DNA of 64,000 nucleotides from Paragordius varius (GCA_964247055.1 OZ176050.1:8990001-9054000); one strand, 5' to 3'. Numbered from the stretch's first letter, positions 1-64,000 are shown. Notes: generated by a model from the letters alone, not told the origin. Made by a program: numbers and translations.

Positions 1-280
1 TTTTTAGCCTTAAACAATTTAAAACACTAATCATGGTGTTTTAACACCTGTTTTATATAATATAGGTTAAAACCCTGGTTGACTTTTTAGTTCTAAGACT
101 TTTTAACATGGGTTACTTTTTTCATATTTATAAAACAGCAGGGATCTGATTTTACTTTTTCGTTTTAAAACCTTATTGATAATATAAAAATCATAGAGCT
201 CATCTAATATAAATAACATTAGAAAACATTTCAAGATAAATTTTGTAAATGATTGTATCGTCCATTATAAAATTAATTAC

Positions 281-3200
281 TTTTAATATGTTCATTGTAC
301 TGCGATACGATAAGGATCAATAAATCATCGGGTGTTATTTTTCCTTCACACATACGTTTCCAATCGTTAATATAATTCTTCAAAATGAAATCTAAATAAA
401 TTTGCGTTAATAAGCACATTTTTATAACTAATAGGACGTTTGTTCTAAATTAAACTAAAGACAAATAAATAAATACCTTTGGAATCGTCCATCGCTATAC
501 CGTTAAAAAATGCCATGATGAATGTTTCAAAATCTATGGCCTGAGTAGCTTTAAAGATTTTGGAGTTTGTTCGATTTTTGACACTTTTCCTATTTATCTG
601 TGCGGTTATTTTATTTGCAATCTTAGAATCTGATTGTTTAAATGTGTGAGATAATGACCAAATCTTTTTGTTACTGATCAAATCGTTAAAATTTTTGAAA
701 CAATGAATGTGTTTACAAGAAGAATCCAAACATTTTCCTTGTAAAGCGTAAGGACACAAAAATTTATCATGATTTATAGTTCTTTTGGAATCAAGTGTGG
801 TGTCATGTTTCTCATCACAAGATAAAAAACGGTATAAGGCCACAGATATGGGCAAACCATATTTTGAGCGGTAAAATGGAGATAATCTAATATAAAAGTA
901 ATTTAATTATATTTGCTTTCATATATTTTATATAACATAAAGTTACAATTTACCTGTATTGATGGAAAACAGCCAAAGGATAATCATAATAAAATGGTTT
1001 AAGGCGAGATTTAACATGGTTTATGATAGAATTTGAGTGATTGTATTTAATAGGTTTGGTTTTCGAGGGCGGTATATCACAAAAATCGGTATTAAGATTA
1101 CAACATTGAGCATATTGAGGTATGGAGTATTGTGGTATAATTTCTTTTCTATTAATTGCATTCGGTAAATTGATTTTCTCTGAATCAAGTTTTTTTTGAT
1201 TCAAATCATATACATCCCTTGCAGTATCTTCCTTACAAATAATATCCGTAAAACTAATATAATCAACAGGTTTGAGTCTTATAATGAATGGCAATATTGG
1301 TGTTGAAACTTTGGCCTGAAAAAATGAAAAAATATATAAAGGGTTTTAATAAGATTTGGGTTAAAAATAATTAAATTACTTTTGGTTGATGTTTATTTGT
1401 TGTTGCGCCTTCATTTTTCTCATTATATTCAACGGGTTGTATAGGGTTTAATTTTTTGACTTTTTTATGGGGTAAGGGTACAACCTTTTTTACAATGTTA
1501 GGTTTTTCAATTTTATTGTCCTTGGAAACAGGTATTGACGCATTATTTAGTTTAAGTGGACTTTTAAGCATGTCTTTTGATTTTTCTAGTGTTGTTGTTA
1601 ATACCTTAGTTGTTAGTACAAGATTGGTTAGATTGGAATTACAAGTTTTAATCAAACCATTGGGCAATATATTTTTAGTTATGGTTATAGCTTCAGATTT
1701 TGGAATTGGTAACGGATTTGGTTGAGAATTATTCGGGGCGATTGGAGTTTTTTGATGTGCTGTATGCATCCGTTTAGCAAGGAGAATCGTTTGAAGTAAT
1801 TTGATTTCCTTTTCTTTTTGCGTGCCATACTCCTTATCAAGGACACATATCTGTACAATGTTAAAATAAAAATGGTGTTAGAAATCGTATTCTTAACAAA
1901 TTTTTTTTAAAAAACCAAAAAATTTCTAAATTTTTTATTTTCAAAAAATTGGTAAAATATTTAAAGAATAAGTCTACCATCGGACATAAAAAATAAAAAA
2001 CATTACAAAATACCTTATTTTGCAAAATGTCAATATTGTTTTTGGATGCTGCTATTTTCCGTTGAAGCAGTGTAATTTGTCGCTCATATTTTTGTAAATT
2101 GTTTTCCTCAGTTTTAACTTTGTCCTTAAACCTTTGAACATTATCACGATTCCGGGTACAAATATTTCTACAATAAATCGAATAAAAATATGGTTTAAAA
2201 TACGCAATAAGAAATGATTTTTATAAAGATAACCATATTAGGCTTGATTTTGCCATATATTCTATAAAGTAAGAAAATTATAATATATAAAATTAAGTTT
2301 TACGAATCTCAATTTTATAATATTTCCATATAGGTAAATCAAGTGTCAAAAAATATAATTTTCCTTATTAAAAAAATATATTAGTGTTTTTCATATGTTT
2401 TGTCATTACAATTTAAATTTTAATATATTTTTTATATTATAGGATTATATTATTAATAAAGAAAGAAAAATTTAAATGCAATTGTATTAGTTAAATCATG
2501 CGACACCTGCATTCGACCAGCATCGATTGAGCCCTGGCTTTACATAAGGAGGCAGATTCAATAACTTTGCGACGTTTGGCAGATATGTAATCAGGAGTGC
2601 GTAAAATAGGATTTACCTATTAAATAATATATATAATAAAAATTTAGAAGCAAAACTTTTTGAAAAAAGTTAAATAAATTACCGGTTTATGCGTTTTGAG
2701 TTGGGTTTTCGATTCACTTTCGCTTTCCGATGATGAATCTTGGGCAAGTCGAATAATGAAAGGTTCATGTTTACGCTTTATAGATTATTTTTTTTAAGTA
2801 TCGATATTATATTGGGGATTTATTAAAACAAACTTTGCAATTTTAATCCATTATTATCCAAATAATAAATAATGTAATTTTATAAAAACAATAACCAAAT
2901 AGTTTTACTAATATTTTACCTTAATGGCCTGAAATTTTTTCATCATTTCCATTTTGTCCTCTTTAGGAAGAGTGGGAAAGGATTTCGTTAATCGATCAAT
3001 GTTAAATGCATGATTATTGGTGTAACAAGATTTTGTATGTGCCATTGAGGAAGGTAAAGTAGTTTGTTTTGGCAATTTTACTGTTGTTTCTTTGTATGCA
3101 TTAGATTTAAGTGAAACTATAGCTGATGGTTTATATGTGGGAATATATCTATTATCCGATAAGGCATACATATCTTCAAATGATTTGGCATTGCAATGAT

Positions 3201-5974
3201 GTGAAATAGGAGCAGATATAGTAATCGCATCCGTCACATCATGAGTAACCAAAGCGTCATTTTTATTATTTAGCTGCGAATAATTAATATTGATTGGTAA
3301 AAGTAATGGGGTTTTTTCTTTCTCATATTGGACACCCGTATTAGTTTCGATTACATTTGAGTAAGAATATTGCATTGCATTTTTCTTGCTTTGAGTGTCA
3401 GATTCGGAGAAAACATCGTTGTTAATTTCAATATTTGCCTCTGAAAATATTGAATTTATCAATGTGTTATTCCGAATTTGACATTCGTCTTTTTTGTCCC
3501 CATAATTAACATAGGTTATCGAGTCAGGTTTTAGTGTTAAATCGGTAGGTGGATCCAAAAAATTCCCATGTGTTTCGTCAACGTTTGATTGTTTAGCATG
3601 CAATATAAAAATATCATTTTCATGATCTGACACCGCCACATAATCCATGTCCGCAAAATCAGTTGATGAAATGGGTGAAATAATTTGTTGTAGGCTTACA
3701 TTATAAATATGTCCATTTTCTAATTGTTCAGTTCCCTGATTTACATGTTGAAGATGTAAATGTTCCGTTTGGGTTCCATATTTATCGCTTAATTTTTTTG
3801 AATCTATATCTTTTGGGGATGCAGGAATATCTGGGGGCGGTGGAACAACCATGTAATATTCGTTGTCGCCGCGATCAGGTGTCGGTGGTAACGGAGGGGG
3901 TAAAGGAATTTCGGATAATCGAAAGGAATTTTTTGCGCTTTTTTTATTTTCTTTGATATTGGACGTTTGACTTACCAATATATCCGTAATATTTGCATCA
4001 TCTCTTTTGGGACTAGGTGCTACTAAATCAATGATTATTAAATCGGGAGATGAAGAGCCATTGTCAGTATGCTTTTTCTGGTTTTTTGTTATTTTATTTT
4101 TAGACTTTGGACTAGTAGATTTTCGTTTACTTACACGTGTTTCTTTACTGTGTACCTTTACCACATCTTGTCGCTCATCGTATTTTATCAAATAATCTAA
4201 GAGACTATCTGATTTCTTTGACTCTATTGCTGGTAACATTTCATCATTGAAATACTTGCCTAAAACTTGTGATTTCTTAACAGGAGAACTGACTTTTTTC
4301 ATCTCCTTTGAAAACTTTAACGATATCTTTTTATCGGGATCCGACGGTTGAATATTTGGTAATTGTTGAGGAATTGTTTTAGGAACATTATGAGGTGCTT
4401 CTGTACATTCGCCTTCCAACTCGTTATTATCGATTGTAACAGTGCCATTACTATTTGACCCAAAAAATTCGTTATAAATTTTTGTGGTATATTGGTAATC
4501 TAAATCAGTGAAATTGCATTCGTTCCGAAAAAAATCATAAATAAGAGTTATGGTATCATTTTTGTTTAATGGGTTAGTTGGAGTCTGAGTAATTTTCTGT
4601 GATATCCTCCCAGTTTCAACGGCTAAATTTCTTTGATCAATGTCATGGCCTATGAATTCAATGGGTGGTGAGTATGCGGGCCGATCATAATCATGCACGT
4701 AATTTGCATTTTCTAAAAATAAAAATAATTTAACGTTCAGTGCTTTATATGTTGTATGAATAATACATTTAAAAAAAACCGATTCTATTATTAGAACATA
4801 TAAATTAAACCATATTCAAAAATGATTAAAGCAAATTAAATATTATTTTTACGAAAAAGTAAACCTTATAACAACAGCCTATAATCAATTTATATCCGGC
4901 TACAAAATTGGTTTAAAAAAACAATATCCACTTAAATATCATGTAATATTAATCGTTTATAAATGTTTAATATATTTTGTAAAATTAACAATGAGAGGCT
5001 TTTTTAAATCAATGTTAATCAATTTTTTATTTCAAATTAAAAACCGTTTTAATCTCCTGAAAAAAACTCCAGTACTAAACTATATTGATTCAAAAATGCA
5101 TTTCTTGTGTTTGATAGCATAATATATTTAAAAATAAATATTCTGTTAGAATAATATCGCTTGATTAATATGATTTTTTTAGGTTAAATATTAGAACCAA
5201 AATTAAACAATTCATTGATTACAAGTTTTTAAGCATAAGTGTATAGTTAATTTTCAATCATGATTAAAAATATGAAAATAGCCAAATAATATTATAAATG
5301 AAATAATTAAAAAAATTTAAATGGCAAAGAACATTATTTAAATATAAGGACAAGGTTAGGATTGAACTAAATGGCTATTTGTTACTAATCATATTAATTA
5401 TAGTTTTGCTAAAAAAACTTAAATAATTCAAAACGATGCATGTTAAAATACAAGCAATTCAATCTTTCACACCATACCACAACATATTAATTCAATAACA
5501 AATGTAAAATATCGCTCTAATATAAAAATATTAAAATCACAAATTAGTTCTAAAAAAACCAAAATTTTTCCCCAAATATAAAATATTTGGGTGTAAATTC
5601 TCTTAGGACCTAAACGTATAATCTAAACATACGGTGCTTGTGACTAATATTTGGCAAGGGGCGATCAAAACAATATAAAAACTTAAATGATAGAAAGCTT
5701 GCCATATCAATATCCTAATTATAAATTGTAAAGCGAAGACAATAAAAACTATTACTTTTAAGATTAATAGCAGCAGATTCCAAAGCAATTTTTCTTAATT
5801 CAAGTTCATTGATATCTTCATCTAAATCCTTAATATTAGATGTAAATATACTTCATCATTTTGGTCTTCAGAATTCAAATCCACCTTATCTAATTCACTT
5901 TTTAGATATTGGTATTCTAAAAGCAGCTCATCGTAACTTGGCGAATCCATCAGATGTGCTACTATTTCATTCAT
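281..5974 (-). CDS. ZFC3H1/Red1-like C3H1 zinc-finger protein, multi-exon, 3' end runs off the window
   Basis: Exons join in phase: 5974-5852, a 23-nt intron (5829-5851), an exon with DLDEDINELELRKIALES, then the large ORFs 4698-2908, 1769-1371, 1294-950 and 855-445. The motif LCPYALQGKCLDSSCKHIH resembles the ZFC3H1/Red1 C3H1 finger. A further exon lies at about 385-281. Orthology is inferred from the motif only. Confidence 0.6.
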
Positions 5975-6029
5975 GCATGTTGCTACTTGATGCGATTTTT
6001 TGGGGTTAGTTTGATCAAAATTTTTACAC
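5975..6029. promoter_or_regulatory. Putative bidirectional promoter between the ZFC3H1-like gene and CREB
   Basis: 55 nt between divergent ATGs (5974 on -, 6030 on +). The minus-strand start codon is inferred. Confidence 0.5.
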
Positions 6030-9000
6030 ATGAATATAACAAACATAGAAGATTATAAAGAAATTCTTAATCCTAAAAATAACTTATTACGTAGACCTTC
6101 TTATAAGTATGCCTCAATATAATTATTTAGAAAAATATTAAGTGATTTATCGGCATCTTCAGTACACTTCATAAATACCGTTAATGAAGACGTTACCGAT
6201 GAGGATTTTATCGAAAATAATTATTTCTCAAAGTCAAAGCGTAAAAGCTTATCTACCCCATCATTAGCCTCTTTCTTTGGCACACATGATTACGATTATT
6301 CCATTGATTTTAACAACCACTATGTCCAAGAACCATCAAATAAATTAACATTAATTAATCAACCATCGGTGATTCATGCATCTAAATCTTCTAATGATCT
6401 CACAAATAATTCCACCAATAGTCATCTTATTGACCAAAATTCTATGGCTCCAAGTCATATTGCTGATTCCTTATACAACAAAACTTTGGAGAATCCTATG
6501 CCCGCAGCTCTACAATTACAAAATCAATTGTATGAACAATATCAATCCCAACGCATCAAAAAACCCTCTCTTACAAAATCTCAAACACCACCCATTTTAT
6601 CTTGCAGAGCTAATAATAATCTATCCGGATTGCCTTTGTTAACAGACAATTTGTCTTCTTTTAAAGCGGCTTATGAAAAGTTAATTGGACAGTCTAGCAC
6701 TTCATTGTCTCCTACGCTTAGATTAAATAAGCATACTTTCCCTAACGCTAATTTACCTTTCCAATTTTCACATGATGAAGATTATGAAATCCAACGTGAC
6801 AAATATCAATCTAGCAAACGACCCTCTATCATCGCAACCGTTTCAAAAGGTTCGAATTCCGAAAATAATTTATCCTCTTATTCTAATACTATATCATTAA
6901 TTCATGGACAACCCATAACTGTTTCAAAAAATGGTGTTGCCAACAAGAAAAAAATCGCCACAATACCCCACCGAAATGCATCAAATAATGAAGGTAACTT
7001 TCCTACATCGATAATACTAATTTAAATATCTTATTTTATAACAATATATTTTAGGGTGTTTTATTGACTTGGAGATGATGATATAATAATAAGACGAAAT
7101 CGCATCTAAATTTTAGTAGCTCCCATAATTTTGAGACAAATAACTATTTAAAATTAATAATTATTAAAAATTTGATGCGAAATTTATGACGCATGTATTT
7201 TTTAGAGGTATAACTAAATATTTAGCCGCAAAGTTTGAGATGACGATTTATTGCTTTCATTGTTTAAAAATAATTATTTGAATGATACGGTATAAAATGA
7301 TTGCATATTTATCGGCATCATAAATATTTTAGAAGAAGAATAACTCTGCGACTACGGTCGTTAACTACCTTTTAAGGGGATAAAGTTTCAATAATTACTT
7401 TAACTCTAACAATCAATAATAAATTAAATAAATTTCATTTTATTAAATCGTAATTGTAATAATGATTCTTATGCACCCATATCGTTTTTATGCGCCACAA
7501 TTGAAAAATATTTGACTTTGCTAATAAAAGTGTGATTTAAATGATCTAATATACACGTCGGTCATATTAAAGTGTGATTGAACGACGGAAATCGAAATCG
7601 GAATACATTGTTCAATATATAAAATTATACCTTGTTATGCCAGAATTCAGTTTTTCTCCATACATATCATCATCCATAAATTATAACAATGTTAATAATT
7701 TTAACAGCACCTCACTTATTTCAATAGAGGATTTGAATGATTCAATGCCGAGCTATAAATCTTTATTAAGCCCAATTATTAGTTTAGATAACAACTTTTG
7801 CCGTAAGATCAATCCATATATTATAAATTTTTCACAATCGAGATAATGTACGTAAAAATAAAAATAATACAGTCGAGCATCCTAAATTTTCGAAAAAATT
7901 GTATGCATATCGTATTATTTGCTGATAATTATTACGTAAATTGATTACATAAAATCTGTTTTTTACCCTACAATATTATAATACATACATTGCTTAAACA
8001 TACACGTTTGGTTATCTTTATTGTAATGGACTGACGTCATTACACATGATAATATTTCAATGTTACCTGTTAAGTAAAAAAATAAAATAGTAATTAAAGC
8101 ATACACTTTTATTTTTAAGGTAATTCTTAATAACTTGTATGTTTTTTGCAATAATAAGTTGTTATTAATTTATAATAATATCGACCCCATTATTAAGTGG
8201 GTCAATCCAACTATGACGTATATTGATTTATTTGGTTAAAATCTTTTGAAAGCGCTTGTTACAGATGATACTCAAAAAGGGATAAAGTTAAATTATTTTT
8301 TTGCTACACCATATAAAAAAGGTAAGGCATGATGAAACCAAGTTATCATTGCTCTACCTAGAATTCTAATTATTTTCTTACGTCATATTTTTTTCCAAAA
8401 ATTTAAATTCGAAGATGAAATAATATTTGTATATGTCAGTGCTTGAAGTATTTATGTACATATATATGTAAATATGATATCTAAGGAGTTAATTTTCGCA
8501 TAAAGGCTTCGCTATGGTACGTTAATACAGAAAATATTCTCTAATAATCATTTATTGACCTCTCTTAAACTAAGATATATTACGTATAAAGATATCATAC
8601 GTTAAACGTTTTTTTTCAACAAATACACTTTTATACTTATGGCATTGATTCAATAAATTTATGCTTAGACGCAGACGATCTTCATTCTGTAAATTCCGAA
8701 AAATTCCCTACCCCATTTATCGTTCAACCCAAAGCATTTGAGTTATCATCCAATTTGAATAATAGTGCAATAATTACAAATACGAATTACTCCTCGGCTA
8801 TCAACCACAATAACAACAGCAGCAATCAAAAAGGCTTAAATTTAAGTCATATAGAAGGATCAACTGCATCAAATAATAATAATGAATCTTACTTGGGATT
8901 GGCGAACTTTACCACATCCCTACCTAATTCCAATTACAATGGTAATATGTTATGTTTATAAAGATGACTATTATTGGTCATTTCAGTATTATTTTGGCTA

Positions 9001-12000
9001 CAAAGGGTTTTACATTCTGCCTGTGTGTTAGCATTTATGATATTTTACAGCTAATTAGATTACAGGGATGTTTGCCATATTTTTATGTTAGAAATAAATA
9101 ATCACATTTCAAGCAAAAATTTACGATGTTTAGAAGATATATCATTCGAAATTAGGATAAAAATAATCAAAGCAGCCGCTAAGATATTTGTGTTGGACAC
9201 CCTTGATTTATCACATATGTGATTGCAAGTGTATTTTTTCTTTATTTTAATTTATTAAAAAAAAATAAAAAATCTCATACAGCTGATGTGTAAATTAAAC
9301 ACTCCTTTAACCAATCAAAATACTGATATGACTAATAATAGTCATCGTTACTGTATTCATAATTCTGTTCAAATTTTTGTAATTTAAAGCCCTCATTTAT
9401 TACATTTCTATAGTTACTGATTAAAATGATTTTATCTATTTTTTTATTCTATTTTTTGAATGGCTTTCCGTTTTTAATGTTTCTTCGTTTATTTTGTGCT
9501 ATTATATTTAGAAGATTTAACAACTACGCAACCTTTTCATCTTTTACATGATTATAAAGTAGAATGTCTAATTTTATTTTTATTATGAATCAAAAAGAGG
9601 AACTTGGCCATAAATTGTGATAAATTTCTCTATTTTTTAAATCTGGTATTTAGTTCATTTTAGAATTTTCACCTGTTTATGAAGATATACTTTTTTAAAG
9701 ATAAGAAGTTAAATTAATTTAAGATTTTTGCTTAAGATTGGAACTATGCCTTTTTAATATAATGAACCGGTTTTAAAGTGCATGAAAACATAGTTATATG
9801 CCTTTTTAACAAAAATCATCATGATAGTAAAAATAATTTTTTTACAGATCCTACTTTACATAACACAATGTCAGATTCCTTTTACCCTCCTCAGACTTCT
9901 AATGCTCAAAACACCGATCAAAGACTTTATCTTTTAAATCCCACCAATCCACATCATGCTTTATCGAGTAATAGTGTCCCAAATCTTTTACAACAACAGC
10001 AAACTCATTCTTTTAATCATAATATAGTTGACAACAATAATGACACAAAAAACAGCACTGGGAATCAAACTGAAAACAATGCTACAAATTTATCCATGGG
10101 CATTTTTCAATCGGTTTATCCACAAACTGGTAAAGACGGTAGTAATCTAAATAATAATTTGTTTAATAACCCGGGGCCTGATGCAATAACCCCGGGTTTT
10201 CCAGCCGTCTATCAAAATATTTTAGGGGCATCTCCGGCCTCTCTTGAATACATAAACAGTTTGAAAGATAGCGATCAGCGACTCCCACTAAAATTGAATG
10301 ACGAATTTCACCATTTTCTTCGATTACATCGCAATTATCTACAAGCTCAAAATGCGAATCAAACAAACGCTATCAAGGGACCGATTAAAACAGAACAAGG
10401 AAATGATCAATTGCCTTTAGGCCTATTTTCTTCAAACGAACTAAAGAATCATCCAGGTTTCCCTCATTTATTATCACAAAGTTATGATGGTAATAACATC
10501 ATCAATATGACGGGAAGTAATCCCTTTTATTTGTCCAACATTGTTTCAACATCATTACATTCCCAACATCCACAAAAACAAGTACAAACGGGATTAAACA
10601 ACAATAATGCTAACCTTGGCTCCTTTATTCAACACCAAAATTTAAATTTTAATGCTAATGCCAATCTTGATATTATGCACGGGGCTAAGAAAGTTTCTGT
10701 TCCTTCAAACATGTCATCGATCTCACAATTAACATCGAGCAATTTTATGCCTAATGCTTTAATGCGTTCGAGTCCTTTATCCTTTAATCTTAACAACAAT
10801 ACTGCAAATAACCTTAATCGAAGCATGAATAATATGTCGAACAATTCAAGTAATACAAGTATCGATAGTAGTACCACGACGGCTGATAAAAAACCTAACC
10901 CTGATTTTATGATGGATGACTCGATGACAAAAGGTGCGACTTTTTTTGTTTTTTTAGCGTTTTTTGTTAATTTTATAATTGTTGTGTCCATTTTATGTGT
11001 TATTTTATAGGGTTTGGCAAATATTGTGCGGCCGCGAATTTTTTATTATTCGTAAAAAAGTCTTATTTTTTTGAAATGTTTTCAAATAATGGCAACAGAT
11101 TAGGAGAAATCGGTGAAATAAATCGTTTTTATATTGTATTAGTAATTGTTTGCAGTTTTATATTAATGCACATTTTTGAATGCGGCTTGTCGGGCTTCTG
11201 TCGAACGTTCGGCCCGCAAAGCGATTTGTATTGGGCACCCCTGTTTTACAGCCACATTTATTATCATGACACACGGCCACACAAAAGAATTTGCAGAGTA
11301 ATATAATTAGAAGTAATTATCATTTTTCGGCATAAAATGCACAAAATTTGGTTGTCAAACATATCTGATCAAAAATAATTTTCGTTAAAAACTATACAAT
11401 AGTGTAAAACGTTTTTAACTTGTTTATTCAATTGCTGCATATAAAAATCAAATATTTATATTTAATTATGCCTGAAAACGAAAACGGGCCTTTTTAACAA
11501 TGCGCTATGCAGAAGTCATTCTTTACCAAAGTATTATCCCGTATGGGAAAAGATGGTTTTACTGTGAATGTAATATTTTTAAATATTGGCTTGGCTATTT
11601 TTCATTGTGTGTTTTTTATTTGATCGCCACAGATACCAACAATTTATCAAATCAAAATGCTCATCAAACTAGTACCCATCCATTCATGCAAACACAGCAG
11701 CAAACCTACTTATATCCTGGCTCATCATCATCACAAACACATATTGTGGAGGAAGCCGCACGGAAACGAGAAGTCCGATTATTAAAAAATCGGTATTTTC
11801 TATAAATTTACTATTTTATAGATGCTAATATCTTTGGTTAATATTTTATTTAGTTTGGAGGGTATTTAGCCAAAAAGTCTTTCTTACATGGGTAATAATT
11901 TGAATTCGGTTTTGTTTTTGTTTAATTTTTAGACTACACATAAGAACAGTGAAGTTTATACCAAAATTAAGTGAATTTTTACATATGCATAATATAGTGA

Positions 12001-13369
12001 CGATACATTGAATATTTGTTTGTGCGAAAAATCATAAGTGTATGCTTTTTTGCAATGGTTAAAATAAAATTTTTTTTCTGTCAATCTATCCATATTTTAT
12101 TCCTACATTATCCTAAATATATTTTTTTATTGTTGAAATTATCCTTTAATTTTCTGTGGCCAACAAGTTCTGCTATTTTTTTGTCAATCAAATTAATAAA
12201 GTTTATGTTCCGCTTTTCATAACTTTATCATAGTAACTGATTGGACGAAAAAAAGCATAGTTAAATTACTACTTTTAGGAAGACATTTATATTTATTTAA
12301 CGATATGATCTCACAACTGTCTACGTATTTCATTATTTGTTTAACGCAATACGCTTCTCCAGGGAAACAAATATTTGATTTATTTCGTCTCACAATTTAA
12401 AACAGATATCCTCTTAGATTACGTAACACACTGCACAAGGCTTTTGCAATTTGCTTAAAAAAATATAAATTCATTAAAAAGGATTGTGACATAATGTACA
12501 TCATATTTGTTTAAAATTTTTTATTTTTAAATATATTCTGGATTCGATTATATGGGGTTAATTACCAATTAATTTTTGTTTTTTGAAGAGTTCAAATTTA
12601 TTATTTTTTTTGAATATAACATCGTAATAATTTTGATAATTTAAAGTTTTTTATGGTAAAGTGATCTGCATTTTACCTGTATATAATTATGAGTATGCGT
12701 GAAAGGTTTGAAAATTGCAAAATATTATGAAGCTATTTTTCGCAAAATTCTCTTTAGATTATTAACTGCCATCCTGGTTATTATTGATTTGTAGTAAAGG
12801 TTTTAAAATAATAAAGCATTTTATCGCTTTTTATACGTTTAGATTTTCTATATGATTTTCATTACATTGACATAAAATTTATATTTAACATTACTTAATT
12901 ATTAAATTTTAACTAATTTGAAAATCTTATTACATATTACATCAGGAAATTATACCGATATTACCTTATATTTACACTAGAGTCATTATGAAAATCGTTA
13001 AATTATTAATATATATTGAATACTAAATAATTGCTAATATTGTTTTCAACGCTAGAGTTTTAACAGCAATCAATTAACACATTTTGTAACACCTTATATT
13101 TTTGTATGAAGTTATTATATTGGATGATGTAAAATTCTGTAATTTCGGTAATTTACAGTTGTATATGTATTAATCCTATCGCTTTTAAAGCTAATTACTC
13201 ATTTTATTATTATTATAAATATAGAGAAGCTGCCAAAGAATGCCGACGTAAGAAAAAAGAGTATGTCAAATGCCTTGAAAATCGGGTCACCGTTTTGGAG
13301 AATCAAAACAAAGCTTTGATAGAAGAGTTGAAAGCTCTTAAAGAATTGTATTGTCAAAAACAGGAATAA
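6030..13369 (+). CDS. CREB: CREB/CREM/ATF1-family bZIP transcription factor with KID domain, about 867-920 aa
   Basis: Exons: 6030-6106, 6131-6993, optional 7644-7802, 8669-8941, 9848-10933, 11633-11792, 13225-13369; all GT-AG and phase-compatible. The KID core LLRRPSYKKILSDLS is split by a 24-nt intron. The bZIP reads EEAARKREVRLLKNR/EAAKECRRKKKEYVKCLENRVTVLENQNKALIEELKALKELYC. Confidence 0.9.
8032..8385. promoter_or_regulatory. Intronic CRE cluster in the CREB gene
   Basis: Perfect TGACGTCA at 8032-8039, TGACGTAT at 8214-8221 and TTACGTCA at 8378-8385. Nearby are TTACGTAA (7932-7939) and TGACGC (7187). Confidence 0.55.
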
Positions 13370-14143
13370 ATATATTAAAAATGAATATTTCAATTTTATA
13401 CCCAATAATTTTAAATGTTATTAACATATTTATTATAATCACTGACTTCTTTTCTCCCAAATATTATATTTATAACTTAAAAATTAATTGTGTCAGAATA
13501 TGCAATTTTTAAAAAAATTTCTATATTTTTTAATTAATTATACGTTGAAATCAAAATCGCATATATTTTTTCCATTTCGTGATAATTATTTTTGATGATA
13601 TTCATTTTTACATCATAATTTTACTTTTCCCCATACTCCATGTTGCCTAATAATTATATTTTAATCAAATATAATTACCAAAATGTTTTCTAAGTCATAC
13701 CCATTTAAAAATCGATACTATACTTTGTGTATGTATTAATATAGTAAATATAAATTTTATATGTACATGTTTGTTGATTTTTAATATTAATGCAATTCCC
13801 CATATATAAAACCGATTAAGTGACTCTGAATAGCCTCTTAATAGGTTATTAAGATTACGATTCTTTATTCCTTTTATTTTTGGGATATGTCATGATTAGA
13901 TCAAGTTGCATAACGCTGAAGTGGTATTCTAAGTTTTTACACCTATTCTAAATCTTGTTATTCATTTTCTCAATTGATGGTGTGTTAGGAAGTAATAGCT
14001 TGTGAATCGGTATAATACTAGAAGGGTGTGTAGTTGAATAAATATAGGCATGAGGATGTAAAGGATATAAAATGCACAAATAAAGGCTTGTGAGATGATT
14101 GAAAGGTTTTTAATGCTTATTGCTTTGGACCATATTTTTTTAA

Positions 14144-15015
14144 CCAGGTGTGGTCAAAAGTCTTTACCAGTTTTTTGGTAAAAAACATGTATCGAAAGGA
14201 AAACAATTATTTATTTTATTAAAAATATTGTCCATCAACTTTTAAACAATTTGCCCATATCTCTGGGAGCAAATAAAGATAATTCCAGAAAACTGACTGT
14301 TTTTTGCGGCAAACCATTCATTAAACCATTTGCCAATGTCTTCGAAATTATTGAAGTGCAGCGCGAGGGTGTACCCATTGATGCGAAGATCTATTGGTCA
14401 GATGGCGCCAGATCAAGAGAATGTGGATGCGAATTAATTTCTCATCGAGGCGTTTATGAGACGGAGCATTGTCATGTAGCAATATCACTTTGCCATGTCT
14501 TCTGGGTCATTTCGGTCGTTTTTCTATTACTGCATGATTTGAATTTATTATTTGTTGGCGATAGCGTTGTGAATTACCAATTTCAACGGGTTTACGAATT
14601 TCACAATACAATACCGCTGGTCCCACCATACACAAAGCATAGTCTTCTTGCCGAGGCGATTTGGCCTTGGTGTTTCTGGATCGGCTTGCCACGATTTTTT
14701 CCGCTAATCCACTTCTCATCACCCGTCCTAATTTTATAAAATAATTTCCTCTAGTGACGTTGAACCAGGCACAAGTCTGCGATTTTCGATTTGACAATCA
14801 TTCAAAATGTCTGGAACCCGTTTACCGAGTTTATTGGTCCCCATTGCTCGCAGCCGATTACTGGTTATGTGATATATGTAATGCTTCTGCCAGTTGTTAT
14901 TGTGTTTGAGTTGATTTTAAAATGACAACTTTTAAATTTTTGAAACCATGTTTCACGTTAATAAATGGAGCATGTTCACCATTTTTTACAAGTAGGACTT
15001 TCAACACCCTTTTAC
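14144..15015 (-). mobile_element. Degenerate mariner (Mos1-like) transposase relic
   Basis: Minus-strand fragments match mariner transposase motifs: QLAEALHIS...RLRAMG...KRVP (WVPHEL region), VLYCE..KP.E.GNSQRYRQQIINSNHAVIEKRP and HPHSLDLAPSD (YSPDLAPSD). There are several stops and frameshifts. TIRs are only weakly recognisable (14144 ccaggtgtggtcaaaagtc; ~14990-15012). Confidence 0.8.
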
Positions 15016-15086
15016 TTCTGATGAAATAAGAAAAAGCGGTGCGTGACACAAATGATCTTTAGGCACAAAATCGTTCATTGCTAAAT

Positions 15087-16078
15087 GGGTGGGGGGATAA
15101 AAAAATTTTTTGACTTGACTTGCATTTTTTCAAGTCATGTCTTGCTTTCATGTGATAAAAAAAATGTTACATTTACTTAAGTCAAGCAAGAAAACTTGAT
15201 TTGGAGGTGATAAAAACACATATGATCAAGTAAAACTTATAGATTTTTCATGTGTGGTGTAGGGCACACTTGATAGATTTTAAAATATGGATTAAATTAT
15301 TTTGGAAACTATTTATGTATATAGGCTTTATATATAATTAAAAAAACCTTTGTAAATCATATAAATTTTTTATGTGATAAATTTTGGCTTATTAACCTAT
15401 TCAAATTGGGTTTTTTTAAAAACCTTCTAATATTTAAGAACAATGCATATAAAAATGTGCTATTCCGTGAACCTGCAAAAAAATTTATTTCCTTAAATTT
15501 CTCAAAATTAATAATTAAACATTAACCTTATAAAATTTCAAATCTTAATTTAATAAACGCGAAAGGTTACTTCACTATTTATTAACTAATGTAAAGAATT
15601 TATTTCATCATAAATTTATTTCGAATGTAATGTTGATAAATTAAAAATAATATGTTATATTGTATAAACATCTTCCCATTATATTTGCAAATGGACTTCT
15701 AACAAAATGAGCAGTGTGAAATAATAGTTTTATAAGGGCGAATGGTTTCATCAACTTAAAAATCATCACCAGATTTAATATTTAGAAAAATCTATAATTT
15801 TAAATAAGATACGTACCAGTCAGTTTGAGAAACTTCATAAATGCATATTGTATTAATTGTTTATCTTTTTGATTTCATGAATTATGGCTGTAATGATCAA
15901 AATAATTTTCGTAAAATTCGAATTGGGTGGCAAAAAAATGTTACATTCATAAGCAAAAGACATGACTTAAGTGTTTTTTTTATCATCGATCTTCAAGTGT
16001 ACACTTGCTGCCTTAAGTAAACTTGCTCAACTTGGCACGCTTGACTTACAAGTCAAGTACGACTTTTTAATCATCCCA
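15087..16078. mobile_element. Possible non-autonomous element with degenerate terminal inverted repeats
   Basis: Left end gggataaaaaaattttttgacttgacttg versus the reverse complement of the right end gggatgattaaaaagtcgtacttgacttg. Internal inverted pair aagtcatgtcttgct / agcaaaagacatgactt and a direct repeat aaaaaaatgttacatt. Confidence 0.4.
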
Positions 16079-16410
16079 TTCGATGAAAATAAGACGCTAC
16101 CTTTTGGCAGACTCAAATTGTGTGTATTGTAGTTTAATGAGCAAAATGAGTTCTGTATCAAATTAATCGTCTGCGAAATTTTCGCTCACGCCTAATCATA
16201 AAAGACAATTATAAAATTATATAACGTAACTTCTGCCCACTCACATCAGCGGCTCATGCACCCTTTCAATGACAAATTGTCGCCTGAAAATTTTCATCCA
16301 TTATGATATCTAGGGTGGTATTTTGGTAAGACTTTTAAAGGTATAATATAAATGGATTCGCCTTATAGTATGTTTTTATTTCGATATATATATATTTAGA
16401 CGATAAGTAA

Positions 16411-18363
16411 TCTATATATTTATAAAAATGGAAAGTGGTGGCTTTGTGATCTGTTTCCGGAAAACCGGTAGACCCATTCAAATCCAAATGTCAAAAAAAT
16501 ATAATCATTAATGAATGCCCCAACAATAGCTTCGCCCTTTTTTTGAATTAGGCTCCCAGTTCGGGCCCACCCCGTGTAAAAAAGGGTTTTTTTTGAAAAT
16601 AGACGTTTACAATTTCCGGAAAACGTGTTGGACCATTCGATTTCAAATATGATTTTTTTTACTTTTTTTTGATTGCGCCGAACATAGTCGGATTGCTTTT
16701 TTATTTTAGGCCCTCTTTTTAGCCGCTCCCCCCGGAAAACGCTATTTTTTTTCAAAAAAAACTAACTCCACAAAAATAATTTTTTAAATCTATTTTTTGC
16801 CCAATGTATGAGACCGTAAAAATTCAATGAGGATTCCAGGTACTCCCTATTAAAAGGCAAAAATTTTAATGCGTTTTTTTTATTGGCTGCTGGGTAAGGA
16901 GACCCGCTAAAAACTGACCCGTCATATTGAAATAGCGTGCCTCTGGGGCTAAATGTTAGAAAACATATCAGGCCATAAGAGTTCAGTAGATGCTTAAAAT
17001 ATTATCGGTAACAAGGCAAAAAACTAGCGTTAATTATGCCCTTCACGACCTAAAAAATGCGCCATCACAGAATGATTTTTTAGTTTTGTGACAATTTTTC
17101 CAAAAACTAAGGAGAGCATATGGAATCAATCATGATTCCAGGTATTTTCGTAAAAAGACAAAAATTTTAATGCGCTTTTTTGTATCAGTTTCTGGGTAGG
17201 GAGCTACCCGCTAAAACTGCGCCACCATACCAAAATTGTTTTGATTAGGCGTTAATTTTCAGAAAACTCATCAGGCCACACAATGTTAATAAGGGCCTGA
17301 AATATTACCCGTAAAAAGGAAAAAATTTAAGGCGAGCGGGTTTTTAAATTGGCCGTTAATTAGGCCCTTTATGCTCTAAAAAATGCGCTATCATTGAATT
17401 ATTATTTGGTTTGGAAGCCCTTCTTCCATAAATTAAGAACATAAGGAATGAGTGATGATTCCGCTATTCCCCCATAAAGGGAAAATTTTTTATTCCCTCT
17501 TTTTTATATTGGCCTCGGGGTAGGGAGCTAACGACCTACAACTGCACCATTATATCGATACAGCATGACTTTGGAGGCAAATTTTATATAACTTATCAGG
17601 CCATATGAGATAAATAAGGGCCTGAAATATTACCCGTAAAAAGGCAAATATTTAAGTAGAGAGGTTACCCCTTCATTGGCCTTGCTCTGAAAAATGCGCC
17701 ACAATAAATGACTTTTTGGTTTTGATGCAATTTTTCGAAAATCCAACGAGAGCATATGGAATCAATCATGATTCCATGTATTACCCGAATTAAAAAAATT
17801 TTGATCGAGCGTTTTTTGTTTCGCCCCTGGTTAGGGGGCTACCCGCATAAAACTGCGTCACTATATCGATACAGCATGACTTTGGAGGCAAATTTCAGAA
17901 AACCTGTTTGATAATTCCAAATATTACCCATATAAAGGCAAAAAATTTTCCCAACGCTTTTTATACCTTCCCTTGGGTAGGGAGCTACCCGCCCCACTAT
18001 ATAGAAATTGCGTTGTTTTATAATTTAAAAAAATTATGAAGCCATATGAGCTAATTATATTACCCGTATCTATGTAAAAAAGGTAAGGCGTCTTTTATTA
18101 GCCGTTGGGGCCTTTATGCCCTAAAAATATGCCATCATATAACGATTATTTAGTGATGAAATATTTTTTCGAATAACCCATGAGACGATGGTATTAAAGA
18201 TGATGCCAAATTTTTGCTCCATAAAGGCAAAGAATTTAACTCAGCGCTTTTGATAGATAAGTGTATGGTTAGGGTTTTACCGGTTTAAAACTGAGACGCC
18301 ATACAAAAATGGCGTGATTTTGGAGCTAATTTTCAAAAACTAAAGAAGCCATACGAGTTCAAT
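16411..18363 (+). mobile_element. Helitron-like non-autonomous repeat, copy 1, with ~300-320 bp internal tandem units
   Basis: Starts A|TCTATATATTTATAAAA. About 400 bp of unique leader is followed by 5-6 diverged units (anchor gattcc..tatt at ~16832, 17134, 17457, 17770). It is homologous to 46901-48996 in inverted orientation. No clear 3' hairpin or CTRR end was found. Confidence 0.55.
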
Positions 18364-19949
18364 TAAACACATTTCTGGGGAATTTGTAAAATATCATTCT
18401 TTCCTTTAAAAACGGACCACAAATGATTTACTTTTTCTATCCTTTGATCCCAGCTGTGTGAACACAATTTTAAAATAATTTAACCATAATTTAGTAAAAC
18501 GAAAATCTTTTATCCAATGATAGTTGAATATTAACTTTAATAAGGGAGAGTTTAAATATGGTCAATTTCAAGTAAACAATATTTAAGCCTCTGCAAAAAC
18601 CCGTAAAAGAATAATTAAAGATATTCTTTTTATTAAATATGTTTAATATTATATTTTTTATCTCCATTCCCTCTATTTATTGCAAATGTATTATATTATC
18701 AAATCTAATTAAATATGGAAACTGACCGTTGCATTGGCATTAAATGTGCCTAGTTGAAAGTTGAATATATATATCAATAATCACATATAACAATGAGACT
18801 AGCACAACCGTATTTTACCCCTAATTTATTTGATGTACATCTCTAATGGTTAGGATTTCTCTCTTTGGTCTTTCTTTGATTCTTATAACTTGGCTATTTT
18901 TTAATCGATTTTTCCCTGTACATCCCGTCCCACAATGATTGATAAGTATTCTCATCAGAGTCGGCTCTAGCATGGCCTGAGTTTTCATTAGTGTTTTAGA
19001 GGTTGCGCCTGACAGGCATGAGTGGAAAATTGTAAAATATAAATCATAGTAATTTATGCGATATACACAAATACCTCTTTCTGAAAGTTTATTCGTAAAT
19101 AAAATATAGCAGTGACATTCAAACCGCTGTCGACGGGCCGTATGCGGCCCTAGAAGTGCTTTTTATGGCACTGAATCCTTCATTTAATTGTTGGTGTACT
19201 TATTTAGTCATTAATATCTGCTTACCAGTCAAACATCTGTGCAATCATTATCGGTATTTTATGGTGCGTTGCCCTTGAGATAAGAAAATTATTCTATGCG
19301 GCCCTTCAAATATTTTTTTAGAGTTTTGCTGTTTAAGAGAATACCATATAGGGAAACATTCAAAAGTAAACTACCAACTCACACAAAGCCATTTCATTTG
19401 TTAGGTCCAGCATCATCTTTAAATTTTTGTAAAGAGTCTATGGACATAGGAAATTCAGCTTTGATGAAAGAGTCCACTTTTTCATAGATGAAAAAGATTT
19501 TCCGGGATTAAATATGATAGGGATTATGTGGTGGTATGTATAATCTTCATGGGTACCTATAAATAGGTATTTTTTGGAATTTTCAAAAGAGTTAGTAAGG
19601 AAAATTGTATTGTTCAGATATAAGAGGGATACGAATACGCCAGCAATTTTTATATAGTACATTTAAGTCCCACATGTTTAAACATATCATAAGAATCGAA
19701 AGAGCGCAATCGGCATAATCCTTTCTAATAATCTATATTTAAATATTGGGATGATTACGTCAGCTAATTAGTTTAAAGCTTAAGAGTGGGTCATTGTGAG
19801 TGAATATTTTATTTAACACAATGAGCGAAAGATTTAACTTTACCGAGAAGATAAGAAAAAATAGACTCGTAAGCTGAAAAATAGTATTATAATTTTCATA
19901 ATTTTTCTATCAGCACATTTGAAAATACTTATTTAAAACTAATGATCTT

Positions 19950-20429
19950 TTGGGGTAGTTTTATATTCCTGAGCGATTTGAAATTTTATTTATTATCTTA
20001 TAAGTATTCAGGGTAATATTACCGAATGTGAAAATATGCTTTCTTTAGCCTTTTAGACGCATTATAAATTTATTTAAAAAATGTAAAATTGAAAAAAAAT
20101 CCTCATTCCCATTTTTGGCCGCCATTTTTTTTCAAATTTTTTTAAATCGCTAACGCAACGGCAAATAAATGTATATTATGGTCAAAAATGCAAATATTAT
20201 AATTTTAAAAAGCTTTCAGGCTGCAATTTAACAGCAAAAAATTGATGTATTTTGATTATAATATCAGCTGTTCGTTTCGATAATGTTTTGAAGCTGTCCC
20301 AATTTCAGACTCTAGAAACCACCAAACTGTAAAAATTATAAGCTTTTTATTTAATGGTTTTAACTAAAATAACTTTCAAAACAGCTGTTGATTTACAAAA
20401 TGAAATTCTGGGATGTAAAACTACCCCAA
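19950..20429. repeat. Inverted-repeat-bounded segment, possible MITE remnant
   Basis: ttggggtagtttta at 19950 is a perfect 14-bp inverted repeat of taaaactaccccaa ending at 20429, with partial matching over 22 bp. A related ttggggtagttt occurs at ~54287. Confidence 0.35.
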
Positions 20430-21466
20430 TATATAAACTAGGACAAAAAAGTGAAAAGGTTATAGTGTGAATGATGTGCATTTATTCAAATTATTAAAAT
20501 ATAAATTTTATAAATCCTAAACTCAAATTCTTACCGCCAAATTTATATTTAAAAATTTATTTATGCTGCTAAAAACTTAAAATCGGTTTATTTTGATTGG
20601 GGTGCTATATTTTAGAACTTATAATCTGTAAAGATTTATAATATATATGATAGTCATGTTTAAGCAATTGCAACTTTTAAAAAATATTTACAAGTCTAAA
20701 GCTCGATGATAATATAAAAAACAGGATTGAAACCTAATTTTTAACTCAGAGTCATAAGTTTTTCGAAGAGCCGGAAATGGTTAACGGTTTTATACCGCTG
20801 TTCATAAAATTTTTTTTTGATAAAATGCTGACTTATACCATGTTTTAGGTTAATTAAATTCATAAAAAAGGAGTCGATAATTTTTTCAGTTTATGCTATT
20901 ATTCTGTTGCGATATGGTTAAAATTTTTTCATTATTATCATAAAACAACAAACAAAACATTTTTTTCAGCACATTTTTCTTCAAAATTATTTTGTAAATC
21001 TATTTTATTATTATTAAACCGGTCCCAGAACCAACATATTGGTTGCCCTATAAAGACACTTTTTTAAGTTAATAGTTTGAAACCCATCCTCTACCACAGA
21101 AAAATTGGCAAACATTTTTTTATCTTTTTTAGGATTGATTGTTTTAGTTTAATTCATGTACGATATCATTTTATCAATTGAGTGCATTTTTGAATTATTT
21201 TAATAATTTATTTTTTATTTAAGAATGACTCTATATATATATAGTTTTGTCTTAAAATCAAAATTAGCAAAATTATTATAAACCCTAAATTTATTCGAAT
21301 TCCATAGTGCTATAATTAAAATATATCTATCTAAGTGCAATAAAAATGTGATATAAATGTGTTTGTATATAGTTTTAAAAATCATTTAAAAATATATTGA
21401 GTGTAATTGTGTGTTAAATCCCTGGCAAAATAGTGTATTATTGTGTATATATATAATAAATTATGA

Positions 21467-24400
21467 TTAATTGTATTTTCCAATCTGATTGATATCCCCT
21501 TTGTCACCGACATATGTGTGTGTTTTGATTAGCTTTTCATATTTCACTGGAATATAAAAGGGATTAGATAGGTGTGAACATTCACTCGGTTTGCCTGAAT
21601 ACAAAAAATATAAAATAATATTTTTAATGATAAATATTTGAAAAATTATGCTTAAATAATATTAATATTGACAGCTAAATATTATATTTTAGCAGGTCGG
21701 TCAACGATTGTATATTCAAGTACTAAGCCTATATAAGATTTACACTTTGCAATCCTATTGTATCAAAAGTATTAAACAAATCACAATATTTCTATTAATT
21801 TTGATCGTTCGTCTAACCAAAATTTTATAAAATAAATGAATAATATGAAAAAAACAAACAAACCCAGAATTATATCAGCGGCTTTTTCAGCAATCATGAT
21901 AACAGGGGCATTTAAATTTCCACTCGGTATTGAAGGCATGATGGATGCATCGACAATGCGCAAATTTTTACAACCATATACATTCAAATCGGAATCAACA
22001 ACTGGCGGAGTAATATTAGCTAAAAATAATCATATATATAAAGATATTTAAGTTAAATTCACCATAATGTCCACCATTAAAGGATTGCACAATTTAATAT
22101 AACCTATTTTTAAAAATAATTAGAACCAAAATGTTTTAATTAATTCAATAATCAGCTTATAATATTGATTTCTAGTTTGTGGAAAGGTAAAATTAGACCA
22201 TTACAAAACTAGGACTATTAAAAAATAGGAATAATGCACAATAATGAGCCCATTAGTTTATAGGCAATGTTGATTATAAAAAGCTCATTATGAGTGGGGT
22301 CATTTTATGCGTGATCGCTGTAGTTTTTTAATACAATACATATATGTATGTATATATTAACTTAATTCCCCAGTTATTGATAAAACATTTTGGGGCGATA
22401 AACTTCCCATTCTACAGGTACCGCATGGATGATAAGCGCTGTCACACTTATCCATAATAGTCTTGATTAAGCTTTGTGATTTGTTTACATCGACGAAACC
22501 TACAAAAACATAAATAATACATATACAATAGTACTTTTTTACATCGTAAACTATAATTTTTGGAGTATTAATATTTTAATTATAAAGTTAATTTAAAAAA
22601 AGAGTTTTTATCAAAACATTATTGAGCGATTTTAAAAATTTAGGCAAAATATTTGTTATTTCAATGAATTTTTTTACGTATTAAATTAAAAATTTTAAAA
22701 TTGTTAATGTTGGGATTATAATTCAGCTATAAACAATTATTGTCAAACATATTAAATTAATAATAAAAATCAAAGTAACATTATTTTCAATATGCATATA
22801 TATTATATGGAGTATAGCATAAATAATGCTTCCAGAATAACGCCATAAACTACTAACTAAATATACAATTAAACTCGTCAGATTCTTATCAGTTGCTTAA
22901 GCTTCAAATTAAAATTTACCGTGATCTTTCTGAGTTAAAAAAAACTACTTGGTAAGTCCCGTAATTAAAGATATTCCAGCTAACACTATATAAAGGTAAA
23001 TGATTATTTATAAATTTCAAAAAATATTATAATAATGTTAATATAGGCCTTTTCTAAATTATTAACTAATTTTTGCCCAATCACTTTTTTTGCTCAAAAA
23101 TACGAAAAAACAAAAATAGTAAACCCTTGTCATTATAAAAAGCTTTGTGTTGCGAACCAGGACAAATTTCTTTAGCCCCATATTCTTTTGCAAGGGCGCT
23201 TTGTCTAAATATGAGCCTTGATGATTCGATTGCAGCGACGGCTTCATTTATATCCTTTTGCGTTGTGAAGTACCTGGGATCAATCTTGGGATGACAAAAT
23301 GGATTGGTTGATTGTAATGCAAGATAGCCCCTGGATGTTGGTCTCATTGAACCAGCATGAAGCTAGTTATTTTAGTTTAAATTTAATTAATAAGGTTAAT
23401 TTTTTCGGGTATATTTTGTATTAATATAAGATTGATGTTAGGGAAAGAAAATTATAAATTACAAATATGGTGAAAATATTATAAAAACCGAATCTAAATG
23501 TTATGTGCGGAAAAAATTATCTATAATAAGGGGGAACAAAAATCTGGTAAAAAGCATTTAAAACATTTTTTATGGTCCAAAATAAAAGAGATATATAACT
23601 ATGGGAAAATTTTCTCAGCAAATAATTGCGGTAATATATTGTACCGTATATCATGTAATATTAATTGGGTCATAAGGATAATTAATTAATGATTACATAG
23701 TGTATATATATAAACTATAATGAATTGATTCAAGTTTACTTGAAATGCATGAAAAGATGCTTCTTTACGTCCATGATCCTCCACCAAGCCAGCCAAAAAA
23801 TGAAATTGAATATTCGGTTGAATAGTATCCCAAACCATGTCAGTTAATAAAGTATTCAAACTGTTTTCATCTATGGCTGCGTTATGCAACATTTTATTCC
23901 TTTGAAATTGAGATATTTGGTCCGTAACGAATTGTGGCGTCTGATCTGGCCAACGAACAAATCCCCCCGACTCTAAATGTGAAGTTGCTCCCAAACCCTG
24001 TAAAGCGCAAGCATATACGGTAAAATAAACCTTTTTTGTGAAAAACATGCGACTATATCAAAAAAGTTTGTTCATCAACATAATAGCAAAACTTCAATAA
24101 AGAAAATCATAAATAATTCGTTTTGTGCGGGGAAAAAAATAAAAAACACAAACAGTAAAGATCATTTTTTTAACAAAATTTCGCCCTCAAATAGAGGTTA
24201 AACTGGAATATAAAACTTATTAAAAATTGTATAGATTAACCTTTTGGTTTAGAAACCATTGAGCACCAATCTTAATCATATTAAGTGGATAGGCCCATGT
24301 GGCTGAATATAATGTTATAGGTTTCTTACAAGTCATTTGGACATACATCTCTAAATGGTCCATCAAATTTTGACCAACACCAGGGGAATGTATCAAAGGT

Positions 24401-27400
24401 GTCACACCTACTGAATCCAAATGATCAGCATTTCCTAATTGTAACAATGTGTATTAATTTATAAATTTTTAAGTAAAAAAAGGCGAGACAATGCATGCTT
24501 TGTATAACTAACAGAAAGATTTTAAAAAGCAAATCGCAATATAATGAACCAGACTGAACTTAAAACGCAAAACTACAACATAAATTTTACACAATTAGCC
24601 GAAAATTCGATGCTTGAACATACATTTATATATATCAATTACTGAAACAATCTGGCTTAAGATAAAAAAATCAAATAAGTAATGGATACAAAGCAAAGTG
24701 AATATAGGTAAAATAGCTTGACAAAATTGTAAATATACTTGTACTTGGCTTAAGTGAATAAATTGATCTATTTTAGATAATCTTTATTAGAATTAAAGTA
24801 AAAAAATTTAACAATAAAAAAAATATATGACTTTGATGAAAAAATCCAATTTACCTATTCCCGAAAGCATTAATAATTGGGGCGAATTAATTGCTCCACC
24901 GGATAAAATAACTTCGCCACGACACTTTATATCAGTGCAGGTATGACTCCAATTTTTAGTGGTTTCTATAAAATTATAGTTATGTAATTATAAATCAGCA
25001 ATAATTATGAATGTTAGGAACACGGTATAAATACAAGTTGAAAATAAGATAAAATCCTTCTCAAGGAATTATTTAGAATACATTTAGCTAGAAATAACTC
25101 TAAAGAATAGCACAAAGATGTGTGTAACACATATTATAGTAAACTTTAAGCAAGCGATCTAAAAATACCGTTTATATTTATGAAAAGGAGATTAACAATT
25201 ACAAAACAAAAACTACAGTGTAATTTAAACAATATTATTCTAAAGGTTATAAAGGAAAAAAATAACCTGATGAAAATGTATCCATGAAGCTTGTATTATC
25301 TTTGATGGTACAAACTTGAACTCCTATAGTTTGGTAGGGACTGTCATGTTTTTTCTCACATATATCAACTGTGGTGTTTATTGATTGTTTGCCTCCCATT
25401 TTTTCAATCAAAACTTTGGTAACTAAAGTATTGCTTAACACATGTAAATTTTCACGTTCCAGGGCTGGTCTCAAATACGCTTTTGATGCACTCCAACGAA
25501 TCCCCTATTTTGCCAATAGATATATGATATGACTCTTATTGAACATTATCAAAACGAATATTATAAGAAACACGTAGAAAAACAATTTATGCTAACAAAT
25601 GAGAATCTTTCAAAGTGTTACAAAACAAATAAGTGTAGCTTAACTTTATAGCCAAAATTATTTGTAAAAAGCGTTTCCAAGATATTTTAATAGTGTGGCG
25701 AATGAAATAAATTTATAATATTTTGGATCAATTTTATGTACGTTGTGGATAGTTAAATCCATAGGTCCAACACCTTCCTGTTGAAAGCCATTCATATCAG
25801 GTGTGTAAGGAAAGCCAGCTTCTAAGCCAGCATCAATAAATGCTTGATAAAGGGGATTCGCCATCGCACAACGTGATACATGGAGTGGGCCTTTGTCTGC
25901 CAAAATATTTAAACGGAAAAAAAAATTTTAATGTCATATCAATACCAATTTATTTACAAATTAAAATATTTATTAGATATATAAAAATGAATAACATACA
26001 AAATTAAGCAGTTTATTAAAATTTATTTTGTATTAAAATCCTAGTAATAAAAATTAAGAATAAAACAGAATCCATGAATATAAAAATTATAGTGGTTAAA
26101 AGTTATTATCACTATTAAATTATAACTAAGCACTTCTAGAACGAACTTTTATACATATTATTTAAAAACCATTCAAACCACAAAATAATCTAATAAGTAA
26201 ATTTAATTTTCCCTTACATATGATATTTGATCTAAATTTATGAATATGCCCCCAAAAATAAACTTCATCTTACCACCAATGTAATCATTAGCCGGTAACA
26301 TGTCATGCGTTTCAGCCCTCCTGAAATAGGGTAAACAATGAAGATAATCCCATTGCTGGGAACAACCATATAGAGTGGCCCATCGATTGTAATCTAGCGC
26401 ATGACCTCTTATATAAACCATGGCATTAAGAGATGATGATCCACCCCAAACTCTACCTCGTGGCCAATACATGCGTCGACCTCCTTTTTCACCCAAGCTA
26501 GGTATTTTGTTTTGATGTGCAAAACTATTTATTTTTATTGCAGAATGTGTATTAATAAGAGTAAATTATATTAAATTTTCAACTTTTATTGAAAATTCTT
26601 TAAAAATCAATTTTTTATTTAATACACGCATTAAAAGCTTTTATTTTTATAATATATTATAATAATTTGAAAATGCGCAATTCTAACAAATTTGCCATCC
26701 TACTTTTCTTATTGTTATACGGGTCAACTAGCGAAAGATTGTCTTCTCGTACCCATTGGGTATAACTTCAGTATGATAAGATTAAAAAGAGGACAAATTA
26801 AAAGAGCGGGTATTATATCTACGTACATTTATGTTAGCTTATTATTAATGATTAATTTGCAACACAGTAGTCTATGGGTTAAAACAAAAAATATTCAAAT
26901 TAAACAAATCGTTCCAATCTTACAACATTAATTTTTTTAATTAATTATAGATAAAATTTGTTTTATAACACATGATACTGTATCACCAATTGGCCAACAA
27001 TAATGTGATAAGGCCAGCATAAATGTGCCAAATTTTAAGTCAGAAATGTAATTTTCTATCGGAATATTTGGATAAAGATAAAATTTGGGGGTCACATTGC
27101 ATATGGGGAAAATAAGCTCGAAAAATTGATTTTAGCTGTTTTGTCCAAATTCAAAAACACCCTAAACCAATAGATATTATCAAAATCATTTATCACATCA
27201 TTCATTTGTATGAGGATTGGCCATTAAATGAAGGTACACCCGTTTTTTCTAGTCTTTTCTTGATCTGGCTAATTCTAGATTTAAATTAAGCGATTCAGGT
27301 CTTTCGTTATTGTGTTGAGCCATAAAATGTATAAATTAAAAGCGTGTGTTTCAATAAGATTCGACATTTATAAAAAAACGCGTAAAATGCAAAAATATAT

Positions 27401-30400
27401 TTTTTTTGACACAAATACAAAATTTCAATTTTCACAATTTGTAAAAATTAGGGTATTATAATTGAAAATTTAGCTAAAGCATCAGTGTCTAAATACGCTT
27501 AGTTTTTGTATTAAAAACGTTTGGTTGGGATGGGAAAAAAATATAGATTTTCAGTTAAAGAACATTACAAAAATTTTTAATATTTAAGGCGCATATTTAC
27601 ATTCAAAGTAAAATTTTTGTGGAATTCCGCTATATGTAAATTAAAAACGTTTTATTGAATTTCTCCATCGGTAAGAAATATAAAAATTATAGTACTAAAA
27701 TCACAGTTGGATAACAAAACAAGCATATACAATATTTAATGAGCCTGCAAAAAACTTTATGTTTATGTATCAAAACTTCTATGCCTTAAATCCAAATTAT
27801 TGAAAACAATGTTATTCGCACACTATCAAACCCACCCAGCATAATTGCACGAAGAACATACTCCATCAAGTTTTTGATCTCAATGCCATAAACATTGAAA
27901 TAAAAAATGTCTGAACATAATGGGCACGTATGTAAAAAACGAGAAAATTTACTTTAAAATACTAAAAAACTACTAGTCGAAGCTGGTAGACCCTATACTA
28001 CATGGTTTTACCCAATAACAAAAGATCTCAAAATGCTAAACTGATAATAGGAATGGCCAAATCTCACATTAAGTCGAACGGTGAAAATCCCTTTACAAAA
28101 ACTAAAAAATTAAAAAATGTTTTTGGTTCTATTATAAATTTATTTTATAACCGGATATAAATTTGTGATTTTTTAACATTAATATGTTAAACAAAGTGCA
28201 TAATTAAATACAACTAGATAAAAGAATAACATGGTCTAATAGTCATAATTACAATATTTGGCAAATATATAGGAAACTATAAATAAAACCAGAAAACCTT
28301 TATCCAAAAAATGATTTTTCGAAGATATGAATAAATTTGTGGTTTCATTATTATATAATTTGATCAAGCATCAAAATAAAACATATAAAGTACAGATTCA
28401 AGTATAAGATAAAAAATATATTATGATGAATATTATGCTAACATTGTATTTTTATCCATTTTTGCCTAGTTAAAAAATAAAAATATATTAATTTTAATAT
28501 AAAAACCAATACTTTTTGTTATATGATTCCCTAAATTGAGGTACAGTGTGGTAAAACCAATTATATTTATCATCGCATAAGTTATACATAAGCGCTGCTG
28601 GCATTTTAATTTTCCAATTCCACCAAGCATCCGGTGGTCCAGCTTCAATAAGTAAAACCTGATATAAAAAAAATAAATCACGGAAAATAAAATTTTTTTT
28701 ATTAACAAAATAATAATTATATAATTATTTTAATAATAAGATAAGAAGGGTGGGGTCTATCCGGTTTTAAAAAATCCGTGACTAGGACCGCTATCAAAAA
28801 ATAAGAAGTCAAAAATATGTATATGTTATATTATGTAAAAATATAGAATTTATAGGATAATGTTAAATCATACTTTAAGCAAATAATTATATGATTTAGA
28901 AATTTTTAATTTTTTCCACATTAATTACAAACACTACTATAAACATTTGAATTGGTTAATTTCAGTTTGATCAACCACAATTTATTGAGATTTTTAACAT
29001 ATATTTGGTGTTTAACCACTGCATTTATAAGCTGGCAGACAGTTAAATCCAACCTAATCTAAAATCCTTAATTAAAATATTAAATAAAAAAATGTCTAAA
29101 AACCTTATTATTTCTATCTGCAGATAAACGATTAGCTAATACACAGCCAGCCGAACCAGCCCCAACTATAATGTAATCAAATGGTCCCTTATCTTTAGCT
29201 TGATCGATTGTTAATTGGCTGCGTGAACGATCTTGTCTTTGAGTCCAAAAATGTTTATAAAACATTTTATCAAACGGATATTTAATTCTCAATGGAGGAG
29301 CATTTGATAAATTTGATCTTGAAAATTGACGAGATATGTTTTGATGAAAAAATCGTTTATCGATTTGTCTAAACCCGGAGTTACTTGAATGAATTACGCT
29401 ACTAAAAATTGTCCTGTGTGGTGGATCATGCATAAATGTTTTAGGTCGTAGCATGCTATCCGCTGAATCCGTTTTAGAGGTAACACCGGTAATTATATGC
29501 GGATTTTCATCAATATTATTTTTATTTAAATTTTGAGTAGAACAATTTTGACTGTTTTCTGCGCATTTTTTATCGTTTTCGTCAATATCTACTTGACCTT
29601 CAACGAGTTGGAGAATTAAATCACCAAATTCGGCCACGGATGTAACAATGTGATGTGCATTGGCTTGTTCTAAATGCATTTTATTCCCAACGCCTGAAAG
29701 GACACCAATAACTAAACCTTTTGGGTAAAAAATATAATTAGTTTGAAAATAACTCAAATTTCAACATAGAAAATACCCTTAAAATATTTTTGTTTATCGA
29801 CCAAATTTTCTTTTTATTATCTAAAAGCATCACAAAATACCTAATTTAGCAGAATGACCCATTTGTAAATCGGCTTTTGTGTCGCCAATAATGGCTGTTT
29901 TTTCAGGGGGGACACCTAATTCTCGGCAAATTTTTAGCGCATTAGCCGGGTTTGGTTTAGGCCGTGAATCCAAATCGTCCCCACACACTATAGCATCTAA
30001 AAGGTCTTGTAGATTGCCCAGCTTACCTAAAATATCCATAGTGTAGTTGCGATCATCCGCAGTACAAAGGGCAAGTTTGATCCGTTTCTCCCTGAGTTTT
30101 TGCCAAAGAGGCCGTAAATCGGCCAACTGTTTAATGGTGAGATCATTGGTTTTAGTCCTAACATCATGAATGTGTCGTTTTTTACTCATTGAATTGGTTG
30201 TTACATTGTAGGGTTGGTCTGGTTTAACGACTTTATGAGTATCATGGGACAATATTATATTTTGAAATTGTATGTGATTAATATCAAATGCTTTGTCGAC
30301 AATTTCATCCGTTTGATTGCCTAACTGGCTGGTCAAAATTCCTGAATAATTGGATAAGTAAGTAGAATAATTTACATGTACAGAAGGTCTGCCTTATGAA

Positions 30401-32215
30401 ATTCTTTATGCAGACGACCTCATAATCACTGCAGAAGATATTTCAATACTCGAAAATAAATATCTTATATGGTCAAAACAATTACATAAATACGGTCTCA
30501 AAATCAATACAAACAAAACTAAAATTCTAATCACAGGAGATGAACATAAAACTATAAAGTTCCCATGCCCAGTGTGCACCACTGAGGTAAAACTAAACTC
30601 ACTTTGTTGTACAAAATGCAGAAATTGGGTCCATAAAAAATGTTCCAACATAAAAGGAAAGTTAATTAATAATAATAATTTTATGCACACCATGTGCTTC
30701 ATCAATACCACTGCCAATATCGAATCCACGTACTTTAAACTTTAATGGAGATAAACTAGAAGTTATAACATCTTTTCCATATCTGGGCGATTATATAGCA
30801 TCTGATGGTTCTTTGAGGGATGCCATTTCTCATAGAATCAGACAGGGATGGGCCAAATTCAATCAATTAAAATATATTTTAACTAATAAAAATATCAAAT
30901 CGAATCATAAGATAAAGATTTACAAAATGGGAATAAGACCAGCTATGACATACGCTACAGAAACCTGGGCCCTTACAGCAACAGACCTAAATAGACTTAC
31001 TAGAGCTGAAAATCACATGCTCAAAATCTGCAACAATAATTTTGATAATACCATAGAAGAAGATGAACCCATAGCTTTATTCATTCAGCGCAATCGATTG
31101 CGATATTACGGACATATTCAACGTATGAATTCCGATAACTGGGTCCAAAAAATACAACATTTAAATATATCCGGCCCAAACAGAAAAGGCCGCCCTAAAC
31201 TCACATGGTCCAAACAGCTGACCCAAGATCTATCACACTTTAATATTGAACACGAACAAGTCTTTGATAGGACATTGTTCAGAAAGTTGGTGCATGGAAA
31301 CCCCAGATACCCTGGGACCTAAAATGAATGGATGGATATTGGATATCAACTTATTATATATAATTTTATAGAGTTAGTAAAGAGGAGAAAAGGATATAGA
31401 TTTATTAGATTCATCCATTGAAAAAATCAACGTTATCAATATCGTTATTTAACTCTGGTACTCTAAATTTAAATTGTTTAGCTAAGGAATTTGTTAAAAT
31501 ATCAAATAATGCATTAATTTTTTTAATTGTAAAATTATATCATCCTTATAGATTAGATATTCATATAGGGTTGGTTTAAAAATGAAAAATCTAAACTAAT
31601 AACGTAATTATAAATTTGTATTTTTCCTTATAGTTTTGTTTTAAAATATAAACAATTTTGGGCATTAATATTTAGAAAAAAGCAATAAAAAACATTTGAT
31701 TCTGATCTCAAATAAATTAATTTAAAGAATTCAACCGTTGACTTTCTAAATTTCAAATCGGATATAAAAAGGGTCGTAAACTAAATTTAATATTACATAA
31801 TACATTAACTGCCTTGACTATTAAAAACTATAAGTTTAAAAATATAGAAATTTAATTATAATATATATATTGACAAATAATAAAAACTTTGGCTTACTTT
31901 TTATCTCATTTTTTGTTTGAGCAACTGTGCCCTCTGCAACAATGCCGGGTACAAATTTCTGTAAATGCTCATCGTATCCCAAAGATTTGTATAATAACTG
32001 TTTTGAATTTATTTTACCCAATATATCAATACTGCAACATATATTAAAAGTTACCTTTCAACAATATTATCCAACCACGGTTTCCAAAGAGAATGAAAAC
32101 AAATCAAGGTTCCATCTTTATCAAAAATGATTAATTTAATTTTTTTCACCCGGAGTTGGAGGGTAGAATATCTGTTGTAAAGGATCTTATTAGTGCAAAT
32201 TGCAAATAATTTCAT
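21467..32215 (-). CDS. CHDH: Fusion protein: N-terminal HAD-superfamily phosphatase plus C-terminal choline dehydrogenase (GMC oxidoreductase), probably mitochondrial
   Basis: ATG at 32215: [37 protein letters not shown] (HAD motif I). Motifs II-IV are CTAD, KP and GDTKAD in ORF 30336-29830. ORF 29757-29080 carries the HAD C-terminus in frame with [19 protein letters not shown]. Downstream exons contain [59 protein letters not shown] and [31 protein letters not shown]. The last exon ends at TAA 21469-21467. Confidence 0.92.
26941..27026 (+). repeat. Dispersed repeat fragment, copy A (in a CHDH intron)
   Basis: ttaattatagataaaatttgttttataacacatg...ccaacaataa...ccagcat is similar to 42402-42487. 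Confidence 0.7.
30383..31345 (+). mobile_element. 5'-truncated RTE-type LINE in intron 2 of the HAD-CHDH gene, antisense to the host
   Basis: [15 protein letters not shown] contains the RT YADD motif at 30407-30418. It is followed by [10 protein letters not shown], a Cys/His-rich insert (CPVC...[12 protein letters not shown]), one frameshift, then FPYLG...RIRQGWAKF...GRPKLTW and a stop at 31322. Confidence 0.9.
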
Positions 32216-32301
32216 GAATCACAAAACCCACCGACCGTATTATGTACATTTAATAAAACAACTGACTCATCTTTCATTGTAATTATCACGCTGCTTTTAA
32301 A
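32216..32301. promoter_or_regulatory. Putative bidirectional promoter between HAD-CHDH and CCT8
   Basis: 86 nt between divergent ATGs (32215 on -, 32302 on +). Confidence 0.6.
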
Positions 32302-35300
32302 ATGACTTCCATGCAAATCCCTTTTACGCCAGGACTTTTGTCCATGTTGAAAGAAGGAACTATGGTATATTTTAAATTAGATTCCAATTTTTTTACCTTT
32401 AAATTTTCTCAAAATTTATTTTTTGTTTAGTATATGGATGATGAGGATGATCGATTGATGAATATAACAACTTGCGCTAACATGACCAAAAAGTTTGCAT
32501 CTTCTTTTGGCCCTAATGGTTTGCATTAGTTTTTAAAATATTTATAGGAATGAATAAATTGATAATCAATCATTTGGAAAAGGTTGTTATAACAAACGAT
32601 GCAGCCTCAATGATGAATCAATTAGATGTTGGTTTTTTATTTTATATCACAAATCTTATTTTTTATAAAAATTCTATATTTAATTGAATGTTCATATATG
32701 ACTTTTGAATACTTGATTTATATTTTTTGTACAATTAAATTTTAAACTCTTTATGTTACTTTACCAAAATAAATTATTATCGATAATTATAATTATTTTA
32801 CCCTTATGTCAATAGTTGCAAAATCCCGCGGCAAAAATCTTAATGTATGCAGCACAGATTCAGGAAGAGGAGGTCGGAGACGGCACAAATTTTATCATGG
32901 TTTTTGCCGGGGCTCTGTTGGAAAATGCGAAAGAATTGATAAAATCTGTAAATTTTTATAACTTATATTTATAATTTGGTTCGCTACTTATATTAAATAT
33001 ATATTTTATATAGGGTCTATCAACGTCAGATATAACAGAGGGTTATAACAAGGGTAAAAAGAAGGCCTTAGAAATTTTACCAAGTATTATACTATTTATA
33101 TATAGTCATGTGTCCTTTATTTTATAACAAAATTATTTTTTTTGTTAAATGCGTATAAATATTTGTTAAAGAATGGAAAAAACAAGAGCTCTATGGTATT
33201 AACAATATCATATTCATCAAAAAAATAAAAGAAGTATCTGGAAAAGGTGTCGAAAATCTTATATGGTAAAAATGTGTTTAAATATAATGAAAATACACGA
33301 ACAACTAACCCTTCATCCTAAAATTATTGTTAAAAGAGTACGGCATTTATCATATAAGATTTTCGACGCCTCCCCACACTTCTTTTACTTTTTTGATGAA
33401 TATGATATTGTTAATACCATAGAACTCTTGTTTTTACCATTCATTCACTAATATTCACCCATTTAACCAAAAAAATAAATTTTTAATAAAATAAAGAATA
33501 CATGACTGTAAATCGCCAAATATTCTCTTAAATTTATTTTTTTCGCTTTTTCTTTATGTTAGCCAATAATAAAGCTCTTTGCTATATATACTGTTTGGCA
33601 ATATTTACAGAAATACTATGAATATATTTTTTATCATACTATAGATCAGGGGTGTCCAACACAAATGGCTTCGCGGGCCGTATTTTTTCACAAAAAATTT
33701 AAGAAACGACACTCGAAAAATATAGGCAATTAATAATTAAATTTTTAGATTATAAACATAAGAAAAATGCATAACAGTTATTCATTTCATCCTTGGCTAT
33801 TTGTTGCCGATTGGCATGACACATTAAAAAATTTGTTTAAGAAATATGAATGTTAATAAGATTTTGTTAGCATATTTTTTTGAATTGTGCAATTTGTAAT
33901 ATTTGTTTGGTACGTTTTCAGATGTTTCGTGGGCAGCGTGTTGGATACCATTGCTCTACATATTTATTAGTTTTTACAAGTTACGTGATGTCTTAAATTG
34001 TTTCCACGTATATATTTAGCATTGGTGTGTGAAACAATCAAAAATTTTGATGATGAAAAATTAGTTACGCGTTATATTAAATCGTCTATCATGAGTAAAC
34101 AATTGGGGGATGAAGACTTTTTGGCCCCACTTATAGCTAAAGCGTGTGGTATATAAATTAACCATTTCTATAACTTTAATTTTAGATATTAGATGAAATT
34201 TTTATTCTTATTTATGAAATATCTGTTAATTATTTTTTCAGGTAATATTTTGGCATTTTAATTCTTTATTTTACTATATATGTTAAAACGTTGCCCCAAA
34301 TTTTACAATCTAATAAATTAGGAAATATTCGTTCACATTGATATATCCTTTATTTGTTACATTTAGTTATGGCCAAAAAGAAGGCTTATGGGGAAAATGA
34401 GTACTTTAATGTTGACAATGTACGAGTATGCAAGATTATTGTAAGTTTTATTTGCAATAATGTATCATTCGATATGTAAAAATATAATTCTAAAATTATT
34501 TAAATAAACTGTAATAGGGATCATCCATCCTTCAATCGTATATTATTCGTGGGATGTGTTTCAAAACGCGAGTTGAATCAGAAATCACGAGCGTTAATAA
34601 ATGCAAAGTTGTATGTTATTCATGTGCTTTTGACCAAGCCCAAACTGAAACTAAGGGAACCGTTATGCTTAAAACGGCTAATGAGTTACTTAATTACACC
34701 AAGGGTGAAGAAAATTTGCTTGAAGATGTAAGCTATATACAATGAAAATTGGTTTTATAAACAGACAAAACGTAAAAACAAATATTTTTTAAAAAAGGCA
34801 ACCATATTAATAATCTTGGCTTTTTTAGATATAATTCATCGTTTTTGAGTTGCGAATTAGGAAATAAAGATGTAAATTAATTATTAATCGACCAATATGT
34901 GAATTTAAAATTGTAATTATACAGTTTATGCAGAAAAAATTATGGTAAAGTGTGGCTTGTTTTTAAAAACAAGTGTTTATTAGTTGTTATGTTACGCTAT
35001 GTCTTTATAATTTTATTTTTAATGTAATTGAGAAAATATATTTTACTAACTAAATTTTATAAAGTTATACCTTATTAGCTTTAAAAAGTTGCTCAATAAC
35101 ATCAAGTGTAAAGAAAATTTGAAGATATATCCTTTTTAACCTATTTTCATAAGTAGGTAGTTTAAGTTTTTCATCCTATTATTTAACGGTTTAAATATAT
35201 AAAATACTAGTTTGTTTAACCAAAATATAAATTAACTCGTATCTCTTGTAATTAAGATAGTTTAGATGATAATGATCTGTTTTTCACATATTAGATAGTT

Positions 35301-37827
35301 TAGATGATAATGATCTGTTTTTCACATATTAAAAAAATAAATATAAAAGTAAAATATCTTTGTCCCTTTAAATATTTCAAAACTATTTTTTTATATTCAG
35401 AAAATTAAAGCAATATCCGATGCTGGCTGCAATGTTGTAATTACGGGTGGGGGTAAGATTGGCGATTTGGCCCTCCATTATGCGAATAAGTATAAGATTA
35501 TGTGTGTTCGACTTTCTAGTAAATTCGATTTACGCCGCGTTTCTAAAATGACTGGAGCTAATGTTTTGCCATCAATGGTAAAATTTTGGATGTTTTTCCT
35601 TCTTTATAACTTTTTTTCGCAAAGCAAAAAGAAAAGATTAATACTTTTCTAATTAAGAAAAAGCGATATAATTTAATATTTTTCTATATAACTAAATTAA
35701 CATATATATTGGGTGTGATACCAGTTGACATGTCTCTACCTTATCCAAAACGATAGGATGCATTAAAAATATGTCAGGTTTAAAATGGTTTTTTTTCTAT
35801 ACAAAAAAATATTTTTATTTTGCCCAGGGTAAACCACCAACCTTAGAAGATATAGGGAGTTGTGATAGAGTATATGCCGATGAAATTGGGGACACACCAG
35901 TTATTGTGTTTGATCAAGGTTTATATTTATTTAAAAATAATATTTTATACAATATTTTAAATTATTATATGTTTCCATAACATAAAGATAATATCACATC
36001 ATAAATATAAACTTATATTTTTACTTACTTTCATTCAAAAAGATGCTGCTATTTATTGTTTATAATATATTTTTTATATACATTTGTTCAGAAAATAAGG
36101 ATTCGAATTTAGTCACTATCGTGGTCCGGGGTAGTAGTGAAAATTTTATGGATGACATTGAACGGGCTATTGATGATGGAGTTAACAATTATAAGGCTTT
36201 TACTCGCGTAAATTATTTTTTCTATTAAAAAAAATATTTTTGAACAATATAAGTGATATACTTTAAATATACTATGTTATACCAAAAAAATTTATGCAAT
36301 AATTGCGAAACAAAAATTTTAGAAAAGTTACAAGCTCTTTATATAAACCCAGCAGCCGTTAGAATATGTATATGATACGGTAAGATTGGGTTTATATTTT
36401 GCGATTTTAATCTACTTTACAATGCAATGGGTGTAAATTATCGAATTGTGAATAGTGTTTATTTTGTTGTGATTCCTTACAATTACTTGTTTTTTTACAA
36501 AATTTTCATCATTGCAAATATATTAGGATGCAAGGTTACTTCCCGGCGCTGGTGCAACCGAGATTGAATTGTGTTCACGTTTATCCAAATATGCTGATGT
36601 AATATATATATATTTCAAATTTGAATTGATTTTTCAAAATAAATGTACCACAATATTCCTATTTTATTTATAAACCCTGGCCCATTTAATTTTATCATAT
36701 TACATAGACATGTCATGGACTGCAACAGTATTCTATAAAAAAGTTTGCCGAGTCATTGTTAAGTATTCCAAAGGCTCTAGCAGAAAATTCTGGTGTTCGG
36801 GTAATTTCTTTAGTAAATTTTACATTTTTATATCGATGATTTTTAAAAACATAATATATTTTTGTAGGCTATGGATTTAATATCTAAGTTAAATGCGGAA
36901 CATGAAGCAGGAAACAAAAATGTTGGTTTTGATATTGAGGTAAAAAATATTTTATTTTCCCGTTTTTTCTTATTTCTTAATAAATTTTTTATTTTTTTGT
37001 ATGTATGGATTTAGAATATGGGTTCACCCGATTGTGTGGATGCCCAAAAAAAGAATATATTTGATTCACTCATCGTTAAAGAATGGGCTATCAAATATGC
37101 AACTCAAGCGGCCAACACTATTTTATCGATTGATAAAGTTTAATTTCTTTTAATACATTTTCATTTATTCTAATGACCCGAATCGTAAAAAAACACTGCT
37201 TATTATTCGCATCGTGAGCATTTTTTTCATAATATACCTGAATTTTAGAACGCATTTGTAATTTGAGGTAAAGAATTACGCACTTCAAAAATATACTCAG
37301 AATAAATGGCAAAAACGCCATATAATTTTAAAAAAATAAATAGTTAATATCTTGACAAAGATTATACCAATATAACCGAAAATAGAAATTTTTCAAATTA
37401 ACTATTTTTTAAGGATCATATATACGCGTTTTTCGCCATTTATTTAAACTACATTTGAATTTTTTAAGATTTATAATATTTGATTAATTGAAAAGTGATT
37501 TTTTATATTTTTATAATGGAAACTAAGCTGAAAAGCTTTAATTTTTAGCCGGTGTATTTAAGGAAAAATGCTTGATAATTGAAATGGACTGCACCACTAT
37601 ATTTATTTTAAAAGTATCATATTTTTTCACTAAGCGATGGTAATTCAATTATTTTTTTAAATTTCTTTAAACTTTTTGTTTTAAAAGCTTTATTTAAAGT
37701 GAACGATATATATATTATTAAATAAAAAAATCTATTATCCTTATAATATTCTTAACAGATTATAATGTCTAAACCTGCTGGTGGACCAAAACCGCAAAAT
37801 CCGAAACCCCAAGATGATGATGAATAG
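32302..37827 (+). CDS. CCT8: T-complex protein 1 subunit theta (chaperonin CCT8), multi-exon
   Basis: MTSMQIPFTPGLLSMLKEG, FGPNGMNKLIINHLEK, QEEEVGDGTNF, FNVDNVRVCKI, ETKGTVML, DDIERAIDDGVN, LLPGAGATEIE and the C-terminal IIMSKPAGGPKP...DDDE* match CCT8. Confidence 0.96.
33647..33953. mobile_element. hAT (Charlie-like) MITE in a CCT8 intron
   Basis: TIRs CAGGGGTGTCCAAC (33647) and GTTGGATACCATTG (33940-33953). The flanks ctatagat and ctctacat match at 6/8 positions, consistent with a decayed 8-bp TSD. Confidence 0.75.
35255..35330. repeat. Perfect 38-bp tandem duplication in a CCT8 intron
   Basis: agatagtttagatgataatgatctgtttttcacatatt occurs twice, head to tail. Confidence 0.95.
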
Positions 37828-38742
37828 ATTTTTCGTTGAAAATACTTACAGCAATACATTTTCTCGCTTTTGTATTTTGTATAATTTGTGATTTATATTT
37901 TGTTTAGTCTCACATTCATACAATAAATAAAATGTTGATAGATATTTTTGAGTCAAAAACAATTATATTTTTGGTTTAAAAAAATGACATTTATATTGTG
38001 ACTGAAACTTAAGGGACTAATATGATAAAATCCTTTGCTGTCCATGTAAAAGTTTTTAGTCGAACTAGGCTATTCCAAGTATCAAAACATAACACAATTA
38101 CTCACATCCCGATTTATTAACTTTTTTGAATAATTTTTTAATGTAAGCAATTCAAATACTTTAGAGCATTTTCCATAAAGCAAACTAATAATTTTCATCT
38201 ATTTCTTACAGCATTGAAGTTTATGTAATAGAAAAGAATGCTAACCTAATCTGTATTTATTACGCTCTTAATATTTGACCTGTTTGCCTTCTTCAACTCA
38301 TTTATTTAATATTATTGATAAGCTCGAAAATTGCTAATTCAATCGATATTTTGACACAGCTTTATCAAAGGTAAAAAGCCTTTGTAAAACCTCCTCTTTG
38401 AATTTATCTATTGTAAACATTATTGATATTCATTCTTGCGAGTTAAATTAAAATATTTCAAATAATATAAAAGGTAAAGTTTTTTAAGTCAAAAAATATT
38501 TAACAAAATATTAAAACTAACATTATCCACCCAAAAAATGCAAAAACATAACGTTATGGTCATTGACAAAATTAAATTTATTGGAAATATGTATGCATTA
38601 AAGTATATACACAAAATATATAAATATTTATAATATTTTCCATATTTTCTTATTTCATCTTTTAATGTATATAAAGATCATCCATGATAACCACCTTAAT
38701 TTGAACTAATACCATTTTGAACCACGTTCTTTGTTTTTTGGA

Positions 38743-41700
38743 TTAATCCCAAAGCTTAATTTTTCCATCCCAACCGGCCGATAATATTTTAGAGGTTTCA
38801 TGCGGGTGCCATAAAACACTTATACAAACATCATCGTGAGCCTTGAACGACGTTACAACCTTGGTCGTATTCCAATCCCATATCCAAATTTTGCCATCGG
38901 CATCGCCTGTAATAACGTACGTTTGGTCCGGACTGAAATCTGGGCTACAACCATAACCTGCAACCTAGTAGGAAAGAGAATAATTTATTTTAGAGTTAGA
39001 TCATTGCTAACACCAAAAATTTTGAAGGGCCAAATAAAATATTTTTATGGTTTCAAGGGCCATGTACCATATAATCCCGTCAAATTTGGCAATTAGTCTA
39101 TTAACAAAGGAATAATTTAGGGCTAAAAATCATTTTTCCACAGAATATAATTATGGACAAAAAGTGAATCAAATCTAGCCCATATGATATATATATATAT
39201 ATATATATATAATTGAAAACAAAATACTTAAGCTTACTTTTCTGATAAAAATGAATGACACAAGTTAAGTGCAAGAAAACTTTGTAATAAAGAGCAAAAT
39301 AAATATTTGGACAAACAAATGACCCATTTCAAACCTTAAAAACGTATACAACCATTTGGAAGTAACCGCAAAAACGCCAGACGCACACCTTAAGTAAAAA
39401 GATTTAACAAAACTTTAAAAAAACTAAACTTGGACATTATCGATTGTGGAGAGCTGCCAGACAAAGATGAATGGAATAAGGTTATTTATGGACAAAGTCA
39501 AACATGATGATATAAACGTATATTAAGCTTGGAACCAAGCCAAAAAATAATTTTTCAGATTAGATATCAGAAATTTAAGAAAATAAAATTAGCGTGGGTC
39601 AATATTTTCTTACTCCAACAACCAAAAATAATTTAGACGGAGAAAATGAACCGGTTTTTTCTGAAATTATATTTCCAATTTCACAAAAAAAAACCATGTT
39701 GTTTGTTTGTTGAAAAATCACAAGTTATCATACTACTTTTAGATGAAAATAGATAATTTTTTAATTTTAAGATAAATATAAGATTAAATAACCATGTGGC
39801 CCCTGAACGTTTTCTTTTTGCGCCAACGCAATCCACCCATGACTTGATACATCATAATTTTATTATCCATAGATTGGCAAGCTAACCATTTTTCTGTAAA
39901 AATAAATAATGTATAAATTATTGTTATAAGGCAAAATTTAAAAAAATATTGATTGATAATATATGTAAATGCTTTCATATTTTCCTGATAATAAATATTA
40001 TTAATTAAAAATATCATGGCATGGAACATAATAAGTATTTTATTTTTATAACGATTTCACACCAATTTCCAAACAAAAATAATTAATATATTTATAACAT
40101 TCGAAAATTGAAAAATAATAAATTACGATTTGGTGATAGGGTAACACAAGGCAACGCATGCATAGAGGGATCGGCAACATAATGGGTATCGACAGGAATA
40201 TCCCTATAAATTATAAATGGTAAAAAATAATTTAATGACAAGTTTCATAAACAAAACAAAATTATAATCATTTATAAATACAAAAATGGTAATTGTTAAA
40301 ATATAAATAATTACCATTCCCATATTCTCATAGTTTTGTCATCAGATGTGGTAGCAAATTTTTTATTGTTATCAATGAAAGTGATTGAATTAACTGCACC
40401 TAAATGTCGATCATACTCCTGTACAACCTCGGAAGATCTAGTGTCAAACTAAACAATAATGTAATATCATGATTTAAGCAGGTGTAAGGTTTTTGCATAA
40501 AATCCGTAAGAAAATAATAAATTGTTGAAACTTTAAAGTTTAATCATATTTCATTATTTATTACAAGTTTAATCATTTAGTTATGTTTAATTTTACATTT
40601 TTATCTTAATTCACTATAATTTATTACTGTAATAAAATAATTATAAATAATAAAGGTCTTTTGTAAAAATGTAGTTACTTAATGCAAAAATAATATATTC
40701 TGTAATGTATAAATTGGAATATCATTCTCTAATGAAATTTCAGATGAGGGCTAATAAAATTATTCCAATAATAAAGAAAACTTACACATAAGACTTTTTT
40801 ATTGGACATTCCAGCCAAAAATAAATGTTGCAAACTTTCTGTCGGATTAAAACGGACGCAATAGCAAACTTTGCGGTTCGGAAATTTAGCGATAGCTTTT
40901 CCTATTATTAGATAAAAAATAAAATAGGAGAGAAAATATTAATAATGAACAGTCAGGCAGCCACTTTAACTGCGCTTATCAAACTGAAACAAATCAAAAC
41001 CAACTAATGTATATCGGCAAGATTTTAAAATAATTATAAAATTTCACCATTTTTTAGATTAAAATTTGGTTTACTTGATTCAAACTATAATTACATTATA
41101 GCACGTTTTTGGCTGTATTTATATTTAAATGCGGTCATGATTAATACAGAGAATATAAAAACAATTAGAAAACAACAATAATAATTTATCTCAAATCAGC
41201 TATTTTTCAACAGCTTTGATGATAAATATAAAAATTAGGCTAAAAATTAACCTGTTTCAGTGTCCCACATTTTGATGTATTTATCATAACCGGCTGAAAG
41301 AAAGTGTCTACCATTATTGTTAAATGAAACATCTCGAATGGCCTGCAAATGTCCTGAATAGGTCATTATCACACGTCGCTGACTATATGCTTCCCATAAC
41401 TGTTTAAAGATAGAATAGAGATGGTTAAAATATAAATAAAGTGATCAAATAGGAAATTAAAAATATATTCATCAATCATATTTAAACCAAATATTAATAA
41501 ATAAGTCTTTATATTTATCGTGCCGCAACATTATTTACTAGAAACCTTAAAATTTCAAAAAAAAACTTTTAGAAAAAATAATTTTAGCAGTATAATAAAT
41601 ACCTATGCTAAGTATTATGTGTGTTTAGATTAAAAAACGATATTTTCAGTAAACAGCTAATTCTCGAGATATATATATCTAAAGAGTCCATTTTTCCAAA

Positions 41701-44246
41701 AAAAGATAAAAAAACAAAAAAGAGAAAACTTTAATTTTAGCATCCATGCCAGCTGATAGGAATAGATGGGCAGATCGAGGAAACCAACGTATAGTTGAGA
41801 TTCCCTTAGTGTGTCCGGAATAGCAATGTAACAATTTTTTTGGAATGTAACAACGATCAGGGATATAATCGGCCCTAAGATTAACCCCCAAATCGTGGGG
41901 TGCATGGAGAAATGATCGGTTTTGATAATCATAGGGATCGGGTACTAAAATATATTTATAGGTATAGATATATGATTATTAAAATTTATATTATCAGACA
42001 AAAACTCCCACTATGTTTTTTAAGTGAAAAGTAATATTACAGTAAAAAATGAAATTATACGGACCAAACTTTAAAATATAGAGATAAATATTTTTTTCTA
42101 AATGAAACCATTTTTAAATATAACTTTTTGTTTAAAATTATAATATAGATGTATATTGGTGAAATAAACAATTATTTATTTTATAATTGTAATTAAATAC
42201 TTTATTTGGGCAAGATTAAGGATTAAATATGGTTGTCTTTTTAAAAAAAATATTTGTCCTTATATTTTCACGCTGTATAACTTCATAGTAAATACAGTAT
42301 GCACATTTATGATGACCTATTCACATTATTATTATATTGGCAACATAGTATAGTATATGTAAAAACAACAAAATGTTTAAACAATTTTATTTTTAATGTG
42401 GTTAATTATGGACAAAATTTGTTTTATAACACATGCTAATGTTTACCTATTGCCCAACAATAACGAGATTAGACCAGCATATATATGCATACTGTAATCA
42501 AAAATAAATGACTATACTATGTAAAACAGATTTTTCCATAACAATTTTTTCAGGATCTTCAGTTTTCTTTTTCCGTTTTGCCAAAATTTCCTTCAATTCA
42601 ACTTGTTGCTCCTATCAATAAAGAATTTTAAATATTTATAGTCATTTCCAAATTTAAAAAAATGAAAAATTTTCTAAATAAAAAAAAACTATAAAAGTAA
42701 ATCTTTTTCATAAAAAGGTAATAGGAGATTAAAATCCAACTTCAGTAGGGCGAGATACAGTTTCTTCATCCACAAATTTAGCCCAAGGTCCCAAAAAACC
42801 TTCAATGTCAGATGGATCTTTGGCAATCACCTTTTTCCTTTCTAAATATTAAAAATAAAATAATTCAAAAAGTTAAAGTATTTTTTGTTGAGAAAAATAA
42901 AACTTTAACAAAATTCTGTCAATTAAAGTATCGACCTTTTTAGAAGCCAATGTATAATATATTATTTTTGAGTTGACAAATAATAACATCGGATGTGTAT
43001 TTGCCAGAAAAATTGGTACAATAAACCCTAGATAAAGTTCATAGATAATGTTTTTATATACAGACCAATATTTAATTTAGCAACACGACATAACCTAGGA
43101 AATATAATTTCTACTGATTACAAAGGATGTCTGAAAAAACGTATTTGATATTAGCATAAAGATTTAATATTTATCCTAATAAAATGTTATTATCAAAAAA
43201 GAATTGAAGGATATAGCTATAGAATGAAATATGCTATAATAATATAAAATTGAATAAAAGTAATATTTTAGTACATCATGTAACAAGAGGGCTTTAATTT
43301 TGGAGTTTATAAAAAGGTTTATTAATTTAACTCTATATAAATTCACAGTGATAAAGAAAATTATTCGAACCTCAATAATTTAATAAATAAAAATCTACAA
43401 CATGCTCAATAAAATTTAAAATTAACCCGCTTTTGAATTTTTAAAATCGATTGAGATCAAGTAAACATCAGGGTGTTGTAACATTTCAACAATAAAAATA
43501 ATAGAATTATTTGGTCATATTTACAAAGTATACCTGTCTGTTCACTGTAACAATTTTAGAGATAAACCATTTAGAAAAATAAAAGCATCAATTATAATAA
43601 GACTTTAAAATTAAATATAATAATTGAATCCAATCACCAGTATAAAAAACTTTAAAAAATTTGAAAAACTAACTTTTGTGGAATGAAGCGGTTTCATCTG
43701 GAACTGTCCCAATCGTCGCGTTGGCAGAATTTATAGATGGATCAATGGCATGACCTGTCAAAATTTATAATTTAAACATATTATATATGCTTTTATTATA
43801 AATAATTGCAAAATAATAGATAACCTTCTACATAAAATGTTTTCCGTTGGATTTCAAAATCCGACTCATTAACGTTTTCTGGTTCCACATAACCGGAAAA
43901 TGTATTCTTAATAGCACTTGACTGTTGAGTTTTATGAGGATTTTTGGGTCCAACATCGGGTGCAAACATTTCATCATAGGTGTAATTTTGTGTTATTTCC
44001 TTTACATCTTTGGATAGATAATGTAATGGGTCAATAGTTTTCTACAATATGCATAAATATTAATTAATTTCCAAATAATATTTAAGGATAGGCAAAATAT
44101 GATTAACTTACATCTATCGGTACGGCTGGAGTCAAATTAATATTAAGTTGGGATTTTAATTCTTGAATAGATGTAAGTGAATTTGTGGGCAAATTTGTTT
44201 TATCTTCGGAGTCGCTTTCAGATCCATAATTTTGAAGCACCTCCAT
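38743..44246 (-). CDS. CDC40: Pre-mRNA-processing factor 17 (CDC40/PRP17), WD40 repeats
   Basis: Starts [15 protein letters not shown]. Contains [62 protein letters not shown] and the C-terminal [22 protein letters not shown]. Confidence 0.95.
39187..39211. repeat. (AT)n microsatellite
   Basis: Uninterrupted AT dinucleotide run. Confidence 0.9.
42402..42487 (+). repeat. Dispersed repeat fragment, copy B (in a CDC40 intron)
   Basis: ttaattatggacaaaatttgttttataacacatg...ccaacaataa...ccagcat is similar to 26941-27026. Confidence 0.7.
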
Positions 44247-44302
44247 TATGAATGAAAGAAAATAACCGCTGTACGGTGATGGGGTGAGAGCATAAATTTA
44301 TC
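44247..44302. promoter_or_regulatory. Putative bidirectional promoter between CDC40 and the ceramidase
   Basis: 56 nt between two divergent ATGs (44246 on -, 44303 on +), both supported by homology. Confidence 0.65.
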
Positions 44303-45347
44303 ATGAATATATTTGAACGTAATTCGGCTCCTGTGGATTGGTGTGAACAGAATTTTGTAATAACTACCTCGATAGCTGAATTTTTTAATACGGTATTGTG
44401 TCATTTTATTTATAGATTAGCAATATACTTTTTTTCATTTTCCCACCAATACTAATTTATTTGTTCATACCGTATGGAAAACAATTTGATTCCGTATAAC
44501 AATCATAATTTTATTAGTCTATACACCTTGTTTGGTCTTTACTTATAATTGTTGGTGTTTGTTCCACCTATTTTCATGCAACACTCAGTTTGGCTGGCCA
44601 ACTTTTGGATGAATTGGCAATTTTGTGGGTGATCCATATCGTTTTTGCATTATGGTTTCCACGGCGACTTTTACCAAAAATGTTTAAGAATAACCGGTAA
44701 ATTTTTATATTTATTAGGAGACTTTATTTTATATACCTTATAACAACTATGGGAATTTTATCCACTTACCTCTGTTGCATCAAGCCGAGTGTAAATGCCT
44801 TTGTCCTAATGACATTTGGTGTACCGACAATGACTCTATTATTTAAAGAAGTTAAAAAGTAACATTAGAATAGTTTCTCATTATATCATTTACGCTTTAT
44901 GATAAACCTTATTTTTTGTCAAATTTTAACACATTCTTCGTAATTTAATTTGGTAAAGTTGGCTTTTAAAGAGAATCCCTTAATAAATATTGTGATATTT
45001 TAAGTTGTTTTTAGGAGTTTTTTGTCTCTAATTTTTTACACTTATTCACTTTCTGACATAGGAGTGAATGTCTTAAAGTCCATTATTTGGGCCAACGTTC
45101 GTTTTGTTTATGGGCTCTGGCTCTGGTTTCATGGATTGTGGATAGGGCTTTGTGTCACCCATATCTTTATTCAACTTTTCCGTATTTGCATTCTTTATGG
45201 CACATTCTTATATTGCTTGCGACTTATGAGGTATGCGTCCTTTTTGCCTACTTTCACGCTGTCAATGAAGCACCTTCTACTATAGGAATCCCGGTTCTTA
45301 TCTATTGGCCGTTTCTTCCACAAACATCTACCTTAAAGTATGTATAA
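44303..45347 (+). CDS. ACER: Alkaline ceramidase (ACER1/2-like, CREST family); may extend to 46142
   Basis: [18 protein letters not shown]...[41 protein letters not shown]. Introns of 23, 24 and 21 nt plus a longer one. Confidence 0.92.
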
Positions 45348-46900
45348 TACATATTTTATACCTATGTAAAAATTGTTTAAATATTTTACAATATTAAAAA
45401 AAATGGTAAAAATTCTTTAAGCTTTCATTTTATAAATTACATATTGATGATAAATTATTCTATATAACTTTTGTTATTCTCTACTAATATATATGATATT
45501 TTGATATATTAGATTTTAATATATTAACGAAATTGTGTGAGTAAAATTATCTGTCTGCTAATTTATAGAATTTTTAAAAAAATACATATTTGTTTGATCA
45601 TATATCATGTAATTGTATATTATTATTTAATTTTGCTAAAATATATTATTGGTTATTATTTTAGAAAAAATCAAACTATGCATCATCGCATTTATAAATA
45701 CCTTATTCCACATTCCATGCAATTACAATTCAAATCATGGTCACAACAATACTTTAGGAGTGAAATTGGACGAATACCTCATGTATTATTTATGCCTATA
45801 CCATCTAACACTATTGATTCCAATGATATTGACACCAGTTTTATGTCATATCATAAAAGAGAATCGGAGATTTGCAGTCATATGCAAAAGGATAGTTGGA
45901 ATATTAACGAAAAATGCAATAATTATTTCATATATGAGAATGGCTTGCAAAACGGGATCAAAAAATATTGTTCAGGTTCTACAATACATGTTTTAATTTT
46001 GTTAAATGTATTTTAAAGCTGGCATTATAAGTTTTTGCTTCGAAAGAAATAAATTATTTTAACATATATTTTATAAATTATATATGGTTTTTAGATTGCC
46101 GATGTAAGGCTTGTACCTATGAAAGTTTACTCTATCTCATAATGAATAATCACAATCAACATCAATCATCTTCTAATTATCCCGAGAAATATATTGAAAT
46201 TAATTATCAGGCTTAAATATCAATAGTGAGTGTTTATATAGTTTATATGTATAAATAGTAAATTATTATCCAAAAATCATAGCAAATTATTTACCACCTA
46301 ATCATGCAATATAACCTGTATGGATAGCAAATGGATTTATATTTAATATATGTCATTTTAGAATAAATAATTATTATAATTCATATAATTTTGGGGAATA
46401 TAATTATATATTAAAAATAAATTGTTAGACCTATTAAAAAGCTGTTTGGAAAAATGTATTATATTTTGATTTATTCAGTCACATAGATTCAACATAAAGT
46501 ATTTCACGATTTAACCATACCCAATAATATAATTTAATTTAATCTTTACATTGAATTACAGTATGCACATTTCTGGCTTATGCACATATTGTTGGTCAAT
46601 TTGTAATGTAATAGCGTATTTTATGAAACAAATTTTTTTCATAATTAAATAAGTTAAGTATATATATAATAAAAAAAATTGTTTGATTTCAGCATTTTAT
46701 TGCACTATTTGAAAAAAGGGAATAAAATTGTGATCCATACATGTGGATTATTTTGAAACATTATTTTATAGTTAAGATCTCACAGGAAAACTGTGCATTC
46801 AATATATTGTTTACCGGTGTGAAGGTTACAAATTGACGGCTAACGGAAAAACGGCTATACTATAATTTATATCTTTTAATGGGTATTATTTAAAGCCTTA

Positions 46901-48996
46901 TTGAACTCGTATGGCTTCTTAAGTTTTTTGAAAATTAGCTCTGAAACTACGCCATTTTTGTGTGGCCTCTTAGTTTTAAACCGGTAGACTCCTACCCATA
47001 CACCTATTTATCAAAAGCGCTGACTTAAATTCTTTGCCTTTATAGGGCAAAAATTTGGCATCATCTTTTATACCATCTTCTCATGGGTTGTTTGAAAAAA
47101 ATACCTTAACACTAAATAATCCTTTTATGATGGCCTATTTTTAGGCATAAAAACCCCAAATTAAAGGCTAATAAAAAACGCCTGATTTACCTACGGGTAA
47201 TATTGTAAGCTTTTAATGAGCTCATATGGCTTAATAAATTTTCTGTAAATTAGCTCCAAAACAACGCAATTTCTATATAGTGGGGCGGGTAGCTGCTTAC
47301 CCAGGGGAAGGTATAAAAAAGCGGTGGGTAAAATTTTTGCTTTTATATGGGGAATATCTGGAATTATCATGGATTCCATATGTTCCTATAAGTTATTTTG
47401 TTTTATAACAAATTGTTCTATGGCGGCGCATTTTTCAGAACGTAAAACTTTACTTAAATATTTTTTTTTTTAAGGGGTAATAAATAATTTAGGCCCTTAT
47501 TGAACTCACATATAGATTTTCTAAAATTTGGCTCCAATGCATGCTTTATCGATATGGGGACGCAGTTTTACGCGGGTAGCCCCCTAACCAGGGGAGAAAC
47601 AAAAAAACGCTCGATTAATATTTTTGCCTTGATTCGGGTAATACCTGGAATCATGATTGATTTCATATGCTCTCATGGGATTTTCGAAAAATTGCCTCAA
47701 AACCAAAAGGTATTCTATGGTGGCGCATTTTCAGGGCAAGGACCTAATTAAGGGTTAATTTAATAAAACCGCTCTACATATATTTTGCCTTTTTACGGGC
47801 TATATTTTAAGTCTTTATTGAACTCATACGGCTTGATAAGTTTTCTAATATTTGCCTCCAATATCACGCTATGGTGGCGCAGTTGTAAGCTAGTAGCCCC
47901 CTACCCAGAGGCCAATATAAAAAAGACGTTTGATAAAATTTGCCTTTATAGGGGAATACCTGGAATCATCATTCATTCTATATGTCCTTAGTTTTTGGAA
48001 GAATGGGACCAAAACTAAATAATAGTTCAATGATAGCGCATTTTTTATGGCGTAAAGGGCCTAATTAACTGCTAATTTAAAAAACCCCTCCGCTTGAATT
48101 TTTGCCTTTTTACGTGTAATATTTCAGGCTTTTATTAAACTTATATTTCCTGATAAGTTTTCTGAAATTTAACTCCTAAACAACGCAATTTCGATATGGT
48201 GGCGCAGTTTTAGGCTGGTAGCTCCCTACCCAGAGGCTGATACAAAAAAAGCGTTTGATTAAAATTTTTGCCTTTTTTCGGAGAATACCTGGAGTCCAGA
48301 TTGATTCCATAATAGTTTTTGGAAAATTGCCTAAAACCTAAAAATTCTATGGTGGCACATTTTTCAGGGCGTGAAGGGCCTAATAAACGGCTAATTTTAA
48401 AAAAAACATGCGACCTAAATATTTACCTTGTTACGTGTAATAATTTAAGCACCTATAGAACTGCCTGATAGGTTTTCTGAAATTTAGCCCCAAAGGCACG
48501 CTATTTTGATATGACGGGGCAGGTATCTCCTTACCCAGCAGCCAATATAAAAGAAACGCACGATTAAAATTTTGCCTTTTAACAGGGAATACGAATCCTC
48601 GTTGAATTTTTACAATCTCATACCTTGGACGAAAAACAGATTAAAATTGTTTTTGTGGAAAAGCGGCATTTCGGGGGAGCTAGGGCCTAAATTAAAAAAG
48701 TGAGCCGACTATGTTCGGCGCAATCGAAAAAAAGTAAAAAATCATATTTGAAATCGAATGGGATAACACGTTTTCCGGAAAATTGTCTTAAAGATTCGAT
48801 TTTTGTGGATTTCTGTTAAAAACCGTTTTTTAGACGTGGTTGGCCCGAACTGGGGACCTAATTCAAAAAAAAGGCGCAGGTATTGTCGAAGCATTCATTG
48901 AATTATAGTTTTTCGACATTTGGATTTGAATGGGTCTAGTGGTTTTCTGGAAACAGATCACAAAGCCTGCATTTTTTAATTTTATAAATATATAGA
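46901..48996 (-). mobile_element. Helitron-like non-autonomous repeat, copy 2, inverted relative to copy 1
   Basis: The reverse complement starts A|TCTATATATTTATAAAA...ggctttgtgatctgtttcc.gaaaacc...tagacccattcaaatccaaatgtc, as in copy 1. It has the same ~310 bp units and shares the inner end aagaagccatacgagttcaa. Confidence 0.55.
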
Positions 48997-51900
48997 TGAA
49001 GGTTTTCCCTATTTGGTTAATTCTTACAAAACAATGTTATACCTATTGAATATCATTTATTTTTAAATTCATTGGATGCGGTATATTTAGAATTAAGATA
49101 TAGGTTCTTAAGTATACGGTAAATTTCAACCCAGGACCCAAAAAGAAATATGACATGATCTAAAATCAATATAGGATTTATGTTCTCATGAAATATTAAT
49201 GTTTTGGAGACTATGATCAAGTAATTATAGAACTATTAGTCTAACACGGCAATCAACCTTTCATATATAGAATGTAACTATACTAAATGACATAACAATT
49301 CTAACAGAGGATACTATCAAACTCTTATTATGTTGTATGGTTTAATTTATATTACAATATATATTTCAATATATGCCGATATATTTTTAATAAATTGAAT
49401 ATTCATTTATTATATGCATTTAAAGCACTGTGTGCAAAAATATTTTAACAAAATATTTTTTTCCCTGAGATATAGCTTATGACCAGCAATTTCATTTGCC
49501 GTAAAAAATTTTACTTGTTTACGAGTTTTTGAAATATTGAGAGAAAATTGAAATCGGACAAAAAGGGAATAAGGATCATCAAGGATTATATAATGGTAAA
49601 AATTAAGATATGGTTTATTATCGTTTTAGGAGATATTTTTATTTTATAAATAGCCTAAAATTATATAGTTAGGGCTTGTGTAATATCTCAGTTCAGATGG
49701 GATTTTTCTTTTAATAGACGAAAAATTTCCATGAACTATTAAAATATTTATTTACCTGCTAAACTCACTATTAAAATTTTAACATTCATATCTTATTCAA
49801 TAAAAAACTTATATATCAGAATAAAGGTAAAAAATATTGTTTTTCATTTTTTTATTTTTTTATCACCTGGTTTATGAATGTATAAAAATTTTACTGTTTT
49901 ATTTTGGAATCTTGCATGAACGGGAATTATAAAGTATATAAATTAAAACATATATAAGGTTTACAAGTTATGGAATAAACATCAAAAATTTGTCCAAATG
50001 CTTCCACTACTTTTAAATACTATTTTGCATAATTAGTATACTTTATGATTCTCACTTATGTCAGATCATAATATTTATTTTATACATTCATGAAACAGAT
50101 GACAAAAAATGAAAAAAAACAATTTGCTATTATTTTGATGTGAGCTTTTTTTACTGAATAAAACATGAAAGTTTACATTTAAATAGTGAATTTCACTAGT
50201 TTATATTTTCATAAAATTATTTTAATATAGTTTCATAGAAAAATAAATCTTTAAAATATTCAATACCATCTTGAGATTTTATACAAACCCTTACATATGA
50301 TTTTAGGCTATTTATATATTAAAGATATATCCTAAAACCATACTATCTCAAGTTTTGTAATTTTTTGAATTATTCTTAATTATACTCAATCTCGACTTTT
50401 TGCCCGATTTCGATTTTCTCTAAATATTTCAAAAATTAGGTCGCATATTAAAATTTTTGCGGCAAATAAATTCCCAGGTCACATGCTATCTCATGAAAAA
50501 ATTTTTATTAAAAAAATTAACCCTCTTTTTTTGCACACAAATTAGGCTGAAATTCCTGCCTGTGAAATCTCACTGTATCGACATATTTTTCATATATTTT
50601 AATCTATGTACACGGGGAATAATTGTTTATTTAAATTAAATATAAAATAAACTTAAATATCCCATTATTGCCCTTAATTATTTTTGCTTTGGTCTTTCCA
50701 TAGCATTAGTTATTGAAAAATAAAAAAATGGGTTAATACAAAAATTGTTAACTTGTATTATCTAAACAAATTATCGAAGCGACCCGGCAATTTTTGATTG
50801 TTTTAACTTTCGCGACCCATTTAAACTAAAATTTTATAAATTTAAAGTTTACCTTTTTAAAAAATACATGATATTTTTGGATTGAAGCTTTTTAAACCGA
50901 AATAAATGTATTTAGCTTGACGCACGTTTGTGATTATTTGATCACAAAAGTGGTAAAACTTTCTTACACTTTGATCTATGAATTCTAATTTGAATATCTT
51001 GTTAAGTATTTAAACTATTTAGCCGAATTTAAAAATATATGGGTCTGTATTCCGACTTTCTACTGCTTTTTAAAAATTAACAAATACATCAAATTTTAAT
51101 ATATAATCCTCTGTTAAAATAAGCCAAAATCAAAAATAAGATTTATTTTGTGGTAAAATACTAAGATTAGGCTATTTTTAATTGGTTAGTATTTTATTAT
51201 CTTCTCGAATTATACATATAATCGGCTTTTGGACCGGTCAAGCTGCTTATGAAGAGGACCGCGTGCCAAAACTATAAATCTAAGGCTCCACCCCAAAATT
51301 TAGACTTATAGCCTTATCATTCAGGGCTTCCGCAAAAGATGCGTCATAATAGTAATAAACGCAAAATGAATATATGAAACTTTGGTAAAAATTTTATCAA
51401 TTTTTAAATGTTCAAATTGTTTTATTAAAGTTTAAATTAGGTTAACTTACTTATTGGTTACTTTTAATTATCAATGATCTTATTAGACATACTTACACCA
51501 AAAATGTGGTTACAAAACTTGCAAAGTATGTTTATATTTTGTACTGCGTCAAGGAAAAAATATGGTCACATATGAATTTTTCATACCTCCCGATTTGGGC
51601 TATGCAAATTAACCTTTTATATTTTAAAAAACAGTTAAAAAATTGGTTATTGCTGTATTTTTGATGGCACCTAAACGCATGTAAGATGTTTGAAAAAACC
51701 AAAATATTTAGAAGCAAAAAGATTATTGGCCATATCATTTTAAAAATATAGAATATATAAGGGAGAGGGTAACGACGAGGGTTTGTAATGTAAATGATGT
51801 TAATATCGTCGTAAAATAACGTAAAAATAAACTATAATTTATTAATTCTCAAATTTTCGCCATAGGCAACATCAGGAGATTAGTTACGAAAAATATTTGT

Positions 51901-52054
51901 ACTCTAAAATATGGTTAAATAAAAAATTGCTATCAAATATATGCGAAAAATATTTTTTATTCAAAGTTATATATTGACAAAAAATATAATCTAGTAAACC
52001 ATGAAATAATAATAAACACGATTGCACAATAAGTTATTCGGTTTCATATTTCCG

Positions 52055-53271
52055 ATGGGAAGAGTCATACGAGCTCAAAGGAAAGGAAGAGGCAGTGTTT
52101 TTAAAGCGCATACCAAACACCGAAAGGGTGTTCCACAATTAAGAGCTATTGATTTTGCTGAAAGGCACGGTTATATTAAAGGCGTTGTTAAGGTATTTTT
52201 TTTTATATTTTTAGGATATAATTCATGATCCAGGTCGCGGAGCTCCCCTGGCCGTTGTTGTGTTTAGAGATCCATATCGATATAAATTAAGGAAAGAGCT
52301 ATTTATTGCTGCAGAAGGCATGTATACTGGTCAATTTGTATATTGTGGCAACAAAGGTAAGCAAGTTTATATGGCAATATGAAAATGGGTGTATCATTTA
52401 TTGATGTTCCAAAATATTAATTGCCTAAAATAATTATTTTTTCCACACCATCAATTTTATAACTAAATGGCACTATAAAAAATATACAATATTTATTAGC
52501 TAAACTTCAAATCGGTAATATACTCCCTCTGAGGCAAATGCCAGAAGGTACAGTTGTTTGCAATTTAGAGGAAAAAAGTGGCGATCGTGGAAAATTGGCA
52601 CGCACTTCTGGAAATTATGCGACAGTTATTGCACATAATCCTGAAACCAAAAAAACGCGAATAAAACTCCCTTCAGGCACAAAAAAACTGGTACCATCGA
52701 GTAATCGCGCTATGATTGGAATTGTTGCTGGGGGCGGCAGAATTGACAAACCGATTCTCAAAGCCAGTCGAGCCTATTACAAATATAAGGCTAAGCGAAA
52801 CAAATGGCCTAAAGTCCGGGGTGTTGCTATGAACGTAATTTTTTGTTTTAACAACACTGATTATATATGCTTTTTATATATATATTTAAAATCCATGGTA
52901 AATATAACTTAAAATAATTTACTGAAAGTTTTATGCCAAAAACCTGCAAAACTTAATCGAAACACTTTGTCTCTAATAATTATACATTTCTACATCCAAC
53001 TATTCGAATAATTTTTAGCTACAATGTTTATCATGGATCTTTAATAATTATTACTTACAAAGCCGATTGGTTTTGGAATCCTTACTTATGTATTTGTCCG
53101 AATATATTTTAGCCCGTGGATCATCCACACGGAGGTGGTAATCATCAACATATTGGTAAAGCTTCAACTGTACGTCGTGATGCCCCACCTGGTCGCAAGG
53201 TTGGGTTGATTGCAGCCCGAAGGACTGGACGTATTCGTGGTACTAAAGTCATTACCAAGAAAGATGAATAG
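52055..53271 (+). CDS. RPL8: 60S ribosomal protein L8 (uL2)
   Basis: Exons 52055-52192, 52215-52356, 52500-52834 and 53113-53271 give [11 protein letters not shown]...[13 protein letters not shown]...[22 protein letters not shown]...KKDE*. The first intron is 22 nt. Confidence 0.98.
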
Positions 53272-56200
53272 AATGATACATATATTATTAATTCAAATAA
53301 ATTTACATATTTATTGTGTTTGTATTTATAATTTTCTTACAGTCATTTTTAGATTGAAAAATAAGCTAAAAAATTTGACATTTTAGGGTATCTTAGGGAA
53401 TCATAAATATTTTGCTAGCAAAGGGTTTCAAGCACAATAGAGCAGATATATTTTGTCGAATCATACGGAAATTATTTACCATGTATTTAAAATCGATTCA
53501 ATAATAGTAATACAATATGCCAAAGTTTTTTTTAGCCCCTACCTTTTTTATCCACCAGTATCATTTAACACTTGTTTGTATTAAAAGAATATGGTTTAAA
53601 AGAATCATATAGTAAGAGATAAATGTATCAACTTTTTATGTTTTTGGGCTCACGAGAAAATTAAAAAAGTTATATCCAATTTTTTGTATATTAATCACAA
53701 ATTTGGGTTATACACAGTAGTTTAGTGCTTCAACATATCTTCATGTATTTTTAAAAGCCTCAATTATTTTATCTATAAGTCTCCCACTTTTAAATTACCA
53801 TTTAGTTTTTTAACCAATTTCTAATGCACTCTTTAATTGTTTAATTTGATAATTTTCAAATAAACTATTACTTTCAAAATTATTAAAAACTTGGATAAAA
53901 CCTATTTTTAGGATTTTCGCTTGTGGACAAAACAAATACCTGAATTATTCTAAAACAATTTATCTGCTATTGATGTCGCTTAAAAATAATATCAAAATAA
54001 GATTTGTTGAAAATTATTTAAATCGAATGTGTATTTATTCAAAAATTTATGAATTTTTAGAATCAAATTTTAAATTAAAAAATAAGGTGGTTGAATTTTA
54101 GCCATTATACATAAAATTAGTAATCAAATGGGGCTGTTTTCTCCTCTTTATAAATGTCCTTCTCTCACTTTTTATTATTTGATGTAATAAACGTGATACG
54201 TTAGCTAAAAGAAATATCTACTGGAATACCAAAATATTTTTTAATTTATAATAATTAATATTTTTTGATTGAGTAAAATTGTAGTTTGGGGTAGTTTCCT
54301 TTCCAATATAATGATGAAAAGCATTTGGAAATTTTTTCAGAAATTTTAATTTTAAAAATATATCCAAAATGCTGCTTCTAGTTTTTTATAATGATTTTAA
54401 GCTACTGCCCAACCGATAATAAATAATCATGTTCTAACTTAAGTAATAACAAGAGAACTTAAACTTCATATGTGTTTTCAAATTAATATTTTATTTTATC
54501 TTTTAATCCTATTTTATTGCGGTTGCGAAAAATAAACATTTGTAAAAAACTAGGCCACTGATTTAAAGTATTGATTTTATTTGGTTTTTAACAAAAATTT
54601 AAATTTGTTTCCAAAAAAATGGTAGAATATATTTATAAGCGAAGTATGCGTTTTTATTACAAATATTTATTTTGATATTATGAAGCCTCAATATTTATTT
54701 TGACTTTCTTTGGAAAACTTTTGTCCGTACAAAAAATCGTTGAGTTACGCCCAAGCCACATGTCTGTCATCCTGATTTAATATATATTATAAAATGCCTA
54801 TCCCGATGATACTTGGCTTTTTTGCATTATAACAATGGACAATTTTCAAAGTGACTTTAGCTCATATAAAAAATAATATAATTTTATTAACATTATATTG
54901 ATTATTTAATTGTTATTATATAATTATCAAACATCAAAAAAGTATTGTGATTGAAGGTTAGGACCAACTTATTAACAAAGAATTGATTGAATCAATAATT
55001 GACCAAAATAATTTCAGATTCAGTAACACTATTTTTTATCTTTTACAATTTTTGAAATGATCTTGGGTATAGCCCATCATAGGTGGCAACGTGCATAGCA
55101 TTGAATTTTCCAGAATGTATTGAAACATTTTTTAAAAATGCAATTGATGTTTACTTAGATTAAAACAAAATAAAGCTTTATTTTTCCTTGGTCTGGCTCT
55201 TGTGGAAAAAGAATCAAAAGCACATTTGTTATAGTTATATCCTTATTTTAACCATACATTTAAACAATCTTATTTATGAAAAATCATTTTATTTGCGCCG
55301 ATCACTATGGAGCTTATGAAACTAATAATACAATTTAAAGAAAGATTGCCAATAAACCTTGTTTAACTCTCCAATAAAATAAATAAATCTTTGAGATGCA
55401 ATAAAAATTATTATAATATATTTGATTTTTATATGTACTTTTGATTATAATTAGGCGCTCGCTAGTCTCAGCGTTAACTATTGCTAAGAATGCGTAAATA
55501 AAAAATAAATGAATAATTTTTTGTAAAAACAATAAAAATTGGATAAATATCAAAAATTTTTGAATCTAAAGATACAGCTTAATCAATTTTTCCGGAAAAG
55601 GTGTAATTTTTGTGCCATAGTCGTTAACATTGTGTTGATTACATAATCCACCTAATCGGATCTGTGTGATTCATCCTTATAAAGCAATAATATTCAGATA
55701 ATAAGTTCATTATGATTCTCATGGTGCTTTCGATTTTATGGTTTAATTAGATTATTTCTACTTTAGTGGTAGTCGCTTCATGATTAAGACATTGTGGTAT
55801 TTTTTTGGTAATAATGATATGTTTATTCAAAATATCTGTAAAAATGAAATTATACCAAACCGTCAAAATTAAAAGACAACATTTTTAAAAAGTACACCAT
55901 ATATTTTTTAACTTTTATGTAAAAATATCAATCATGGTACGAAATAAATAGAGATGTAAATTATGAATACACTCAATTATATAAATAAGAATCGTTAATA
56001 TAAAGCTTATAGAAGAAACAAATACTAAAAAAATGTGGTTGTCTCGTTAAAAAAACATTTATAATCTCAATTTTTACTGTATATTACAAATTATGTTTAA
56101 AAGGATAATAATATTAGAAAATTTAATGGTTTTAAGCTCGGGTTTTCTTACTTACGAAAGCGCCAAGATTGCATGATAATTTTTGAATAAGCAGATTCTG

Positions 56201-56713
56201 ACTAGGTTATTTTTCAAAAATGCATATCAAATTTTATATAAGCAAAATTTTATTGATTTCTTTGTAGTTTTGAAACGCAAAAACATACTACTTCATATTG
56301 CATCCATACATTAAAGTCCTTTGGTCTTTTGTCGCATTTTATACTCTTTGAGCAAGAATAACTAGAGTAAATTCCTTACGACATAGTAACCCCATATGAA
56401 CAAAAAATATGTAATTATGATTCTTTCAAATAAACTTAAATAATTAGCGTTAAAGTAGTAATTTCGATATCACCTAACTGTGAATGTATAGATTTTTTAA
56501 ACTAAGTATGTATCCTGGTTTCGTATTTGGTTGTTTAAAAAAACTGTTATCTTTAATTGTGGGAAAAAATAATAAGAATTTAAAGTTTATTAGTTACAAC
56601 ATATAATTTTTAGTATATATATATATAGAATTTAAAATACTGTAACAATCATTTTATCATTGATTGTCTACTAACATTGTATATATTATTACTTGCTCCC
56701 AAAAATATTTAAA

Positions 56714-57846
56714 ATGAAACGCAAATCTCTTGATGTATCAAAAACTAATTCAAAGAAACAAAAAATATCTCAAAACATGGCATCCGAAATAAAAAGTAAA
56801 TTCACTAAATGGAAAGGCAAACAGTCAACATCTAGCAAGAAATCTGATAGCAAACCCATAATGGGATCACAAAATAAAAATGGTAAGGGAAAAAGTTTGT
56901 ATAAACGGAGTCCTGTAACAAAACCTATGAAATCGGTAAAAAATAAAATCGGGACAGCAGCAAAAACCCCAAGGAAGAACATTAGAAATAACAACAGTTG
57001 TACTACCAAACATAAGAGCCCTCAATCGAGTAAGAACAAAAGTCCCAAAGTGAATCGCAAATATGGAATGCCTAAAGTAAATAAAAAAGAGATGAATTTT
57101 TCCAAAAAACGTGTAATCAAAGATAATAAAAACGTGGAACACAATAAGAGATTAAAAATGGCGGATAACATACCTCTTGAAATCAAGACATCAAATTTAA
57201 ACTTAAGTATCCTATGTCACAATAATTCGATTTCAGAGTTAAAGATTGAGAAAAAAATTGACAACACTATAAGTGAACATATTAGCATCACTAATAAGGA
57301 CACTAAAGAGACTGCTATACGAATTGTGCGGGCAAATATATCAGCTAAACAAGAAATGCTGGAAAATGTTGTTGAAACCCCAAGAAGTGAAACCAATTGT
57401 ATTCACAGTAGAAGTGAGGTCAGACAATCTATTGCCAATCGATTACCTGCTTATTATACCCATAGAGTTATTAGCGGGAAACGGGCGTCCTATCGTTCGT
57501 GTGTATGGCGAACTCGGTCGGCAGATGCCCGCAAATCATCGCCAATGCCGAGAATGAAAACACTAAATATAATGTGTTCAAAGTAAGGCCTACCTTTTTT
57601 ACATGCATACTTAATATAATTAGCCATAATATTATCTACTCTTACATCATTATTTTTAGATGTAAATGTTCGTACTTTGGAAATAGTGATTCAAATGATG
57701 ATCTCCCGTACATTAGAAGGAGAAGAGGTAGAATTTTTACAGAGCCAGTACCTATCTGTCCGTTGCCCGGCCAGGAAAACAGTCATAATCTGCCAGACAT
57801 CATGGGGTCCGGTTGCTTAGCCCCTATATTTTCATCCCATTTTTAA
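56714..57846 (+). CDS. Unassigned lysine/serine-rich basic protein, about 351 aa, two exons
   Basis: Long ORF from ATG 56714, then a GT-AG intron at 57583-57659 that joins in phase to the second ORF ending at 57846. No family recognised. Confidence 0.55.
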
Positions 57847-59269
57847 CGTATACTTTAGCTATTATTGGTTAATCCAAGCAAAACTCTTAATTTTAGATAA
57901 TTTGAGTAGTTGCATACAATTCAAATAAAAGAAAATTATATTTTGGAATATGCCGTTCTATTATTATTCAATATATGAATCAATATAGATCCAATCCAAC
58001 AACAATCGAAATTATATCATTTTCAACAGATTCTAATTTTTATGGATAGCAATGCTGGTTTTAATGTAATATATAATTTGCCCTATTCCTCCCTTAATTT
58101 ATAATTCCCCTAAGAAGAACAAAACTTCTAAAACAATGAATCTGCCAATTCATTGTCTCTCCTAATCCTTAATATTGCAAATATATTTATACAGATACAA
58201 TATTTATATATATGCTTCATAAAAGATAACAGAACATATGGATTATAAATGTATATGACAACAGATAAAAGCTTAAACGCCACATGTTTCACCGCCTACA
58301 TTTAACCATTCATATGGCCAAAATGATCAGAAAATATCGGAAACAATCAGCAGAATTAATAAAATTAGAATACCGAGTAAGCAGAGTTTGGTTCAAAGAA
58401 GGGAAAAACCGTCAATTTCCTAATTACATGTTTAAAATTAAAAAGGCAGTTGATAACAATAATCTTTTTATAACTGATACGAGAGTCAAGTAGTATCAGT
58501 GACAAAAATTGAAGTTTATTTCTTCAAATATCTTGAAATTACAACTACACTCCGATTTCAACTTTGGATCATTAATACATTTGACAACATAATAGATGCT
58601 TTAAATCGCCACATCTTTCACAGCTTCTTATCATTGCACAATTCGTCAAAAAAATTTATAAAAAAGATTTGGCTACTGGGTTAAATTCTATATAATAATC
58701 AGTAAAAGTTACGTAACTGATTGCACCAACGAAACATAAAACCGCCAATTCCCAAAATAAATGTTATATAAAATCAATAAGCTTCTTTTAATTAACCTAT
58801 AAGTTTAACCACAATAAGGACGGGTGAAACCGAGTCAATCTAACCTGATAGTTTCAGTCTAGACATATCTTGCAATCAAAGAGTCATATTAGACACAGAA
58901 TTTCTATCACTTATAAATAACAGTATTAAAATAAACATATATCAATGTCTCTGCACTAAACCAAATTTTAAATGGCTTATGAAATAATTTATATGGGTAT
59001 GGGATATACATTTACATAATAAGATTAGACACGTCCTGCTGTGTATGGCAATCCTTACAAAATACCTCCCGATTTATTTTAAAAATACAGGAAACCTATG
59101 TAAAAACCAAAAATAAATGTTAAAAACAATTAAATATATTGGAATTATATGGTAAATATGCGTTTTGTTGTGAAAATTTTTTAACTATTCTATAGTTTGT
59201 AATTTGAATTAATCTCACGGTTGAGGTATATTAATGTTTTATGTATGGTTTCAACTTCACATAGATTTC

Positions 59270-59274
<5 letters not shown>

Positions 59275-59319
<45 letters not shown>
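59275..59319. repeat. (AT)n microsatellite
   Basis: AT run of about 45 nt with one interruption. Confidence 0.9.
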
Positions 59320-59694
59320 TATTGTTGTGGAGCTTGTAGTCGATTATCGACCATTAGCGATTTTATAGGAAAACTTCCTCTACTCGGTTCTGTCGTGGGC
59401 TTTTTGAGATGGTTTTTTCAAGACATTTTGAAAAGTGATAAAATTTTACTTATCCAACAAATACGTCCTCTTCTCTTGCCATTTATTTTTCCTAACATCA
59501 TTCATTTTCCAAAAAATGTCCTCGAATTATGCGTCCAAAATAACCGAATTTTTGATTAATCATTTTACCACGAGCGTTGTTTGTGCGTTGATTTCGCTTA
59601 CAATATCTATGTTCTTCACTTTGTCCTTCCATGTTATACCTAGTTTTTTCATCCAAAACATTTTAAAAGCGTTTATTTTTTTCTCGTCATGATT

Positions 59695-61330
59695 TATTAG
59701 GGTGCAGCTTTCACAGCCGTATAAAATGATAGGAAATATATGCTTTTTTAGTCGGATTTTTTAGATGTATATGATGAGATTTCCATATTTTTGAGAGGAC
59801 AAATCGCATTTGGCGACAGCTATACGTCGTTTTATGTTATGTGAACTGGAGGATTTGTTGATAATGCTTCTAAGATATATGTATTCGTTAACCACTTGAA
59901 TTGTTTCATTATTAATCCGAAGCAAGTCTAAGGAATAAGGGGAGTCGATGTGTAATTTTTTAATTTTGTTGAGATTTAGTGTTATATTGTATTTTTTGCA
60001 CACATTTATAAAAGTTCGAAGACTGTTTTAAAGGTTTTTTTGTGAATTGGCTAAGATTACTGTGTCGTCGGCTTGTGGAGAGTGGCCAGAGTATAAACCC
60101 CCACTTTTATTCCCGGGAGACTTCAATTCCTTGTGATGCATTCCAAATGAATGTTGAACATCATGGGGGGTAAAATGCAGCCTTGACGCAAACCTATGTT
60201 TATTGGGATCTAGGCCATCTGGCCATGCGGAGTGCCAAGTGATAGGAATGAATAGGCGTATATGGATTTGATTAGTTTGATTAAGGGATCGGAAAGTCCT
60301 ATTTGTTTAAGGGTCTTCCAAAGTATGTCGTTTTAAACGGTATCAAAGGCTTTAGAGAAATCCACGAAGCATAAGTATAGCTCATTTTGGAATTCAAAAT
60401 TTTTTTCCCTATCAATCTAATGTTTAAGATCATATCTCGGCATCCTTTTTTCCTCTAAGGCCTGCCTAAGTCAATGAGATTTCCGGATTGGCATATTGTA
60501 AACGATTTTGTATTATTTTTAAAAATTTGAGGTTTGGTTAATTAATGCTATTGTGCGGTAGTTTTCACATACTTTGGGATCGCCCTTTTTGAATATCGGA
60601 ACCATTAGAATTTTGTTCCAGTCCGCCTATTTCTTAAGATTTTTTGGAATAAAGAGTGTATTTATTTTATGGGAATGTCCTTGGTAGCTCTGTAGGAGTG
60701 TCGTTAAATACCGCTGTTTTGCCGGTTGATGAGTGTGTCAGGGCCCATTCGATTTCTTTCATTAGTATTGGTGGGTCGTTAATTTGTTAAAGTTTCATAG
60801 CGATTTTATTTGATTGTTTTGCGAACAAGTTTTGCAATTCTTGCCAAAGTTTAATTACTTCTTTCTTATCCGTAAGTTTTTCGTTTGATGAGACATGGGA
60901 CCTTTACAATTTGCTTTTGCCCGGGAAAATGTCTTTAATGTAGGAGAAAAAGTTGTAATTAACTTTGGCAGCTTTCTCTAGATTAGCGCAGATTGTATCA
61001 TGAGACTCTTTGTCGGATTTAATTCTTTTTTGCAGTTTATTATTAATATTTTTGTACTCAAGGGGAGTGCCCTTGAATTTTGCTTTTCTTCTCTGATCGA
61101 TTAAGTCGATGCTTTGTCGTGATATGGTGAGTTTTTTATTTTTGTTTGGGGCTGGTGGTAAGTGTCCTTGGCTGTTTCAGTAGTAATTTTGTAAATAGTT
61201 GACCAAATGTCATCAGTGTTTAATGTTTTATGGTTTAAGGATTCGATTGTTAGGGGTTGGAGTTCGACAGTCAGGTTTGTAGTTTAATTTGGTTTCGAAG
61301 AAGTTTTTTTGTGGAAGTTGTAATTATTTT
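59695..61330 (-). mobile_element. Degenerate RTE/BovB-like LINE ORF fragment
   Basis: Minus-strand GDPKVCENYRTIALI, LCFVDFSKAFDTV, GLRQGCILPP, VVNEYIYL and IFPIILYGCES are present, with many stops and frameshifts. Confidence 0.85.
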
Positions 61331-62257
61331 GGCAATTAAAAGGTTATGATCTGAATTAGAGTCTGCGCTCGCATAGCATCAAATGTTCTGGAATGAGCTT
61401 TTGTAACTTTCCATGCCCAATATATAATCTATTTGGTATGGCCCTTTAGAGACATTATTAAAAACTAAAATATTAAATGGTAATTATACTGAGGTTCGGT
61501 AATGCGCGACCCGCGATATCTAGATATCATAAAAATAAAGAAGTGTAGTAATGTGGCTTGTCACAATCAGAATAATAAAAAACTTAATTTTTTGCCCAAA
61601 TTTTCCCATTATTAGTATGAAAGGGTTGCTTAAAAAATGTAATATTCTTTCTTCGGGCTAGTTTGCTGTGAATTTATATGACAGCACAACACGTGAATGG
61701 ATCCTTGAAAATTGTCTTAAAATTCTTAGGGCCATTCACCAGCTGAATGAGCCTTCCTCATCCTGTTGAGATAGAGGAATTTTTAATCCTGTTTTTTTCA
61801 GGATTAAGGTTATTACAAAAGCCGATATCTCGAGAACTAGAAAGAATTTTTGGAATCTGCAAACTGTATTAGCCTAAATAAAGTATATTTAATATATATA
61901 TGGTAGGTTTTGGAAATTTTGGACATGGATTAAAAAATATTTTTCTGGCAAATGCTTACGAAAGGTTATAATGTTTTAGTGCTATATTTTTATATATTTA
62001 GGCAAGAAATAGTAGTAAGATAAAGAAGTTATCTTACAATAATTATATTAGATTTACCTGCTCTGAAAGGGCCGTGATTTTATAAGCCAGTCTTTCAACT
62101 GAATATTTATAATATCCTTAAATACAATAACTGAAGATATATTTTATCAAAAATCTGCAATATGACATCATATAAATTTTTTCCATCATCATGTAAAACC
62201 ATTATAAATGGTAATATGAGGAGTACTATCAAGTATTGTTATTAATTTATATTTTTA

Positions 62258-62416
62258 CTCTGCTGAAACTTTTGGGACTACTGCTCTGCCACATGTTAAT
62301 CCTCTGGGTGGGAATAATCGGTAATATATCCTTATCAATTTCTATGTAATAATTTTTACGTTTCGTTTAATATTTTTAGCTCTGTTGAAACTTTTGGGAC
62401 TACTGCTCTGCCACAT
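62258..62416 (+). repeat. 37-bp direct repeat pair with one mismatch
   Basis: ctctg(c/t)tgaaacttttgggactactgctctgccacat at 62258-62294 and 62380-62416. Confidence 0.85.
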
Positions 62417-62835
62417 ATTCCATATACAATTACCGGTAGAGAGCGCGGGTATTATATTGTTTATTTTCAGATATAATATTTATATATGTGTGTGATTTTG
62501 TTTTATATCAAAATAGCAAGGACAGGGCAATTATAATGTCGTGCGCCCCATAATAAGCTTTTTTAGGATCACGGATTTAATGATTTTTATTTTTCGTTGC
62601 AAAAAGTCTGTACCATATATTTCCGATTTTTATATAAATATGGGACATTATTATATGTAATAGTTGACAAACAATATAATTAGTTTTAAAATATATATAT
62701 GACAAAATTTTTTGGTGTTCCAAATTGGTCCTTAAATCTCAAGGCCAGAGATGTCCGACTTAAATGCTTGCAAGGGCCGCATGTTGGTTGCTGCTTAAGA
62801 AATGTGAAATACATGTTTTATTTTATGCATAAAAT

Positions 62836-63930
62836 GTATGTTAATATACTTTTAAGGGGTAACCGAAAACGCAAAATAAGAAATCGCCGAACAATTCCCA
62901 CATATGATATGCCGATATTATTACGCAATACAACAAATGCATTAGATTTTATTACTAATGAAATATACCCACCTGGAACAAGAAAATTGCGCAACGGATC
63001 ACTGTCCTATAGAGAGCGGGTGGAGATATATATAAGATATCTATCGGATCCTGGCTACCAATCAGGAGTGGCCCAGGACTACGTTATAGAACGTAGTTCT
63101 TTGACCAAAATAGTGCAGGAAGTTGCTCCACTGTGTTCTAACTTGCGCATAAAGTGGATGCAACTTCCCCAGGATCGAAATGACATGGAGAGAGCTAGAA
63201 ATCTTTGGCTATCCCGATTCAAGCTACCTTATATTGTGGGTGCAATTGATTGCACTCATATTGAAATAAAACAGCCTACACAATTTCTCCAATATTATAT
63301 TAATCTTAAAGGATATTTTTCATTGAATGTCCAAGTCACTGTTGACGCCGAAAAATTTACCTCCATAGAGGTTAATTCACCGGGAGGCATACATGGTGCC
63401 AGGATCTATAGCAACTCTCTTATCAGATCGATCCTGGAAGATATGGCAGAGTTGGTAGTTTGTTAGGTGATAGTGTGACAAAAAACCATTATCACACTAT
63501 TAAAGACACCCACAGCAGCGCACGAGATAAGGTATAATTATCTCCAGAGCAAAGAACGCATGTTGGTAGAGCGTGTGCTCGGTCAATGGAAGAGGGTATT
63601 TCCCATCTTAGGCAATAAGATCCGTGTCAAGACGGAAATCGTCACTGATTTGATACAATCATGTGGGGTATAGTTCAATATAGGTATATTTTATATTTAA
63701 TATGCGAATTTTACAGCATTTATATATCTATCTATAAGAAATATGTTCATTTTAGTTTGTACTCCATGAAATTATTTTTAATATTATAGGGAAGTACCTA
63801 AAAGCTATCGGTAATATTGAGGAGAACGAATTTGTAGGCCCATCAGACGATGAGACGGAGCCAATATCCAGTAGTCGGCAGGCAGGAATCGATAGAAGGA
63901 ATGATATTATGCTATATATTATTATTAATA
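62836..63930 (+). pseudogene. PIF/Harbinger (HARBI1-like) transposase pseudogene
   Basis: VGAIDCTHIEI, NLKGYFSLNVQ, then LLGDS and RMLVERVLGQWKRVF in shifted frames. The usual HD in the PGSxHD motif reads HG. Frameshifts and stops are present. Confidence 0.85.
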
Positions 63931-64000
63931 ATTTATGATTTACTATATTTATATAAATGCCAAATATATATTTATAACATATATTTATCTTGTAAAATAT

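Follow-up and report, generated by a model that had tools for sequence, protein, structure and literature searches.

Invertebrates use betaine as a main osmolyte and methyl donor and form it from choline in mitochondria; to our knowledge, little has been established about the supply of this betaine-forming step beyond vertebrates and plants, and none of the well-studied BetA/CHDH enzymes carries an N-terminal HAD domain. The osmolyte mannitol is produced by MtlD, a bacterial, cytoplasmic enzyme. MtlD of Acinetobacter baumannii (mannitol-1-phosphate dehydrogenase/phosphatase, PDB 7OCS) resembles the protein described here in that a HAD-IA phosphatase is fused to a dehydrogenase, but its partner is NAD(P)-dependent rather than a GMC flavoenzyme and the reaction order is reversed, the dehydrogenase acting first and the phosphatase second. 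PHOSPHO1 and Pseudomonas PchP share the superfamily of our HAD half and the chemistry proposed for it, yet PHOSPHO1, judged by Pfam scans, and probably PchP belong to other HAD subfamilies. Two enzymes in one frame, headed by a presequence and separated by a presequence-like junction segment with a cleavage-type motif, are described in yeast Arg5,6 (PMC8734313) and Atp25 (PMC5063612) and in mammalian ACAD10 (PMC11342911), where internal cleavage by the processing peptidase has been demonstrated.

In the window, a 64,000-nucleotide stretch of Paragordius varius DNA, we find a gene that likely represents a real fusion and a member of a HAD-choline dehydrogenase family in which both halves are functional. 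It occupies 21467..32215 on the minus strand, which carries all features given below unless noted, and comprises 15 exons with 1106 codons plus a stop, all introns being GT-AG. The spliced model reads in frame from the ATG at 32215 to the TAA at 21467 and encodes 1106 aa, with exons 1-5 at 32215-32055, 32031-31898, 30341-29841, 29717-29104 and 28658-28513, exons 6-10 at 26497-26274, 25896-25742, 25504-25267, 24965-24855 and 24434-24241, and exons 11-15 at 23997-23740, 23362-23158, 22499-22404, 22019-21864 and 21594-21467. GC content is 0.30-0.45 in exons versus 0.19-0.29 in introns, and tblastn of fused relatives against the window gave collinear matches across 32218-21859 and in no other place. 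Exons 1 and 2 are separated by a micro-intron of 23 nt (32032..32054, GT-AG); an unspliced read meets a stop, excision brings the reading back into frame, and homology with the HADs of nematodes runs on across it. Residues 1-27 (32135..32215) form a presequence-like N-terminus with seven K/R, no D/E and an NRYST sequence, so that the description of a basic, acid-free start in the earlier note holds, by composition alone. A plus-strand intronic ORF at 30813-31322 had no significant Pfam match.

The HAD-IA phosphatase half (aa 28-303, exons 1-4, 29605..32134) retains the four motifs that had been reported as intact (DKDGT, CTAD, KP and GDTKAD): motif I, FDKDGTL, at aa 31-37 (32125-32105), motif II, CTADDR, at aa 191-196 (30066-30049), motif III, RPKPNP, at aa 225-230 (29964-29947), and motif IV, GDTKAD, at aa 251-256 (29886-29869). 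All 25 residues defined as invariant across 21 family rows are kept, and exon 3 alone scores 71.2 bits with Pfam HAD_2 (cut-off 23.8) and 67.7 bits with Hydrolase (cut-off 26.4). The cap carries a lineage-specific insert of ~50 aa (30285-30136). Candidates for an in-frame hidden intron are present within this exon 3 insert and were set aside on GC, the insert being kept as coding since its value of 0.32 is above all introns of the gene and within the exon range.

The AlphaFold model of the nematode orthologue (pLDDT 93.7), with a HAD-IA helical cap after motif I and a Rossmann-like core, shows an ordinary C1-capped HAD phosphatase fold as far as prediction goes. In structure it comes closest to NANP, phosphoglycolate phosphatases and the phosphatase domain of MtlD, all at a TM of about 0.6 and, for MtlD, with a sequence identity of only 18-19%. 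The HAD half falls under the cut-off of every curated NCBIfam phosphatase: the best matches are generic (PhnX-like, phosphoglycolate phosphatase, PpaX and beta-phosphoglucomutase) and far too low. The best relative reaches 72 bits where the PhnX-like TIGR03351 requires 219, and the phosphoglycolate phosphatase models give 47-59 bits against 180-225. Curated families and solved structures offer generic HAD-IA relatives only, from which no substrate can be read. A phosphonatase identity, prompted by the weak PhnX-like matches, was dropped because the family has no invariant lysine in the cap and its scores lie far under the cut-off. Put_Phosphatase, the Pfam family of PHOSPHO1, gave no match, with E values of up to 0.1 allowed for the HAD exons and of up to 0.001 for the fused relatives; judged by sequence at these thresholds, the HAD half is unrelated to PHOSPHO1.

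The GMC half (aa 446-1106, 21470..29178) is best explained, from its sequence, as a complete orthologue of mitochondrial choline dehydrogenase. It shares with BetA (NCBIfam TIGR01810, PRK02106) and animal CHDH the FAD-binding start, GMC_oxred_N, GMC_oxred_C and the HP.GT..MG and NLNAP segments. The GxGxxG start from aa 446, with an 11-residue peptide at 29178-29146, matches PRK02106 positions 5-32 at E 8.5e-10, and further peptides of this half were placed at 22440-22405 (12 residues) and 21921-21868 (18 residues). Pfam GMC_oxred_N and GMC_oxred_C matches occur in exons 6, 7, 12 and 14, several of them above cut-off, and in every exon tested against NCBIfam choline dehydrogenase was the best match, with collinear model positions. 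Two fused relatives exceed the curated choline dehydrogenase cut-offs (P0086 and P0158; 839-853 bits against 605 and 759-763 bits against 732), and identity to the GMC halves of relatives is 47-50%. Exon 11 contains a further lineage-specific insert.

Both halves meet in exon 4 (29104..29717), which encodes the HAD C-terminus, the linker and the FAD-binding start in one frame. The earlier note had placed the HAD end (...HIVTSVAEF) and the GMC start in a single ORF, and the ORF at 29757-29080 (225 aa) is indeed stop-free; as it holds the ends of both halves and the linker, the junction is independent of the splice model, as also claimed. The splice phases of the exon fit on its 5' side (AKLG|LVIG) and its 3' side (NNK|VLLIEAG). 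Across the 142 codons (426 nt) of the linker no stop occurs, none of 200,000 shuffles was equally open, and the remaining five frames contain 6-22 stops. Part A of the linker (aa 304-353, 29455..29604), from the HAD end to Met354, is acidic and polar with a net charge of -6; this stop-free stretch of 150 nt is open in 1.1% of shuffles and 2.1% of intron windows. Part B (aa 354-445, 29179..29454) begins at the internal Met354 and is basic, with a net charge of +11. Several GT..AG stretches of 22-29 nt lie in the linker, whose splicing as micro-introns would shift the frame, and an AATAAA is found within part A.

The junction is identical in DNA contigs of three samples from two studies. Sequencing runs matching a 4301-letter stretch show even depth over introns and two haplotypes, the second of which is strongly divergent over the linker; one haplotype lacks 3 nt at codon 402, within the linker, which leaves the frame intact, and the 16 listed exonic variants between haplotypes or samples comprise 11 synonymous and 5 non-synonymous changes. 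No Paragordius varius RNA was found, all runs holding the stretch being genomic DNA, and runs presumed to be RNA contained no matching words from it. A word search with exon 4 returned no protein from Paragordius varius or close species, giving short matches at either end only, plus one ENA fragment, P0168, which represents a piece of such a junction.

The suspicion that similar architectures already sit in invertebrate annotations was correct: they are listed at NCBI as 'choline dehydrogenase, mitochondrial-like', and the Paragordius varius gene is therefore not a one-off. The order HAD, then choline dehydrogenase, occurs in acoels, gastropods, a bivalve, an octopus, Saccoglossus, an ENA contig and a EukProt entry, with named fused proteins in Convolutriloba macropyga, Symsagittifera roscoffensis, Littorina, Babylonia, Octopus and Tegillarca. 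A Pfam architecture check found HAD, GMC_N and GMC_C together in two fused relatives (P0048 and P0086), and alignment with the acoel HAD-GMC proteins runs end to end at 38.6% identity over 1105 columns. In the hemichordate Saccoglossus (886-aa gene), a single ORF of 813 aa runs through the greater part of the HAD half, then the linker and the complete GMC half; the ENA contig carries an intronless fusion of 766 aa, and Logan contigs of 2.9 and 4.6 kb hold uninterrupted ORFs of 812 aa and 1181 aa. The annotated proteins share with ours the N-terminal HAD, the signature FDKDGTL.CFHSMW.PW and a linker before the FAD motif. They differ in linker length (45-110 aa, versus about 140 aa in Paragordius varius) and lack its additional inserts in the cap and the GMC half; molluscs, unlike Paragordius varius, have two tandem HAD domains. 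In the second mollusc copy, the second Asp and the Lys of motif III have been lost, whereas the DxD, Thr, Lys, DxxxD set is invariant in Paragordius varius and all first copies.

The sequences closest to the HAD half are nematode proteins of ~300 aa (from Halicephalobus, Ditylenchus, Brugia and others), including F45E1.4, an uncharacterised gene and the free-standing orthologue in C. elegans, with 37-39% identity over the whole half (BLASTP) and 49% over the exon 3 core. They have the same invariant residues and a presequence-like N-terminus, but are encoded by free-standing genes. In Halicephalobus and Brugia the HAD gene adjoins the GMC gene, upstream and on the same strand; this adjacency is absent in C. 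elegans, Pristionchus and Ditylenchus destructor. The HAD-domain tree leaves its deep nodes unresolved and places the Paragordius varius sequence on a long branch, and so cannot say whether the fusion arose once. Taken as a family, these sequences are best explained by an old association of this HAD subfamily with choline dehydrogenase, as a fused domain or as an adjoining gene, and the Paragordius varius gene is, on sequence grounds, a further member of a fusion family known to databases and experimentally unstudied. Our literature search found no paper on a HAD-choline dehydrogenase fusion and no experimental study of such proteins; the paper on oyster betaine gives no domain description of the oyster enzyme.

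We propose that the gene gives rise to one precursor, consisting of a basic presequence-like segment, a HAD-IA phosphatase whose motifs predict an intact catalytic site, a fast-evolving linker of ~140 aa and choline dehydrogenase. Part B of the linker includes an acid-free basic stretch (aa 386-414, 29358-29272; peptide aa 387-413 at 29355-29275) with a degenerate cleavage-like RQFSR at 29331-29317, the strict R-x-[FY]-S-[TS] being absent from the Paragordius varius linker. The linker of one relative (P0086), which contains RSYST and RNFST, aligns to the 3' part of ours and the GMC start with 38% identity over 95 aa (29364-29098). Of the 11 relatives scanned, 9 carry R-x-[FY]-S-[TS], which resembles mitochondrial presequence cleavage sites in sequence, at a distance of 22-51 aa ahead of GAGSAG; the chance expectation is 0.2-3% per linker, and ~8,600 other residues hold one match. 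The ENA fusion (L009) adds RPFST, giving 10 of 12 relatives with the motif in the linker. The product may thus be a precursor that is cut into two enzymes, and the free-standing dehydrogenase of Halicephalobus begins MMRLYSTRFFST. Read as a retained internal presequence, a view not taken in the earlier note, the linker would yield two separate enzymes once the precursor is imported, not a single bifunctional polypeptide. That part B derives from the presequence of the dehydrogenase and is cut by the processing peptidase after import seems to us, for the family as a whole, evenly balanced between right and wrong; for Paragordius varius, with its degenerate motif, the same origin and cut are conceivable at slightly less than that. 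In Arg5,6, Atp25 and ACAD10 cleavage is demonstrated, whereas in the HAD-GMC fusions it is deduced from the motif in relatives.

An assembly error at the junction, or a decaying gene that yields no working protein, might be suspected from the long branch in the HAD tree, the inserts in the HAD cap and GMC exon 11 and the divergence of the second haplotype over the linker, but has been largely refuted already and appears very improbable, as independent contigs from two studies match the junction, 1106 codons in 15 exons are free of stops and frameshifts, every invariant HAD residue is kept and synonymous changes outnumber non-synonymous ones (11 versus 5). Alternatively, the locus might give a distinct RNA for each enzyme, which would leave the continuous frame a relic: the dehydrogenase message would begin at an internal transcription start or a trans-splice site ahead of Met354, and the phosphatase message would use an alternative last exon or lose a frame-shifting micro-intron. 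In favour of this, a dehydrogenase-only product could begin at Met354, which is followed by a presequence-like basic segment; nematodes, the nearest relatives that we found, have two separate genes; the gene does contain a 23-nt intron in addition to candidate GT..AG stretches in the linker; and an AATAAA is at hand in part A. We nevertheless regard such a split as improbable: the HAD frame has no stop until that of the dehydrogenase, so that a phosphatase-only message would be non-stop, part A is open at a level expected by chance in 1-2% of cases, the linker indel is in-frame, and single-ORF fusions with the same type of linker exist in other phyla. The fusion proposed in the earlier note is well supported, through comparison (the end-to-end acoel alignment and the same architecture in molluscs, a hemichordate and others) and not through RNA, while its phosphocholine route is held more tentatively.

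Both halves would act in mitochondria, where the phosphatase would make or control the alcohol substrate of the dehydrogenase; a phosphatase that releases an alcohol and a GMC enzyme that oxidises one fit consecutive steps, and the HAD link recurs across phyla with choline dehydrogenase specifically, as fusion or linkage. Dephosphorylation of phosphocholine to choline is the simplest fit, to which we give somewhat less than even odds, a different phosphate ester being at least as likely; we know of no route for phosphocholine into mitochondria. The wider alternative of a real fusion whose HAD half does not supply choline, acting on another phosphate ester (phosphoethanolamine, a sugar phosphate, a flavin or a damaged metabolite) or as a regulatory domain, with the fusion serving joint import or expression only, comes close to an even chance. 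It agrees with the generic curated matches, with the structural resemblance to NANP, phosphoglycolate phosphatases and the MtlD domain, with the loss of catalytic residues from the second mollusc copy, and with ACAD10, in which the fused HAD domain has a regulatory and not a catalytic role (PMC11342911). Against a regulatory role, the full catalytic set is invariant here and in all first copies, unlike in ACAD10; the order of alcohol release and oxidation, the partnership recurring across phyla, and the response of the F45E1.4 orthologue in the marine nematode Litoditis marina, 1.8-2.9-fold up at high salinity in RNA and protein (PMC9025465), speak indirectly for the choline link.

The repeated fusion or adjacency of one phosphatase subfamily and choline dehydrogenase, in animals ranging from acoels to an acorn worm, strongly hints that the two belong to a common pathway, and F45E1.4 provides a tractable handle on the purpose of the fusion, which can now be tested. 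If the linker is a working cleavage site, a widespread animal case would join the short list of mitochondrial polyproteins. A bolder extension, which we consider unlikely, is a polyprotein, found across bilaterians, of choline dehydrogenase and a dedicated mitochondrial phosphocholine phosphatase, cut by the processing peptidase at a former presequence with a conserved R-x-[F/Y]-S-T to give equal amounts of both enzymes as successive steps in betaine synthesis, F45E1.4 being the missing invertebrate step that turns phosphocholine made de novo into free choline. For the 64-kb window itself, the analysis provides a sound gene model and one more family member. As to the view in the earlier note that vertebrate CHDH has no HAD domain, one annotation string hints at a fish protein.

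The minus strand of the window, which is very AT-rich (GC 24-36% in 2-kb bins), carries an ORF at 29757-29080 that leads, without a stop, from the HAD C-terminus across a long linker into the start of the GMC FAD-binding region, in agreement with the claim of the earlier note that the HAD end and the GMC start lie in a single uninterrupted ORF. Around this ORF the gene model was assembled by hand, joining ORF pieces at splice sites, and comprises 15 exons with GT-AG at every intron and 1106 codons, from the ATG at 32215 to the TAA at 21467. Intron 1, placed by frame and homology between exons 1 and 2, is a GT-AG micro-intron of 23 nt (32054-32032, minus strand); kept in, the frame runs into a stop, and spliced out, the homology to nematode HAD proteins continues unbroken across both exons (tblastn). 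Exons have a GC content of 0.30-0.45 vs 0.19-0.29 for introns. With fused relatives as tblastn queries, matches are collinear along the whole gene span, and there are none elsewhere in the window. Two stretches on the minus strand are absent from all relatives, namely ~50 aa of the HAD cap (30136-30285) and ~37 aa encoded by GMC exon 11 (23824-23934), representing either lineage-specific coding inserts or unrecognised in-frame introns.

Can the open junction be a product of chance? The 426-nt linker (29604-29179, minus strand) has no in-frame stop, as opposed to 6-22 stops in its remaining five frames, and not one of 200,000 shuffles was stop-free. If the dehydrogenase had a presequence of its own, however, most of this stretch would be open regardless, and a stricter test was therefore restricted to the 150 nt that separate the HAD fold from Met354, the internal methionine of the linker. 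The proportion lacking a stop is 1.1% for shuffles of this piece and 2.1% for windows from introns of the same gene. The first stop in the HAD frame is the dehydrogenase's own.

When the HAD core was searched exhaustively, the best matches (49-53% identity) were free-standing proteins about 300 aa long; a few long proteins were found as well, among them P0048 (1013 aa) and P0086 (812 aa), which combine HAD with GMC_oxred_N and GMC_oxred_C (Pfam). A word search using the HAD-linker part of P0048 recovered this domain arrangement in two acoels, two gastropods, an octopus and a bivalve, as well as in a EukProt entry labelled Rmarinus, bearing out the earlier suspicion that such architectures already sit in invertebrate annotations; several of the fused proteins are named 'choline dehydrogenase, mitochondrial-like' by NCBI. 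The acoel proteins align end to end with the gene model (38.6% identity over 1105 columns), which in its GMC half shares 47-50% identity with the other fused relatives. Saccoglossus kowalevskii has a HAD+GMC gene of 886 aa that adjoins a free HAD gene (L008, 10001-12060 and 15528-21833), and a single 813-aa ORF there takes in all of the GMC half and the linker along with most of the HAD half, making this fusion independent of any splice model. Likewise, an ENA eukaryote contig holds an intronless 766-aa fusion (L009, 10572-12872) next to another HAD gene (8001-9092). Logan contigs of 2.9 and 4.6 kb, most simply transcript assemblies, contain uninterrupted fused ORFs of 812 and 1181 aa, and an Atlas cluster of 68 HAD+GMC proteins, labelled mostly Nematoda, has a score that serves as a lead only.

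Two tandem HAD domains occur in mollusc, annelid and flatworm-like relatives (P0154, P0156, P0166, P0157, P0301 and P0004); the second mollusc copy reads DLHGT, without the second aspartate, has lost the lysine of motif III and may be inactive. Separately, the HAD-only protein P0326 of the nematode Trichostrongylus colubriformis takes its name from 'choline dehydrogenase mitochondrial-like [Xiphophorus maculatus]', which hints that the fish protein so named also carries a HAD domain.

No paper on a HAD-choline dehydrogenase fusion was found in the literature searched; the architecture itself is already present in public annotations. The Paragordius gene is hence a further member of a family known from databases and experimentally untouched, and its value for bench tests rests on the candidate polyprotein reading and on F45E1.4, the free-standing C. 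elegans HAD orthologue, as a handle.

By profile and homology, the GMC half is a choline dehydrogenase: relatives score over both curated choline dehydrogenase cut-offs, and this family is the best for every Paragordius exon tested, with collinear positions. The HAD half keeps 25 of 25 family-invariant residues (21 family rows), including the full set of DKDGT, Thr, Lys-Pro and GD...D, so that the catalytic motifs are indeed intact, as first reported. For the Halicephalobus orthologue, the predicted structure (pLDDT 93.7) shows the usual fold of a C1-capped HAD phosphatase; the closest solved structures (TM ~0.6, identity 15-22%) comprise NANP, phosphoglycolate phosphatases, beta-phosphoglucomutases and the phosphatase domain of bifunctional MtlD. 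Nevertheless, the HAD half falls in no curated family, with the PhnX-like, PpaX and phosphoglycolate phosphatase models far under their cut-offs and no PHOSPHO1-type match in profile scans, and its substrate can therefore not be read from homology.

In nematodes the HAD protein is a separate gene, as exemplified by F45E1.4. The HAD gene precedes the GMC gene on a shared strand by 1.2 kb in Halicephalobus (L001, 10001-14992) and by 4.8 kb, with one small call between, in Brugia pahangi (L011, 10001-21099), arrangements that look like either the outcome of a fission of the fused gene or the stage before fusion, and the two genes are unlinked in Pristionchus, C. elegans and Ditylenchus destructor. 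As deep nodes of the HAD tree are unresolved and the Paragordius sequence forms a long branch, we claim an old and recurrent association of HAD with choline dehydrogenase, not a single origin.

An acidic segment of 50 residues (net charge -6) opens the linker; the 92 that follow, beginning with Met354, are basic (net charge +11) and include no acidic residue between aa 386 and 414. In nine of 11 fused relatives scanned, R-x-[F/Y]-S-[T/S] is located 22-51 residues upstream of GAGSAG, and the ENA fusion contributes a further case, RPFST; by chance the motif is expected in 0.2-3% of shuffled linkers, and elsewhere it matches once in ~8,600 residues. The free-standing Halicephalobus dehydrogenase has the N-terminus MMRLYSTRFFST. 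We take the motif to resemble the arginine-based motifs at which mitochondrial presequences are cleaved. For the composite precursors Arg5,6 (PMC8734313), Atp25 (PMC5063612) and ACAD10 (PMC11342911), processing at internal sites of this kind has been demonstrated. The motif-bearing linker would thus most simply be the old presequence of the dehydrogenase, and its retention suggests a precursor that is cut into two enzymes. The Paragordius linker has only the degenerate RQFSR (29331-29317, minus strand), which weakens the case for cleavage there.

A phosphatase reaction yields an alcohol, and alcohols are what GMC enzymes oxidise. Given choline dehydrogenase as partner, the simplest pair of steps is that proposed in the earlier note, in which the HAD half would convert phosphocholine to choline and the dehydrogenase half would pass choline on to betaine aldehyde. 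We regard phosphocholine as a candidate substrate of the HAD half, if a rather doubtful one. In its favour count the recurrent fusion and linkage of HAD with choline dehydrogenase and one data set on salinity, where the F45E1.4 orthologue of Litoditis marina is among 69 genes up in both RNA (1.8- and 2.2-fold) and protein (2.2- and 2.9-fold) at high salinity (PMC9025465, Table 2). Against it, the HAD half shows no relation to known phosphocholine phosphatases. Nor are we aware of any way for phosphocholine to enter mitochondria. ACAD10 (PMC11342911) further illustrates that a HAD domain within a fusion can be regulatory, which speaks against the phosphocholine reading too; the ACAD10 domain, however, is devoid of the second aspartate that the Paragordius HAD half retains.

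Sequencing-run searches found no run on record as RNA that contains the junction stretch. The four mapped runs have even depth across introns and two visible haplotypes and are therefore genomic DNA; DNA reads from three samples in two studies confirm the assembly of the junction. The 16 exonic differences listed comprise 11 synonymous and five non-synonymous changes, and exactly one codon, linker codon 402, is missing from one haplotype. Over 29227-29632 the second haplotype differs by 34 letters and six gaps in 406 (one of the six gaps being listed), indicating that the linker evolves fast; over HAD exon 3 the listed contigs differ in X1 by 2-4 letters per roughly 230. DNA-run depth reaches 10-100x that of neighbouring bins at 26870-27013, 27158-27301, 27734-27877 and 30326-30450, revealing high-copy repeats within introns 5 and 2. 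Intron 2 also harbors a plus-strand ORF of 169 aa (30813-31322) that has no significant Pfam match and, by eye, resembles the tail of a retrotransposon ORF.
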